Assembly: GCA_944323775.1 (NCBI GenBank)
Contig: CALUTT010000015.1
Coordinates: forward strand, 507-64,506
Direction of reading: 5' to 3'
From: an uncultured Bacteroidales bacterium
GTDB taxonomy: Bacteria > Bacteroidota > Bacteroidia > Bacteroidales > UBA932
DNA length: 64,000 bases
In this document: positions 1 through 64,000 of the stretch, piece by piece
Layout of the letters: the number at the start of each line of letters is the position of its first letter
Position numbering within the stretch: position 1 is the first letter of the stretch
Notes under the pieces: generated by a model
Told to the model about the DNA's origin: nothing
The model's database searches: none
The model's input: only the letters and a program-made list of their open reading frames with translations
Position numbers and translations under genes: made by a program

Positions 1-277
1 GTTCCTTGCCGGCTATGTCCACGACTTCGAGAACGGCCTCTTCAGCGTGACGGACAGGCAGCTGCAGAAGGGGATGGGCATTGTCGCGGCACTCGCGTGC
101 AATTTCGGTCTAGGGTTTGACTTCGACCGCCATATCACGGTCGATGTAAGTTTCTCTCTGTGCCCGGGGCTGCATCTCAGACGCGATGCCGACAGCGGGT
201 CTACGATAATATCGGTTTTTCAGCGCGGCTACATTTCGGCCCTCTACCCTCAGCTGTGCATATACTACAGATTCTGA
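1..277 (+). CDS. Partial (5'-truncated) outer-membrane beta-barrel protein
   Basis: Frame open from position 2 (FLAGYVHDFENG...) to the stop at 277; amphipathic strands and C-terminal aromatic motif (CIYYRF); lies in tandem with the next barrel gene. Confidence 0.55.
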   Translation, partial: FLAGYVHDFENGLFSVTDRQLQKGMGIVAALACNFGLGFDFDRHITVDVSFSLCPGLHLRRDADSGSTIISVFQRGYISALYPQLCIYYRF

Positions 278-278
278 C

Positions 279-932
279 ATGAAGAGCGGCATCGGTCATA
301 TTGCGGCAGTGGCGGTCCTGACGGTATTGTTGGGAGTGCTGGACATCCATGACGCGCAGGCGAGACTGGGAAGCGGCCCGGTCGGCAGCAGGATCGGAGT
401 CGGAGTGGAGATGGGCTATTCTCAGGGAGTGTTCAGCCATCATGGCTTCAACATGCTCAGCCAGGACGGCTACAGGCTATATGATTTCAATTCCGGCTTC
501 ACGCCTTCTGCGAACGGCTATCTTCTTGCCAGCGTGAGCTACGAAGTTTCAAGACGCAACGTGATATCGGTACTCGGCGGCTACAGGGGAATCTCAGGAG
601 ACGACCGTTTCATGACGCTTGGCGTGAGGTATGCATTCCACTATTCCGGTACCGGCAGTGACGGGTTCTTCTCTCTGGCCGATGTGAATGCCGGAGTGAG
701 CACCAGGGTCGACATTGATCCCCATCCGGCATGCATCGCTTCATTCGGGGAAGGCTACCGTCTGAAACTCTCTCCGTGGGTGAACCTTGACTTCATGCTT
801 TCTCTGAGCTGTGCATTCGACAGTCCGGCCATAGTCAACCCCGAAGGGCCGGGCTATGTGCCGGAACAGAACATACTCAGCAACTTTGCCGGGTATTATG
901 CATTGAACTTCTCCCTGTCCCTGAATTTCTAG
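279..932 (+). CDS. Outer-membrane beta-barrel (porin-like) protein
   Basis: Signal peptide (AVAVLTVLLGVLDIHDAQA), alternating hydrophobic strands, C-terminal FSLSLNF. Confidence 0.65.
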   Translation: MKSGIGHIAAVAVLTVLLGVLDIHDAQARLGSGPVGSRIGVGVEMGYSQGVFSHHGFNMLSQDGYRLYDFNSGFTPSANGYLLASVSYEVSRRNVISVLGGYRGISGDDRFMTLGVRYAFHYSGTGSDGFFSLADVNAGVSTRVDIDPHPACIASFGEGYRLKLSPWVNLDFMLSLSCAFDSPAIVNPEGPGYVPEQNILSNFAGYYALNFSLSLNF

Positions 933-971
933 GAACTTCCGGACATCGGGACGCCGTCGCGCAAAAAGCGC

Positions 972-2255
972 TCAGAAAAGGTCCTTGACCAGCGTGATGA
1001 GCTTGTCGGGATCTACGTCCAGACTCACTATCAGGTCGGGTTCCTTGACTTTGTAGCCCCGGCTCATGGCCCCGAGCGTGCCGCCGCCGGTGCAGTTCAG
1101 CATCACGTACTCGTCTTTCTTTACCTTTCCGGCGCGGACTGCCTGGATAAGAGCGGACACTGCAGCGCAGGCTGCGGGGAGAAGGTCGTATCCCTCGAGG
1201 TTCCTGAAGAGCAGCATGCTGTACAGAAGGTCGTCGTTGGAGCATACGAAAGTGTCTCCCTTGCTTGCAGTGAGCACATCGAACAGCCCGCCGGCAAGAG
1301 AGTAGGGCGGTTTGCGGTTTGCGAGCACCTTGGCAAGTATCATCTCGGCATTGCGTCGTCCCTGTTCGGGAGAGATGTTGACAAGCTCCCTTGATCCAGC
1401 CTTCCACGAGTCGTGCATCAGTGTGAACGGTGCGTTCTGGGCGACGTAGACTCTCATGTTGTTCTTGCCGAAGTCGCCTGTCTGCGCGAGTCTCTCGGCG
1501 TTTTCCCATGCCGCGATGGCACCTGTGCCCGAGCCAACGGCCTGGAAGTACGCGTCAGGGATGTGGTGTGTGAACTCGGCGAAGCTAAGGACCGTCGTTC
1601 CCATGCCGTCGCGTCTTGCGACGTTCTTTGCCCCTCCTTCCAGGAAGAACATGGGGTCCTGTGCGAGTTTCTCTCCGACCGTGATGGCATCATAGTAGTC
1701 ACAGCCGTGCGGAACAGCGACCAGTTTGACGCAGTCCTTGAGACGTCTCTTGAACCACAGGTCGTGCTTGCTGTCCTCCGGTATGCATATTACGACCGGA
1801 ATGTTGTTGTTCGAACATACCTGGGCGAATGCCCTTGCGGTGTTGCCGGCCGACTGGACTATAAGCACCTTGTCTTCCCTGCGGTCCATCTTGGCGAGGA
1901 CCGTGTACGCCTCGGTCTCCTTGAATGAGCAGGTCTGCATGGTCGCCCCGATTTCAGGATTGTATCCCGAGAAGGTGATGAACAGGTTCTCGAGGCCGAG
2001 ATGGGCGGCGAGCCCCTCGGACTTGTATGTCACGGGAGCGCATGACTGCCTCAGGATCCGCTTGATCGGCATCCAGTCGGCATAGCGGTAGATGCCCGGA
2101 AGACGGTCCCTGGGGGTGAACTTCTTGTTCTCGTAAACAGCTCTGAGCAGTGCCGCAGGGCCACCATGCGGGTCGGAAAGGGTCCATCCTTCGTCTTCGA
2201 AGACCCTGCCCGTAGCCACGTTCATCAGCTTGTACTTTGTGGGGGTAAATCTCAT
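972..2255 (-). CDS. Cysteate synthase (threonine-synthase-like PLP enzyme)
   Basis: CSFKETEA PLP-lysine motif, QSAGNTARAFA, QAVGSGTGAIA and LNCTGGG; resembles the Methanosarcina-type cysteate synthase family. Confidence 0.75.
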   Translation of the reverse strand: MRFTPTKYKLMNVATGRVFEDEGWTLSDPHGGPAALLRAVYENKKFTPRDRLPGIYRYADWMPIKRILRQSCAPVTYKSEGLAAHLGLENLFITFSGYNPEIGATMQTCSFKETEAYTVLAKMDRREDKVLIVQSAGNTARAFAQVCSNNNIPVVICIPEDSKHDLWFKRRLKDCVKLVAVPHGCDYYDAITVGEKLAQDPMFFLEGGAKNVARRDGMGTTVLSFAEFTHHIPDAYFQAVGSGTGAIAAWENAERLAQTGDFGKNNMRVYVAQNAPFTLMHDSWKAGSRELVNISPEQGRRNAEMILAKVLANRKPPYSLAGGLFDVLTASKGDTFVCSNDDLLYSMLLFRNLEGYDLLPAACAAVSALIQAVRAGKVKKDEYVMLNCTGGGTLGAMSRGYKVKEPDLIVSLDVDPDKLITLVKDLF

Positions 2256-2276
2256 GGTATGTCGTTTTGTTTCGTG

Positions 2277-3686
2277 TCAGTCTTTAAGTTCCAGCCTGCA
2301 TACGTTCTCGACGTGCTGGGTGTGCGGGAACATGTCCACCGGCTGCACGGCCGTTATCCTGTACATCCCGCCCAGTATCTGCAGGTCCCTTGCCTGTGAA
2401 GCCGGATTGCAGCTGACATATACTATTCTCCGCGGAGCGGCCTGCATTATGGTGCTGACCACATCCGGATGCATTCCTGCACGTGGAGGGTCGGTAATTA
2501 CCACGTCCGGACTCCCGTGTGCTGAAATGAATGCCGGAGTCAGTATGTCCTTCATGTCTCCCGCGTAGAAGCTGCAGTTGTCTATTCCGTTTGCAGCTGC
2601 GTTGGCGCGTGCGTCCTCGATTGCCTGTTCGACGTATTCTATGCCGATTACCTGCTTTGCCTTGCGGCTGACGAACTGGGCGATGGTGCCTGTTCCGGTG
2701 TACAGGTCATATACCGTCTCTTCTCCGGAGAGCTGAGCGAATTCCCTTGCTACCTTGTATAGTTCATACGCCTGGGCGCTGTTGGTCTGGTAGAACGACT
2801 TCGGGCTTATCTTGAAGCGCAGGCCTTCCATTGTCTCGTAGATGGCTTCGCTGCCGCTGAAGAGCACCGGATCGAGATCGGCGATACTGTCATTGACCTT
2901 GGTGTTGATGATGTAGTAGAGGGATGTGATCTGCGGGAACGCCTCCATGATGCTCTCGAGCATCCGCTGCCGTCCGTCAAAATCACAGCCGAAGCAGACT
3001 ATTACCATTACCTGCCCGTCTTCGGTCGTGCGGACGAACATGTTCCTGAGCTGCCCGCGGTTTTCCCGTATGTCGTAGAAGCTGATTCCGTGGTCGATTG
3101 CGTACTGCCTTATGAACAGCCTGACTGCATTCGACGGCTCGGGCTGCAGGTAGCAGTGCCTGATGTCCAGGACCTTGTCGAAGAACTTGCCGACATGGAA
3201 GCCGAGCCCGCACTTCTCGTTCTCGGGTATGCTGTCAGGTTCTTCGCCGCTGAGTATCCAGCGTCTGTTGGAGGCCGAGAACTCCAGCTTGTTGCGGTAG
3301 AATCTTGTCTTTGCGGAGCCGATGACGGGGGAGACTTCAGGGATGTCGAGGTGCCCGATTCTCTGGAGCTGGTCCCTTACCTGAAGGCGTTTTGCCTCGA
3401 TCTGCATCCCGTATGGCAGCTGCTGCCAGCGGCAGCCTCCGCACACTCCGAAATGCTCGCAGAACGGCTCAAGCCTGTCGGGGGACGGCTGGACCATGCG
3501 CACTATGCGCCCTTCAAGGTAACTTTTCCTGCTTATGGTGACCCGTACGTCGACTACATCTCCCGGAACTGCGTATTCAATGAAGATGACCTGGCCTTCG
3601 GGCGTATGTGCTATGCACTTTCCCTCCGCGGCGACGGCCTGCACAGTCAGGTTCTCAATGATAGTGTCTTTCTTGACCTTTGGCAT
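2277..3686 (-). CDS. rlmD: 23S rRNA (uracil-1939-C5)-methyltransferase
   Basis: TRAM domain, CEHFGVCGGC Fe-S motif, DLYTGTGTI SAM motif, DPPRAG, YVSCNP, DMFPHTQHVE; start trimmed to MPKVKK at 3686. Confidence 0.93.
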   Translation of the reverse strand: MPKVKKDTIIENLTVQAVAAEGKCIAHTPEGQVIFIEYAVPGDVVDVRVTISRKSYLEGRIVRMVQPSPDRLEPFCEHFGVCGGCRWQQLPYGMQIEAKRLQVRDQLQRIGHLDIPEVSPVIGSAKTRFYRNKLEFSASNRRWILSGEEPDSIPENEKCGLGFHVGKFFDKVLDIRHCYLQPEPSNAVRLFIRQYAIDHGISFYDIRENRGQLRNMFVRTTEDGQVMVIVCFGCDFDGRQRMLESIMEAFPQITSLYYIINTKVNDSIADLDPVLFSGSEAIYETMEGLRFKISPKSFYQTNSAQAYELYKVAREFAQLSGEETVYDLYTGTGTIAQFVSRKAKQVIGIEYVEQAIEDARANAAANGIDNCSFYAGDMKDILTPAFISAHGSPDVVITDPPRAGMHPDVVSTIMQAAPRRIVYVSCNPASQARDLQILGGMYRITAVQPVDMFPHTQHVENVCRLELKD

Positions 3687-3705
3687 TGCTCGATGGATGT
3701 AATGC

Positions 3706-3715
3706 CGCAAAGTTA
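3706..3715 (-). promoter_or_regulatory. Bacteroidetes -7 promoter element (TAACTTTG) for rlmD
   Basis: Plus-strand CAAAGTTA at 3708-3715 matches TAnnTTTG on the minus strand, about 20 nt upstream of the ATG. Confidence 0.55.
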
Positions 3716-3785
3716 CAATTTGTTTGCCAATTGATGAAAAAATGTTTTCAATGATTCGGCATGGAGAAGATGCAGTCTCCCGCTT

Positions 3786-6700
3786 TCAGTTTGCCGGAGA
3801 GGCTTCGGCAAAGTCCTGGTCTGTGGCGTCACGCACGCAGCGGTAATAGACATATATGTCATCATCGACCTTTTCCCCGGCGTCCCCAAGACAGGTTACC
3901 TGAGTCCAGTCATATCTGAAAGCTATTCTGACCTTTTCATTGGAGAACCTGGTGCTGCAATATATAGGATATTGGCTAAGGGAGCCATTGAGCAACACTT
4001 CAGCGTTGCTCGCCAGAATGGTAAGCTCGGCGAGATTGGGAATTCTCCAGTGCCCTTGTCCGTTGACGGGGTCGTTTATTGACCCTTCGAAGTAATCCGC
4101 GCAGGGGTTCGGCTTGTTATTGCCTATATTCAGGACTTCATCGAGTCTTGCAGGTTCTGTCTGTGCTTTCTTTGAAACAACCAGTCCTTTGTAGAACCTG
4201 TTCTGGAGGTCATCTTCATCGTGCTCGTTCAACTGGGCATCAGTTCTTGTCGGACGGTACATGTTGTTGTCGAACTTGTCTCTGAAATCCAGCAGATAGT
4301 TTCCGTTTGGTATGGTGTACAGATCAAACATTGGGTCAGCCACTGCATAACCGGTGTTGACATCAGCAGGAAGGCTACGTATGCATCTTATCGGCAAGTC
4401 AGCTTCAGTCACACCGCCATACGCACCCTTTTCAACTGCCCAGAAGGTTTGTTTGCCATGTGTGCTGGTATGATACAATGCTCCATCAGCGTAATACTCG
4501 CTCGGATACCAATCGTTATTGTCGGGCCATCCGTCACCATCTGTGTCAGTACCTCTTCTCATTTCACTCTTGTCACCAACATACAGGTTGGATTCGTTGG
4601 ATGTGGCGATTGATCCCATTCCGATTCTCAGATACTCGTTGATGGCAGGAAGATACCAGTGCACTTCGCTTTTGTCGATAATGCCGTCGCCGTCAAGGTC
4701 CCTGTTACGTGACATGCATGCATAATACGCCCTGGCGACATTTTCTCTATACATGTCAGTAAGCTTTCTTGCTCCCGTGACATTGTCCTTGTATCCGTTC
4801 TCTGCCGCATCGATATAGTAATTCCATCCGTAATAAGCAGATCCTGATCCTATCATTGCCCATTGGTTGGACCTGCCGTCTGTATCGCTGTAATAATCAG
4901 ATGATTTCGGATCTCCGTATAGGCACAGCGGAGTCTCATTGAAAGTCTCCAGCCCGAAAGCGTTGATTTCTGAGGCAGCAGTGTTGTAAAAAGTCTGCAT
5001 CGAACGCTGGGAAATGTTGGTATGCACATTGCTGAACGAACTGTTGCCGTCTGATGACGTCTGTACATCCATGCTGATGAGCATTCTGCGCTGTTCCGTA
5101 TTTACGAACGTCCCCCAAGTGATATTGTTTCCGGACAAAGGGTCAGCTGTGTAGTAATATTCATCGACGAAGCCCGTAAAAGTTGCATAATAATGGGCTT
5201 GGCCATCAGAACCGGTACGGCTGAAAACAGAAATCCCTCTGCCGTCTTCAGTACTTTCTGCGGAATTTCCAGTATAAACGGTCTCTCCGTTCATTATTTT
5301 TTCTACGACCTGCCCCATCTTTACGCAGGCGTCATATACGTCAAGCAGTTTTGAGTCAGTCTTACCGTCAGCGCTTTTCCATGAAGGGAGTCCTGGATAT
5401 GACTGAAGGTCACTTACGTCTGTTTTCTGTGGCAGGAATTCGACCCATTTGTAGTCAACATCGGCAAGGTCAGCGGATCTTGCGGCTTCAAGCGCCTGGG
5501 CATAGTCGCCCCCGGAGTAATTCTTGACAAATGTCCTGTATGGATGCAATTCCCTGAGCCCGTTCTGGAAAGGAGTTTCGATTGTGACTATTAGGTGCTC
5601 GCTGATCGCATCGGCGTCACTCATGCCGGAATTCGAGTTCTGCGTTGCTTTTGCCGCCTCGGCGATGGCTGAAAGGTCATATTCAAGGAATACCTGTTCG
5701 AAATGTGCATCAAGGGCATAATTCCTCGTTGTTCCCGAAGTGCTGACGATGCTGCCTTCGGCTCCGGGCTGGTTCTCGACATCAGTGGTTGCCTCGACCT
5801 GAATGTTTTCTATTCCGTGGACAGATACGTTGTAGATGTATCTGTGATTGCGCAGGACTGTGAAGTCTCCCCAGTTCCCAGCACCGAAATTGCCGAGGTG
5901 TATCGTATATGAAACAGTCCCGGCATATACCAGATTGCTGTTGGCGTCCAATTCTGAATACTGTCCTTCGATGACGACATAAGTGGCGTTTACCGGCGCG
6001 TTTGTCCATGCCTTGTGTGTCGGCTTTGCCTCATCGGTTGTGTTACTGTCCCATTTCTCCCTTGAAGAATAGTCGCTGCATACACCGTTTCGGGAATCCT
6101 GGATGTTTTCAGGGATGAAAAACCTGAACGAGAATGAACCCCCTTCGGCACTTCCGATTGGCTTGCGGGTGCCGTCATAATAGAATTCTCTGTAGGACTC
6201 GTTCGGCGAAGTCTCTATTCCTCTGTTCGGTGAAAGCCTGGTTCCTGCAGGAATATTGTAGACATAGTAGTTGGAGGCATTGAATGAAATAGTATGTCCG
6301 TCGGTATTCGTATATTCCTGCCCGATATTGAACTGGATGTCAGCGATGCACCTTTGCAGATAGAGATTGCCGGTCGGGTTGTCTTTTTCGATCGTGACCT
6401 GATCCGCTCCGGTCATTATCATCTGCTGTTCATCGAAAGTCGGGGTGTTTCCGTCCTGACTGAATACTCTTTGAAGGAAAAACAGGCTCTTTCCGAGCTC
6501 TTCGGCTGATTTTCCTGCCTCCGCCCCTTTTTTCAGTTCGTTGACATATTCGGAAAACGATTTCCAGCGGCCAGGGTCATCTGGGTCAAACTCGTCAGTG
6601 CCGACTCCAGTCATGTCATAATGCTGCCAGTTGTTGTCGCTGATATAGTTTCCGAGAGCGCATATCAGTTTATTGCCGGTTGTTGTCGTGAATGTCGCCG

Positions 6701-7058
6701 TATACGTTATCCCGCCGTTGCCGGTGGAGCCGCCGCCGAGCACAAGACTTCCGTCCGCTGTCTCTACAATCTGCTCGCATTTTGACCCGTCAGAGTTGAA
6801 TATGAACAGAATCAGTGAGGTAAGACGAGAATATGAATTTGACTTAGTTACGACCAGTTCTTCCACGTCTTTGGCGGAAAACGTCATGGTCACTTCCACA
6901 GGCTTGCCTTCCTCGACGATCTTTGCGTCAAACTCCTCCTTTACGCATGCGGAGAAGACAAATCCTGCAACTGTCAACATGACAGCCACGGCAATAATCC
7001 TGAATGATATGTATCTGTCAGTCATCATTTTCACTGTTCTATTCAAATGCAGGGACAT
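3786..7058 (-). CDS. Large type V pilus tip/ancillary adhesin (lipoprotein) with C-terminal lectin-like domains
   Basis: Lipobox FVFSAC, processing motif VVTKS, N-terminal pilin fold motifs (LQRCIADIQF, VLRNHRYIYNV), and two W-x-L/I-P-x-x-x-E ... RC(I/V)R modules at the C-terminus. Confidence 0.75.
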   Translation of the reverse strand: MSLHLNRTVKMMTDRYISFRIIAVAVMLTVAGFVFSACVKEEFDAKIVEEGKPVEVTMTFSAKDVEELVVTKSNSYSRLTSLILFIFNSDGSKCEQIVETADGSLVLGGGSTGNGGITYTATFTTTTGNKLICALGNYISDNNWQHYDMTGVGTDEFDPDDPGRWKSFSEYVNELKKGAEAGKSAEELGKSLFFLQRVFSQDGNTPTFDEQQMIMTGADQVTIEKDNPTGNLYLQRCIADIQFNIGQEYTNTDGHTISFNASNYYVYNIPAGTRLSPNRGIETSPNESYREFYYDGTRKPIGSAEGGSFSFRFFIPENIQDSRNGVCSDYSSREKWDSNTTDEAKPTHKAWTNAPVNATYVVIEGQYSELDANSNLVYAGTVSYTIHLGNFGAGNWGDFTVLRNHRYIYNVSVHGIENIQVEATTDVENQPGAEGSIVSTSGTTRNYALDAHFEQVFLEYDLSAIAEAAKATQNSNSGMSDADAISEHLIVTIETPFQNGLRELHPYRTFVKNYSGGDYAQALEAARSADLADVDYKWVEFLPQKTDVSDLQSYPGLPSWKSADGKTDSKLLDVYDACVKMGQVVEKIMNGETVYTGNSAESTEDGRGISVFSRTGSDGQAHYYATFTGFVDEYYYTADPLSGNNITWGTFVNTEQRRMLISMDVQTSSDGNSSFSNVHTNISQRSMQTFYNTAASEINAFGLETFNETPLCLYGDPKSSDYYSDTDGRSNQWAMIGSGSAYYGWNYYIDAAENGYKDNVTGARKLTDMYRENVARAYYACMSRNRDLDGDGIIDKSEVHWYLPAINEYLRIGMGSIATSNESNLYVGDKSEMRRGTDTDGDGWPDNNDWYPSEYYADGALYHTSTHGKQTFWAVEKGAYGGVTEADLPIRCIRSLPADVNTGYAVADPMFDLYTIPNGNYLLDFRDKFDNNMYRPTRTDAQLNEHDEDDLQNRFYKGLVVSKKAQTEPARLDEVLNIGNNKPNPCADYFEGSINDPVNGQGHWRIPNLAELTILASNAEVLLNGSLSQYPIYCSTRFSNEKVRIAFRYDWTQVTCLGDAGEKVDDDIYVYYRCVRDATDQDFAEASPAN

Positions 7059-8109
7059 CTATTGTGTGTTCCACCCATGACATAACAGTAACGTTGAAGG
7101 CAACGTCCTGTATCATGTCGCTTATAGTACCTGAGACATTGATGTGGCTGTTGGCAGGCACGGACGGAAAGTATACGGTCTTTGCTTTTTGTACAGTTAT
7201 TCCGCCGCGTTCAATAGTGTAGTCGATATTCAGGCGGTAGGTCTTGCCGCTGTCATCGTAGGAGGAATTGTCTTCCCTGATGTATGTGTCGGCATTTTCT
7301 GAACCGTATGGGTTCGGAAGGATTGATGCCTCCGCGATGGTCTGTTCGCCATCAGAGAGAATAACGTCAGTGTCGGAAAGAATTACCGACGATCCGTCCT
7401 CATTTTCGGCGAAATATTCTGAAGTTCCGTTTATAAGATCGGTTTTGAGAGCCAGCGGTGCTTCTTTGGGCCCTTTCTCCAAGGTAACCCCTGTCACCGT
7501 TATTGTAGATTCACCATTTTTTTTCAGGCTGAGAGTAAGGCGGGAAATACAACGCTTGACATCAATGGGGATTATCTGCGTTCTGCCAGTCTCACCGTAG
7601 ACTGTGAATGAAAAGTTGTTGCTGTTTACCGCTCCTCCGGTGACGCGCTCGTTGCACATAGGCACGAATGCCGTTCCGGAGTAGGGAGCCAATGTCGAGA
7701 ATGTCCTGCTGTCGATGGCGCCGAGGACTGTGGACTCATCAAGGGCGGCCTCGGGATATATGCAGTCGTCGTTGATGATGACAACGAAATCCAGATCGCA
7801 TGGGAACTGCATGCCTGAGGTCTCGTCCCCGATCTGTATCGGACAGAGATAGGGCCCGGGCCTGTCTATGTTGGGGAAATAAGCGTATCCGACAGCCTTC
7901 TCGTCTGTGGAACCGCTCTTGTATGCATATACTCTTATGGAGTGTATGCCATAGTAGTCTTCTGCAGATTTGGTCTGCCTGGCATCTATTTTCAATAGGA
8001 CTTCAGCCGGGCCGGCGCTGCCCGCCGCCTGCCCGCGCTCAACGCATCCTGTAACGAGAGCGCAGACCAAAAACGAAACGATGAAATATATATGACGCAG
8101 CCTTAACAT
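7039..8109 (-). CDS. Type V pilus minor pilin (lipoprotein)
   Basis: Lipobox LVTGC, QTKS processing motif, VKRCISRLTL, C-terminal donor-strand-like SWVEHTIDVPAFE; start uncertain (8109 or 8142). Confidence 0.72.
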   Translation of the reverse strand: MLRLRHIYFIVSFLVCALVTGCVERGQAAGSAGPAEVLLKIDARQTKSAEDYYGIHSIRVYAYKSGSTDEKAVGYAYFPNIDRPGPYLCPIQIGDETSGMQFPCDLDFVVIINDDCIYPEAALDESTVLGAIDSRTFSTLAPYSGTAFVPMCNERVTGGAVNSNNFSFTVYGETGRTQIIPIDVKRCISRLTLSLKKNGESTITVTGVTLEKGPKEAPLALKTDLINGTSEYFAENEDGSSVILSDTDVILSDGEQTIAEASILPNPYGSENADTYIREDNSSYDDSGKTYRLNIDYTIERGGITVQKAKTVYFPSVPANSHINVSGTISDMIQDVAFNVTVMSWVEHTIDVPAFE

Positions 8110-8119
8110 GTGGTGTATA

Positions 8120-9019
8120 TTATTCAAAACCAGGATTGACATCCACGATATCCCAGTCCACGACGCTGATTCCGGTTTCTGAATATGTTATCAGGATAGG
8201 AATCGTCACTTCGTTTATCCCGTTGACACCTATGTCATAACGGTCTATGAAGTTGCTCAGAGACAGTTCATATATGTCCCTTCCATCCGAATGCCTGATT
8301 TCTATCTTGCAGTCCGGGTCGTCTTCATCGAAGCGGAATACGTTATAGAACAAAACATAGGCATCCTGGTCTTCCGGATCCGGGCTCATTTCCGGAATGA
8401 TTTCGCACGTTTGCTCGGACGGAGTATTGGCAAAGTCGGTATATTCCGAACTGCCGAGGTGTGAGAGAACAATCTCAGCTGTTTCGCCGGTGCTTGCATC
8501 TGTCAACTGGGCGAAGCCGTCCAGCTTGACGTACATTTTAATATGCGAGCTCTCGAAATAACACGTCTTTTCAACGTCAACGAGCGTTCTGGGAACTGTA
8601 AGGTCAACAGTGCTGAAATACAGGGAGTCAACGCCTGAGAAACTGTTGCTCTCGTCAAAATGACCCGGTTCTGCTATCCTGCCTGTTCCCCAGTTCTTGT
8701 CCATCATCGAGCGTTCCGCCGCATTTCCCCACAGGACGAACTTCCACTCGCCTGGCGGCAAGATGATATGTGCCCCTTGACATGAAGCAAGGTCCTGTTT
8801 GTCGAATATGTATTCGGAATGAAAGGCTGAATTGTCAACGGAGTAGACATACAATCCGACACTTTCAATCTTGTCCGGGAATATATCGGTGTTTCCGTCC
8901 CCATTATAGATGAAGTGCAGAAAAACGTCTCCGCCGCAGTCGTCGCGGTTCTCTCTTATGCAGCCTGACGCGACAATCAGAGTGAGAACAGATAGAATAA
9001 TATGCCTGACTATTGACAT
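8120..9019 (-). CDS. FimB/Mfa2-family pilus anchor lipoprotein
   Basis: Lipobox VASGCIRE, typical F-x-Y-x-GDG...FPDKIESVGLYVY and WGN motifs; ends DWDIVDVNPGFE; start trimmed to 9019. Confidence 0.8.
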   Translation of the reverse strand: MSIVRHIILSVLTLIVASGCIRENRDDCGGDVFLHFIYNGDGNTDIFPDKIESVGLYVYSVDNSAFHSEYIFDKQDLASCQGAHIILPPGEWKFVLWGNAAERSMMDKNWGTGRIAEPGHFDESNSFSGVDSLYFSTVDLTVPRTLVDVEKTCYFESSHIKMYVKLDGFAQLTDASTGETAEIVLSHLGSSEYTDFANTPSEQTCEIIPEMSPDPEDQDAYVLFYNVFRFDEDDPDCKIEIRHSDGRDIYELSLSNFIDRYDIGVNGINEVTIPILITYSETGISVVDWDIVDVNPGFE

Positions 9020-9047
9020 TTCGCCCGTCTTTTGTCTTGGAAGTTTG

Positions 9048-9080
9048 AAAACAAAGGGGGCAGGAGCAGTCCTGCCCCCT
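9048..9080 (-). terminator. Intra-operon intrinsic terminator after the left major pilin
   Basis: Perfect 10-bp stem AGGGGGCAGG (9055-9064) / CCTGCCCCCT (9071-9080), followed by TTGTTTT on the minus strand. Confidence 0.75.
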
Positions 9081-9086
9081 GGACTG

Positions 9087-10550
9087 TCATTCAAATTCCG
9101 GAGTTACGTTTATTGTATCGAAATCAATTACATTTACATTGACAATCACATTGTATTCATCGGCCGGCGCTACCGTTCCGGTAGTGATGTTGGCCGGAGT
9201 GATTGTAACAGCGTCCATCTTGTATATCTTGGCGGGTTTGATGGCTACTGGCGCATCATTTTCCTTGAACTGCACGATGTTGGCGTAGTAGATGTTGTCA
9301 TTTGTCACTGCAAGTGAGAATTTGCCGACTATCGCCAGATAAAGGAGAGGATCTTTAGCCTCGTCCATCTTTTCCCATACGCCTTCGGAAGTCTCTTCTT
9401 CTGCCGTATATGTATAGCCGCTTCCGTCATACTGGAACTGGATATGGAAAGTAGGGTGGTTTCCATTAGTTTTGCTGATTTCAGGATCTGATTCTATGTC
9501 TTCGCCTTCAGCCGTGACATCGTAGTTCACAAGGAAGTTGAAAGGGACGCATGTTGTTCCTTCTCCATCGTAATAAACCGTATTTTCTCCTTCTGCTTTC
9601 TGGGTATAGCTAAAGAGCTGGTCATAGCTTGCCCCGTTCCAGTTGCTGTAGAATGTGACGCCGTCCTTGTTCAAATCCTCTTCAAGATTAGCCCATTTTC
9701 CATTTTCAATGCCGCTCTGTCCGGTAGGCGTGACGAAAAGGTCGCTTGCAGGATTCTTTGCCGGCAGGGGAGTCCATTTCCGATAGAAGTTGGACATATA
9801 GATGCCTCCAAGAACAGGATTGAATCCCTCCCAGTGTACCCTGAAGGTCCTGCCTTTGTAGTTCTCACCTATGGTCGCTCCGTCTATTTCTTCAGAATAT
9901 CCGGAGGTCTGTACAGAAATCTTTCCGATCTCCAGTCTTGATATTACAGGCCTGATGTCAATATCGGCAGTATAATACTGCTGGTCCTCTTCAGGCTTGG
10001 CTTCGTCTCCATTCATATCATATGAAGGCCCGTCGAAGCCGTCTGCCAATTCATCCCTGAGTGGTGTGATGTCTGCATCACCTCCCATGAAAGGTATTAC
10101 GTTCTGGTCTGCGCTTGCCGGGTAGTCCTGCAATTGAAGAAAGATCTGGTTCATGTTCTGTCCTTCGGTCGGCGCGGTGACATTCCCTCTGTTTGCAATC
10201 ACGTATACTTTGCTGACTCCGTCAAGCCCGACGTAGCGGACACCCGTACCGCCGACGAGACTCGACCATTCATTCTGGTCGTCGGTCGGGTTGATGCTCC
10301 TGTAGCTGACGACATTATCGTTTGCAGTCGTGAAGTAGATGTCGATGGTCTTGAATTCATGCTCGTTCTTGTAAGGATCATCTCCAACTATTTGAGAAGA
10401 ACCTTTGGTAAGATTGGCCCCGTTGATGGTGACGGTGATCGCCTTGGTCCCGGCATCAGGATTTGTTACCGGAGACGATGTCTCCTTATTGCATCCGACG
10501 AGCGCGAATGCAGCAATGGCTCCTGCCGTGATTAAAGAATAAATTTTCAT
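9087..10550 (-). CDS. Major type V pilin (FimA/Mfa1-like lipoprotein), left operon
   Basis: Lipobox FALVGC, NLTKG processing motif, IRPVISRLEI motif, C-terminal VNVNVIDFDTINVTPEFE; followed by a terminator. Confidence 0.8.
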   Translation of the reverse strand: MKIYSLITAGAIAAFALVGCNKETSSPVTNPDAGTKAITVTINGANLTKGSSQIVGDDPYKNEHEFKTIDIYFTTANDNVVSYRSINPTDDQNEWSSLVGGTGVRYVGLDGVSKVYVIANRGNVTAPTEGQNMNQIFLQLQDYPASADQNVIPFMGGDADITPLRDELADGFDGPSYDMNGDEAKPEEDQQYYTADIDIRPVISRLEIGKISVQTSGYSEEIDGATIGENYKGRTFRVHWEGFNPVLGGIYMSNFYRKWTPLPAKNPASDLFVTPTGQSGIENGKWANLEEDLNKDGVTFYSNWNGASYDQLFSYTQKAEGENTVYYDGEGTTCVPFNFLVNYDVTAEGEDIESDPEISKTNGNHPTFHIQFQYDGSGYTYTAEEETSEGVWEKMDEAKDPLLYLAIVGKFSLAVTNDNIYYANIVQFKENDAPVAIKPAKIYKMDAVTITPANITTGTVAPADEYNVIVNVNVIDFDTINVTPEFE

Positions 10551-10600
10551 GACTTGTTTATTTGATTGTTGAATAATTTATTGGTATTGATATGAGTGCC

Positions 10601-12073
10601 TTATGGAGCAAGCTGTTCAACAACTCTTGAAAGCTCCTCAATATTGTGCCCCGCCTCGGGGTTTCCTGCCGCTGCGGCAGACTTGAGCGACTGTCTGGCC
10701 TCGTCGTAGTCTCCGCTTTCGGCCTGCAGGATTCCCAGGGTGTTCAGCAGCATGGGACTGTCGTGGCCTTCGAGAAGCCTCATCGCCTCCTGGCCCTTGC
10801 CCGCAGAGCGCAGGGCGAGCGCCGCTGTCTGGAGAGCTGCCTCGTCGTCGGGATAGGTCCTGACAGCCGCGAGCAGAACATCAAGGTACTCCGGGCTGTC
10901 CTCCCCGTAGAGCCGGGCCACCGCCTTGAACTCGTCAACGCTGAGCAGCTCAGGTCTGTCGCGCCACAGGCGCTCGGCCTGCTCCGGGCTGAAGTCCCTG
11001 ATGACGTAATCAATAGTGTATTCCGTGCGGCGCAGCGACGGCAGTATGCACTCGCGCAGGTAGTCGTAGAGTTCAGAGTCCTGCTTGAGGATTCTCTCGC
11101 ATTCGCTCCAGTTGTCTTCGCTGAGCATTTCCCGAATTCTCGTGATGGTCCTGTTCGAGGCGATCCTGTCGTCATTGCCGGCGGCTTTGAACAGCCCTTC
11201 CCAGTCCTCTCCGACGCTTTTCACGCTTACCTTGCCCGCAGGGATTCCAGGTACGTGCGCAATAGCGTATTCCGCAAGGCTCCTGGCACGGTTTTCCGCG
11301 AGAGTACGGTTGAATCCTTCGGGGCCGTCAGGCGAAGCATATCCCGTGAAACTGATTCCTACTATGCTGTACAGCGATGAGTCCGAGGCGGTTTCCAGAG
11401 TCGAGATCACGTCGTCAAGGATCTCTGCGTTTCCGCTGAAGTCAGGCAGTATGTCGAATTTGTTGATCACGAATTTAAGGTCTGCCCTGGCGGAGAAGCT
11501 GCGTGTCTTGCTGGCGCCTGCCTCGGTGGAAGTGAACTCCCAGCGCGGGATATGCTTCCTGATACCTGTCTGCGTGACAAGTGAATCCTCATGCTCGGTG
11601 CATCCGGCGCAGCCGGTCACCACTTCACGGAATACCACCTTCCCGTCAAGCATTGATGGGGAGTAGGGGAGTCTGGCAGTGTACTGTATTGTCTTGTCGG
11701 TGTCTCCCTGGCGGATCACGACGCTTCCCCGGGGCCTTTCGACGCCGGAAAGGACCTCGATGCGGTCAATGGCCTTCGCCCGTGTCCGTCCGTCGATATA
11801 CACCGGGCTGAATTCATAGGACTGCGTCCCGTCAGCTGACACCAGCACCGGGATTATGCAGGACGAATGCTGCGGAGAGATGAGATCCGTCTCCCTGGCG
11901 TTAATGACCATGCTCAGCTGAGCATATTTCTCGGCACCGGAAACTATCTCCATCCGGCATGATGACGTATCTATTATCTCCAGCCATGAATCCCTTGTCG
12001 CCGCGCCGGCGTTCAGAGCGGCAAAAAGCGAGACGGCGGCAACGGAAGTTGCATAATATACCATGTGTTTCAT
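10601..12073 (-). CDS. DUF3868 / OmpA-like / TPR pilus-associated protein, left operon
   Basis: IIPVLVSADG...PVYIDGR N-domain, GYASPDG...N..LAENRA OmpA motif, LRRTEY, TPR-like C-terminus. Confidence 0.8.
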   Translation of the reverse strand: MKHMVYYATSVAAVSLFAALNAGAATRDSWLEIIDTSSCRMEIVSGAEKYAQLSMVINARETDLISPQHSSCIIPVLVSADGTQSYEFSPVYIDGRTRAKAIDRIEVLSGVERPRGSVVIRQGDTDKTIQYTARLPYSPSMLDGKVVFREVVTGCAGCTEHEDSLVTQTGIRKHIPRWEFTSTEAGASKTRSFSARADLKFVINKFDILPDFSGNAEILDDVISTLETASDSSLYSIVGISFTGYASPDGPEGFNRTLAENRARSLAEYAIAHVPGIPAGKVSVKSVGEDWEGLFKAAGNDDRIASNRTITRIREMLSEDNWSECERILKQDSELYDYLRECILPSLRRTEYTIDYVIRDFSPEQAERLWRDRPELLSVDEFKAVARLYGEDSPEYLDVLLAAVRTYPDDEAALQTAALALRSAGKGQEAMRLLEGHDSPMLLNTLGILQAESGDYDEARQSLKSAAAAGNPEAGHNIEELSRVVEQLAP

Positions 12074-12082
12074 TCGTCGGTC

Positions 12083-12667
12083 TTATTGGATCATGAAAAT
12101 GATGCTTACCAGCAGTTTCGTGAGAGTGAATCGGTTAGAGATACCCTCCTCGATCAGTTCACCGCATCTGACACATTCATATTCTTCGTACTTCGTGCCG
12201 ACGTACCCGGCTCCGATTTCAGCCTCGATGCTCCATCGCGGCGAGAGTATCCACTGGTAGCCGTATCCCACTCCGGCACCGTACATCCAGCCTTCATACC
12301 TGTTGTTCTTCAGTTGTTCGTAGAAGTTGAAGGGAAAGAAGGGATTGGCCATGTTGAACTCGCCTCCAAGCAAATGTGCCGCGAAGAAGTGGCCGTTGAA
12401 TGCCTCGCACAGATAGAACCGTGCTTCCGGCTGGATCATCCAGAGTTTCTGTTTTCTGTAATTCGGGAAATCCCATGGGTTGTAGCTCCCCGAAACATCG
12501 ACGGTCCATTGCGGGGCGACGGCAGCTTCAACTCCCAGGTTGAGAGTTGCCGTTGCATCGGAAAGAAGATTGGTCTTCACAGCCAGATTCTGCGCTCGGA
12601 CCATATTGACAGGGAGGATTGAAAGTGTCAAAACACATATGAGTCTGACAAAAATCCGTTGTTCCAT
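12083..12667 (-). CDS. DUF3575 outer-membrane beta-barrel protein, left operon
   Basis: AVKTNLL..ATATLNLGVE, YNPW, WMIQPEARFYLCEAFNGHFF, GAGVGYGYQW, IEAEIGAGY; start 12667 or 12679. Confidence 0.85.
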   Translation of the reverse strand: MEQRIFVRLICVLTLSILPVNMVRAQNLAVKTNLLSDATATLNLGVEAAVAPQWTVDVSGSYNPWDFPNYRKQKLWMIQPEARFYLCEAFNGHFFAAHLLGGEFNMANPFFPFNFYEQLKNNRYEGWMYGAGVGYGYQWILSPRWSIEAEIGAGYVGTKYEEYECVRCGELIEEGISNRFTLTKLLVSIIFMIQ

Positions 12668-12705
12668 TATATGAGGCAATCGTTTTTTTCGGTTTACTGA
12701 TGTCC

Positions 12706-12721
12706 TTCTCTTAATGAGAGA
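12706..12721 (+). repeat. Left inverted repeat (IRL) TTCTCTTAATGAGAGA
   Basis: Exact reverse complement of 12905-12920; extends to 20/22 identity over 12700-12721 vs 12905-12926. Confidence 0.92.
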
Positions 12722-12904
12722 TGGTTATTGGTCTCACAAATATAGGAATATCATTAAGATATGCAAAATTTTCTTGTGAAAATTCTCAAAATCATATTTT
12801 GAAACTGTAAAAATATATGCTCAATCGATTATGATTTTATCGTGCAGAGACGGCAAAAACCGCCCCTGACGCCATCCAGGCGGCATTCGACAGCCAATGC
12901 ACAT
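12722..12904. mobile_element. Putative invertible promoter segment (inverton, 183 bp)
   Basis: Bounded by perfect 16-bp inverted repeats, contains a single oriented promoter, lies between divergent paralogous operons, and has a tyrosine recombinase in the same block. Confidence 0.8.
12737..12767 (-). promoter_or_regulatory. Bacteroidetes consensus promoter TTTG-N19-TATATTTG pointing to the left pilus operon
   Basis: Minus-strand -33 TTTG (12767-12764), 19-bp spacer and -7 TATATTTG (12744-12737), all inside the inverted repeats. Confidence 0.85.
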
Positions 12905-12920
12905 TCTCTCATTAAGAGAA
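12905..12920 (-). repeat. Right inverted repeat (IRR) TCTCTCATTAAGAGAA
   Basis: Exact reverse complement of 12706-12721; ends 45 bp before the right operon ATG. Confidence 0.92.
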
Positions 12921-12965
12921 AAACATTTTTTATACACTAATTGATAACACGCCAACAATAATGCT

Positions 12966-13541
12966 ATGAGAAAATTTTTCTCAGTGTTTATTGCGATATG
13001 CTGCTGGAGTGTAGGGAGTGCCCTTGCACAGGACTTTGCGTTAAAGACCAACGCTCTCTACTGGCTTACGACCACACCGAATCTTGGAGTGGAGCTTTCC
13101 ATTGGAAACCGAGCAACCCTGAATGTCGAAGGCGGGTACAATCCCTGGACTCTTGACAAGGCCGAAAACAGGAAAATCAAGCACTGGATGGTCACGCCTG
13201 AATTCAGGTGGTGGCTTTGCGAGACTTTCAACGGTCATTTCTTCGGAATCAATACCGGCTACTCCTTCTTCAACATCAGCGGAATGCCTATCCTGTTCCA
13301 TGGCTCCGATACGCGCAACTACCGCTATCAGGGCTGGGCTACCGGTGTCGGCCTGAACTATGGGTACTCATGGATTGTCGGCAGCAGGCTCAATATTGAA
13401 TTCACTTTCGGGGTCGGATATGTCTATTCCCGTTATGACAAGTATGAGTGCCGTACATGCGGAGACCATCTCGGCCCGGAAGAGAATCATTACCTGGGGC
13501 CGACCAAGGCCGGGATATCCCTGATATACATGATAAAATAA
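12966..13541 (+). CDS. DUF3575 outer-membrane beta-barrel protein, right operon
   Basis: ALKTNALYWLTTTPNLGVE, YNPW, HWMVTPEFRWWLCETFNGHFFG; clear paralog of 12083-12667. Confidence 0.85.
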   Translation: MRKFFSVFIAICCWSVGSALAQDFALKTNALYWLTTTPNLGVELSIGNRATLNVEGGYNPWTLDKAENRKIKHWMVTPEFRWWLCETFNGHFFGINTGYSFFNISGMPILFHGSDTRNYRYQGWATGVGLNYGYSWIVGSRLNIEFTFGVGYVYSRYDKYECRTCGDHLGPEENHYLGPTKAGISLIYMIK

Positions 13542-13551
13542 CACCCTGACA

Positions 13552-15036
13552 ATGAACAAGACCGCCATATTGATGCTGCTCGCTGCCGTATCGTTCCCGT
13601 TTGTGGACGCTTCGGCCGGGACCGGCAACTATCTTCCCTCCATCGGTATTGACGCCGTCTCCGTTACCAAGGTCGGACGGGAGGTCGAGCTACGTATGAG
13701 TGTCGACATCTCTGCGCTGAAGATACATACTCAGCATACACTTGCACTGATACCCGTTATTGTCTCTGGTGACGGATCCCGTGAAGCCGCCTTTCCTCCC
13801 GTGGTGATAGACGGGAAGACCCGCGGGAAAGTCTACCTCAGGGCCAGGCGTCTCGAGAGTGTCGGCCTGCCGCCGTATCATGACGGAGATGCCGCTGCCG
13901 TAATCTTCAGGGAGAACGGAAAGTCCCAGAAGTATGACTACAGCGCAAGTGTCCCGTATTCCCGCTGGATGCTCGACGGCAGACTGGAGATCCGTGAAGA
14001 GGTGCACGGGTGTGTGGACTGCAAGGTCGGAAGCGACAGTGTGGACGTGTCCGGGGTGCTTCCTGAATATGTGCCGGAATACCGCCTCGGCGTAGTCGCT
14101 CCTGAAACTGAGCCGGCAAAATCGAGGACCGAGTCCTGCACGGCCATGATAGCATTCCGTCAGGACAGCCATCGCATCCGTCCGGAGTACAGGAACAACC
14201 GTGCGGAACTGGACAGTGTCGCGAATTCGATAACTGAGGTCATCGCAGACCCGGCTCTGGAAATCACCGGTATATCAATAACTGGATATGCGTCTCCGGA
14301 GGCGACGGAGGAATACAACCTGAGGCTGTCGGGAAAACGTGCGGATGCTCTCAAGGAGTACATAACGTCAAACTGGGACATTGCCCCCGGACTCATAAGG
14401 TCCAAAGGAGTTGGAGAGGACTGGGAAGGCTTTGTAAGCGGACTCGACGAATGTCCCGGACTGGCCGGTCTCGACCGTATCAAGGCTCTGCTTGCTGAAT
14501 ACAGTGGACGTAACGACCTGTGCGAGTCCATGATCAGCCGCCTTGAACCGTCAGGTATCTATGCCAGACTGTTAAACGAGGTATATCCTTCCCTGCGGAG
14601 GCTTGAATATGAAATCAGGTATGAAGTCAGGAATTTCAGTCTGGAGGAGGCGAGCAACATTATCAGAGAGCGGCCGTGGCTGCTTAGCCTCGGGGAGATG
14701 TATATGGTTGCAGCCTCTTGCGGGAAGGGAAGCGAAGGATACCGGATGGCCATGGAAACGGCCTTTGAGTATTATCCTGACTCTCCGGCTGTTGTCAACG
14801 ACAGGGCTCTGGATCTCATATCTTCCGGGCAGTATGACGCAGCGGTGGAACTTCTCGGTTCTTTCGCCGGTCTGGAAGGTCAGGCCGAACTGCTCAATAC
14901 TCTCGGTGTCGCCCTGGCAAGGCTCGGCCGTCTTGACCGTGCATCGGAGTGTCTGCGTGAGGCAGTCTCGCTCGGAGGGACCGAAACGGCGGTGCACAAC
15001 CTTGAAGAACTGAAGCGGGTGATCGACCAGCTCTGA
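13552..15036 (+). CDS. DUF3868 / OmpA-like / TPR pilus-associated protein, right operon
   Basis: LIPVIVSGDG...PVVIDGKTR, GYASPEA...YNLRLSGKRA, LRRLEY, TPR tail ending NLEELKRVIDQL; paralog of 10601-12073. Confidence 0.8.
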   Translation: MNKTAILMLLAAVSFPFVDASAGTGNYLPSIGIDAVSVTKVGREVELRMSVDISALKIHTQHTLALIPVIVSGDGSREAAFPPVVIDGKTRGKVYLRARRLESVGLPPYHDGDAAAVIFRENGKSQKYDYSASVPYSRWMLDGRLEIREEVHGCVDCKVGSDSVDVSGVLPEYVPEYRLGVVAPETEPAKSRTESCTAMIAFRQDSHRIRPEYRNNRAELDSVANSITEVIADPALEITGISITGYASPEATEEYNLRLSGKRADALKEYITSNWDIAPGLIRSKGVGEDWEGFVSGLDECPGLAGLDRIKALLAEYSGRNDLCESMISRLEPSGIYARLLNEVYPSLRRLEYEIRYEVRNFSLEEASNIIRERPWLLSLGEMYMVAASCGKGSEGYRMAMETAFEYYPDSPAVVNDRALDLISSGQYDAAVELLGSFAGLEGQAELLNTLGVALARLGRLDRASECLREAVSLGGTETAVHNLEELKRVIDQL

Positions 15037-15087
15037 ATGTCAGAGAACCTACATCGTAAATAACAATAACAAACTAAATCCAATGAT

Positions 15088-16194
15088 ATGAAAATGAATC
15101 TCAAATTTTTCGCCCTGGCGGCCGTAGCCGTCTCGGTGACCCTCGTCTCCTGCAACAAGACACAGACAGTCAGCCTCCCCGGAACTCCGAAGAGCGTGAC
15201 AATCAAGCTCTCTAACGTCGTTCCAGGAACACGTTCCATGGGCGGAGAACAGATTGCGGCGGGAACCAAAGTGACTCTGAACGATTTCCAGGTGTTCTTC
15301 ACCGACGGGACAACGCTCTATCTTCCGAAGAACATCGACAATACCGATTATGCCGAGACTTACTTCGACGGGACTGGCGGAGTGCCCACTGAGGCCAGTT
15401 TCCATTTTCTTCCGGCCCAGGTCACCAGCGTTGTAGTGATAGGAAACATCGGTAGCAAGATCACTGTCGAGAACGGAGTCACGGCTCTCTCTGAACTCCA
15501 GAACAGAGAGCTTGAGATTGCCGGCCAGCAGGATATTGACAACCTGACTCTTTACAGTGGGGTACAGCAGCTGCAGCTGGCCTCTGACGCTTCCCATATG
15601 GATGCGCATGATACCCCGGTATACACGGCTGACCTTACGCTTGCCCCGAGAATCGCAAGGCTTTTCGTAAAGGACTTTACATATTCTGTCAAATCAGACG
15701 CCTCTGTATACAAGACACTTGAGATGCTCAAGATGGCAATCAACAATTACTATGGCAAGACTACTCTCGGCGGTTCGGAAAGCGAGCTGACATCACAGGA
15801 AATCAACACGTCGACCGTATGGAACTGGTTCTCTGGATTCACCGATTCTGCATGGAACTGGGATGATCTAAGCAGCATAAAGGTGACGGTTACTGCTGCT
15901 AACACTCCGGTTTCTGTAGAAGCCGGTGGCCTGTACTACCATTTCTTTGTAGATGATGACAAGCCCCAGGTGCCTCAGCTCGTGCTCCAGTGTGTCAGCG
16001 ACGACGAACCCCAGTATCTCGCCACTCTGAATTTCAAGGATTCCGATGGAGAACCTATAGCCTGGGAAAACGGATATATCTATGAAATGAGCTTCTCCTT
16101 CACTGACGAGCAGCTCTCGCATCCTGACAAGTGCGTGGACATCACGGTCAATCCTGTAGAGTGGCAGGTGGTGACAGTCACACCTGAATTCTGA
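15088..16194 (+). CDS. Major type V pilin (FimA/Mfa1-like lipoprotein), right operon
   Basis: Lipobox VTLVSC, GTRS processing motif, LAPRIARL, C-terminal DITVNPVEWQVVTVTPEF; same position in the operon as the left major pilin. Confidence 0.78.
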   Translation: MKMNLKFFALAAVAVSVTLVSCNKTQTVSLPGTPKSVTIKLSNVVPGTRSMGGEQIAAGTKVTLNDFQVFFTDGTTLYLPKNIDNTDYAETYFDGTGGVPTEASFHFLPAQVTSVVVIGNIGSKITVENGVTALSELQNRELEIAGQQDIDNLTLYSGVQQLQLASDASHMDAHDTPVYTADLTLAPRIARLFVKDFTYSVKSDASVYKTLEMLKMAINNYYGKTTLGGSESELTSQEINTSTVWNWFSGFTDSAWNWDDLSSIKVTVTAANTPVSVEAGGLYYHFFVDDDKPQVPQLVLQCVSDDEPQYLATLNFKDSDGEPIAWENGYIYEMSFSFTDEQLSHPDKCVDITVNPVEWQVVTVTPEF

Positions 16195-16234
16195 CAACCG
16201 TCTTGTTTTCCAGCCGATACATAAACACCCTGCC

Positions 16235-17128
16235 ATGAAATTCAATGTGCCGGTCCTGCTCCTTGGGCTTCAGATCCTTCCTGTGCTCTCTTCGTGCATC
16301 AGGGAGGACCTGAGCCAGTGCAATCCCGGAAGCGTGAACCTTCTCGAGATGAGTTATCTTGGTGACGGCACCACGGAGATATTTCACGACAAGATAAGCC
16401 GTGTGGACATGTATGTCTTTGATTCCCGGGGAACATGCGTCAGCACTTCGACTCTGCCTGATGATCAGATGGCAAGCCGGATTGCCGAGCTGCCTCCGCT
16501 CGGGCCGGGCGACTACCATGTGGTATGTCTCGGGAATCCCCACAATACAATAGTCGACCGGCTTTCTTCGGGAGACTACAGCCAGATAGTGTTCATGGAC
16601 AGGGCATATTATGAAAACAGTACCGTCTCCGGCAATGACGCTCTGTATTTTGCCGCTATAGACTACAGAGTTACGGCTGAGGACCAGCGCCGCCTGCTTG
16701 AATTCGAGAGCTCTCACTACTACCTTTCAGTAGAAGTGGCCGGAGTCCCGGCTCCCGCGACAAAGTCATATGACCATCCCTATATTATGGTCAGCGGCCT
16801 GTCCCCGCACACGAGTTTCGAAAACGAGGCGGGTGGCGAGATGACCGAATACCTGCTTGAGTCGACCCACGATGCCGACAGGAAATATCTGTCAGCAAGC
16901 GCGAACATCATGAGGCACAGTGACCATTCCGCAGTGGATGTCAGTGTGATGAGCGCAGGCGGTGACACCATTGCAAGCATCAATCTTGAGGAGTTCCTTG
17001 CTGACAATCCCGAGGTCGACTGCAGCAGGCAGGAGGTGGTTATCCCCATCTATATTGAGTTCAAGTCCGGGGATGTGACGGTGAGGCTTCCGGACTGGTA
17101 TGTAGAAGAAGTGAATCCAGAGTTTTAA
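16235..17128 (+). CDS. FimB/Mfa2-family pilus anchor lipoprotein
   Basis: Lipobox VLSSCIRE, YLGDG...FHDKISRVDMYVFD, LGN, FESSH motif shared with the left anchor; ends DWYVEEVNPEF. Confidence 0.8.
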   Translation: MKFNVPVLLLGLQILPVLSSCIREDLSQCNPGSVNLLEMSYLGDGTTEIFHDKISRVDMYVFDSRGTCVSTSTLPDDQMASRIAELPPLGPGDYHVVCLGNPHNTIVDRLSSGDYSQIVFMDRAYYENSTVSGNDALYFAAIDYRVTAEDQRRLLEFESSHYYLSVEVAGVPAPATKSYDHPYIMVSGLSPHTSFENEAGGEMTEYLLESTHDADRKYLSASANIMRHSDHSAVDVSVMSAGGDTIASINLEEFLADNPEVDCSRQEVVIPIYIEFKSGDVTVRLPDWYVEEVNPEF

Positions 17129-17140
17129 CGGTTCCGGAAC

Positions 17141-18667
17141 ATGAAGCTGATATACAAGTCATTAGCCATCGCCGCCGTCATCCCCTCATTGCTGCTGTCG
17201 GGATGCGCCAAGGAAAACTCCCCGTACCGCGGAGAGGAGCGCAGCGTGCTGCTGCAGATGAATGTCGGTACAAGGGCCGTGGACGAACTCGACGGCACTC
17301 CGGATCCTGCAGAATCGGCTATCAATACCTTGAGGGTGTATGCGTTTGTGGACGGGGAACTTGCAGGACATTTCTATTCTGCCGATGCCTCGTCTCTTGA
17401 TCCTGGGGACAGCGGCGGCAGGCGGTTTCTGATGGATCTGAAGATGTATTCGCTCGGGTCCAGGAATGTCGATTTCTATGTAGTGGCCAATGAAAAGGCC
17501 ATGGTGACCGCCGGAGGATCCAGAGAATTGACCGACCGTACCACGCAGTCCGAACTAGACAGCTTTACCTTTACAGGGTTGGATATATCGGGCGGTCTTC
17601 CGATGTGCTGCCGGCAGACCGAAACGATAGATTTTGACTCTGATGCTCAGGACAACCCCCAGACAGTGCCGGGTCATGAAGGACATACTCTTCTGGACAG
17701 GAAACTCTCCTTCACTCTCAGCCGGCCGGTGGGAAAGCTCGGGGTCTTCGCTGCAAAGCCGCAAGGGGAGCCTGGACGGCTCTACATTACCGGCATATCG
17801 ATGACCAGGGCCAGATTCGTAAACTATCTGATGCCACAGAATGATCCGGATGTGTTCGGAACTGTCGGAAGTCCGGCATCGAGAGAGTTGAGCTTCATCG
17901 CGGACGAGATTCAGTCGGGCCTTCCAGAGACGGCGGACCGCACTGATGCAGGCAATTATACTCCAGTTCTCGACGAGGCATATTATCCTTTCGAGAACCC
18001 GTGGGGGAGCGGGACATGGGATGCTCCCGGCGATGCAAGGGGAAACATCCTCACTTTGAGATACCGCTTTGACGGAGAAGAAGAGCGTACCGGAACGGTA
18101 TACATGCCTCCGGTAGTCCGTAACAGCTACTACAAGGTTTGCTGCCTGATAAACAACAGCGGAAAAATCACCGTCGAGTATACTGTGGCTGACTGGGATG
18201 ACGAAGACGTCTATACTCTGGATTTCGCTTATCCGACCTATGTCAATCCACTGATGCCTCCCGGAGGCGTCATCCCGACATATCCTCCGACCATATACTA
18301 CAACAGCGACCCTGATTCGGCAGAAGGGGCGTTTGAGGTGAATTTCAACATAAGCGCCCCAGTCGGCCAGGAATGGCAGCCTACTCTGCTCAACGCGACA
18401 CAAGGGGACTATGAGGTTACGGTATGGCAGGGCGGCCAGAAGATGAGTCCGCCATATTATCCTTCGCCTGACGACTACACCATAAGGATCAGGGCCCTGA
18501 AGCCGGACAATGTCGGAAAGAAGATAGACTTTGCGATTGCATATGTTCCGAAATGGGATCCCTCGGAGTCTTCGATGCTTCTTATCAACGGCCAGCAGAA
18601 TGATACTAAATGGCCCGGCAGCGACGACCCGCAGATTATTGTTGTTGAACAGATTGACCACGTGTGA
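17141..18667 (+). CDS. Type V pilus minor pilin (lipoprotein)
   Basis: Lipobox LLSGC, VGTRA motif, INTLRVYAF, LSRPVGKL, VVRNSYYKV. Confidence 0.72.
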   Translation: MKLIYKSLAIAAVIPSLLLSGCAKENSPYRGEERSVLLQMNVGTRAVDELDGTPDPAESAINTLRVYAFVDGELAGHFYSADASSLDPGDSGGRRFLMDLKMYSLGSRNVDFYVVANEKAMVTAGGSRELTDRTTQSELDSFTFTGLDISGGLPMCCRQTETIDFDSDAQDNPQTVPGHEGHTLLDRKLSFTLSRPVGKLGVFAAKPQGEPGRLYITGISMTRARFVNYLMPQNDPDVFGTVGSPASRELSFIADEIQSGLPETADRTDAGNYTPVLDEAYYPFENPWGSGTWDAPGDARGNILTLRYRFDGEEERTGTVYMPPVVRNSYYKVCCLINNSGKITVEYTVADWDDEDVYTLDFAYPTYVNPLMPPGGVIPTYPPTIYYNSDPDSAEGAFEVNFNISAPVGQEWQPTLLNATQGDYEVTVWQGGQKMSPPYYPSPDDYTIRIRALKPDNVGKKIDFAIAYVPKWDPSESSMLLINGQQNDTKWPGSDDPQIIVVEQIDHV

Positions 18668-18669
18668 GG

Positions 18670-27253: not shown

Positions 27254-28399
27254 TCAGTTCTGCTCTTTTTCTCTGGAAGTCACCGGATTGCCGTAAATGC
27301 CCAAAAATATCTTCCTGAGGGCGTCACGGTCAAGGGACCTCTCCACTTTGGACATCTTTCGTTCGGTATAGGCCTTGAACGCCTCGAGGTCTTCCTTTCC
27401 GTAATAGTCCGAGTACTTAGTGGTGCCGTTCATCAGGTCATATCCCATGTAGTTGGTCTTCCATAGCCTGTAGCCATGTATTATCCTGTCGTCCAACGTT
27501 TTCCTTATTGACTGATACCTGTCGTTCTTGTCGCAGGCCGAAGCTGCCGAGATCTCGTCCTCGGTGAGCGGACGGTCGATGTGCAGGTGTATCCGGCCCT
27601 TCCACTGGCTGATTCCGCTGATAATGCTGTGTATGTCCTCGTGTCTCTTCTTGACATACTTGTGGCTGCGGGAAATGAGCATCTCACGTGCCTTGCGGAT
27701 GTCACATGGCTCGTATTCGTATGAAATGCTCATCGGTGTGATGTTCAAGTCCATGAAGTTCTGCTTGAAGTCTTTCTGTCCGCTCATGTCGAACATCTTC
27801 AGAAGGCCCTGCTCGGTCTTGTCGTTCCCGTCCTTTGTACGGCCCTCCCTCTGTGCAATCCACACCGAACTTGCACCGCTCGTGACGCGTTCTCTGATAT
27901 ATGCGGACAAGGTCTTGGAGTTAAGGTACATCTCCCTTGCCGATATTCCCCTGATGACCTTGATCATGCGGTTCGACCGCAGCAGATCGGAGACCATCCT
28001 GTTGCCTGTGAGAAGGTTGGAGCCTACGCATATTTCGGTCAGAGGCATGCCGTTGTTGAACAGTGTCCACTGGACCAGTGCCGGGTCGAGGATGATGTCC
28101 CTGTGGTTCGAGACTGCAAGGAAGGTCTTGCCGCTTTTTATGTTTTCGAATCCGTCATAACTGAATCCTGACGAACTTCTTGTAATCGCGGCTATGATGA
28201 CCCTGGACATCACGACTTCCTGGAACTCCTCGACAGAGCTGATCCCGAGCAGCAGATGTCTGAGTGTGTTGAATGGCTGGTCGGGGAACAGGAATTTCGA
28301 CACTATCGGGAGGAAAGGGTTCTTTGCGACTCTCTGCAGTGCCTTGACGGCCTCTTCGTCGGAGTTCGGACTTATGTCGGTAAAATCGTAGTCACTCAT
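27254..28399 (-). CDS. Glycerol-phosphate acyltransferase (PlsC-like)
   Basis: SNHRDIILD (NHxxxxD) and IAQREGRTKDG motifs. Confidence 0.85.
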   Translation of the reverse strand: MSDYDFTDISPNSDEEAVKALQRVAKNPFLPIVSKFLFPDQPFNTLRHLLLGISSVEEFQEVVMSRVIIAAITRSSSGFSYDGFENIKSGKTFLAVSNHRDIILDPALVQWTLFNNGMPLTEICVGSNLLTGNRMVSDLLRSNRMIKVIRGISAREMYLNSKTLSAYIRERVTSGASSVWIAQREGRTKDGNDKTEQGLLKMFDMSGQKDFKQNFMDLNITPMSISYEYEPCDIRKAREMLISRSHKYVKKRHEDIHSIISGISQWKGRIHLHIDRPLTEDEISAASACDKNDRYQSIRKTLDDRIIHGYRLWKTNYMGYDLMNGTTKYSDYYGKEDLEAFKAYTERKMSKVERSLDRDALRKIFLGIYGNPVTSREKEQN

Positions 28400-29631
28400 T
28401 ACTTGCGTGTTTTGTCTGTGGATTCTCTTCTGTAAAGGAGCGAACTGTCGCCATAGCTCAGGAAGCGGAAATCGTGGCCAAGCGCATAGTCGTATATGCT
28501 GCGCCAGTCCCCTCCGACAAAGGCGGAGATAAGCAGCAGAAGAGTGCTCTGCGGCTGATGGAAGTTCGTTACGAGCATGTCGACTGCCCTGAACCTGAAT
28601 CCGGGGACAATGATGATTCTGGTGCCGAGGCTGAGGGATTCCAGGGAATTCCTCTCCAGGTATGTCACGATGGCTTCCAGGGCCTGGGCCGTTTCATATG
28701 GATATTCCCGCGTATACGGATCCCACTGCCCGATGTCTGAGGGTTCGCCATTCTCTATGCAGCTGACGCCGGCATAGTAGAGACTTTCCAGTGTCCTTAC
28801 GGAGGTCGTGCCGACGGCAATCACCTTTTTGTGAGAATTCAGCAAGTCTTTGATGAAGGCTGCGCTGACCACAAACGGTTCCCGGTGCATGGGGTGGCCT
28901 TCTATCAGGGAGCTCTTTACCGGAAGGAAAGTTCCGGCCCCGACATGCAGGCATATTGTCTCCATGTCTACTCCCTTGTCGGATATCTCCTTGAGGACTT
29001 CCTGAGTAAAGTGCAGCCCCGCTGTCGGGGCGGCGACGGATCCGCGGATATGAGCGTACAGTGTCTGGTAGCGCTCGATGTCTATCTGTTCGGTCTCCCT
29101 GTTCAGATACGGCGGGATAGGAACCTGCCCGCATAGTTCAAGTACCTTCGAGAAAGGTATGTCCGTCTCCCAGGAGAACCTGACCACGCCCGTCTCGCCA
29201 CTGCGGGACACGAGGCTTGCCTTGAGGTTCATCCCGGACGCGCTGCTTCCTTCGGGAGAGTCGAACGAGAGGATGTCGTCTTTCCACCGTTTGGCATTTC
29301 CGATCACGCATTTCCATGTGCATGATCCTATGGACGCGAAGCTGGAGACGTATTCAGAAGGGTTGACGGGTTCCAGGCAGAATATCTGAATCCTGGCTCC
29401 GGTATCCCTTCTGAAGAACAGCCTTGCCGGAACGACCTTGGTGTCGTTGAACACCATGATGCTATCGGGCGGGAGCAGTCCCGGGATTTCCCTGAAGATG
29501 GTCTCCGATATCTTGCCGTTGCTGTCGTATATCAGCAGTTTTGACATATCCCTGCGCTCGAGGGGATATTTCGCAATTCTTTCCTCCGGCAGGCAGTAGT
29601 TGTAGTCTTCAATTCTTATTTCAGGAATCAT
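28399..29631 (-). CDS. queA: S-adenosylmethionine:tRNA ribosyltransferase-isomerase
   Basis: FNDTKVVPARL, PIPPYL, RYQT, GSVAAPTAGLHF, LHVGAGTF, AVGTTSVR, TNFHQPQSTL, FLSYGD. Confidence 0.95.
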   Translation of the reverse strand: MIPEIRIEDYNYCLPEERIAKYPLERRDMSKLLIYDSNGKISETIFREIPGLLPPDSIMVFNDTKVVPARLFFRRDTGARIQIFCLEPVNPSEYVSSFASIGSCTWKCVIGNAKRWKDDILSFDSPEGSSASGMNLKASLVSRSGETGVVRFSWETDIPFSKVLELCGQVPIPPYLNRETEQIDIERYQTLYAHIRGSVAAPTAGLHFTQEVLKEISDKGVDMETICLHVGAGTFLPVKSSLIEGHPMHREPFVVSAAFIKDLLNSHKKVIAVGTTSVRTLESLYYAGVSCIENGEPSDIGQWDPYTREYPYETAQALEAIVTYLERNSLESLSLGTRIIIVPGFRFRAVDMLVTNFHQPQSTLLLLISAFVGGDWRSIYDYALGHDFRFLSYGDSSLLYRRESTDKTRK

Positions 29632-29635
29632 GCTG

Positions 29636-29643
29636 CAAAATTA
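29636..29643 (-). promoter_or_regulatory. -7 element TAATTTTG for queA
   Basis: Plus-strand CAAAATTA, 4 nt upstream of the ATG. Confidence 0.6.
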
Positions 29644-30066
29644 ACATTTTTACTCTTATTCCATACCGTACTTTTGTTTACAAATGTTTAGCATTTGTTA
29701 ATTTGTGTAAATAATTCCCAATTAACATATGTTTTGTAAACTGTTTACATGTGTTTGCGATAAATTTTTCTTATGTCGCCTTTGTTGAGTGTTTAATATG
29801 ATGATAATCAGGCATATATTATATTTGACTAAATTGATTGTTTCTCGTCTGGAGTGGCATTTGCCGCGTATTTGTCCCTTGAGTCGGGCTTTTGGCTGTC
29901 AATTTCAGTATTATTCTATTAATTATCAGGTATATCGCCCCTGATAGCTAAAGTTGGATTTAGCGAAATTCATTCACAATTTATCAACATCGGGGTGTTG
30001 TTAACATGTGTAAAGTTTGTTTTAGTTGAAACTATTGATTACTTTTGTAACCACAAAGTTCCGCAC
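29641..30066. other. AT-rich intergenic region with repeated TGTAAA/TTTACA motifs
   Basis: Palindrome TGTAAAC-T-GTTTACA at 29735-29749, further copies at 29675, 29706 and 30009, and TTATCAACA near 29981. Confidence 0.55.
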
Positions 30067-30489
30067 ATGAACAATCGCCTTCTTCAGTTTATGCGTGCTG
30101 AAAATATCAGCCAGGCCCAGTTCGCCGACACCATCGGCGTGACCAGGGCAAGCATCTCGCATATTCTGTCGGGACGCAACAAGCCGGGGTACGATTTCCT
30201 CTACAGTGTCAGCCGTCACTATCCTGCCCTGAATATCGACTGGCTTATTACGGGAAAAGGAAAGATGTATCTGAGGAACGATTCCCGTGGAGGCGGTTCT
30301 GATGACAATGCTTCTTCTTCTCAGGCAGTTGCCGCTCGTTCCGCAGCAGAAGGTACTGTGGACAGCCTTTCCGTCGAAGCCGGGTTTCCTGCGGCCGTTC
30401 AGAGTCAGGTTTCTCAGTCCATGCATAGTCCTTCCATAGTAAAAGTGATCGTTTTCTTTGATGACGGCAGCTACAGGGAAATAAAATAA
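30067..30489 (+). CDS. XRE-family helix-turn-helix transcriptional regulator
   Basis: ISQAQFADTIGVTRASISHILSGRNKP, NIDWLITGKG, and C-terminal IVFFDDGSY; start at 30067. Confidence 0.85.
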   Translation: MNNRLLQFMRAENISQAQFADTIGVTRASISHILSGRNKPGYDFLYSVSRHYPALNIDWLITGKGKMYLRNDSRGGGSDDNASSSQAVAARSAAEGTVDSLSVEAGFPAAVQSQVSQSMHSPSIVKVIVFFDDGSYREIK

Positions 30490-30541
30490 GTGAGATTTTG
30501 CTTATTTTTGTCCCGGTTTAGCGAGGTCTCCTCGGAAGAAG

Positions 30542-31342
30542 ATGGTGAGTCTGTATAATATCATTGTCAAGCCTTTTATCAGGCATATGGACCTGGACAG
30601 GGCTTCCAGGATAGGTCTTGGATATTTCAAGGCCCTCGGGAAGATTCCTTTCGGACGGCCTCTGACCAGGCTCCTGCACGGCAACCGTCCGAAGGTCCTT
30701 TCAAGGGAGGTCTTCGGCCTGCATTTTTACAATCCTGTCGGACTGGGCGCCGGGCTTGACATTCACGGCGAGCTTTACAATGATCTGAACAACATGGGTT
30801 TCAGCTTCATGGAGGTCGGCCCCATGGGGTCTGCCGGAGTGCGCAGGGCAATCGCGCACATTCAGTCAGACCCTCCCAAAGACATACTTGCCGTGTGCAT
30901 TGACTCGGACCACCATACCGCCTTTACCCTTGCATATGATTTCTTTGACTTCTTTGTCATTGACATGAGTAAGGATCCCTTCAATTATGATATTCCTGAT
31001 GCGATACTCGAATCCAGGATAGCGGAAAAGGAGTACAAGCCTGTTGTGATGAAGTATCCGGAGCGGATGACCGGCGGAGCACTGGACAGCCTGACGGACT
31101 ACTGCCTGCTTAACGGTGTGGACGGCATCGAACTCAGGGATATTGACCAGGTGTCCAGAGTATGGAAACATTCGGAAGGCAAGCTTCCGATAATCGCAAA
31201 CTGCCATATCGACAGTCCTCTCGAGGCCGCCCGGTCTCTTGAATCAGGAGCTTCTCTAGTCGAGATAAGGACTGGATTTGTCCGGGAAGGGCCTCAGGTA
31301 GTGTCACAGATGCTGGATTTCCTTTCAGAAAATGAACAATAA
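30542..31342 (+). CDS. Degenerate class-2 dihydroorotate dehydrogenase-like protein
   Basis: N-terminal VFGLHFYNPVGLGAG and C-terminal GASLVEIRTG..EGP resemble PyrD, but the central catalytic motifs are absent. Confidence 0.6.
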   Translation: MVSLYNIIVKPFIRHMDLDRASRIGLGYFKALGKIPFGRPLTRLLHGNRPKVLSREVFGLHFYNPVGLGAGLDIHGELYNDLNNMGFSFMEVGPMGSAGVRRAIAHIQSDPPKDILAVCIDSDHHTAFTLAYDFFDFFVIDMSKDPFNYDIPDAILESRIAEKEYKPVVMKYPERMTGGALDSLTDYCLLNGVDGIELRDIDQVSRVWKHSEGKLPIIANCHIDSPLEAARSLESGASLVEIRTGFVREGPQVVSQMLDFLSENEQ

Positions 31343-31811
31343 AAGAGACAATGTCCAGACTCGGGTCGGCAGGCTGCTGCTCGAGCGCAAGGCGACCCTG
31401 AGTGTCGCCGAGTCCTGCACTGGCGGGCAGATTTCACATCTTGTAACCATGGTTTCCGGATCGTCTGCATATTATCTCGGATCCGTCACCTCTTATGCCG
31501 TAAGTGTGAAGGAAAAGGTCCTTTCGGTACCGGACGAGACTGTCACCCGGCATGGAGTCGTGAGTTCGGAGGTCGCTGCCGCCATGGCGGAAGGTGTCAG
31601 GAATCTCATGGGGAGTACGTATTCAGTTGCCACAACGGGGCTGGCTGAAGGAGGCGACGGACACTATCCGGAAGGGACCGTGTGGATGGCGGTTAGCGGT
31701 CCGCGTGGCACTCTCACAAGGATTTTCAACTGCAATCTCGGCCGCAAGGGCAATATCAGGCGCTTTGCCTCAGAAGCATTGAAGTTTTTGGAGGAATATA
31801 TTTCAGCTTAG
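31332..31811 (+). CDS. CinA C-terminal family (nicotinamide-nucleotide amidohydrolase, PncC-like)
   Basis: SVAESCTGG, GSSAYYLGSVTSY, GVVSSEVAAAMAEG, ATTGLA. Confidence 0.85.
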   Translation: MNNKRDNVQTRVGRLLLERKATLSVAESCTGGQISHLVTMVSGSSAYYLGSVTSYAVSVKEKVLSVPDETVTRHGVVSSEVAAAMAEGVRNLMGSTYSVATTGLAEGGDGHYPEGTVWMAVSGPRGTLTRIFNCNLGRKGNIRRFASEALKFLEEYISA

Positions 31812-31869
31812 CGCAATTATCTGATTATCAAGACAAGTAACAAAAATGTTAAATCATATAACATTTTTG

Positions 31870-33783
31870 TTACTCTATCAGACTGCCCCATTCTTCCGTC
31901 TTTGCGTCCAGATCCCTCTTGCATTCCAGGTATTCTCTGGTAAGTTCCATCACATCGTCCTTGTCGGAGGGTGCCGACAGGATTTGTTCAATCTGCTGCA
32001 TCCGGGTTTCGAGTTTCCCGATTTCGCTCTCAAGGAACGAGATGCGGTTTTTCCGCTTGCGGTCGGTCTTTGTTTCCTGACGGCGCCTTTCGTCTTCGAT
32101 CCGCCTGGCTTCCTTGCCGGCGTCCGGAGCGGCTTTTGCCGCCGGAAGCTTGCGTTCCAGTTCCTGCAGGTTTTCGATCTTGCGTTTGGCGAGGAACTCG
32201 GATATGCTGCCGAGATGTTCCGTAACGCGTCCGTCCCTGAACTCGTAGAGCTTGTCGACCAGCCCGTCCAGGAAGTCTCGGTCATGTGAAACGACGATCA
32301 GCGTTCCGTCGTATGAGTTGAGCGCCTGCTTGAGGATATCCTTCGACTTTACGTCCATATGGTTCGTAGGCTCGTCAAGCAGCAGCAGGTTGTAGCTCTG
32401 GAGCATCAGCTTCGACATCCCCAGTCTCGCCCTTTCACCTCCGGAGAGCACGGAAACCTTTTTGTCTATGTCTTCTCCTCTGAAAAGGAACTGGGCCAGC
32501 AGGTCGCGGAGTTTGGTGCGGATATCACCTACCGCGATTCTGTCCAGTGTGGAGAATACCGTCTCGTTCTTGTCCAGTACGTCCTCCTGATTCTGTGCGT
32601 AGTATCCGATGTTGACGTTGTAGCCGGTCTTTGCGGTGCCAGAGAGCGGGGCGAGTTCCGATGTGATGATTCTCATCATAGTGGTCTTGCCTTCTCCGTT
32701 GCGTCCGACGAATGCGACCTTCTCTCCCCTTTTTATTTCCATGTTGGCGTGCTCGAAGACAACCTTGCCCGGATAGCCGGCACTCAGGTCGTCGCACTTG
32801 AAAACCACGTCCCCGGAGCGCGGTGCCGGCGGGAACTTTACAGTGAGCCTGACGTTGTCGGTTTCATCTATTTCTATGCGGTCCAGCTTTTCAAGGGCCT
32901 TGATCCTGGACTGGACCTGGTTGGACTTGGTGGGCTTGTACCTGAACGTCTGGATGAATTCCTCGGTCTTCTGGATCATCCTCTGCTGGTTTTCATACGC
33001 GGCCTTCTGCTGCTGTATCCTCTCGGCCCTGAGTTCGAGATACTTGGAGTACGGCACCTTGTAGTCGTGGATATGTCCGAGCATGATTTCGACTGTGCGG
33101 TTCGTCACGTTGTCAAGGAAACGCCTGTCATGGCTGACCAGAAGCAGAGAGCAGCGGACTGACTTGAGATAGTCTTCAAGCCATTCTATGGATTCAATGT
33201 CGAGGTGATTCGTCGGCTCGTCGAGGAGCAGCACCCCCGGCTTGCTCAGCAGTATCTTGGCAAGCTCGATGCGCATGTTCCACCCCTGGGAGAAAGTCTC
33301 GGTCTTTCTTGAAAGTTCGGAATCGCGGAAGCCCAGTCCGAGCAATGTCCTTCTGGCCTGGACCTCGGGAGGTTCACTGTCTGCAACCGAGAGTGAGTCG
33401 TTCAGGGCGGTCAGCCGCTCGATCAGCCTTGAATATTCCTCGGACTCATAGTCGGTGCGGTTTCCGAGCTCCTGCGTGATTCTCGCGATTTCCTGTTCGG
33501 TCTTGGTGTTTTCTCCGAACACGCTCATCGTCTCCTCAAGTACACTCAGCCCCTTGTGGTGCTCCATTATCTGTGGAAGATATCCGATCTTCAGGTCCGA
33601 AGGCATGTCAATGTGCCCGGAGGTAGGGCTCTGAAGCCCGCATATCATCTTGAGTATCGTAGACTTGCCTGCCCCGTTCTTTCCTACGAGTCCTATCTTG
33701 TCATTGTCACTGATGTGGAAACTGATATTGTCGAGCAGGACGAATCCTCCGTAAGCTACGGTAACTCCTTCAAGTGAAATCAT
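31870..33783 (-). CDS. ABC-F family ATP-binding protein
   Basis: Two Walker A motifs (GKNGAGKST, GRNGEGKTT), LLDEPTNH twice, interdomain linker, no transmembrane segments. Confidence 0.92.
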   Translation of the reverse strand: MISLEGVTVAYGGFVLLDNISFHISDNDKIGLVGKNGAGKSTILKMICGLQSPTSGHIDMPSDLKIGYLPQIMEHHKGLSVLEETMSVFGENTKTEQEIARITQELGNRTDYESEEYSRLIERLTALNDSLSVADSEPPEVQARRTLLGLGFRDSELSRKTETFSQGWNMRIELAKILLSKPGVLLLDEPTNHLDIESIEWLEDYLKSVRCSLLLVSHDRRFLDNVTNRTVEIMLGHIHDYKVPYSKYLELRAERIQQQKAAYENQQRMIQKTEEFIQTFRYKPTKSNQVQSRIKALEKLDRIEIDETDNVRLTVKFPPAPRSGDVVFKCDDLSAGYPGKVVFEHANMEIKRGEKVAFVGRNGEGKTTMMRIITSELAPLSGTAKTGYNVNIGYYAQNQEDVLDKNETVFSTLDRIAVGDIRTKLRDLLAQFLFRGEDIDKKVSVLSGGERARLGMSKLMLQSYNLLLLDEPTNHMDVKSKDILKQALNSYDGTLIVVSHDRDFLDGLVDKLYEFRDGRVTEHLGSISEFLAKRKIENLQELERKLPAAKAAPDAGKEARRIEDERRRQETKTDRKRKNRISFLESEIGKLETRMQQIEQILSAPSDKDDVMELTREYLECKRDLDAKTEEWGSLIE

Positions 33784-33800
33784 TTCTTTTGCCTCTTTCT

Positions 33801-34394
33801 TTATCGTTCGAATATCATCTTTTCAAAAAATTCCGGACGGTGGAAGTCCGGTGAATTGGTGTGCACCGGGGCGTAGCTCAGGTAGTGCCTTTCGGGAAGC
33901 TTGTTCCCGCAGCAGTAGAGGTTGCCGCTTGCCTTGTCAAGAAGCTCCAGGCCGCTGACTTCATGTCTTGCGAAGACCGCGGCCGGAATGTCGAGGGCGA
34001 GGTCCCATGATGTACGTTCCAGTCTCAGTCCGAAGGCTTCCTCCCCCAGAGAGGCGTGCCTGCGCACCAGCGCATATGATTCTGGAGGGAGAGCGCACCT
34101 GTCATTCCTGCCTGTGCCTGATGCCATCAGCAGTTTACCGGTGCAACTGCACTCGATGTTATAGTATATCCCGTCATCGTACGGCGCAAAGAAGAACTCC
34201 ACGCACGAATCCTCCCATACATTCTGGCCGTCAGCAGTGCACACACCTCTGACGGAGGGCTCGTCGACGTGGAAGACAAGGTGTATGGTCTTTGAGTCAT
34301 GCCAGATGTCGGCGCTTGCCTTGCAGTCCTCGCAGAATCCTTTCCAGTTGCGGCAGTCAAGGCCGTATGTAGTCTTCACTTTCCTGATGAGCAT
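33801..34394 (-). CDS. Carbohydrate-binding family 9-like protein
   Basis: VWEDSCVEFFF, YYNIECSC, GNLYCCG and DFHRPEFF motifs. Confidence 0.7.
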   Translation of the reverse strand: MLIRKVKTTYGLDCRNWKGFCEDCKASADIWHDSKTIHLVFHVDEPSVRGVCTADGQNVWEDSCVEFFFAPYDDGIYYNIECSCTGKLLMASGTGRNDRCALPPESYALVRRHASLGEEAFGLRLERTSWDLALDIPAAVFARHEVSGLELLDKASGNLYCCGNKLPERHYLSYAPVHTNSPDFHRPEFFEKMIFER

Positions 34395-35131
34395 AGCAGT
34401 ATCGATAATTCGTATAGCAGGTACAGCGGAGCTGTGAGAATGAGCATGGAAAACGGGTCGGAAGGGGTGATGATGGCCGAAAAGATCAGTATCGCGACGA
34501 AAGCGTATTTCCTGGCTCCTTTCAAGGTTTCAGCCGAGACGGTCCCGAGCCTGGAGAGCACCATGACCACTGTCGGGAATTCGAACGCCAGCCCGACCAG
34601 CATCACCATCGAATTGAACATGGACATGTACGATGATATCGTGATGGTATTGGCAATCTCCGGCGATATTGTATAGTCCACGAAGAATCTCAGGCACACG
34701 GGAAGCAGCACGAAATAGCCGCAAGCGACTCCGGCATAGAAAAGTGCTCCGCCGACCGTGAAAGCCAGCCTCAGCGCCTTTTTCTCGTTTTCGTACAGGG
34801 CCGGAACTATGAACTTCCAGATTTCGTACAGGATGAACGGGAACGACAGGACCAGGCCTGCGCACAGGGCGGCCTTGAGATGGACGAAAAACTGTCCGCT
34901 GACCTCGGTATTGATAAGATCCATCCCGAAGTCCCAGCCCAGAATCCTGTAAACGCAGAAGGAACTGCGCGACGGGGCGAGTATTATCTCGGACAGGATT
35001 CCCTTGAAGATGAAGCCCAGGCACGAGAACGCAAACAGATACACTACCGAGCGGAACAGGGTCCCTCTCAGTACGTCAAGATGGTCCCAGAAGGTCATCC
35101 TGTCAGGGTCTGCACTCCGTACCGGCGCCAC
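34376..35131 (-). CDS. tatC: Twin-arginine translocase subunit TatC
   Basis: MTFWDHLDVLR, WKFIVPALY, FEFP, SAIITPSDP, LYELSI. Confidence 0.92.
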   Translation of the reverse strand: MAPVRSADPDRMTFWDHLDVLRGTLFRSVVYLFAFSCLGFIFKGILSEIILAPSRSSFCVYRILGWDFGMDLINTEVSGQFFVHLKAALCAGLVLSFPFILYEIWKFIVPALYENEKKALRLAFTVGGALFYAGVACGYFVLLPVCLRFFVDYTISPEIANTITISSYMSMFNSMVMLVGLAFEFPTVVMVLSRLGTVSAETLKGARKYAFVAILIFSAIITPSDPFSMLILTAPLYLLYELSILLCSSGK

Positions 35132-35133
35132 CC

Positions 35134-35322
35134 CTACTCCTTTTTCGTGTCGTCTCCTTCGGTCTTGTCGTCAATTTCGTTCAGGCCTTCCCTGAAACTC
35201 CTGACACCCTTTCCGATACCTTTCATCAGTTCGGGTATCTTCTTCCCTCCGAAGACGAGCAGTATTATCAGAGCGACGATTACCAGTTCCCATCCACCGA
35301 TCATCAAAGGATATGCTAGCAT
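35134..35322 (-). CDS. tatA: Twin-arginine translocase subunit TatA
   Basis: WELVIVALIILLVFGGKKIPELMKGIGKGVRSFREG. Confidence 0.92.
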   Translation of the reverse strand: MLAYPLMIGGWELVIVALIILLVFGGKKIPELMKGIGKGVRSFREGLNEIDDKTEGDDTKKE

Positions 35323-35343
35323 ATAATACTGTTTTTATGTGTC

Positions 35344-37998
35344 CTACTTGTTTTCCATCGCCGCCAGCGAGGCTTCCAGCGTCGCGATCCTTGAGACGGC
35401 GTCGGCTTCCTTCTTCCTTTCGTTCGAAATCACGGCTTCAGGAGCATGCTCGACGAATTTGGCGTTAGAAAGCTTCGCCCTTACCGAGGCAAGGAATTTC
35501 CTCTGGTGTTCCAGTTCCGCCTCAAGCCTGGCCTTTTCCTCGGCGGAATCTACGAGTCCATCCAGCATGACGCTCATCTTGACGGTCCCCACTATGAAGG
35601 ATACTGCCGTTCCAGAAGCTTCACCTTCGCGGATTTCACTGATGTTGGCCGCCTTACGTATTATTTGCGTCATCTCGGGCATGATTGTGCCGCTGATGTA
35701 GAGCTCAAGAGGCTGTCTGGGCGATATCTGTTTCTGTGCGCGGACAGCCCTGATCTGCATGACGGCTTCCTTTGCCTGTTCGAATGCGTTCAGGAAGTTC
35801 TGGTCATATTCCCCTGCGATGGGTGTCCTCTGGAACATTATGGTCTCTCCGTCCTTCCTTTCCTGCATTGCATGCCACAGCTCTTCCGTAATGAACGGCA
35901 TTATGGGATGAATCAGCTTCAGGAGTTTTTCGAAGAAGATCCTGGTTGAGTCATATGTGGCTCCGTCTATGGCACTTCCCCATGCTGGTTTCACGAGTTC
36001 GAGATACCAGCTGCAGTAGTCGTCCCAGAAAAGCTTGTATATTGCCATCAGGGCGTCAGATATCCTGAGTCGTGAGTAGTTGGCCTCGACTGTCTCTATT
36101 GTTTTCGAAAGGAGGTTGTCGAACCACTTAACGGCGACTGCCGCATCTGCGGGCTGGGAGGCGCTCCTGTCGACCTTCCACATCGAGACGAGCCTCCACG
36201 CGTTCCATATCTTTCCGCAGAAGTTGCGTCCCTGCTCGATCTGCGACTCGTCATAGAGTATGTCGTTTCCGGCTGAAGAGCAAAGCAGCATGCCGAGCCT
36301 TACGGCATCGGCTCCGTATTTCGAGATGAGTTCGAGCGGGTCGGGGCTGTTCCCGAGGGTCTTGCTCATCTTGCGTCCGAGCTTGTCGCGGACAATTCCG
36401 GTGAAGTATACATTCCTGAAGGGAACCTCGTGCATGAACTCCCCTCCTGCCATTATCATTCTCGCCACCCAGAAGAATATTATGTCCGGCGCTGTGACAA
36501 GGTCGTTGGTGGGATAGTAGTAAGCGAGGTCTGCGTTCGGCTTGTGGCCGGGGTGTCCGGGCATCTGGGGATCGAACACTGAAATAGGCCACAGCCAGCT
36601 GGAGAACCAGGTGTCCAGGACGTCTTCGTCCTGACGGAGATCCTCCATCCTGACTGACGGGTCGAGCGCCTTTGCCTGCTCCAGGGCCTTTTCAGGAGTC
36701 TCGTCAACGACGATCCTTCCGTCCGGAAGGTAATAGGCGGGAATCCTCTGCCCCCACCAAAGCTGTCTGGAGATGCACCAGTCATGCGCGTTCTCCATCC
36801 AGTGCCGGTATGAGTTGACGTATTTGTCAGGAACGAACTTGATCTTGCCTGAATCTACGCTTTCGAGAGCCATGGCCGCAAGTTCGTCCATTTTCAGGAA
36901 CCACTGTGCCGAGAGTTTTGGCTCTATCACGGCATTTGTACGCTCGGAATAGCCTACAGGCGATGTATATTCCTCTATCTTGACAAGGTTGCCGGCCTGT
37001 TCAAGCATGACCGCTATTTTCTTGCGAGCCTCGAACCTGTCTTCTCCGACAAGAATCCTTGCGTTTTCGTTCAGTCTGCCGTGGTCGTCGATTATCTCGA
37101 GGACCTCGAGGTTGTGTCTGAGTCCTATGGCGTAGTCATTCACGTCGTGAGCCGGTGTGACCTTGAGGCAGCCGGTACCGAAGTCCATTTCGACATAGCT
37201 GTCCTCGATAATAGGTATCTCTTTGTTTATCAAAGGGATGAGGACTTTCTTCCCGCGCAGGTGATGGTACCTTTCGTCTGCCGGATTGATGCAGACGGCC
37301 GCATCCGCCATGATTGTTTCAGGGCGGGTGGTCGCGATTACCACGAAATCGTCGGTCGGGTTGCCGTTGCCGTCCGATATGAAGTAGCGGAGATGGTAGA
37401 AATGGCTTTTGGTGTCCCTGTGGATCACCTCGTCATCACTGATTGCTGTCAGTGCGACAGGATCCCAGTTCACCATCCTGACTCCCCTGTATATCATGCC
37501 TTTCCTGTAGAAATAGCAGAAGGTCGCGATAACCGCCTTGGTAAGTTCGGGGTCCATCGTGAATTTGGTCCTGTCCCAGTCGCATGAGGCACCCAGCTTG
37601 CGCAGCTGCTTGAGAATGATCCCTCCATGCTCCTCCTTCCATTCCCATGCATAGCGCAGGAACTCTTCCCTGCCGACCTGTTCCTTGGTAAGGCCTTTTT
37701 CCTTCAGTCTTGCAACAACCTTGGATTCGGTTGCGATGCTGGCATGGTCGGTTCCCGGAATCCAGCACGCATTCTTGCCGTCCATCCTTGCCTTGCGGGT
37801 GAGGACATCATTCAGGGTGTTGTTGAGCACGTGTCCCATGTGGAGTATGCCGGTGACATTTGGCGGCGGTATGACTATGGTGTACGGTTCCCTTTCATCA
37901 GGTTCTGAGTGGAAGCACTTGTGTTCCAGCCAGTAGGAGTACCACTTTTCCTCAACGGAGGACGGGTTGTATTTCGAGTCAAGTTCCATATTCGGCAT
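35344..37998 (-). CDS. valS: Valine--tRNA ligase
   Basis: PPPNVTGILHMGH (HIGH), ATTRPET, WCISRQLWWG, KMSKT, C-terminal coiled coil. Confidence 0.97.
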   Translation of the reverse strand: MPNMELDSKYNPSSVEEKWYSYWLEHKCFHSEPDEREPYTIVIPPPNVTGILHMGHVLNNTLNDVLTRKARMDGKNACWIPGTDHASIATESKVVARLKEKGLTKEQVGREEFLRYAWEWKEEHGGIILKQLRKLGASCDWDRTKFTMDPELTKAVIATFCYFYRKGMIYRGVRMVNWDPVALTAISDDEVIHRDTKSHFYHLRYFISDGNGNPTDDFVVIATTRPETIMADAAVCINPADERYHHLRGKKVLIPLINKEIPIIEDSYVEMDFGTGCLKVTPAHDVNDYAIGLRHNLEVLEIIDDHGRLNENARILVGEDRFEARKKIAVMLEQAGNLVKIEEYTSPVGYSERTNAVIEPKLSAQWFLKMDELAAMALESVDSGKIKFVPDKYVNSYRHWMENAHDWCISRQLWWGQRIPAYYLPDGRIVVDETPEKALEQAKALDPSVRMEDLRQDEDVLDTWFSSWLWPISVFDPQMPGHPGHKPNADLAYYYPTNDLVTAPDIIFFWVARMIMAGGEFMHEVPFRNVYFTGIVRDKLGRKMSKTLGNSPDPLELISKYGADAVRLGMLLCSSAGNDILYDESQIEQGRNFCGKIWNAWRLVSMWKVDRSASQPADAAVAVKWFDNLLSKTIETVEANYSRLRISDALMAIYKLFWDDYCSWYLELVKPAWGSAIDGATYDSTRIFFEKLLKLIHPIMPFITEELWHAMQERKDGETIMFQRTPIAGEYDQNFLNAFEQAKEAVMQIRAVRAQKQISPRQPLELYISGTIMPEMTQIIRKAANISEIREGEASGTAVSFIVGTVKMSVMLDGLVDSAEEKARLEAELEHQRKFLASVRAKLSNAKFVEHAPEAVISNERKKEADAVSRIATLEASLAAMENK

Positions 37999-38125
37999 CT
38001 CGTATTCGGTTTTTCTTAAAAACCTGCGAATTTACGCAAAATTAGCGATGAAAAAAACATTTGCCTTTGAAGTGGCGGCGCGAGAACTTGCATGTGTCCG
38101 TCCATGTCCGTAACTTTGAGCATCG

Positions 38126-38722
38126 ATGTCATTTAATATTATGGAAACTGAAAAGATGAAAGCTGCCGCCGGGCTGCTCTATGATGCCAACTATGATGCA
38201 GAACTGATAAAGGAGCGTGAGACATGCTCGGAGTTGCTGTATGACTACAATATGCTCAGGCCCTCAATGGAGGCTGAGCGCGAGAAGCTTCTCAGGCGTA
38301 TTCTGGGTGGTGCCGGCAAATCCGTTACGATTCTCTCCCCTTTCCGCTGCGACTACGGCTACAATATCTTCGCAGGAGAAAACTTTTTCATGAATGCCGG
38401 CGGGGTGATTCTTGACGGTGCAAGGGTAAGTTTCGGAGACAATGTCTTCATCGGCCCGTGCTGCGGTTTCCATACCGCCGGACATCCGCTGGACATTGCA
38501 CAGCGCAATGCCGGACTGGAATACGCGCGTCCCATCACTGTTGGCGACAATGTCTGGATCGGGGCTCAGGTGTGTGTGCTGCCTGGCGTGAGCATAGGGT
38601 CCGGGAGCGTGATAGGCGCCGGAAGCGTCGTTACCAGGGATATCCCTGAGAACGTTGTGGCAGCAGGCAACCCTTGCCGCGTTATCCGCAGGATAATGGC
38701 AGAAGATAAGGATCCGGAGTAG
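38126..38722 (+). CDS. Sugar O-acetyltransferase (maltose/galactoside acetyltransferase family)
   Basis: PFRCDYGYNI, hexapeptide repeats, PITVGDNVWIG, VAAGNPCRVIR. Confidence 0.88.
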   Translation: MSFNIMETEKMKAAAGLLYDANYDAELIKERETCSELLYDYNMLRPSMEAEREKLLRRILGGAGKSVTILSPFRCDYGYNIFAGENFFMNAGGVILDGARVSFGDNVFIGPCCGFHTAGHPLDIAQRNAGLEYARPITVGDNVWIGAQVCVLPGVSIGSGSVIGAGSVVTRDIPENVVAAGNPCRVIRRIMAEDKDPE

Positions 38723-39275
38723 CATCAGGCAGACGGCGGAGGCCGTCCTTATCCGAAAGACTGCAAATGGACCTTTCCAGAAGCAGAAGCCTCTGCTTCG
38801 TCTGCGTCCCGCCTCTGTAGCCTCCTGTGCGGCCGTCGGATGCAACCACTCTGTGGCATGGGACCACGATTGAAACCGCATTCGCCCCTATGGCCCCTGC
38901 GACAGCCCTTACGGCAGAAGGAGACCCTATGGCTCTGGCAATTTCCCCGTATGTGACGGTTTTCCCGTACGGGATGTCAACAAGAGCCGTCCATACCTTT
39001 TTCTGGAAGTCGGTTCCGGCGAAAAGCACAGGAATGTCGAATTCCTTGAGACCTGAATGGAAATAGGCGTCGAGCTGTTTGCTGGCTTCAAGTATCGTGT
39101 CCGAGACTCCTTCCACGAATCCTGCACGGAGCTCTCTTGCGAGTCTCCGGTACACTTTGTCATTGTAGTGACCGGCCCAGTCGCAGAGGCACAGCTGCCC
39201 GCAGCAGGATCCGAGGACCATTTCCCCGCACGGAGAGCTGTACATCTTGACACATATCGTTCCTGCGTGGTCCAT
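38682..39275 (-). CDS. ogt: Methylated-DNA--protein-cysteine methyltransferase
   Basis: GTDFQKKVW, IPYGKTVTYGEIA, AVRAVAGAIGAN, IVVPCHRVV. Confidence 0.9.
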   Translation of the reverse strand: MDHAGTICVKMYSSPCGEMVLGSCCGQLCLCDWAGHYNDKVYRRLARELRAGFVEGVSDTILEASKQLDAYFHSGLKEFDIPVLFAGTDFQKKVWTALVDIPYGKTVTYGEIARAIGSPSAVRAVAGAIGANAVSIVVPCHRVVASDGRTGGYRGGTQTKQRLLLLERSICSLSDKDGLRRLPDATPDPYLLPLSCG

Positions 39276-39331
39276 ACTTTTGTTTTGCCCTGCTTTTACA
39301 TTATATTTGCTCAGTAAATATAGGCATTCTT

Positions 39332-41059
39332 ATGAAAAGATTTCTCGGAGTCCTGGTGATCTTGCTCGCCGTCTTGCACGGGCAGCGCGCAGAAGCCCAG
39401 ACCTCCCGTCTTGAAGGTGAGGGCGGAAGCCTCTCGCTCGTGGTTGACGGTAGGCCTTTCCTTGTCCTCGGCGGGGAACTTGGCAACTCTTCGGCATCGT
39501 CTCCCGGGGACTTCGACCGGATTTTCCCGGGACTCGCGTCTTTGGGACTGAATACCGTGCTTGTCCCTGCATACTGGGACCTGATGGAGCCAGAGGAAGG
39601 CGTATTTGACTTCAGCCTGGTCGATGCGGCGCTTGATGCAGCAAGGAAGAACGGTCTGCATATTGTGTATCTGTGGTTCGGTGCATGGAAAAACTCCATG
39701 AGTTGCTATGCTCCGCTCTGGTTCAAGGAGGACTACCGCAGGTTCCCGCGCTGCCGCACCGAGTCCGGAAAACCTCTGGAAATAGCCAGTCCGTTTTCGG
39801 AAGCTGTCCTTGAAGCCGACAGCAAGGCATTCTGTGCGTTCCTGTCGCATCTGAAGGCCGTCGACTCCGGTTACGGGACAGTGATAATGATCCAGGTCGA
39901 GAACGAGATAGGAATGCTCGAGAGCGCGAGAGACCATTCTCCTCAGGCCGAAAGGCTCTTCCGGGGGAAAATCCCTGCCAGACTCGGGAAATACCTGCAG
40001 ACACGCGGCGGAAGTCTGCATCCAAGACTCTCTGAGCGCTGGAAGAATGCCGGAGGAAGGACTTCGGGAACCTGGAGCGAAGTCTTCGGAGAGGGAATAT
40101 ACACAGACGAGATCTTCATGGCCTGGTACTTTGCGTCATATGTCGAGAAGATGGCCAGTGCCGGCAGAAAGGTATATGACCTCCCGATGTATGTCAATGC
40201 GGCTATGGACAGCCGCGGCCGTGTTCCCGGGGAATACCCTTCTGCGGGGCCCCTTGCCCATCTGAAGGATATCTGGCATTGTGCTGCGCCTGACATAGAC
40301 CTGCTCGCTCCCGACCTTTATGACAGCGGTTACAAGGACTGGCTTTGCCGCTACGACCTGGACGACAATACCCTCTTCATACCTGAAATAAGGCTTGAGC
40401 CTTCTGACGGCGTACGTGCCCTGTATGCTTTCGGCGAGCACGATGCGCTTGGCTTCAGCCCATTCTCAATCGAGGATGCGCCGGTGACTCCCGACAGTCC
40501 CCTCGCCGGAAGCTATGCAGTGCTGCGTCAGATAATGCCTCTGGTATGTTCAATGCGCGGAACTTCCGACATGCGGGCTGTCCTGTTCGATTCAAAGGAT
40601 GTTTCCGACACGCTGGAATTCGCTGATACCAGACTGGTATGCAGTCATTTCTTCACTCTTCCGTGGGATGCCCGCGCGACCGACGGAAGTCCCTGGCCCG
40701 AAGCCGGTGCAATCATCATCAGGTTGGCTGAAGACGAATTCCTGATAGCAGGAAGCGGGGTTGTCGTCGAGTTCATGCATCAGGATGAGCTCTCAGCACG
40801 GGCTTCCCGGACGGCGGCACTCGGAGAAGACGGCTTCGCGGCAGCCGGTTCCGGCAACGGGAGCGACGGCAAAAATGGTTGGACGCAGGGTTCCGTGCGT
40901 CTTGGTATAGGCTTTGTGGAGGAAGTGAGGTTGTCTCCGGAATCAGGCATGGAAACGGTACGAAGGCTCGGCGGTGACCAGGACCACCAGGGACGCCATG
41001 CCAGAATCGGAGTGGACGGCTACAGCATCCTTCATGTGAAGCTGTACAGATACAGGTAG
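39332..41059 (+). CDS. GH35-like beta-galactosidase with DUF5597-type C-terminus
   Basis: Signal peptide, GGELGNSS, EPEEGVFDF, WFGAWKNSMSCYAP, IQVENEIG, LAPDLY. Confidence 0.78.
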   Translation: MKRFLGVLVILLAVLHGQRAEAQTSRLEGEGGSLSLVVDGRPFLVLGGELGNSSASSPGDFDRIFPGLASLGLNTVLVPAYWDLMEPEEGVFDFSLVDAALDAARKNGLHIVYLWFGAWKNSMSCYAPLWFKEDYRRFPRCRTESGKPLEIASPFSEAVLEADSKAFCAFLSHLKAVDSGYGTVIMIQVENEIGMLESARDHSPQAERLFRGKIPARLGKYLQTRGGSLHPRLSERWKNAGGRTSGTWSEVFGEGIYTDEIFMAWYFASYVEKMASAGRKVYDLPMYVNAAMDSRGRVPGEYPSAGPLAHLKDIWHCAAPDIDLLAPDLYDSGYKDWLCRYDLDDNTLFIPEIRLEPSDGVRALYAFGEHDALGFSPFSIEDAPVTPDSPLAGSYAVLRQIMPLVCSMRGTSDMRAVLFDSKDVSDTLEFADTRLVCSHFFTLPWDARATDGSPWPEAGAIIIRLAEDEFLIAGSGVVVEFMHQDELSARASRTAALGEDGFAAAGSGNGSDGKNGWTQGSVRLGIGFVEEVRLSPESGMETVRRLGGDQDHQGRHARIGVDGYSILHVKLYRYR

Positions 41060-41083
41060 ATTATCATACGAAAAACAGATACT

Positions 41084-41623
41084 ATGCAAGACAAGACCAG
41101 ACTAGAGAAGATCAAGGCCATAGTTTTCGACATTGACGGCGTCCTGAGCGATGGACGCATAATACCTGTCGGGCCTGGAGAGAATGACCTGGTGAGAATC
41201 GTGGACGCGAAGGATGCCTTCGCAACAAGAGCTGCGGCTACCAAGGGATTCGTAATGGGAGTCATATCCGGCGGGAACACCGAGGCTCTCGACAGCCGCT
41301 GCCGGCATATCGGTGTCAGCAGGGAGAACCTTTTCCTGGGGGTCCGCGGCAAACTTTCAGTTTTCCGCAAGTTCTGCGAGCAGAACGGACTTGACGAAAG
41401 CGAAGTGGCATATTTCGGAGATGATATCCCTGACATCCAGGTGCTCAAGGCGTGCGGATGCGGCTTTGCCCCTGCCGATGCAGTCGAGGAGGCAAGGCAG
41501 GCGGCTGACTGTGTCACCGTGCACAAGGGTGGCCGCGGATGTCTCCGCGAGGGCATTGAGATGATTCTCAAGGCACAGGGCAAATGGCATTTTGACGAAG
41601 ACAAGTTCGACCAGATTTATTGA
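41084..41623 (+). CDS. kdsC: 3-deoxy-D-manno-octulosonate 8-phosphate phosphatase (HAD C0)
   Basis: FDIDGVLSDG, ISGG, YFGDDIPD, GGRGCLRE. Confidence 0.8.
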   Translation: MQDKTRLEKIKAIVFDIDGVLSDGRIIPVGPGENDLVRIVDAKDAFATRAAATKGFVMGVISGGNTEALDSRCRHIGVSRENLFLGVRGKLSVFRKFCEQNGLDESEVAYFGDDIPDIQVLKACGCGFAPADAVEEARQAADCVTVHKGGRGCLREGIEMILKAQGKWHFDEDKFDQIY

Positions 41624-41627
41624 CGCG

Positions 41628-42209
41628 ATGTTCAGGAATCCGAAACGTATAATACTCGGCAGCAATTCACCGAGGCGCAGGGAACTTATTTCAGGGCTTG
41701 GCCTCGAGTATGTGGTTGACACCGACACCAGTTTCCGCGAAAGCGGAGAGCCGGGCGTCCCTCCCCGTCAGGTCCCCGTAGACATGAGCGTGGGAAAGTC
41801 TCACGGCTTTCACCGTCCTCTGGCCGATGACGAGATACTTGTGACGGCCGACACGGTCGTGATTGTGGGAGACGAGGTGCTTGGCAAGCCTCATTCCCGC
41901 GAGGAGGCAGTCGGGATGCTGCGCAAGCTTTCCGGACGCACACATGAGGTGGTCACTGCCGTTACTCTGAGAAGCAGTGTGATGGAGAAGACATTCTCGG
42001 TTGTCACCGAAGTGGATTTCGACGATATTCCGGAAGAGAACATTGAATACTACGTGGACAATTTCCGCCCTTATGACAAGGCCGGGGCTTATGCCATCCA
42101 GGAATGGATAGGCTATACAGGCATAGTCGGCATACGCGGTTCATACTATAATGTAATGGGGCTTCCGGTGAACCGGCTCTGGCATGAACTCGCCGAGTTC
42201 ATGAAATGA
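41628..42209 (+). CDS. maf: Maf-family nucleotide pyrophosphatase
   Basis: ILGSNSPRRREL, TADTVV, LGKP, LSGRTHEVVT, DKAGAYAIQ, NVMGLP. Confidence 0.9.
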   Translation: MFRNPKRIILGSNSPRRRELISGLGLEYVVDTDTSFRESGEPGVPPRQVPVDMSVGKSHGFHRPLADDEILVTADTVVIVGDEVLGKPHSREEAVGMLRKLSGRTHEVVTAVTLRSSVMEKTFSVVTEVDFDDIPEENIEYYVDNFRPYDKAGAYAIQEWIGYTGIVGIRGSYYNVMGLPVNRLWHELAEFMK

Positions 42210-43522
42210 GCGTCGCGAAGTTCACATATCCGTTCCGCTATGTGCCGACTGAAGACATCCGTAGGGCGGCGTCCGAACTTATTGCCAGGATCGATTCCGA
42301 CGAGCATCTGCGCTCACTTTTCTCGGCCGGCAAGATGATGGGTGTGCTGCAGACGGATTCGGGGTTCCTGTATGCGTTCAGCGGTCTGGCCGGCGGGCGC
42401 TCCTCTGTGGAGGGATTCGTGCCTGCGGTGTATGACTACAGCGATCCCCAAGGATATTTCCGCCGGAGCGAGGCGGCGATAAGCGCCATGCCTGAAGGTC
42501 CTGAAAAAAGCAGGAAGTCGGCTGAACTCCAGGAATGGCTGTTCCGTCAGTACAAGGTGCTGAACGCACGGGGTGAATGTCTTGATGTCGCCGAGATTTT
42601 CGCCCGCCGCGGAATAGTCCCGCCGGCCGGAACCGGCGACTGTGCGGCTCCAAAGCTTCTTCAGTATGCATATCTGCATGGCCTGAGACCAGTGGCCATG
42701 GGGGAATTCTGGTACGGAAGACCTCCCGGAGGTCAGGTAAGGGAGCAGGGAAGGTTCTACCCGGCATGCCGCGGGAAGTGCGGTCCCCTGCTGAGTTTCA
42801 TGCTGGAGGGGCTTGATGTGGATCCTAATCCACTTGACAGGGAGTTCCATGTACGTGAGCCGGAAATAATCTATATCGACTCGGACATAATAGTTGTAAA
42901 CAAGCCTGCCGGCATGCTTTCCGTGCCGGGAAAGATTCCTGTTGTCTCGCTGCTGGAGCGTCTCAGGGAGGAATACGGAAGAGTGTACTCCTGCCACAGG
43001 CTCGACATGGACACATCAGGGCTGATTGTCTATGCCAGGAACATGGAGTCGAGGGCTGACATCGAGGAGCAGTTCGCCCGGCGCGAGGTGAAGAAAGTCT
43101 ACAGGGCGCGGCTATGCGCTTCTTCCGTACCTTTCGGCAGGGCGCGGAAAGGCACTATCGCCCTTCCACTTTCGCTTGACTATTATGACAGACCGCGCCA
43201 GATGGTTGACTTCACGAACGGAAAGTTCGCAGTGACCAGATATGAAGTCCTTTCCGAGCTGCCGAACGGGGAAATCGACATACGGTTTTATCCGCATACC
43301 GGGCGTACTCACCAGCTGCGTGTACATTCAGCCCATCCCCTCGGACTGGGACGGCCCATAAAGGGTGATACCCTGTACGGCAGTCCCGAGTCAGGAGACA
43401 GGCTGTATCTGCATGCGGAGAGCATCGAGTTCCTGCATCCGGCAGACGGTGACACGATGTCTTTCTCGGATCCGGTATCGGACTGGGACGAGACTACTTG
43501 CGGGTGCTCTCCATCAGATTGA
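42206..43522 (+). CDS. RluA-family pseudouridine synthase with N-terminal extension
   Basis: GDCAAPKLLQYA, VNKPAGMLSVPG, HRLDMDTSG, TGRTHQLRVH. Confidence 0.88.
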   Translation: MSVAKFTYPFRYVPTEDIRRAASELIARIDSDEHLRSLFSAGKMMGVLQTDSGFLYAFSGLAGGRSSVEGFVPAVYDYSDPQGYFRRSEAAISAMPEGPEKSRKSAELQEWLFRQYKVLNARGECLDVAEIFARRGIVPPAGTGDCAAPKLLQYAYLHGLRPVAMGEFWYGRPPGGQVREQGRFYPACRGKCGPLLSFMLEGLDVDPNPLDREFHVREPEIIYIDSDIIVVNKPAGMLSVPGKIPVVSLLERLREEYGRVYSCHRLDMDTSGLIVYARNMESRADIEEQFARREVKKVYRARLCASSVPFGRARKGTIALPLSLDYYDRPRQMVDFTNGKFAVTRYEVLSELPNGEIDIRFYPHTGRTHQLRVHSAHPLGLGRPIKGDTLYGSPESGDRLYLHAESIEFLHPADGDTMSFSDPVSDWDETTCGCSPSD

Positions 43523-44075
43523 GCACTCTTCTGCGGTTTTCCTCTATCTCTTCTGCGTCGGCGGTGACTTCATAGTACTTGCCGGCTTTTTTGTAGTAGT
43601 CGATCAGAGGTTCTGTCTGGGTGTGGTAGGTGTTGATCCTGTTGGTGATGGTCTGTTCCGATGCATCGTCTGCACGGCCTTCGATTGCGGCCCTGTGCGC
43701 TATCCTGCGTCTGATCAGGTCGTCTGAAATCATGATGGAAAGCACGGCGGTAACGCTCTCTCCCCTCTTCGCCAGCATTTCGTCAAGGTCTTTTGCCTGG
43801 GCGATGTTGCGTGGAAAGCCGTCGAGCAGGAACCCGTCACAGTCCTTGACAGTGTCGAAGGCGGATTCGATCATCCCCTCGACGATCTTGTCGGGAACCA
43901 GCGCCCCGGCGTCGATCAGGCTCTTAGCCTGCTTGCCGAGATCCGTACCTGCGGCGATTTCGGCGCGCAGAAGTTCGCCGGTCGAAATGTGCTTGAGGTT
44001 GTACTTCTCTACGAGGGCAGATGAGTGCGTGCCCTTGCCTGCCCCCGGGGGGCCGAAAAGAATGTAGTATTTCAT
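43494..44075 (-). CDS. adk: Adenylate kinase
   Basis: GPPGAGKGT, HISTGELLR, LDGFPR, GRADD. Confidence 0.95.
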   Translation of the reverse strand: MKYYILFGPPGAGKGTHSSALVEKYNLKHISTGELLRAEIAAGTDLGKQAKSLIDAGALVPDKIVEGMIESAFDTVKDCDGFLLDGFPRNIAQAKDLDEMLAKRGESVTAVLSIMISDDLIRRRIAHRAAIEGRADDASEQTITNRINTYHTQTEPLIDYYKKAGKYYEVTADAEEIEENRRRVLNLMESTRK

Positions 44076-44090
44076 ATTACAGATTCTAAA

Positions 44091-44645
44091 TTATTCCTGT
44101 CCGTCTTCAATGACGTAGATGTCTTTCGAGTTTCTGCCCAGTTCGTCATAGTCCAGACCGAACCCGACTATGAACTTGTTGGGAATCGGAATTCCGACAT
44201 AGTCGATCTTCTCGTGCTTGTCGTAGACGTCGGGCTTGAACAGCATGGTGCATATCCTGACGTCTGTGGCTCCCTTGTGAAGAAGCATCTCCTTGAGTGC
44301 CACAACAGTGTTTCCGGTGTCGACTATATCCTCGCTGATGATGATTCTCTTGCCTTTGATGTCGGCCGTGAGTCCCATTATGTTCAGCACGGTTCCTGTC
44401 GAGCGTGTCCCCTGGTATGATGACAGCTTGATGGAGACGAGCTGGCAGTTGAATTCGAGCCTCTGGAGGAGTTCTCCGGTGAAAGGTATGGCACCGTTCA
44501 GCACGCAGAGGATTACCGGTACGTCGGTGCAGTCCCGGAAATCAGCGTTCAGCTTGCCGGCTACGTTGTCTATGGCCTCGATGATGCGTTCGTGTGGAAT
44601 GAACGGCTTGAATGTCTTGTCTAGAATGTGCAGTTTTTCTTCCAT
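44091..44645 (-). CDS. hpt: Hypoxanthine phosphoribosyltransferase
   Basis: VLNGAIPF, EDIVDTGNT, FIVGFGLDY; start trimmed to MEEKL. Confidence 0.92.
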   Translation of the reverse strand: MEEKLHILDKTFKPFIPHERIIEAIDNVAGKLNADFRDCTDVPVILCVLNGAIPFTGELLQRLEFNCQLVSIKLSSYQGTRSTGTVLNIMGLTADIKGKRIIISEDIVDTGNTVVALKEMLLHKGATDVRICTMLFKPDVYDKHEKIDYVGIPIPNKFIVGFGLDYDELGRNSKDIYVIEDGQE

Positions 44646-44712
44646 GTCCTGATTGGATTGACCTACGAAATTACGAATTAATTTTCTATTTTTGGCAAAA
44701 CCGGCTTTTATT

Positions 44713-46389
44713 ATGAAAACACTTCTGATTTTTGTGCTGCTTGCAGTGCACACCCCGCTCGAGGAGGCTATTCTGGCTCTGGGCGGCGTATCGTGCGTCG
44801 AGGAACTCTCCGCTGACATGATGTCACGTTTTGAAAGGCTTCACAGGCATCCGCTTGACCTCAACAGGTGCGGCCGTTCGGCTCTTCTTGCCAGCGGCCT
44901 GCTTAGCGAATATCAGGTTGCCTCTCTGCTCGAATACCGCAGCAGGACGGGAGATGTGATGTCATGGAGCGAACTTGCCCTCGTGGACGGGTTTTCCGCA
45001 GAGTTTGTCAGACACCTGCGCCATTTCACGACAGTCTCAGGAGGCGGGCTGTCGGTTTCCTTGTCGGGCCTGCCGGCCGTTTCAGGCAGTGCCGCGGCCA
45101 GTGCCTCTCTGACGGCCATGCAGGATACGGAAAGCGGGTCAAGGGCATTTTCCTCACTGTCCGGGTGGAACGGAAGACTAAGGCTCGAGGCCGAGAGCAG
45201 AAGCGGTCACGAGTTGTACTGGACTTTCAGCCATTCGGGCTCGTCGCGGACCTTCAGTCCCGGGACTCTCAGCGCGGCATATTACGGCAGAGGCACCCTT
45301 TCCAGGGTGGTCCTCGGGCACTTCAACGCCAGGTTCGGACAGGGCCTGGTCCAGTGGAGCGGATTCAGCCTCAGCGGCTTTTCTTCAATCCAGTCGTTTT
45401 CCCGCAACGCGACAGGCATTACCCCTACCGGATCCGTTTCCGCGGAATATTGCGGCGCCGCCGCGGAACTTGACTTCGGCTCCGTCAGTGCGGCCATGGC
45501 CTATTCGGTGACAGGGAGCACGGCCTTCTGCTCTCTGACCCGCCGAAGCAGGAGGATTACGGCGAGTGTGAACGCCTCAGTGCAGCCCGGCGACGGGAAG
45601 TGCTACAGGTCCGGAAATGCCGGCTGGTGTGTCTCGGCGGACTGCAAGGTCTCTGTAAGGAAGGCCAGTCTCTTCGCCGAGGCCGGGTATGCTCCTCTTG
45701 AAGGCGGGCTTGCCGCCTGCACCGGTATTCTGTTTGCGCCTGCCTACGGCTACAGGTATGCCCTGCTCCTGCGTCATTATGCTCCTGGATGGGATGAGCG
45801 CAGTACGCTTGCTGCAGGGGGACAGTACCCCATCGGCTTTTCAAGTGTGGAATATTCCGTTGACGCAGACGGAGAATTCCGGGCGCGGTTCCTGACGACG
45901 CTGCGCAAAGAATTCTCCCTGCCGGAATGGAGTCTGACTCCATCCTTCAGATATGCTTTCAAGGGCGAGGGGCTCCTGCATTCCGGACTCTCTGAGCTCA
46001 GACATGAACTGCGGCTTGAGATTGAGGCGGCCGCCGGCAGCCTGCGCCTTCGTCCGAGGTTCGATTTCGTCTACGCTTCCGGCGTGTCGCTTCTCGGCTG
46101 TGCCGAGGCCGGATGGGATGCCGAGGCCCTGAGCGCCTTTGTCAAGGCCGGTACGTTCAACATTCCTGACTGGGACGGCCGGATATATGTCTACAACCGC
46201 AGCCTTCCCGGCACGTTCAGCGTGCCGGCGTACAGAGGCAGGGGGTATTTTGTCAGCACCTGCGTAAGCGTCAGCGTTACAGGCCGTCAAAAGGTCTTTC
46301 TCGCGGGAAACACTGTGTCATATCCGCGCGATCCTGCCGGGAGGGACGGCAAGGTTTCGCTCAGCTTCATGTGGCAGGTGAAATTCTGA
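44713..46389 (+). CDS. Helix-hairpin-helix (ComEA-like) domain outer-membrane protein
   Basis: PLDLN...LLASGLLSEYQVASLLEYRSRTG...ELALVDGF HhH region, then barrel-like strands ending WQVKF. Confidence 0.65.
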   Translation: MKTLLIFVLLAVHTPLEEAILALGGVSCVEELSADMMSRFERLHRHPLDLNRCGRSALLASGLLSEYQVASLLEYRSRTGDVMSWSELALVDGFSAEFVRHLRHFTTVSGGGLSVSLSGLPAVSGSAAASASLTAMQDTESGSRAFSSLSGWNGRLRLEAESRSGHELYWTFSHSGSSRTFSPGTLSAAYYGRGTLSRVVLGHFNARFGQGLVQWSGFSLSGFSSIQSFSRNATGITPTGSVSAEYCGAAAELDFGSVSAAMAYSVTGSTAFCSLTRRSRRITASVNASVQPGDGKCYRSGNAGWCVSADCKVSVRKASLFAEAGYAPLEGGLAACTGILFAPAYGYRYALLLRHYAPGWDERSTLAAGGQYPIGFSSVEYSVDADGEFRARFLTTLRKEFSLPEWSLTPSFRYAFKGEGLLHSGLSELRHELRLEIEAAAGSLRLRPRFDFVYASGVSLLGCAEAGWDAEALSAFVKAGTFNIPDWDGRIYVYNRSLPGTFSVPAYRGRGYFVSTCVSVSVTGRQKVFLAGNTVSYPRDPAGRDGKVSLSFMWQVKF

Positions 46390-46422
46390 ACCGGGGGATG
46401 CGGGTATATCCGATACTTTTAC

Positions 46423-46430
46423 TATCTTTG
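46423..46430 (+). promoter_or_regulatory. -7 element TATCTTTG upstream of the xylanase
   Basis: Matches TAnnTTTG about 70 nt upstream of the ATG. Confidence 0.55.
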
Positions 46431-46473
46431 CCATGACAAAGCCACAACCACCGCAACCATCCACACTGGCTGA

Positions 46474-48648
<2,175 letters not shown>

Positions 48649-48674
48649 TGATGTCCGTCCGGACAGAATATGAT

Positions 48675-48707
48675 GCGGGAGGCCTTGTGGCCTTCCGCTT
48701 TTTTTTT
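48675..48707 (+). terminator. Intrinsic terminator after the xylanase
   Basis: GCGGGAGGCC-ttgt-GGCCTTCCGC stem followed by T9. Confidence 0.85.
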
Positions 48708-48775
48708 GCGCTTTGGCCCGGAGAGGTTGAGAATCCGTGGCGAAGTGTTAAATTTGGGGAAAATCGTATCAGCAG

Positions 48776-49678
48776 ATGGACCAGCCGAAAATGGAAAGAA
48801 TGCTGCGCCTGATGAAGTTCCTGTCGGGCAGCGTCAACTACAGCGTCCCGGAACTCGCTTCCAGACTTGGAATGTCTCCCAGGACAGTATACCGTTATAT
48901 CGACACGTTGCGCAGTTCGGGCTTTGCGGTGAACAGGCTCTACGGGGATACCTACAAGCTCTGCCGTCTGCCCAAGGATGCTGTCGAGATAGACCGGCTC
49001 GTGTATTTCTCCGAGGAGGAGGCTTACCTTGTGAATTCTCTCATTGACAAGCTGGTGCCCAGCAACAGCCTGAAGGCGAACCTCAAGCACAAGCTGTCGG
49101 CGATATACGGTTCGACGAGCATTGCGGACTATGTCGATACAAAGGGGAACGCTGCCATCGTGGAGGCGCTGGGCCGCTGCATCCAGGAGAGACGCAAGGC
49201 TGTGCTCAAAGACTATGAATCCGGAAATTCCCATACGATAAGGGACAGGCTCGTGGAGCCTTTCGCGTTCACTACGGACTATGAGGATGTATGGGGATTT
49301 GATCTCGAGGACTCCCGCAACAAGACATTCAAGATCTCCAGGATTTCAGAGGTCACGGTCCTCGAAGACGAATGGTCTGAGGAGAGTTCTCACCGCAAGT
49401 CGCCCACAGATGTCTTCCGGATGACATCGGATGTCACTACAAGGGTGGTGCTTGGTCTGTCCCTGTATGCGAAGAACCTGCTCGTGGAGGAATACCCTCT
49501 GGCGGCGCGCTGCATCCATCCTGCTCCGGACGGGACATGGACATTTGACGCCGAAGTGTGCGGAATGCGCGGCGTGGGCAGATTTGTGAGCGGCCTTGCC
49601 GGAGAGATACGCATAGTCGAGGGTGATGACCTGCGGGCATACCTGCATGAATATTCTAAACTTCTGGAAACAATATGA
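48776..49678 (+). CDS. HTH-WYL domain transcriptional regulator
   Basis: ELASRLGMSPRTVYRYIDTL HTH; R.VEPF, VWGFDL, KTFKISRI WYL domain. Confidence 0.85.
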   Translation: MDQPKMERMLRLMKFLSGSVNYSVPELASRLGMSPRTVYRYIDTLRSSGFAVNRLYGDTYKLCRLPKDAVEIDRLVYFSEEEAYLVNSLIDKLVPSNSLKANLKHKLSAIYGSTSIADYVDTKGNAAIVEALGRCIQERRKAVLKDYESGNSHTIRDRLVEPFAFTTDYEDVWGFDLEDSRNKTFKISRISEVTVLEDEWSEESSHRKSPTDVFRMTSDVTTRVVLGLSLYAKNLLVEEYPLAARCIHPAPDGTWTFDAEVCGMRGVGRFVSGLAGEIRIVEGDDLRAYLHEYSKLLETI

Positions 49679-49992
49679 CCAAGGATGTAAGGATTACCGT
49701 GATGCGGCGCAGCTGCTATCCGGACTTGATAGAAAAATACGAAAATCCCATTGAACATGCGTGCGTACTCGGCACGGGTGATGTCTTCATATCGTGCGGC
49801 GGCAGTAAACCTGAAGGCCTCTGCGAGAGCGCCTGGGAGTCTATGAGGGAGTTTGTGGAAGAACTTTCAAAAGGAGGCGGCGATTTTTTCGGGGGATGGA
49901 TGAAGAACCCTCATTCTGCCATGATATCATGTAATGACGGTTTCCGGCCGGTCAGCTTCCTGCTTGAAGCCGTGGAAGGAGAGCCGCAATAA
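49675..49992 (+). CDS. TIGR04076-family small protein
   Basis: KPEGLCESAW and ISCNDGFRPVSFLLE motifs; ATGA overlap with the WYL gene. Confidence 0.78.
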   Translation: MTKDVRITVMRRSCYPDLIEKYENPIEHACVLGTGDVFISCGGSKPEGLCESAWESMREFVEELSKGGGDFFGGWMKNPHSAMISCNDGFRPVSFLLEAVEGEPQ

Positions 49993-49997
49993 GAAAA

Positions 49998-50028
49998 CGG
50001 GACGCGGAAAGATGTACTTTGCGTCCCG
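49998..50028. terminator. Probable bidirectional terminator between the WYL operon and tRNA-Cys
   Basis: CGGGACGC...GCGTCCCG stem flanked by A tracts. Confidence 0.6.
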
Positions 50029-50044
50029 GAAAAAGCCTTGAATG

Positions 50045-50115
50045 AGGTGCGTAGCGGAATCGAACCACTGTAACAGGTTTTGCAGACCTGTGCCTGACCG
50101 CTCGGCCAACGCACC
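50045..50115 (-). tRNA. tRNA-Cys (GCA)
   Basis: GGTGCGT acceptor stem, CAGGT-CTGCAAA-ACCTG anticodon arm, GGTTCGATTCC T-loop, U73 discriminator, CCA not encoded. Confidence 0.95.
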
Positions 50116-50229
50116 TTGAGGCTTGCAAAGATACTATTTTTCCTTTTAATTCCAAATCATTTTTTCATTAATGTTTTTCAGGCACATTTTATGAAAGATA
50201 TTTGTTAAATTTGTAAAAAATACTGCTTT

Positions 50230-50673
50230 ATGAAACATTTGGCTTTGACTTTCGCTATAGCCCTCATGCTGAGTTCATGCGGGACCGCCAACAGGGCTGT
50301 TTCAGTCGACCATAACGGTGACGACAAGATCAACATCGGCTACGGCACGACTACCAAGGATGACAGCAACAACGCCGTTTCTTCCCTGAAGGTTGACGAC
50401 AAGACTTCGTTCACAAGCATCTATGACTATATCGAAGGAAGGATACCCGGAGTTACCGTCGTCGGCAACAAGTTCCGTGTCCGCGGAACCAGGACGATAA
50501 GCGGAGAAGGCTACGCGCTGGTGCTCGTTGACGGAATCGAGGTGGAAGACCTGACGGGTATTACTCCCGACATGGTAGAGTCCGTGGATGTCCTCAAGGA
50601 TGCCGCTTCATCATCAATTTACGGTGTGCGCGGAGCCAACGGGGTAATTATCATCAATACCCGCAAGAAATAA
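50230..50673 (+). CDS. Stand-alone TonB-dependent receptor plug-domain lipoprotein
   Basis: Lipobox MLSSC, GRIPGVTV, LVLVDG, VDVLKDAASSSIYGVRGANGVIIINT. Confidence 0.85.
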   Translation: MKHLALTFAIALMLSSCGTANRAVSVDHNGDDKINIGYGTTTKDDSNNAVSSLKVDDKTSFTSIYDYIEGRIPGVTVVGNKFRVRGTRTISGEGYALVLVDGIEVEDLTGITPDMVESVDVLKDAASSSIYGVRGANGVIIINTRKK

Positions 50674-51290
50674 TGGTCCACAATATTGTCTTTGACTTTG
50701 GCGCCGTACTCGTGGACTGGAATCCGAGACGGTTGTATGAGCCATATTTCAACGACAGCCGCAAGACGGACTTTTTCCTTGAGAAAATCTGTCCGTTCGA
50801 GTGGAACACATCTGCTGATGCAGGACGCCCCCTTTCCGAGGTAACTCAGGAAAGGGTTTTATTGTATCCTGAATGGGAGAAGGAGATCAGAATGTACTTC
50901 GGACAGTGGATAAAGATGATGGGTGACGAGATTCCCGGCATGGAGGACCTGCTGCGTGAACTCAAGTCATACGGATATCCGCTTTACGGGTTGAGCAACT
51001 GGTCTGCCGAGACATTCCATCTCGTGCTCGAGAGGTATCCTGTATTCAGCCTTCTTGACGGATATGTAATATCCGGCGAGGTGCACTGTGTCAAGCCTGA
51101 CGAGAAAATATACCGTACTCTGCTTGAAAGGTATGCCCTGAAGGCGGAGGAGTGTGTTTTTATCGATGACAGGGCGGAGAATATCGCGGCTGCAAGGGCT
51201 ATCGGAATGCAGGGCATTGTCTTCGAGTCGGAACCGAAACTGCGTGAGGCCCTCTCCCCTGTTATCGGCAGGAATCTTGTGAAAGCCTGA
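50673..51290 (+). CDS. HAD-family phosphatase
   Basis: VFDFGAVLVDW, LSNW, VKPDEKIY, FIDDRAENI. Confidence 0.85.
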   Translation: MVHNIVFDFGAVLVDWNPRRLYEPYFNDSRKTDFFLEKICPFEWNTSADAGRPLSEVTQERVLLYPEWEKEIRMYFGQWIKMMGDEIPGMEDLLRELKSYGYPLYGLSNWSAETFHLVLERYPVFSLLDGYVISGEVHCVKPDEKIYRTLLERYALKAEECVFIDDRAENIAAARAIGMQGIVFESEPKLREALSPVIGRNLVKA

Positions 51291-51322
51291 CAGCGCCGGG
51301 TCTTGCCGTTTTTCCGGGTCGC

Positions 51323-51976
51323 CTACAGTTCGGCCAGTACGGTTTCGCAAGCCCGCACATAATCCCCGAGATTTACCTTTATTTCGGCATCCAGAGGAAG
51401 GAACATGTCTATTCTGGAGCCGAATTTTATTATGCCGCACTGCTCCCCTGCCCTCGCCGTGTCCTGCCTGCCGGCATAGCATACTATTCTTCTGGCAAAG
51501 CCTCCAGCTATCTGCTTGAAGAACACCTGACGGCCGTCGGCAGTGGTGATCCCTACGCAGCTGTGCTCGTTTTCCTCTGACGATTTGGGCTTGAACGCGA
51601 GCATGTGCTTGCCCGGATAGTATCTGTAGTATGTGACCTTGCCGTCTACAGGCCAGAAGTTCGCGTGGACGTCGAAGAAGTTCATGTACACGGAGAGCTG
51701 AATGCATTCCTTCCTGAGATATTCCGGCTCGTATGTCTTTTCGAGAATCACTATCCTGCCGTCCGCAACGGAGGTGACAGCCTTGGAAGATCCTCTCCTT
51801 CTGCGCTTCGGGACCGAGAAGAAGGCAAGCTGCCATACACAGAACCACAGCAGTATGGCCACGACCGGATAAACGACATACGGTATCCTTACAAAGCGTA
51901 TGAACAGGAAAGCCACTGCAGCGCTTCCGATGAAGGCCGCAGCCAGACTGCCCCATGAATTCCTGTCAATCCTCAT
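51323..51976 (-). CDS. psd: Phosphatidylserine decarboxylase proenzyme
   Basis: SVADGRIV, SVYMNFFDVH, QIAG..ARRIV, IIKFGSRID (GS self-cleavage site). Confidence 0.9.
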   Translation of the reverse strand: MRIDRNSWGSLAAAFIGSAAVAFLFIRFVRIPYVVYPVVAILLWFCVWQLAFFSVPKRRRRGSSKAVTSVADGRIVILEKTYEPEYLRKECIQLSVYMNFFDVHANFWPVDGKVTYYRYYPGKHMLAFKPKSSEENEHSCVGITTADGRQVFFKQIAGGFARRIVCYAGRQDTARAGEQCGIIKFGSRIDMFLPLDAEIKVNLGDYVRACETVLAEL

Positions 51977-51990
51977 AAGCCACTCTCAAT

Positions 51991-52821
51991 TCACATCAGT
52001 CCAAAAGCCGACAGGTAGACGGCAGCGGCGGGAATAGCGACGAGACTGCTGTCGAAGCGGTCAAGCATGCCGCCGTGCCCCGGAATGATAGAGCCTGAAT
52101 CCTTGACATGGTAGTGTCTCTTCCACTGCGACTCGAACAGGTCACCGCAGACACCGCAGATACTGATAAGTGCTCCGAGGACGATACAGTGGATCATTGG
52201 AATCGAGTTCCATATCCAGAAGTGGAGCCCGACAGATGCCGCGACGGCGAAGGCGAGACCGCTCCAGAACCCCCACCATGACTTCTTGGGCGAGATCTCC
52301 GGGGCAAGCTTGCGGGCCCCTTCCTTCTGCCCGAACAGGGTCCCGAAGCAGTACGCTCCGACATCGGAAACCCATATCACGGCAAAGAACGAGAGAAGCA
52401 TCCATCCGTCGTATATCTCACCGTCCATCATTATAAGCGGCAAGAGGACAATGGGAAGGGCAATATAGACCAGTCCTGCATATATGAGGGAAAGGTCTGC
52501 AAAATCTTCTCTGACTCCCTCGAAGATGCTGAACATTGGAATCAGCAGCAGCGGAATCAGGGCAAGGGCCACATACCCTGCCGGCAGACCGTAAAAGCAG
52601 TGGCAGGCCACAAGCGCGAAAGCCGCCGCTCCGGTCAGGAGACCAAGCTTCTGCTGGAAACGGAACCTGTTCCCTAGGGATATCGAGTAGAACTCCCTGA
52701 GGGCGAAATACAAAATGACAAGGAACAGGGCGCCGAAAAGCATCCTGTCCCAGATTATGCAAAACACCATCACGGCAAGGAAAACCAGGCCGGAAAGTGT
52801 TCTGACAGCCAGATTATTCAT
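51991..52821 (-). CDS. cdsA: Phosphatidate cytidylyltransferase
   Basis: SDVGAY, PEISPKKSWWG, GDLFESQWKR, KDSG..IPGHGGMLDRFDS; start at MNNLAV. Confidence 0.92.
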   Translation of the reverse strand: MNNLAVRTLSGLVFLAVMVFCIIWDRMLFGALFLVILYFALREFYSISLGNRFRFQQKLGLLTGAAAFALVACHCFYGLPAGYVALALIPLLLIPMFSIFEGVREDFADLSLIYAGLVYIALPIVLLPLIMMDGEIYDGWMLLSFFAVIWVSDVGAYCFGTLFGQKEGARKLAPEISPKKSWWGFWSGLAFAVAASVGLHFWIWNSIPMIHCIVLGALISICGVCGDLFESQWKRHYHVKDSGSIIPGHGGMLDRFDSSLVAIPAAAVYLSAFGLM

Positions 52822-54856
52822 TGTTCTGCTCGGTTGTTTTATCCTGACCTTCAGTTGTTTTATCCTGATCCTCAGTCTTTTTGTCCTGGTTCTCAGTCTT
52901 TGCTGCGTCATCTTCGCTCTTGAGACGCTCTTCGCCATGCTTTCCGGCCTTCGGGCCGAACAGAGCCTCGATGTCCTCGGCCATGATGACCTCCTTGTCG
53001 ATAAGCATCTGAGCAAGTTTCGATACTCCATCCCAGTGTTCGGAAAGAATCTTGCGGGTCTTTTCCGTGACTTCGTCGACCAGGGCGCGGACCTCCGAGT
53101 CTATTAGTTCGGCAGTCTTCTCGCTGAAAGGCTTGGTAAAGCCGTATCCTCCTGCATCGTAGAATGACACGTTCCCGACCTTGGGGCTCATGCCGTAGTA
53201 GCTTACCATGGCATAGGCCATCTTGGTCATGCGTTCGAAATCGTTGAGAGCGCCTGAACACGGCACACCGTCGTTGACTATCTCTTCAGCTACCCTGCCG
53301 GCGACAAGGCAGCACATGTCATCCATCAGGTCGGACTTGGACATCATCACCTTCTCGTCCGGAAGACTCCAGGTGAGACCGAGGGCCTGGCCTCTCGGAA
53401 TGATGGAAACCTTGAGGACCGGGTCGCAGCCGGGAAGCAGCCACCCTGTCACGGCATGGCCGGCTTCATGGAATGCGGTCAGCCGCTTCTCCTCGGGCGA
53501 CATTATGGTCTTCTTGCGCTCGATACCGCCGACAATCCTGTCTACGGCGTCGGCAAAGTCCTTGTTGCCTATGGATTTCTTGCCGTTTCTTGCGGCTCCA
53601 AGCGCAGCTTCGTTGCAGACATTAGCGATGTCTGCGCCGGAAAAGCCGGGAGTGTGCTTGGCTATTGCGTCCAGATCGAAATCCGGAGAGAGCTTCAGCT
53701 TGCGTATATGGACCTTGAATATCTCCTTTCTTTCATTGAGGTCCGGCAGGGTCACTTGAATCTGCCGGTCGAACCTTCCTGCACGCATGAGGGCCTTGTC
53801 GAGGATGTCGGCCCGGTTGGTCGCGGCGAGCACTATTACACCGCTGTTGGTGCCGAATCCGTCCATCTCTGTGAGGAGCTGGTTCAGGGTGTTCTCCCGC
53901 TCGTCGTTGGAAGAGAAGCCTACATTCTTGCCTCTTGCCCTTCCGACGGCGTCAATCTCGTCGATGAACACGATGCACGGGGCTTTTTCCTTGGCCTGTG
54001 CGAAAAGGTCCCTCACCCTGCTGGCTCCGACGCCGACAAACATTTCGACGAAGTCGGAACCGCTGATGCTGAAGAAAGGCACGTTGGCTTCACCGGCAAC
54101 AGCCTTTGCGAGCAGGGTCTTGCCGGTGCCTGGAGGCCCGACGAGCAGCGCTCCCTTGGGTATCTTGCCTCCAAGTGCGGTATATTTGCCAGGGTTCTTG
54201 AGGAAATCGACTATCTCCATTACCTCTTCTTTGGCACCGTACAGTCCGGCGACATCCTTGAAGGTTACGTTGACCTTGTCCTTGTCTGTCAGCTTGCCGT
54301 TTGCCTTCCCGACATTGAAGGGATTCATTCCGCCGCCGCCGGCATTGCCGCCGCCCATCTGGCGCGACATGGAGCGGAACATCCAGCTGTACAGGAGTAC
54401 AAGCAGGACGACCGGAATTATCCATTCCAGCATTCCTCCCCAGATGTTGGTCTTGTTCTCCATGTATACAGGAACCTTGCTGTCGGAGGGAAGCTGTGCG
54501 TTGAGAGCGGCAAATTCCGTCTCAGGGTCAAACTTGGATGAAGTCAGAAAATAGAACTGCGGGGAGCTTTTCGGGAACTTGCCTTCGGGGAAAAGCCCGG
54601 AATACTTCGAGAGGCTGTCAGGTCTGACTGACACATTCCCCTTGAAGTCGTTTCTGATGAAGTGTATGTCCTTGACGTCACCGTTCAGGACCATTTCCTG
54701 AACCTGCGCCCATTCTATCTTCTTAGCGGGGACGCCGCTGTTGCTGAATAGCATCCATGCTATGCACAGCAGCAGAACTATGTAGAGGATAGTGGAAAGG
54801 TTGATTCTGATCACTCTTTTCTGCGGTCCTCTGTTATTGTTGGGTTTTTGAGCCAT
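52814..54856 (-). CDS. ftsH: ATP-dependent zinc metalloprotease FtsH
   Basis: Two TM segments, GPPGTGKT, FIDEIDA, ATNR, RFDR, HEAGH. Confidence 0.96.
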   Translation of the reverse strand: MAQKPNNNRGPQKRVIRINLSTILYIVLLLCIAWMLFSNSGVPAKKIEWAQVQEMVLNGDVKDIHFIRNDFKGNVSVRPDSLSKYSGLFPEGKFPKSSPQFYFLTSSKFDPETEFAALNAQLPSDSKVPVYMENKTNIWGGMLEWIIPVVLLVLLYSWMFRSMSRQMGGGNAGGGGMNPFNVGKANGKLTDKDKVNVTFKDVAGLYGAKEEVMEIVDFLKNPGKYTALGGKIPKGALLVGPPGTGKTLLAKAVAGEANVPFFSISGSDFVEMFVGVGASRVRDLFAQAKEKAPCIVFIDEIDAVGRARGKNVGFSSNDERENTLNQLLTEMDGFGTNSGVIVLAATNRADILDKALMRAGRFDRQIQVTLPDLNERKEIFKVHIRKLKLSPDFDLDAIAKHTPGFSGADIANVCNEAALGAARNGKKSIGNKDFADAVDRIVGGIERKKTIMSPEEKRLTAFHEAGHAVTGWLLPGCDPVLKVSIIPRGQALGLTWSLPDEKVMMSKSDLMDDMCCLVAGRVAEEIVNDGVPCSGALNDFERMTKMAYAMVSYYGMSPKVGNVSFYDAGGYGFTKPFSEKTAELIDSEVRALVDEVTEKTRKILSEHWDGVSKLAQMLIDKEVIMAEDIEALFGPKAGKHGEERLKSEDDAAKTENQDKKTEDQDKTTEGQDKTTEQNNE
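52830..52901 (-). repeat. Imperfect 21-bp tandem repeat (about 3.4 copies) in the ftsH 3' end
   Basis: Encodes KTENQDK-KTEDQDK-TTEGQDK-TTE. Confidence 0.75.
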
Positions 54857-54892
54857 CTTGTTTAATTTTGTGCGTGCAAAGATACAACAAAA

Positions 54893-55522
54893 ATGGAACC
54901 ACAGCGTGAAAAAGCCGAGATTATATGGCTGGAGTCGGCCGATTCGACAAACAGGGCGCTCCGGCAGGTGATGGACCGGATTGACAATTTGTCAGTCATC
55001 GCTGCCAGGGAGCAGACGCACGGCCGTGGGCAGGGCGACCACGTGTGGTATTCATCGCCCGGGCTGAATCTCACTTTCAGCATGCTTTTCGAATTCGGAG
55101 ACTCTTGCGGGAGCCTGCCCCTGCCAGCTTCCGATGCAGGCGTGGTGATGCAGATCGCCACTCTGGGCGTACGGGACTATCTTGTGTCAAGGGGAATCGG
55201 GAACGTCAGGATCAAGTGGCCGAACGACATATGGGTAGCGGACAGGAAAATATGCGGAATGCTGATAGAGAATGTTATCGAAGACTCGAAAGTGGTTCGC
55301 AGCATTGCGGGAATCGGTGTAAACGTCAATGAGACCGACTGGCCCGAAGACCTGCCGAACCCGGTGTCAATGAAACAGCTTGCGGGACGCGGATATGATC
55401 CGGAGACGGAACTTCCCGAACTCGTGGGACGCCTTGCCGCGCGCTACATGCAGGCTTCAGGTGAAGACGGGAGGAAGACTCTTGCGTCAGAATTCTCGAA
55501 GTATGTCTTCAGGCTCCCCTGA
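54893..55522 (+). CDS. birA: Biotin--protein ligase (no HTH domain)
   Basis: DSTN, QTHGRGQ, IKWPNDI, KICGMLIE, GIGVNVN. Confidence 0.9.
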   Translation: MEPQREKAEIIWLESADSTNRALRQVMDRIDNLSVIAAREQTHGRGQGDHVWYSSPGLNLTFSMLFEFGDSCGSLPLPASDAGVVMQIATLGVRDYLVSRGIGNVRIKWPNDIWVADRKICGMLIENVIEDSKVVRSIAGIGVNVNETDWPEDLPNPVSMKQLAGRGYDPETELPELVGRLAARYMQASGEDGRKTLASEFSKYVFRLP

Positions 55523-56156
55523 GCGCTCTGACGGCAGCCTCGGGATCTGCGGCGCCGAATACGGCGCTCCCCGCTACGGCGATATCGACTCCTGCGTCGC
55601 GTACGGAGGAAACTGTTGTCATGTTTATTCCACCGTCCATCTCTATCAGGGCATCGGCGCCGAGACGCTTTATTTCCCTTTTCAGGGACGCGGCCCTTTC
55701 AAGGGATTCCGGAATGAACTTCTGCCCTCCGAATCCGGCGAACACTGACATAAGAAGGAAATAGTCGGCCTGTCCGATATAGGGGAACAGTCTGTCGACA
55801 GGGACATCGGGATTGATCACGAGTCCGGCCTTCATGCCGAGGGACTTGATTCTGGCAAGATATTCGGCACTGTGGCTGCCGGCCGCTTCATAATGGAAGG
55901 AGCACATCGACACCCCGTCGGAGGCTATCTTGTCGAACCAGCGCTGGGGCTCGACAACCATCAGATGTGCGTCCATCGGTACGCTGACTGCCGGAGCGAG
56001 CTGGTCGATAACTGAAAATCCGAAAGAAATGTTGGGCACCAGGGACCCGTCCATCACGTCAAGATGGAGTATGTCGCCGCTTCTGTTGACGGTCTGCAGG
56101 TCTTTCTCGAGTCTGAGGAAGTTTGCGGCAAGGATGGATGGAGCAATCCGGAACAT
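55509..56156 (-). CDS. rpe: Ribulose-phosphate 3-epimerase
   Basis: IAPSIL, HLDVMDG..VPNISFG, DAHLMV, MSVFAGFGGQKF, MDGG. Confidence 0.93.
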   Translation of the reverse strand: MFRIAPSILAANFLRLEKDLQTVNRSGDILHLDVMDGSLVPNISFGFSVIDQLAPAVSVPMDAHLMVVEPQRWFDKIASDGVSMCSFHYEAAGSHSAEYLARIKSLGMKAGLVINPDVPVDRLFPYIGQADYFLLMSVFAGFGGQKFIPESLERAASLKREIKRLGADALIEMDGGINMTTVSSVRDAGVDIAVAGSAVFGAADPEAAVRALRGA

Positions 56157-56175
56157 CGCCTTGGTATATTGGTTA

Positions 56176-57597
56176 CTATCTTTCAGCCGGCAAGAGCATG
56201 GACTCAATGTCGGAAACATATTTCTTGAATGTCCTGTCGGTGGACATAAGGTCAGAAACTGTCGAGCATGCATGCAGGACCGTCGCATGGTCCTTGCCGC
56301 CTATCTCAGCCCCGATTGTCGCGAGCGAGCAGTTGGAAATGAGGTTGCGGCACAGGTACATGGCAATCTGTCTCGCCTGTACGATCTGGCGCTTGCGTGA
56401 TTTCGAGAGCAGGGCATCGCGGGTGATGTTGAAGTATTCGCAGACGCTTTTCTCAACCTTGTCAATGCTTACTTCGGTCTTTTCCTCCCCGATGAGCGAC
56501 TCCGTGATTTCGGAGGCCAGCTCGAGGAAGGACTTGCCTCTCTCGATGGAAGAATAGGCGATGAGCGATACGAGCGTGCCTTCAAGTTCGCGGAAATTGG
56601 TGCGCACTTTCGACGCTATGAACTCAAGGACTTCGTCCGGAATGCTTACGCCTTCCCTCTCGGCCTTCTTGCGGAGCATCCTAAGCCTGGTTTCATAGTC
56701 CGGTTTGCCGAGCGGGACAGAGAGTCCCCACTTGAAACGGGACAGCAGCCTCTCCTCGAAATTGTGCAGGTCCACCGGAGCCCGGTCTGAAGTGAATATC
56801 AGTTGCTTGCTGTTCTGGTGCAGGTGATTGAACACGTTGAAGAACGCATTCTGGCTGCCCTGTCCGAGAAGATCCTGGATATCGTCCACAATCAGCACGT
56901 CGATCTTCATGTAGTAGGCAAGGAAATCGGTGAGCTTGTTGAGCACGTTGAGCGCTGTCATGTACTGGGTCTTGAATTCGTTGCCGGTCACGTACAAGAC
57001 GACGAGGTCAGGATATTTCTCCTTGATAGCAATCCCTATGGCCTGGGCGAGATGTGTCTTTCCCAAACCGGAGCCGCCGAATATGAAGAGCGGGTTGAAC
57101 GCTGTCTTTCCGGGAGCGGCGGCTATGTCACCGCCGACCGTGATCCCAAGCCTGTTGCACTCGCCTTCGACGAGATTGTCGAAGCAGTACTCCGCCTTAA
57201 GCCTCGGGTCTATCTTTACCTTGTGCAGTCCGGGATATACAAACGGGTTCGGCCTTTCGGAAGGCGGCGTGGCGATGGTGACGGGCGGATTTTCCGGAGT
57301 CGGCACACTCTGCCCGGGAACGTTGATGGGACGGTCCTTTACGGTACGTATCGAGTACTGGAGCCGTGCATCGGGACCGATTACCCTCCTGAGGGTTTTC
57401 CTGAGCACGTCGAGGAATGCCGATTCAATATATTCACGGAAAAAGTCGGACGGGACCTCTACTGTCAGCGTGCTTCCTTCAAGGGACAGCGACCGTATCG
57501 GCTTGAACCAAGTCGAGTACTGCTGAGGCTCGAGTATCTGGCCGATGATGCGCAGACACTCCTCCCATACAGTAATATGATTCTCCATTGTATCCAT
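56176..57597 (-). CDS. dnaA: Chromosomal replication initiator DnaA
   Basis: NPLFIFGGSGLGKTHL, VDDIQ, RLLSRFKWGL, RELEG, GGKDHATVLHA. Confidence 0.97.
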   Translation of the reverse strand: MDTMENHITVWEECLRIIGQILEPQQYSTWFKPIRSLSLEGSTLTVEVPSDFFREYIESAFLDVLRKTLRRVIGPDARLQYSIRTVKDRPINVPGQSVPTPENPPVTIATPPSERPNPFVYPGLHKVKIDPRLKAEYCFDNLVEGECNRLGITVGGDIAAAPGKTAFNPLFIFGGSGLGKTHLAQAIGIAIKEKYPDLVVLYVTGNEFKTQYMTALNVLNKLTDFLAYYMKIDVLIVDDIQDLLGQGSQNAFFNVFNHLHQNSKQLIFTSDRAPVDLHNFEERLLSRFKWGLSVPLGKPDYETRLRMLRKKAEREGVSIPDEVLEFIASKVRTNFRELEGTLVSLIAYSSIERGKSFLELASEITESLIGEEKTEVSIDKVEKSVCEYFNITRDALLSKSRKRQIVQARQIAMYLCRNLISNCSLATIGAEIGGKDHATVLHACSTVSDLMSTDRTFKKYVSDIESMLLPAER

Positions 57598-57650
57598 GAG
57601 GGTAAAAGATCCGACCGGTTCTATTTTCTGTTCGAATCGCTTTGCAAAAT

Positions 57651-57659
57651 TGGGGATAA
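57651..57659. promoter_or_regulatory. Candidate DnaA box TGGGGATAA upstream of dnaA
   Basis: One mismatch from TGTGGATAA, about 55 nt upstream of the start codon. Confidence 0.35.
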
Positions 57660-57871
57660 AAATTGTAAAAAAACTTTTTCCGAATATTGATTTTTATATT
57701 TTTTATCTTATTTTGGCTCTTGTCCCAAAGTCATTGACTGCTTTGCTAAATTATTATAAATCAATAATATAGCAAGGCGGCAGACGCTCAAATCACTGTC
57801 AGATAGCGCGTTTATTATTTAGAAATAATATAAATTAATAAATCGCCGCTGCAGTGCCGCAGAAAGGCAGT

Positions 57872-58957
57872 TTACTTTAGCCTGTCCACGTTTTTCCCTT
57901 GAATTTTTACGAGAAATGCATCAGCGTATTTGGCCTTAATCGCTTTGAAGTTCTTCCTGGCCTCGGCTTCGCTTCCGCTGACACTTATATAATACTTGTT
58001 GTACTTGCCTGATCTGATGACAAGGGGGGCGTAACCGAGGAACAGCGGATCGTCGGTCCGATACTCTTTTGACGAGACGAGTATCTGGACAGCGTACAGG
58101 GTATCCCCGGCCGAAACGCTCTCCTCCGTCTGCACGGCGCTTGAGTCTTCCGAATGGCCAGACATTCCCGAGAGGCTTACACTCTCGTCGTATATCTTCT
58201 TGTACTGGCTGAACGCGTTGAATATCCTTTGTGCAAGATCGCTCCTGTTTGCCTGCACCCTGAGCTTCGAGAGGTCGGTGGAGTTGGATATGAAGCCGAG
58301 TTCGACCAGTACGGCAGGCATAGCCGTCCTCCACAGAACAAGATAGGAGTTCTGCCATATCCCTCTGTCCGTCTTGATGGGGCCGCCCTTCAGGTTGTCG
58401 CTTATTATCTGGGCGAAGCGCAGGCTCTGTTCAAGATGAGAGTTCTGCATCAGGGTCATGAATATGAACGACTCGGGATTGTTGGGGTCGAATCCCTGGT
58501 ATTTCGTCGTGTAGTCATCCTCGAGGAGGATTACGGAGTTCTCTCTCCGGCAGACGTCGATGTTGTCCTGGTTCTTGCTCGACGACTGGCCGAGCACGTG
58601 GACTGAATATCCGTTGGGCGTCGTCTTGTCGAAAGAATTAATATGTATCGAGATGAACAGGTCCCCCTTTGCGTCGTTCGCAATCTCGGCCCTGTCATTC
58701 AGGGGTATGAACGTGTCGTTGCTGCGCGTCTGGATGACCTTCACATCAGGGTAGGCGTCACGTATCTTCTTGGCCAGAGTATTGGCGATGTCGAGCACAA
58801 GGGTCTTTTCGTATGTCTTTCCGTCGCGGCTGACGCAGCCTGAGTCCTTGCCTCCATGACCCGCGTCGATTACGACAGTACGGAGTCCGGTGCCGTCTGC
58901 CGACATGACTGTGCAGAAAGCTGCAAGGAATATGATAAGGCAAATTATGCGCTTCAA
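57872..58957 (-). CDS. N-acetylmuramoyl-L-alanine amidase (Amidase_3) with C-terminal SPOR-like domain
   Basis: VIDAGHGGKDSG, YEK, FISIHIN, AVLVELGFISN; TTG start. Confidence 0.9.
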   Translation of the reverse strand: MKRIICLIIFLAAFCTVMSADGTGLRTVVIDAGHGGKDSGCVSRDGKTYEKTLVLDIANTLAKKIRDAYPDVKVIQTRSNDTFIPLNDRAEIANDAKGDLFISIHINSFDKTTPNGYSVHVLGQSSSKNQDNIDVCRRENSVILLEDDYTTKYQGFDPNNPESFIFMTLMQNSHLEQSLRFAQIISDNLKGGPIKTDRGIWQNSYLVLWRTAMPAVLVELGFISNSTDLSKLRVQANRSDLAQRIFNAFSQYKKIYDESVSLSGMSGHSEDSSAVQTEESVSAGDTLYAVQILVSSKEYRTDDPLFLGYAPLVIRSGKYNKYYISVSGSEAEARKNFKAIKAKYADAFLVKIQGKNVDRLK

Positions 58958-59031
58958 GTTCGGGCTATTAAAATAATTGTATTACTTTTGTAAGCTATAT
59001 CAGTTGACAAATATAGTGTTTTTTCCAGGAT

Positions 59032-61767
59032 TTGGGCAGAAAGATATTCATATTTTGTCTATTGGCGGTGCTGGCCTGCTGTCTGTGGCCGGATACCGCC
59101 GTGGCTCAGTCCGTCCGTCCCCGCCGGGGAAGCGGGACATACGGAATGCGTATCGAGAAGAAGGTCGAGCAGCCCGATTCCGCGACTTTGGCAAGGCGGG
59201 ACTCGATATTCCGTGCCGATTCTGTGAGAAGGGCTGATTCCCTGGCCATGCTCTCCAAGAGTTCTCTTGAAGTCCCGGTCTTCTCCACGGCCAAGGACAC
59301 TATGGTGGAAGTCTTCAGCGACGGGCAGCGCAAGATATATTATTATGGTGACGTAAGCGTGAAGTATCAGGACATGGAGCTGACGGCCGACTATATGGAG
59401 TACGACCTGAAGTCCGGGACTGTGTTCGCCAGGGGTTCGTATGACAGTACCAAGGGAGAATGGGTAGGCCGGCCGAAGATGACCCAGGGCAGCAAGACCT
59501 ATGACATGGAGGAGCTGCGCTACAACTTCAACTCCAGGAAATCCAGGATCACCAACATGACCACAAGTGAAGACGAGGGAATACTGCGCGGACGGAACAT
59601 TAAGATGATGGACGATCAGTCGATCAACATCACCAAGGGTCAGTACACGGTGTGCGATGCCGAGCATCCGCATTACTATCTGTCCCTGTCGGCCGCCAAG
59701 GTTGTCCAGAACCCGTCGCGCAAGACGATATTCGGCCCGGCATGCCTGGTCATAGAGGATGTGAAGATCCCTCTGCTCGGAATTCCTTTCGGCTTTATCC
59801 CGAAACGCCCCGAAAGGGCGACCGGAATGCTGATGCCTACTTTCGGAGAGGAGGAGGCTCGTGGTTTCTACATGCGCGGACTCGGCATGTATTTCGTTTT
59901 CGGAGACCATTTTGACCTTCAGGTCACTGGTGACTACTATACTCTGGGATCCTGGGCGCTCAACGTCAGTTCACGCTACAACGTGAGGTACAAGTTTACA
60001 GGAGGGTTCAACCTTACATATTCCAATGACCAGACCGGTGAGAAAGGGACTCCGGAGTTCAACCAGATGCGCAACTTCGGCATCAGGTGGGACCATTCCC
60101 AGGATTCCAAGGCGAGACCCGGTACAACCTTCAGCGCCTCGGTCGACCTCAAGAGCCCTTCAAACAGCCGGTACAACTCGACCAGCCTCGACCAGGCCCT
60201 GCAGAACCAGGCAAGTTCGTCGATATCGTTCTCGAAGAACTGGGACGGCAAGGTCAATCTCAGCATAAACGCCCTGCATTCGCAGAATTCCAGGGACTCC
60301 TCATATTCGTTCACGCTGCCCAACATGACGCTTTCCGTGTCGACCATGTATCCTTTCAAGAGAAAGGAGCGTGTCGGCAAGGAACGTTTCTACGAAAAGA
60401 TCTCGTTCGGATACAAGGGTGCCTTCAACAACAAGATCAACTTCAAGGCGTCAGAATTCACACAGCCCGGGCTTATTGACAAGTTTCAGAACGGAATGAC
60501 CCATGATTTCTCCATCGGTCTGCCCTCCTTCCAGCTTTTCAAGTATCTCAGCGTTTCCCCTAGCGTCAGCTACGGACAGAAATGGTTCTTCTCCAAGACG
60601 GACTATGAGTACAACAGCGAGACCGGGGCCGTCGAGGCGAGGCCTTCGGGACAGTTCAGCACGCTCGGCATCTATCAGGACTACTCTTTCAGCACTTCGC
60701 TGAGCACGCGTATATACGGACTCTTCAATTTCGGCAAGGGAAGCCGTCTGCAGGCCATCAGGCACGTGATCTCCCCTACCGTTTCCGTAAGCTACGTCCC
60801 TAACCTCGGCACATACTCCAACGGCTACCGTACTTTGGAATACACCGACGCGTCCGGCCAGGATCAGGTCTATCAGTATAACATATACAGCGGACAGCTG
60901 TACCAGATCCCGACGACGGGCAGGCAGTCTGCATCCGCAACCATCAATATAGGCAACAACCTGGAAGCCAAGGTACGGGACTACGCAGACACGACGGGAA
61001 CCGGCACGAAAAAAGTGAAGCTGATCGACCAGTTCAACATATCGACGGGATATAATTTCCTTGCAGAGCAGTTCAAGATGCAGGTCATATCCATGTCGCT
61101 GTCCACCAATCTGTTCAATGCCATCAACCTGAGCGCCAGCGCAAGTCTTGATCCGTACGCGATCGACGAGCGTGGAAACAGGGTCGACAGGTTCGCCGTT
61201 TCGTCGGGCCAGGGCATCGGCAGGCTGAACAGCCTCAGCGCCTCAGCATCATATTCCATCTCGGGAAAGGGAACCATCAACGGCGATGACGGTTCCAAAA
61301 GCTCCTCCGGCGGCACTTCAGGCGCCGCCTCGTATTACCAGCGCAACTACTACCACCCTGTGACGGGAGAGTTCATCCCTGACGGCTGGCTCTACTATAC
61401 GAACCCTAACGTGCCATGGTCCGTCAACCTCAGCGCATCCTTCGGCATGACTCCACGCTACAGCTATGACGAGCAGGCCCAGCTGCTCCGCAAGACCAAC
61501 AGCATCAGGGCTACCCTGAGTGCGAGGGGAAACATCCAACTTACGCCCAAGATGTCGATCAACATCAGCACAGGGTATGACTTCGTCGCAATGAAAATGA
61601 CGGCCACGCAGTTCAGCGCCAGCTACGACCTCCACTGCTTCAACATTTCGGTAAGCTGGATTCCTACAGGAACATACAAGTCCTACAGCTTCCGAATCGC
61701 CGCGAACGCCGCTTCCCTTGCGGATCTTCTTAGGTTCAAGAAGAGCAGCAGCTATTGGGATAATTAG
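59032..61767 (+). CDS. lptD: Putative LPS assembly protein LptD
   Basis: OstA-like N-domain ([17 protein letters not shown]), YTVCD..HPHY, FGFIP, long barrel, Bacteroidetes-type C-terminus. Confidence 0.8.
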
Positions 61768-61777
61768 ATTTTTTCCC

Positions 61778-61785
61778 TATATTTG
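61778..61785 (+). promoter_or_regulatory. -7 element TATATTTG for rho
   Basis: Matches TAnnTTTG about 65 nt upstream of the ATG. Confidence 0.6.
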
Positions 61786-61849
61786 CGCCGTCACAAACCA
61801 TTTCCGATGCAGTTTCCATCTGCTCGGACTAATCAAATTCTTTCATATT

Positions 61850-63703
61850 ATGCCACACACTCTGTTTGAGCTGAGCACGATGAGCAGGGAACAGCTTGAA
61901 AACATAGCAGCAGGATATAACATCAAGTCTACGGGCAAACTGGACAATGAGAACCTGGCCTTTGCCATTATCGATGCGCAGGCGCTGGAGGAGTCGAAGA
62001 AACCGGTTGCCGACAAGCCCAAGGCAAGGCGCGGGCGTCCTCCGAAGAATAAGAAAGACGAGGCGGCGGCCAAGGCCGAAGGCGATGTCGCCGCAAACGG
62101 AAAGCCGTCCGAGTCAAAAGCGGTTCAGAAGAAGGAAACCTCCCCTGAGGGGAATGAGTCCGGTGCAGTGGAGAACGCTGCCCCCCAGAAAGCCAGGAAG
62201 CCCCGCCGCAAGCCGGCGAAGGAATCCGGCGAGAACGCCGCTGCCGAGAAACCCGCGCAGGAGTCTGCCGTGCTGAACCAGCCGCTTCCGGCCCTGCCTG
62301 CTTCAGGCGAGGCGGCCGCTCCCGCACTGCTTCCCGCTCCCTCTGAGGACGCCTCAAAGGCTGGGCAGCAGGACCAGCACAGAAGGCCCAGACGCCGTCC
62401 GATGGACAAGGATATCGAGAAGGTAATCGAGAAGGTCCAGTCCAAAGTAAACGAAAAGGCTTCAATGGAGCAGTCCCCTGAAAGGCCGGTGAACAACGGT
62501 AAGGTGCAGAACGGGCTCCAGCCCCAGAAACAGCGTCAGGTGCAGTATGAAGGCACCGTCGAGGCGACCGGAGTGCTCGAGGTCATGCCTGACGGTTACG
62601 GGTTCCTCCGTTCTTCAGACTACAACTATCTCAATTCACCTGACGACATTTATGTCTCACAGCAGCAGATCAAGGTCAACGGCCTGAAGAGCGGCGATAC
62701 CGTCACGGGTGAGATACGTCCTCCGCGCGAAGGTGACAAGTACTTCCCCCTGGTGAGCGTCAAGTACGTTAACGGCCGCACGATAGAATACATACGCGAC
62801 AGGGTGCCCTTCGATTTCCTCACTCCCCTTTTCCCCGACGAAAAGTTCAATCTCCTCGGAAACGGGCACGGAAAGGACAAGAGCTGCCGCATAGTCGACA
62901 TGTTCTCCCCGATCGGAAAGGGCCAGCGCATGCTTATAGTATCGCCTCCAAAGGCAGGAAAGACCCTGCTCCTCAAGAGCATAGCCAATGCCATTGCCGA
63001 CAATCACCCCGAGGTGTACGAGATAGTGCTGCTTGTGGACGAGCGTCCTGAGGAAGTGACTGACATGCAGAGGTCCGTAAAGGCCGAGGTCGTGGCTTCC
63101 ACTTTCGACGAACCTGCCGAGAAGCATGTCAAGGTTGCGAACATGGTGATCGAGAAGGCCAGAAGGCTTGTCGAATGCGGTCATGACGTCGTGATTCTCC
63201 TTGATTCGATAACCAGGCTTGCCAGGGCATACAATACCGTCCAGCCTGCATCCGGAAAGGTGCTTACCGGAGGTGTCGACGCCAACGCGCTCCAGAAGCC
63301 CAAGCGTTTCTTCGGAGCCGCCCGCAATATCGAGGGCGGAGGCTCGCTCACCATTCTTGCAACAGCTCTGACAGAGACCGGGTCCAAGATGGACGACGTG
63401 ATTTTCGAAGAGTTCAAGGGAACCGGAAACTCCGAAATCCAGCTTGACCGCACCCTCGCCAACCGAAGGATCTTCCCCGCCGTGAACGTGCTGCTTTCCG
63501 GCACCCGCAGGGACGACCTTCTCTATCAGAAGGACCAGGGGCAGAGGATATGGATCCTGCGCAAGCTGCTTGCCGACATGAATCCTACCGAGGCCATGAA
63601 TTTCATGCTGCAGCTCATGGACGAGTATGCCACCAACCAGGACCTCCTGGACAACATGTCGAAGGTGACTCCCCGCGATGCAAAGTACTATGACAATTTC
63701 TGA
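61850..63703 (+). CDS. rho: Transcription termination factor Rho with long N-terminal insertion
   Basis: [47 protein letters not shown]; start at MPHTL. Confidence 0.96.
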
Positions 63704-63731
63704 AAGTAAGGCTTGCGGGCTGCAATGAATT

Positions 63732-63763
63732 ACGGGGCGATGCCGGAGAAGGCGTCGCCCCGT
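63732..63763. terminator. Probable bidirectional terminator between rho and upp
   Basis: ACGGGGCGA-T-GCC / GGC-G-TCGCCCCGT stem. Confidence 0.65.
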
Positions 63764-63783
63764 CTTATTTTACGGTATGATTA

Positions 63784-64000
63784 CTATTTCGTCCCGAAGA
63801 TCCTGTCTCCGGCATCGCCGAGTCCCGGTACGATATAGGCGTCGGAATTCAGGTGGTCATCAACCGAAGCCACATAGATGTCGACGTCCGGGTGGGCGGA
63901 CATGACTCTCTCGACACCGTCAGGAGCCGCGACCAGGCACATGAGCCGAATGTTGGTGCATCCCTTTTCCTTGAGCATGTCGATGGCATCGCACGCGCTG
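63784..64000 (-). CDS. upp: Uracil phosphoribosyltransferase (partial, 5' end outside window)
   Basis: CLVAAPDG and [17 protein letters not shown]; frame open to the window end. Confidence 0.9.

Follow-up and report, generated by a model that had tools for sequence, protein, structure and literature searches.

Two type V pilus operons in the genome of an uncultured Bacteroidales species run in opposite directions from a short segment that is bounded by inverted repeats and carries one consensus promoter. The arrangement raises the question of which operon this promoter serves, and whether inversion of the segment could hand it from one pilus to the other. The locus was analysed within a stretch of 64,000 nucleotides, contig C15:507-64506 of the assembly, which we refer to as the window and to which all coordinates apply unless a contig is named.

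Two paralogous type V pilus operons

Operon A occupies 3786..12667 on the minus strand and comprises genes A1 to A6, which were assigned through profile matches and structure models. These are, in order of transcription, A1 (DUF3575, 12083-12667), A2 (OmpA/TPR, 10601-12073), A3 (a FimA-fold pilin according to its structure model, 9087-10550), A4 (an Mfa2-type anchor, 8120-9094; PF08842, E 2.3e-26), A5 (7039-8142) and A6 (DUF4906 with a weak Lcl_C match, 3786-7058), all on the minus strand. Operon B extends over 12966..24683 on the plus strand and contains B1 to B8, likewise all on one strand: B1 (DUF3575), B2 (DUF3868/OmpA/TPR), B3 (a FimA-fold pilin according to its structure model, 15088-16194), B4 (an Mfa2-type anchor, 16235-17128; PF08842, E 3.8e-28), the FimA-like B5 and B6, B7, and B8 (DUF5106, 23769-24683). 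A preliminary description of this DNA had taken both neighbours of the segment for pilus operons, and the Mfa2-type anchors and FimA-fold pilins present in each bear this out.

The two pilins A3 and B3 went unrecognised in Pfam, NCBIfam and PDB sequence searches, and structure prediction alone identified both. Their AlphaFold models, with pLDDT values of 80 for A3 and 77 for B3, have structural matches among FimA type V prepilins and related “cell adhesion” entries (6jzk, 4jg5, 4gpv and 6kmf), at E values of 1e-10 to 5e-14 and a probability of 1.0. The pilus subunits carry lipoprotein-type signal peptides with LxxC-type N-termini. Within either operon the gaps between genes are at most 51 nt, and both operons are arranged as mfa1-mfa2-accessory operons with a DUF3575/OmpA pair in front. 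Matched gene pairs of A and B share 40, 36, 29 and 22 % identity. Judged by their sequences and predicted structures, operons A and B encode two distinct, paralogous type V pili.

A 183-bp segment between perfect inverted repeats

The segment itself measures 183 bp (12722..12904). The perfect 16-bp inverted repeats that had been described around it are indeed present, as TTCTCTTAATGAGAGA on the left (12706..12721) and its exact reverse complement on the right (12905..12920). The distance from repeat to first gene, given earlier as 27-45 bp, measures 38 nt on the left (to the ATG at 12667) and 45 nt on the right (to the ATG at 12966), and with the TTG at 12679 as start codon the left distance would be 26 nt. 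With imperfect pairing the repeats extend to 22 nt (91 %). The left repeat is internally dyadic around an asymmetric spacer, TCTCT-TAATG-AGAGA, and dyads of this kind, asymmetric at the centre and present in each repeat, are what one would expect of a recombinase core site.

These repeats stand out against the remainder of the DNA. Allowing up to two mismatches, the 64-kb window contains two matches to the repeat, both of them the known copies, where shuffled sequences lead one to expect 0.02. The 1.7-Mb genome harbours 63 perfect inverted-repeat pairs of at least 12 bp spaced 60-600 bp apart; two of these are 16-bp pairs, and the switch pair is the only one to enclose a promoter motif. No second pair with the switch repeat motif was found elsewhere in the genome. 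A genome-wide search for promoter invertons suggests that this small assembly (1.7 Mb, 35 contigs) contains one convincing case only. Dozens of invertons are reported in Bacteroides, far more than the one found here. A 78-nt inverted repeat (12382-12459 and 13168-13245, 71 % complementarity) was considered as a second recombination site and discarded, as it reflects the paralogy of the DUF3575 genes A1 and B1.

The promoter-distal half of the segment contains a core of about 44 nt (12816..12859, minus strand) that shows no variation in any haplotype seen. It reads GGGGCGGTTTTTGCCGTCTCTGCACGATAAAATCATAATCGATT on the minus strand, and the adjoining 40 nt are variable among haplotypes. The core folds as a strand-specific hairpin (z = -3) and forms no clean terminator. 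An intrinsic terminator upstream of the promoter, suggested by a scan, was rejected because folding places the T-run in the hairpin loop.

A single consensus promoter within the segment

One Bacteroidota consensus promoter, TTTG-N19-TATATTTG, was found inside the segment by its motif, as the preliminary description had held. It lies at 12737..12767 on the minus strand and is directed at operon A in the window. The companion claim, that a canonical plus-strand promoter is lacking, also stood: TAnnTTTG is absent from 12700-12930, even with one mismatch allowed. Across the genome the full motif occurs 120 times, 99 of them outside long ORFs, although long ORFs cover 87 % of the DNA, and for 67 of the 120 an ORF on the same strand starts no more than 150 nt downstream. 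Because the motif is concentrated outside ORFs and near gene starts, it can be regarded as the promoter consensus of this organism, and we infer that the segment promoter is active in transcription.

Positions 3600 to 25800, a span of 22 kb, contain the full promoter motif in a single copy, the one inside the segment. Scanning the flanks and the intergenic gaps of operons A and B for the motif revealed no correctly oriented -7 box, where such consensus scans are blind to weak or non-consensus promoters.

Both orientations in public assemblies

The preliminary description had the segment invert; the opposite orientation was accordingly sought in other assemblies, and it was found within the same species. 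Public contigs of the species were gathered through exact-protein matches from ENA assemblies and Logan contigs, and orientation was tallied as one state per sample. The promoter is directed toward operon A in 7 samples (the window, SRR32591470, SRR19939425, SRR19939436, SRR21898929, SRR17030637 and SRR19939437) and toward operon B in 10 (ERZ24773269, ERZ28614272, ERR4096309, SRR17030640, SRR33933610, ERZ21549410, ERZ21563600, ERZ21549445, SRR36242933 and SRR35937581). Public assemblies thus hold both orientations of the 183-bp segment in the same flanking context. In two contigs, L008 and L009, the flanks agree with the window at 100 % over 819-1049 nt per side, and the middle is carried on the opposite strand.

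Single-nucleotide polymorphisms in the flanks and the segment define two haplotypes, each of which is present in both states. In haplotype 1, the window and L006 stand against L007-L009 in the opposite state; in haplotype 2, L014, L015, L044 and L045 stand against L011 and L017. With each haplotype found in either state, the flip must have occurred more than once. Two neighbouring run accessions differ in state as well, SRR17030640 being directed toward B and SRR17030637 toward A.

The ends of several Logan contigs fall exactly at the inner edge of the repeat (L013 and L046) or 14 nt inside it (L015 and L044). Logan contigs derive from a short-read graph with k=31, and the paths of such a graph branch at these contig ends if both orientations share one sample, so that this is the expected pattern of breaks. 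The ENA assemblies, which show varied styles of contig names and include contigs of 264 and 484 kb, and the Logan contigs are concordant, which makes an artefact unlikely. Collectively, these observations leave us nearly certain that the segment inverts in nature.

Several contigs of the species deviate at the switch. In L006 (SRR32591470), where the promoter is directed toward operon A, a point change at window position 12739 converts the -7 box from TATATTTG to TATATCTG, which may weaken the promoter. In SRR36242933 (contig L012:1-60), unrelated sequence that has no consensus -7 box takes the place of the segment's promoter-proximal end, and L012 terminates at this point; L018 (SRR35937581), of the same haplotype as L012, stops short of the replaced end. 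A gene for a 304-aa DDE transposase (PF01609; L010:2815-3729, also in L037, L039 and L041) is located 13 bp outside the right repeat. This insertion sequence (IS) sits between the switch and operon B in three assemblies, and in all three the promoter is directed toward the IS and operon B. With the IS in this position, operon B may go unserved in those strains, and the switch may be disabled or altered there.

A proposed either/or switch and its alternatives

In the state of the window, transcription from the promoter would proceed leftward, cross the left repeat and enter operon A. Recombination between the 16-bp repeats would turn the same promoter around, and transcription would then proceed rightward, cross the right repeat and enter operon B. 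In the A state the promoter is 15 nt from the left repeat, the predicted transcription start is at about 12730, and A1 would have a leader of about 63 nt; in the B state the -7 box would end at 12889, with a predicted start at about 12896 and a leader of about 70 nt for B1. Transcripts of both states would run through the repeat in the same sense, so the first 30 nt or so of both leaders would be identical. A cell would make pilus A or pilus B, and the arrangement would have no built-in OFF state.

Given that no other consensus promoter was found for operon A or operon B, the most economical interpretation is a flip that hands the single promoter from one operon to the other. We consider it probable that the segment is an either/or switch between two pili, and from the layout of the sequence we infer mutually exclusive expression of operons A and B.

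The described fimbrial invertons of Bacteroidales are ON/OFF switches (PMC12940148), and the present segment might likewise turn one operon on and off while the other is driven by a non-consensus promoter or is effectively silent. Weak promoters are invisible to motif scans, and operon B is severed from the switch in the IS-bearing strains, yet A and B are each intact, with first genes that are conserved in many samples, no -7 box is present in either flank or in any intergenic gap, and the layout is symmetric on the two sides. An ON/OFF switch for one operon is further weakened by the operon starts, which lie 38-45 nt from the repeat and leave no room for a promoter of their own; we consider it rather unlikely.

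The invariance of the 44-nt core in the promoter-distal half would suit a regulatory site, and hence a segment that modulates expression levels or has some other role while both operons are always expressed from other signals. Such constant expression is hard to reconcile with a single consensus promoter in 22 kb and with the strong association between the motif and gene starts across the genome, and it seems to us improbable. That the two orientations reflect fixed differences among strains or artefacts of assembly, with no active switch behind them, is scarcely credible: the orientation evidence does consist of consensus assemblies, but both states occur in each of two haplotypes and also between flanks that are 100 % identical, different assembly sets are concordant, contigs break exactly at the repeat, and a repeat of 16 bp falls below the usual k-mer length and so cannot produce a misassembly on its own.

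A candidate recombinase at the end of operon B

A short tyrosine recombinase of 296 aa, with Phage_int_SAM_5 and Phage_integrase domains, is encoded at 24716..25606 on the minus strand, convergent with the end of operon B. Five genes in the genome match PF00589, and that at 24716-25606 is the only short SAM_5-type tyrosine recombinase among them. Alignment to XerA (4a8e) reveals HxxR-like, GH and Y motifs. The position of the first arginine is occupied by a serine, a feature of IntDOT-type Bacteroidota enzymes. The place of the gene beside DUF5106, at the end of operon B, is kept in other samples of the species, and its homologues occur patchily in the genus.

Two of these homologues are found next to invertons. 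In the related genome G018, 18 bp separate a homologue with 43 % identity from an inverton that has a UpxY-like gene downstream (L057:9533-9850, G018:C50), in what is probably a capsule locus, and the repeat core of that inverton, TCTC-N5-GAGA, is similar to the TCTCT-N5-AGAGA of the present switch. In the related genome G035, a homologue with 51 % identity abuts a promoter-bearing inverton with 27-nt repeats (L056:7787-7989, G035:C31). No repeat-flanked segment adjoins the recombinase of the window itself, and 11.8 kb separate it from the switch; the homologues in G018 and G035 adjoin their invertons. The genome also encodes a serine recombinase, from one PF00239 gene on contig C3, and the repeat of the switch resembles the repeat beside a tyrosine-recombinase homologue. 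With one short recombinase, one inverton and a related type of site, the gene at 24716-25606 is the best candidate, and its product most likely catalyses the inversion, as far as sequence comparison can indicate.

In 24665-24716, operon B and the recombinase gene converge at a distance of 32 nt, with only a hairpin that has no U-tract between them, and read-through from operon B would run antisense to the recombinase gene. One could imagine a self-biasing two-state toggle on this basis, in which antisense read-through in the B state lowers the recombinase and makes B steadier than A, but we regard this idea as a long shot. If true, it would amount to an orientation-dependent feedback acting over 12 kb, reminiscent of the way in which orientation controls fimE in E. 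coli.

Distribution in relatives

The closest relatives of the species are uncultured Bacteroidales, including metagenome-assembled genomes (MAGs) of Candidatus Coprenecus and one human-gut MAG. DUF3575 genes are present in 38 of the 41 genomes of the genus, and an adjacent divergent pair of them occurs in the genome of the window only. A divergent partner operon is absent at 9 genome loci and 14 metagenome loci. Among homologous single operons, 6 of 17 have a consensus promoter directed toward the gene, and no convincing repeat-flanked switch was seen at those examined, two loci being left aside (L031, with a 17-bp repeat, and L033, with the promoter facing away). A DNA search of 60 relatives with the switch region retrieved short promoter-like matches only and no homologous switch, and scanning JGI metagenome DNA for the segment's conserved core yielded 0 matches. 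The two-operon layout appears to have arisen recently, at the level of the species.

Comparison with known inversion systems

Promoter inversion by a tyrosine recombinase (Tsr) is known for type V (Mfa1-like) fimbriae at BVU2677/BVU2684 of Phocaeicola vulgatus and at BF2766 of Bacteroides fragilis, where it works as an ON/OFF switch at one locus each, and in P. vulgatus the recombinase gene adjoins its promoter (PMC12940148). The present locus resembles these in having a short promoter segment between inverted repeats upstream of a type V pilus operon, in the same order, and the enzymes there are of the tyrosine type, as is the candidate here. It differs in that the segment is common to two divergent operons and the candidate recombinase is located 11.8 kb away; the repeat motif of P. 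vulgatus and B. fragilis, TACTTNNNANGTAANNGAA, is unrelated to the present repeat.

Site-specific inversion that joins a unique active promoter to one surface-protein gene or another, with alternate instead of ON/OFF expression as the outcome, is described for the mba locus of Ureaplasma parvum (MBA / UU376) and for vsp, vpma and vsa of Mycoplasma (PMC3047005). The present locus agrees with these Mollicutes systems in its single promoter and in its oppositely oriented targets, for which motif scans found no promoters of their own. In the Mollicutes, single lipoprotein genes or 5' parts of genes are moved, and crossover inside or next to coding sequence is possible, whereas the present switch is a bare promoter cassette, wholly non-coding, that would serve two multi-gene pilus operons in a Bacteroidota genome. 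A further parallel is sapA of Campylobacter fetus, where Dworkin and Blaser reportedly described, in 1996-97, a single promoter on an invertible segment between opposed surface-protein genes, one or the other of which is expressed. That segment is said to span several kb and to depend on homologous 5' gene regions and RecA; the present switch has short repeats and a putative site-specific recombinase instead.

Engineered recombinase memory devices reportedly place a flippable promoter between divergent reporters (PMC6868429). They follow the same logic of one promoter and two outputs by synthetic means, whereas the present switch is natural. Within the full-text literature, whose coverage is incomplete, we found no description of one inverton common to two divergent pilus operons. 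Recombinase-flipped promoters of type V pili and single-promoter either/or inversion are thus both already known, and it is their combination on two pilus operons that appears undescribed.

Implications

Surface variation in gut Bacteroidales proceeds mainly through many independent ON/OFF flips of promoters. The finding comes from one uncultured species known only from metagenome assemblies, and it looks to be of low generality. Inverton-scoring tools usually link each inverton to one regulated gene and label one of the two states “OFF”, and shared invertons like the present one would be misread by them. The switch would also offer, in compact and natural form, a parallel to engineered recombinase memory devices with two outputs. 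If the either/or reading is true, its logic differs from that of independent flips: the cell would always be piliated and would never carry both pili together, and the exchange of one pilus for the other would have consequences for adhesion, immune recognition and phage receptors.
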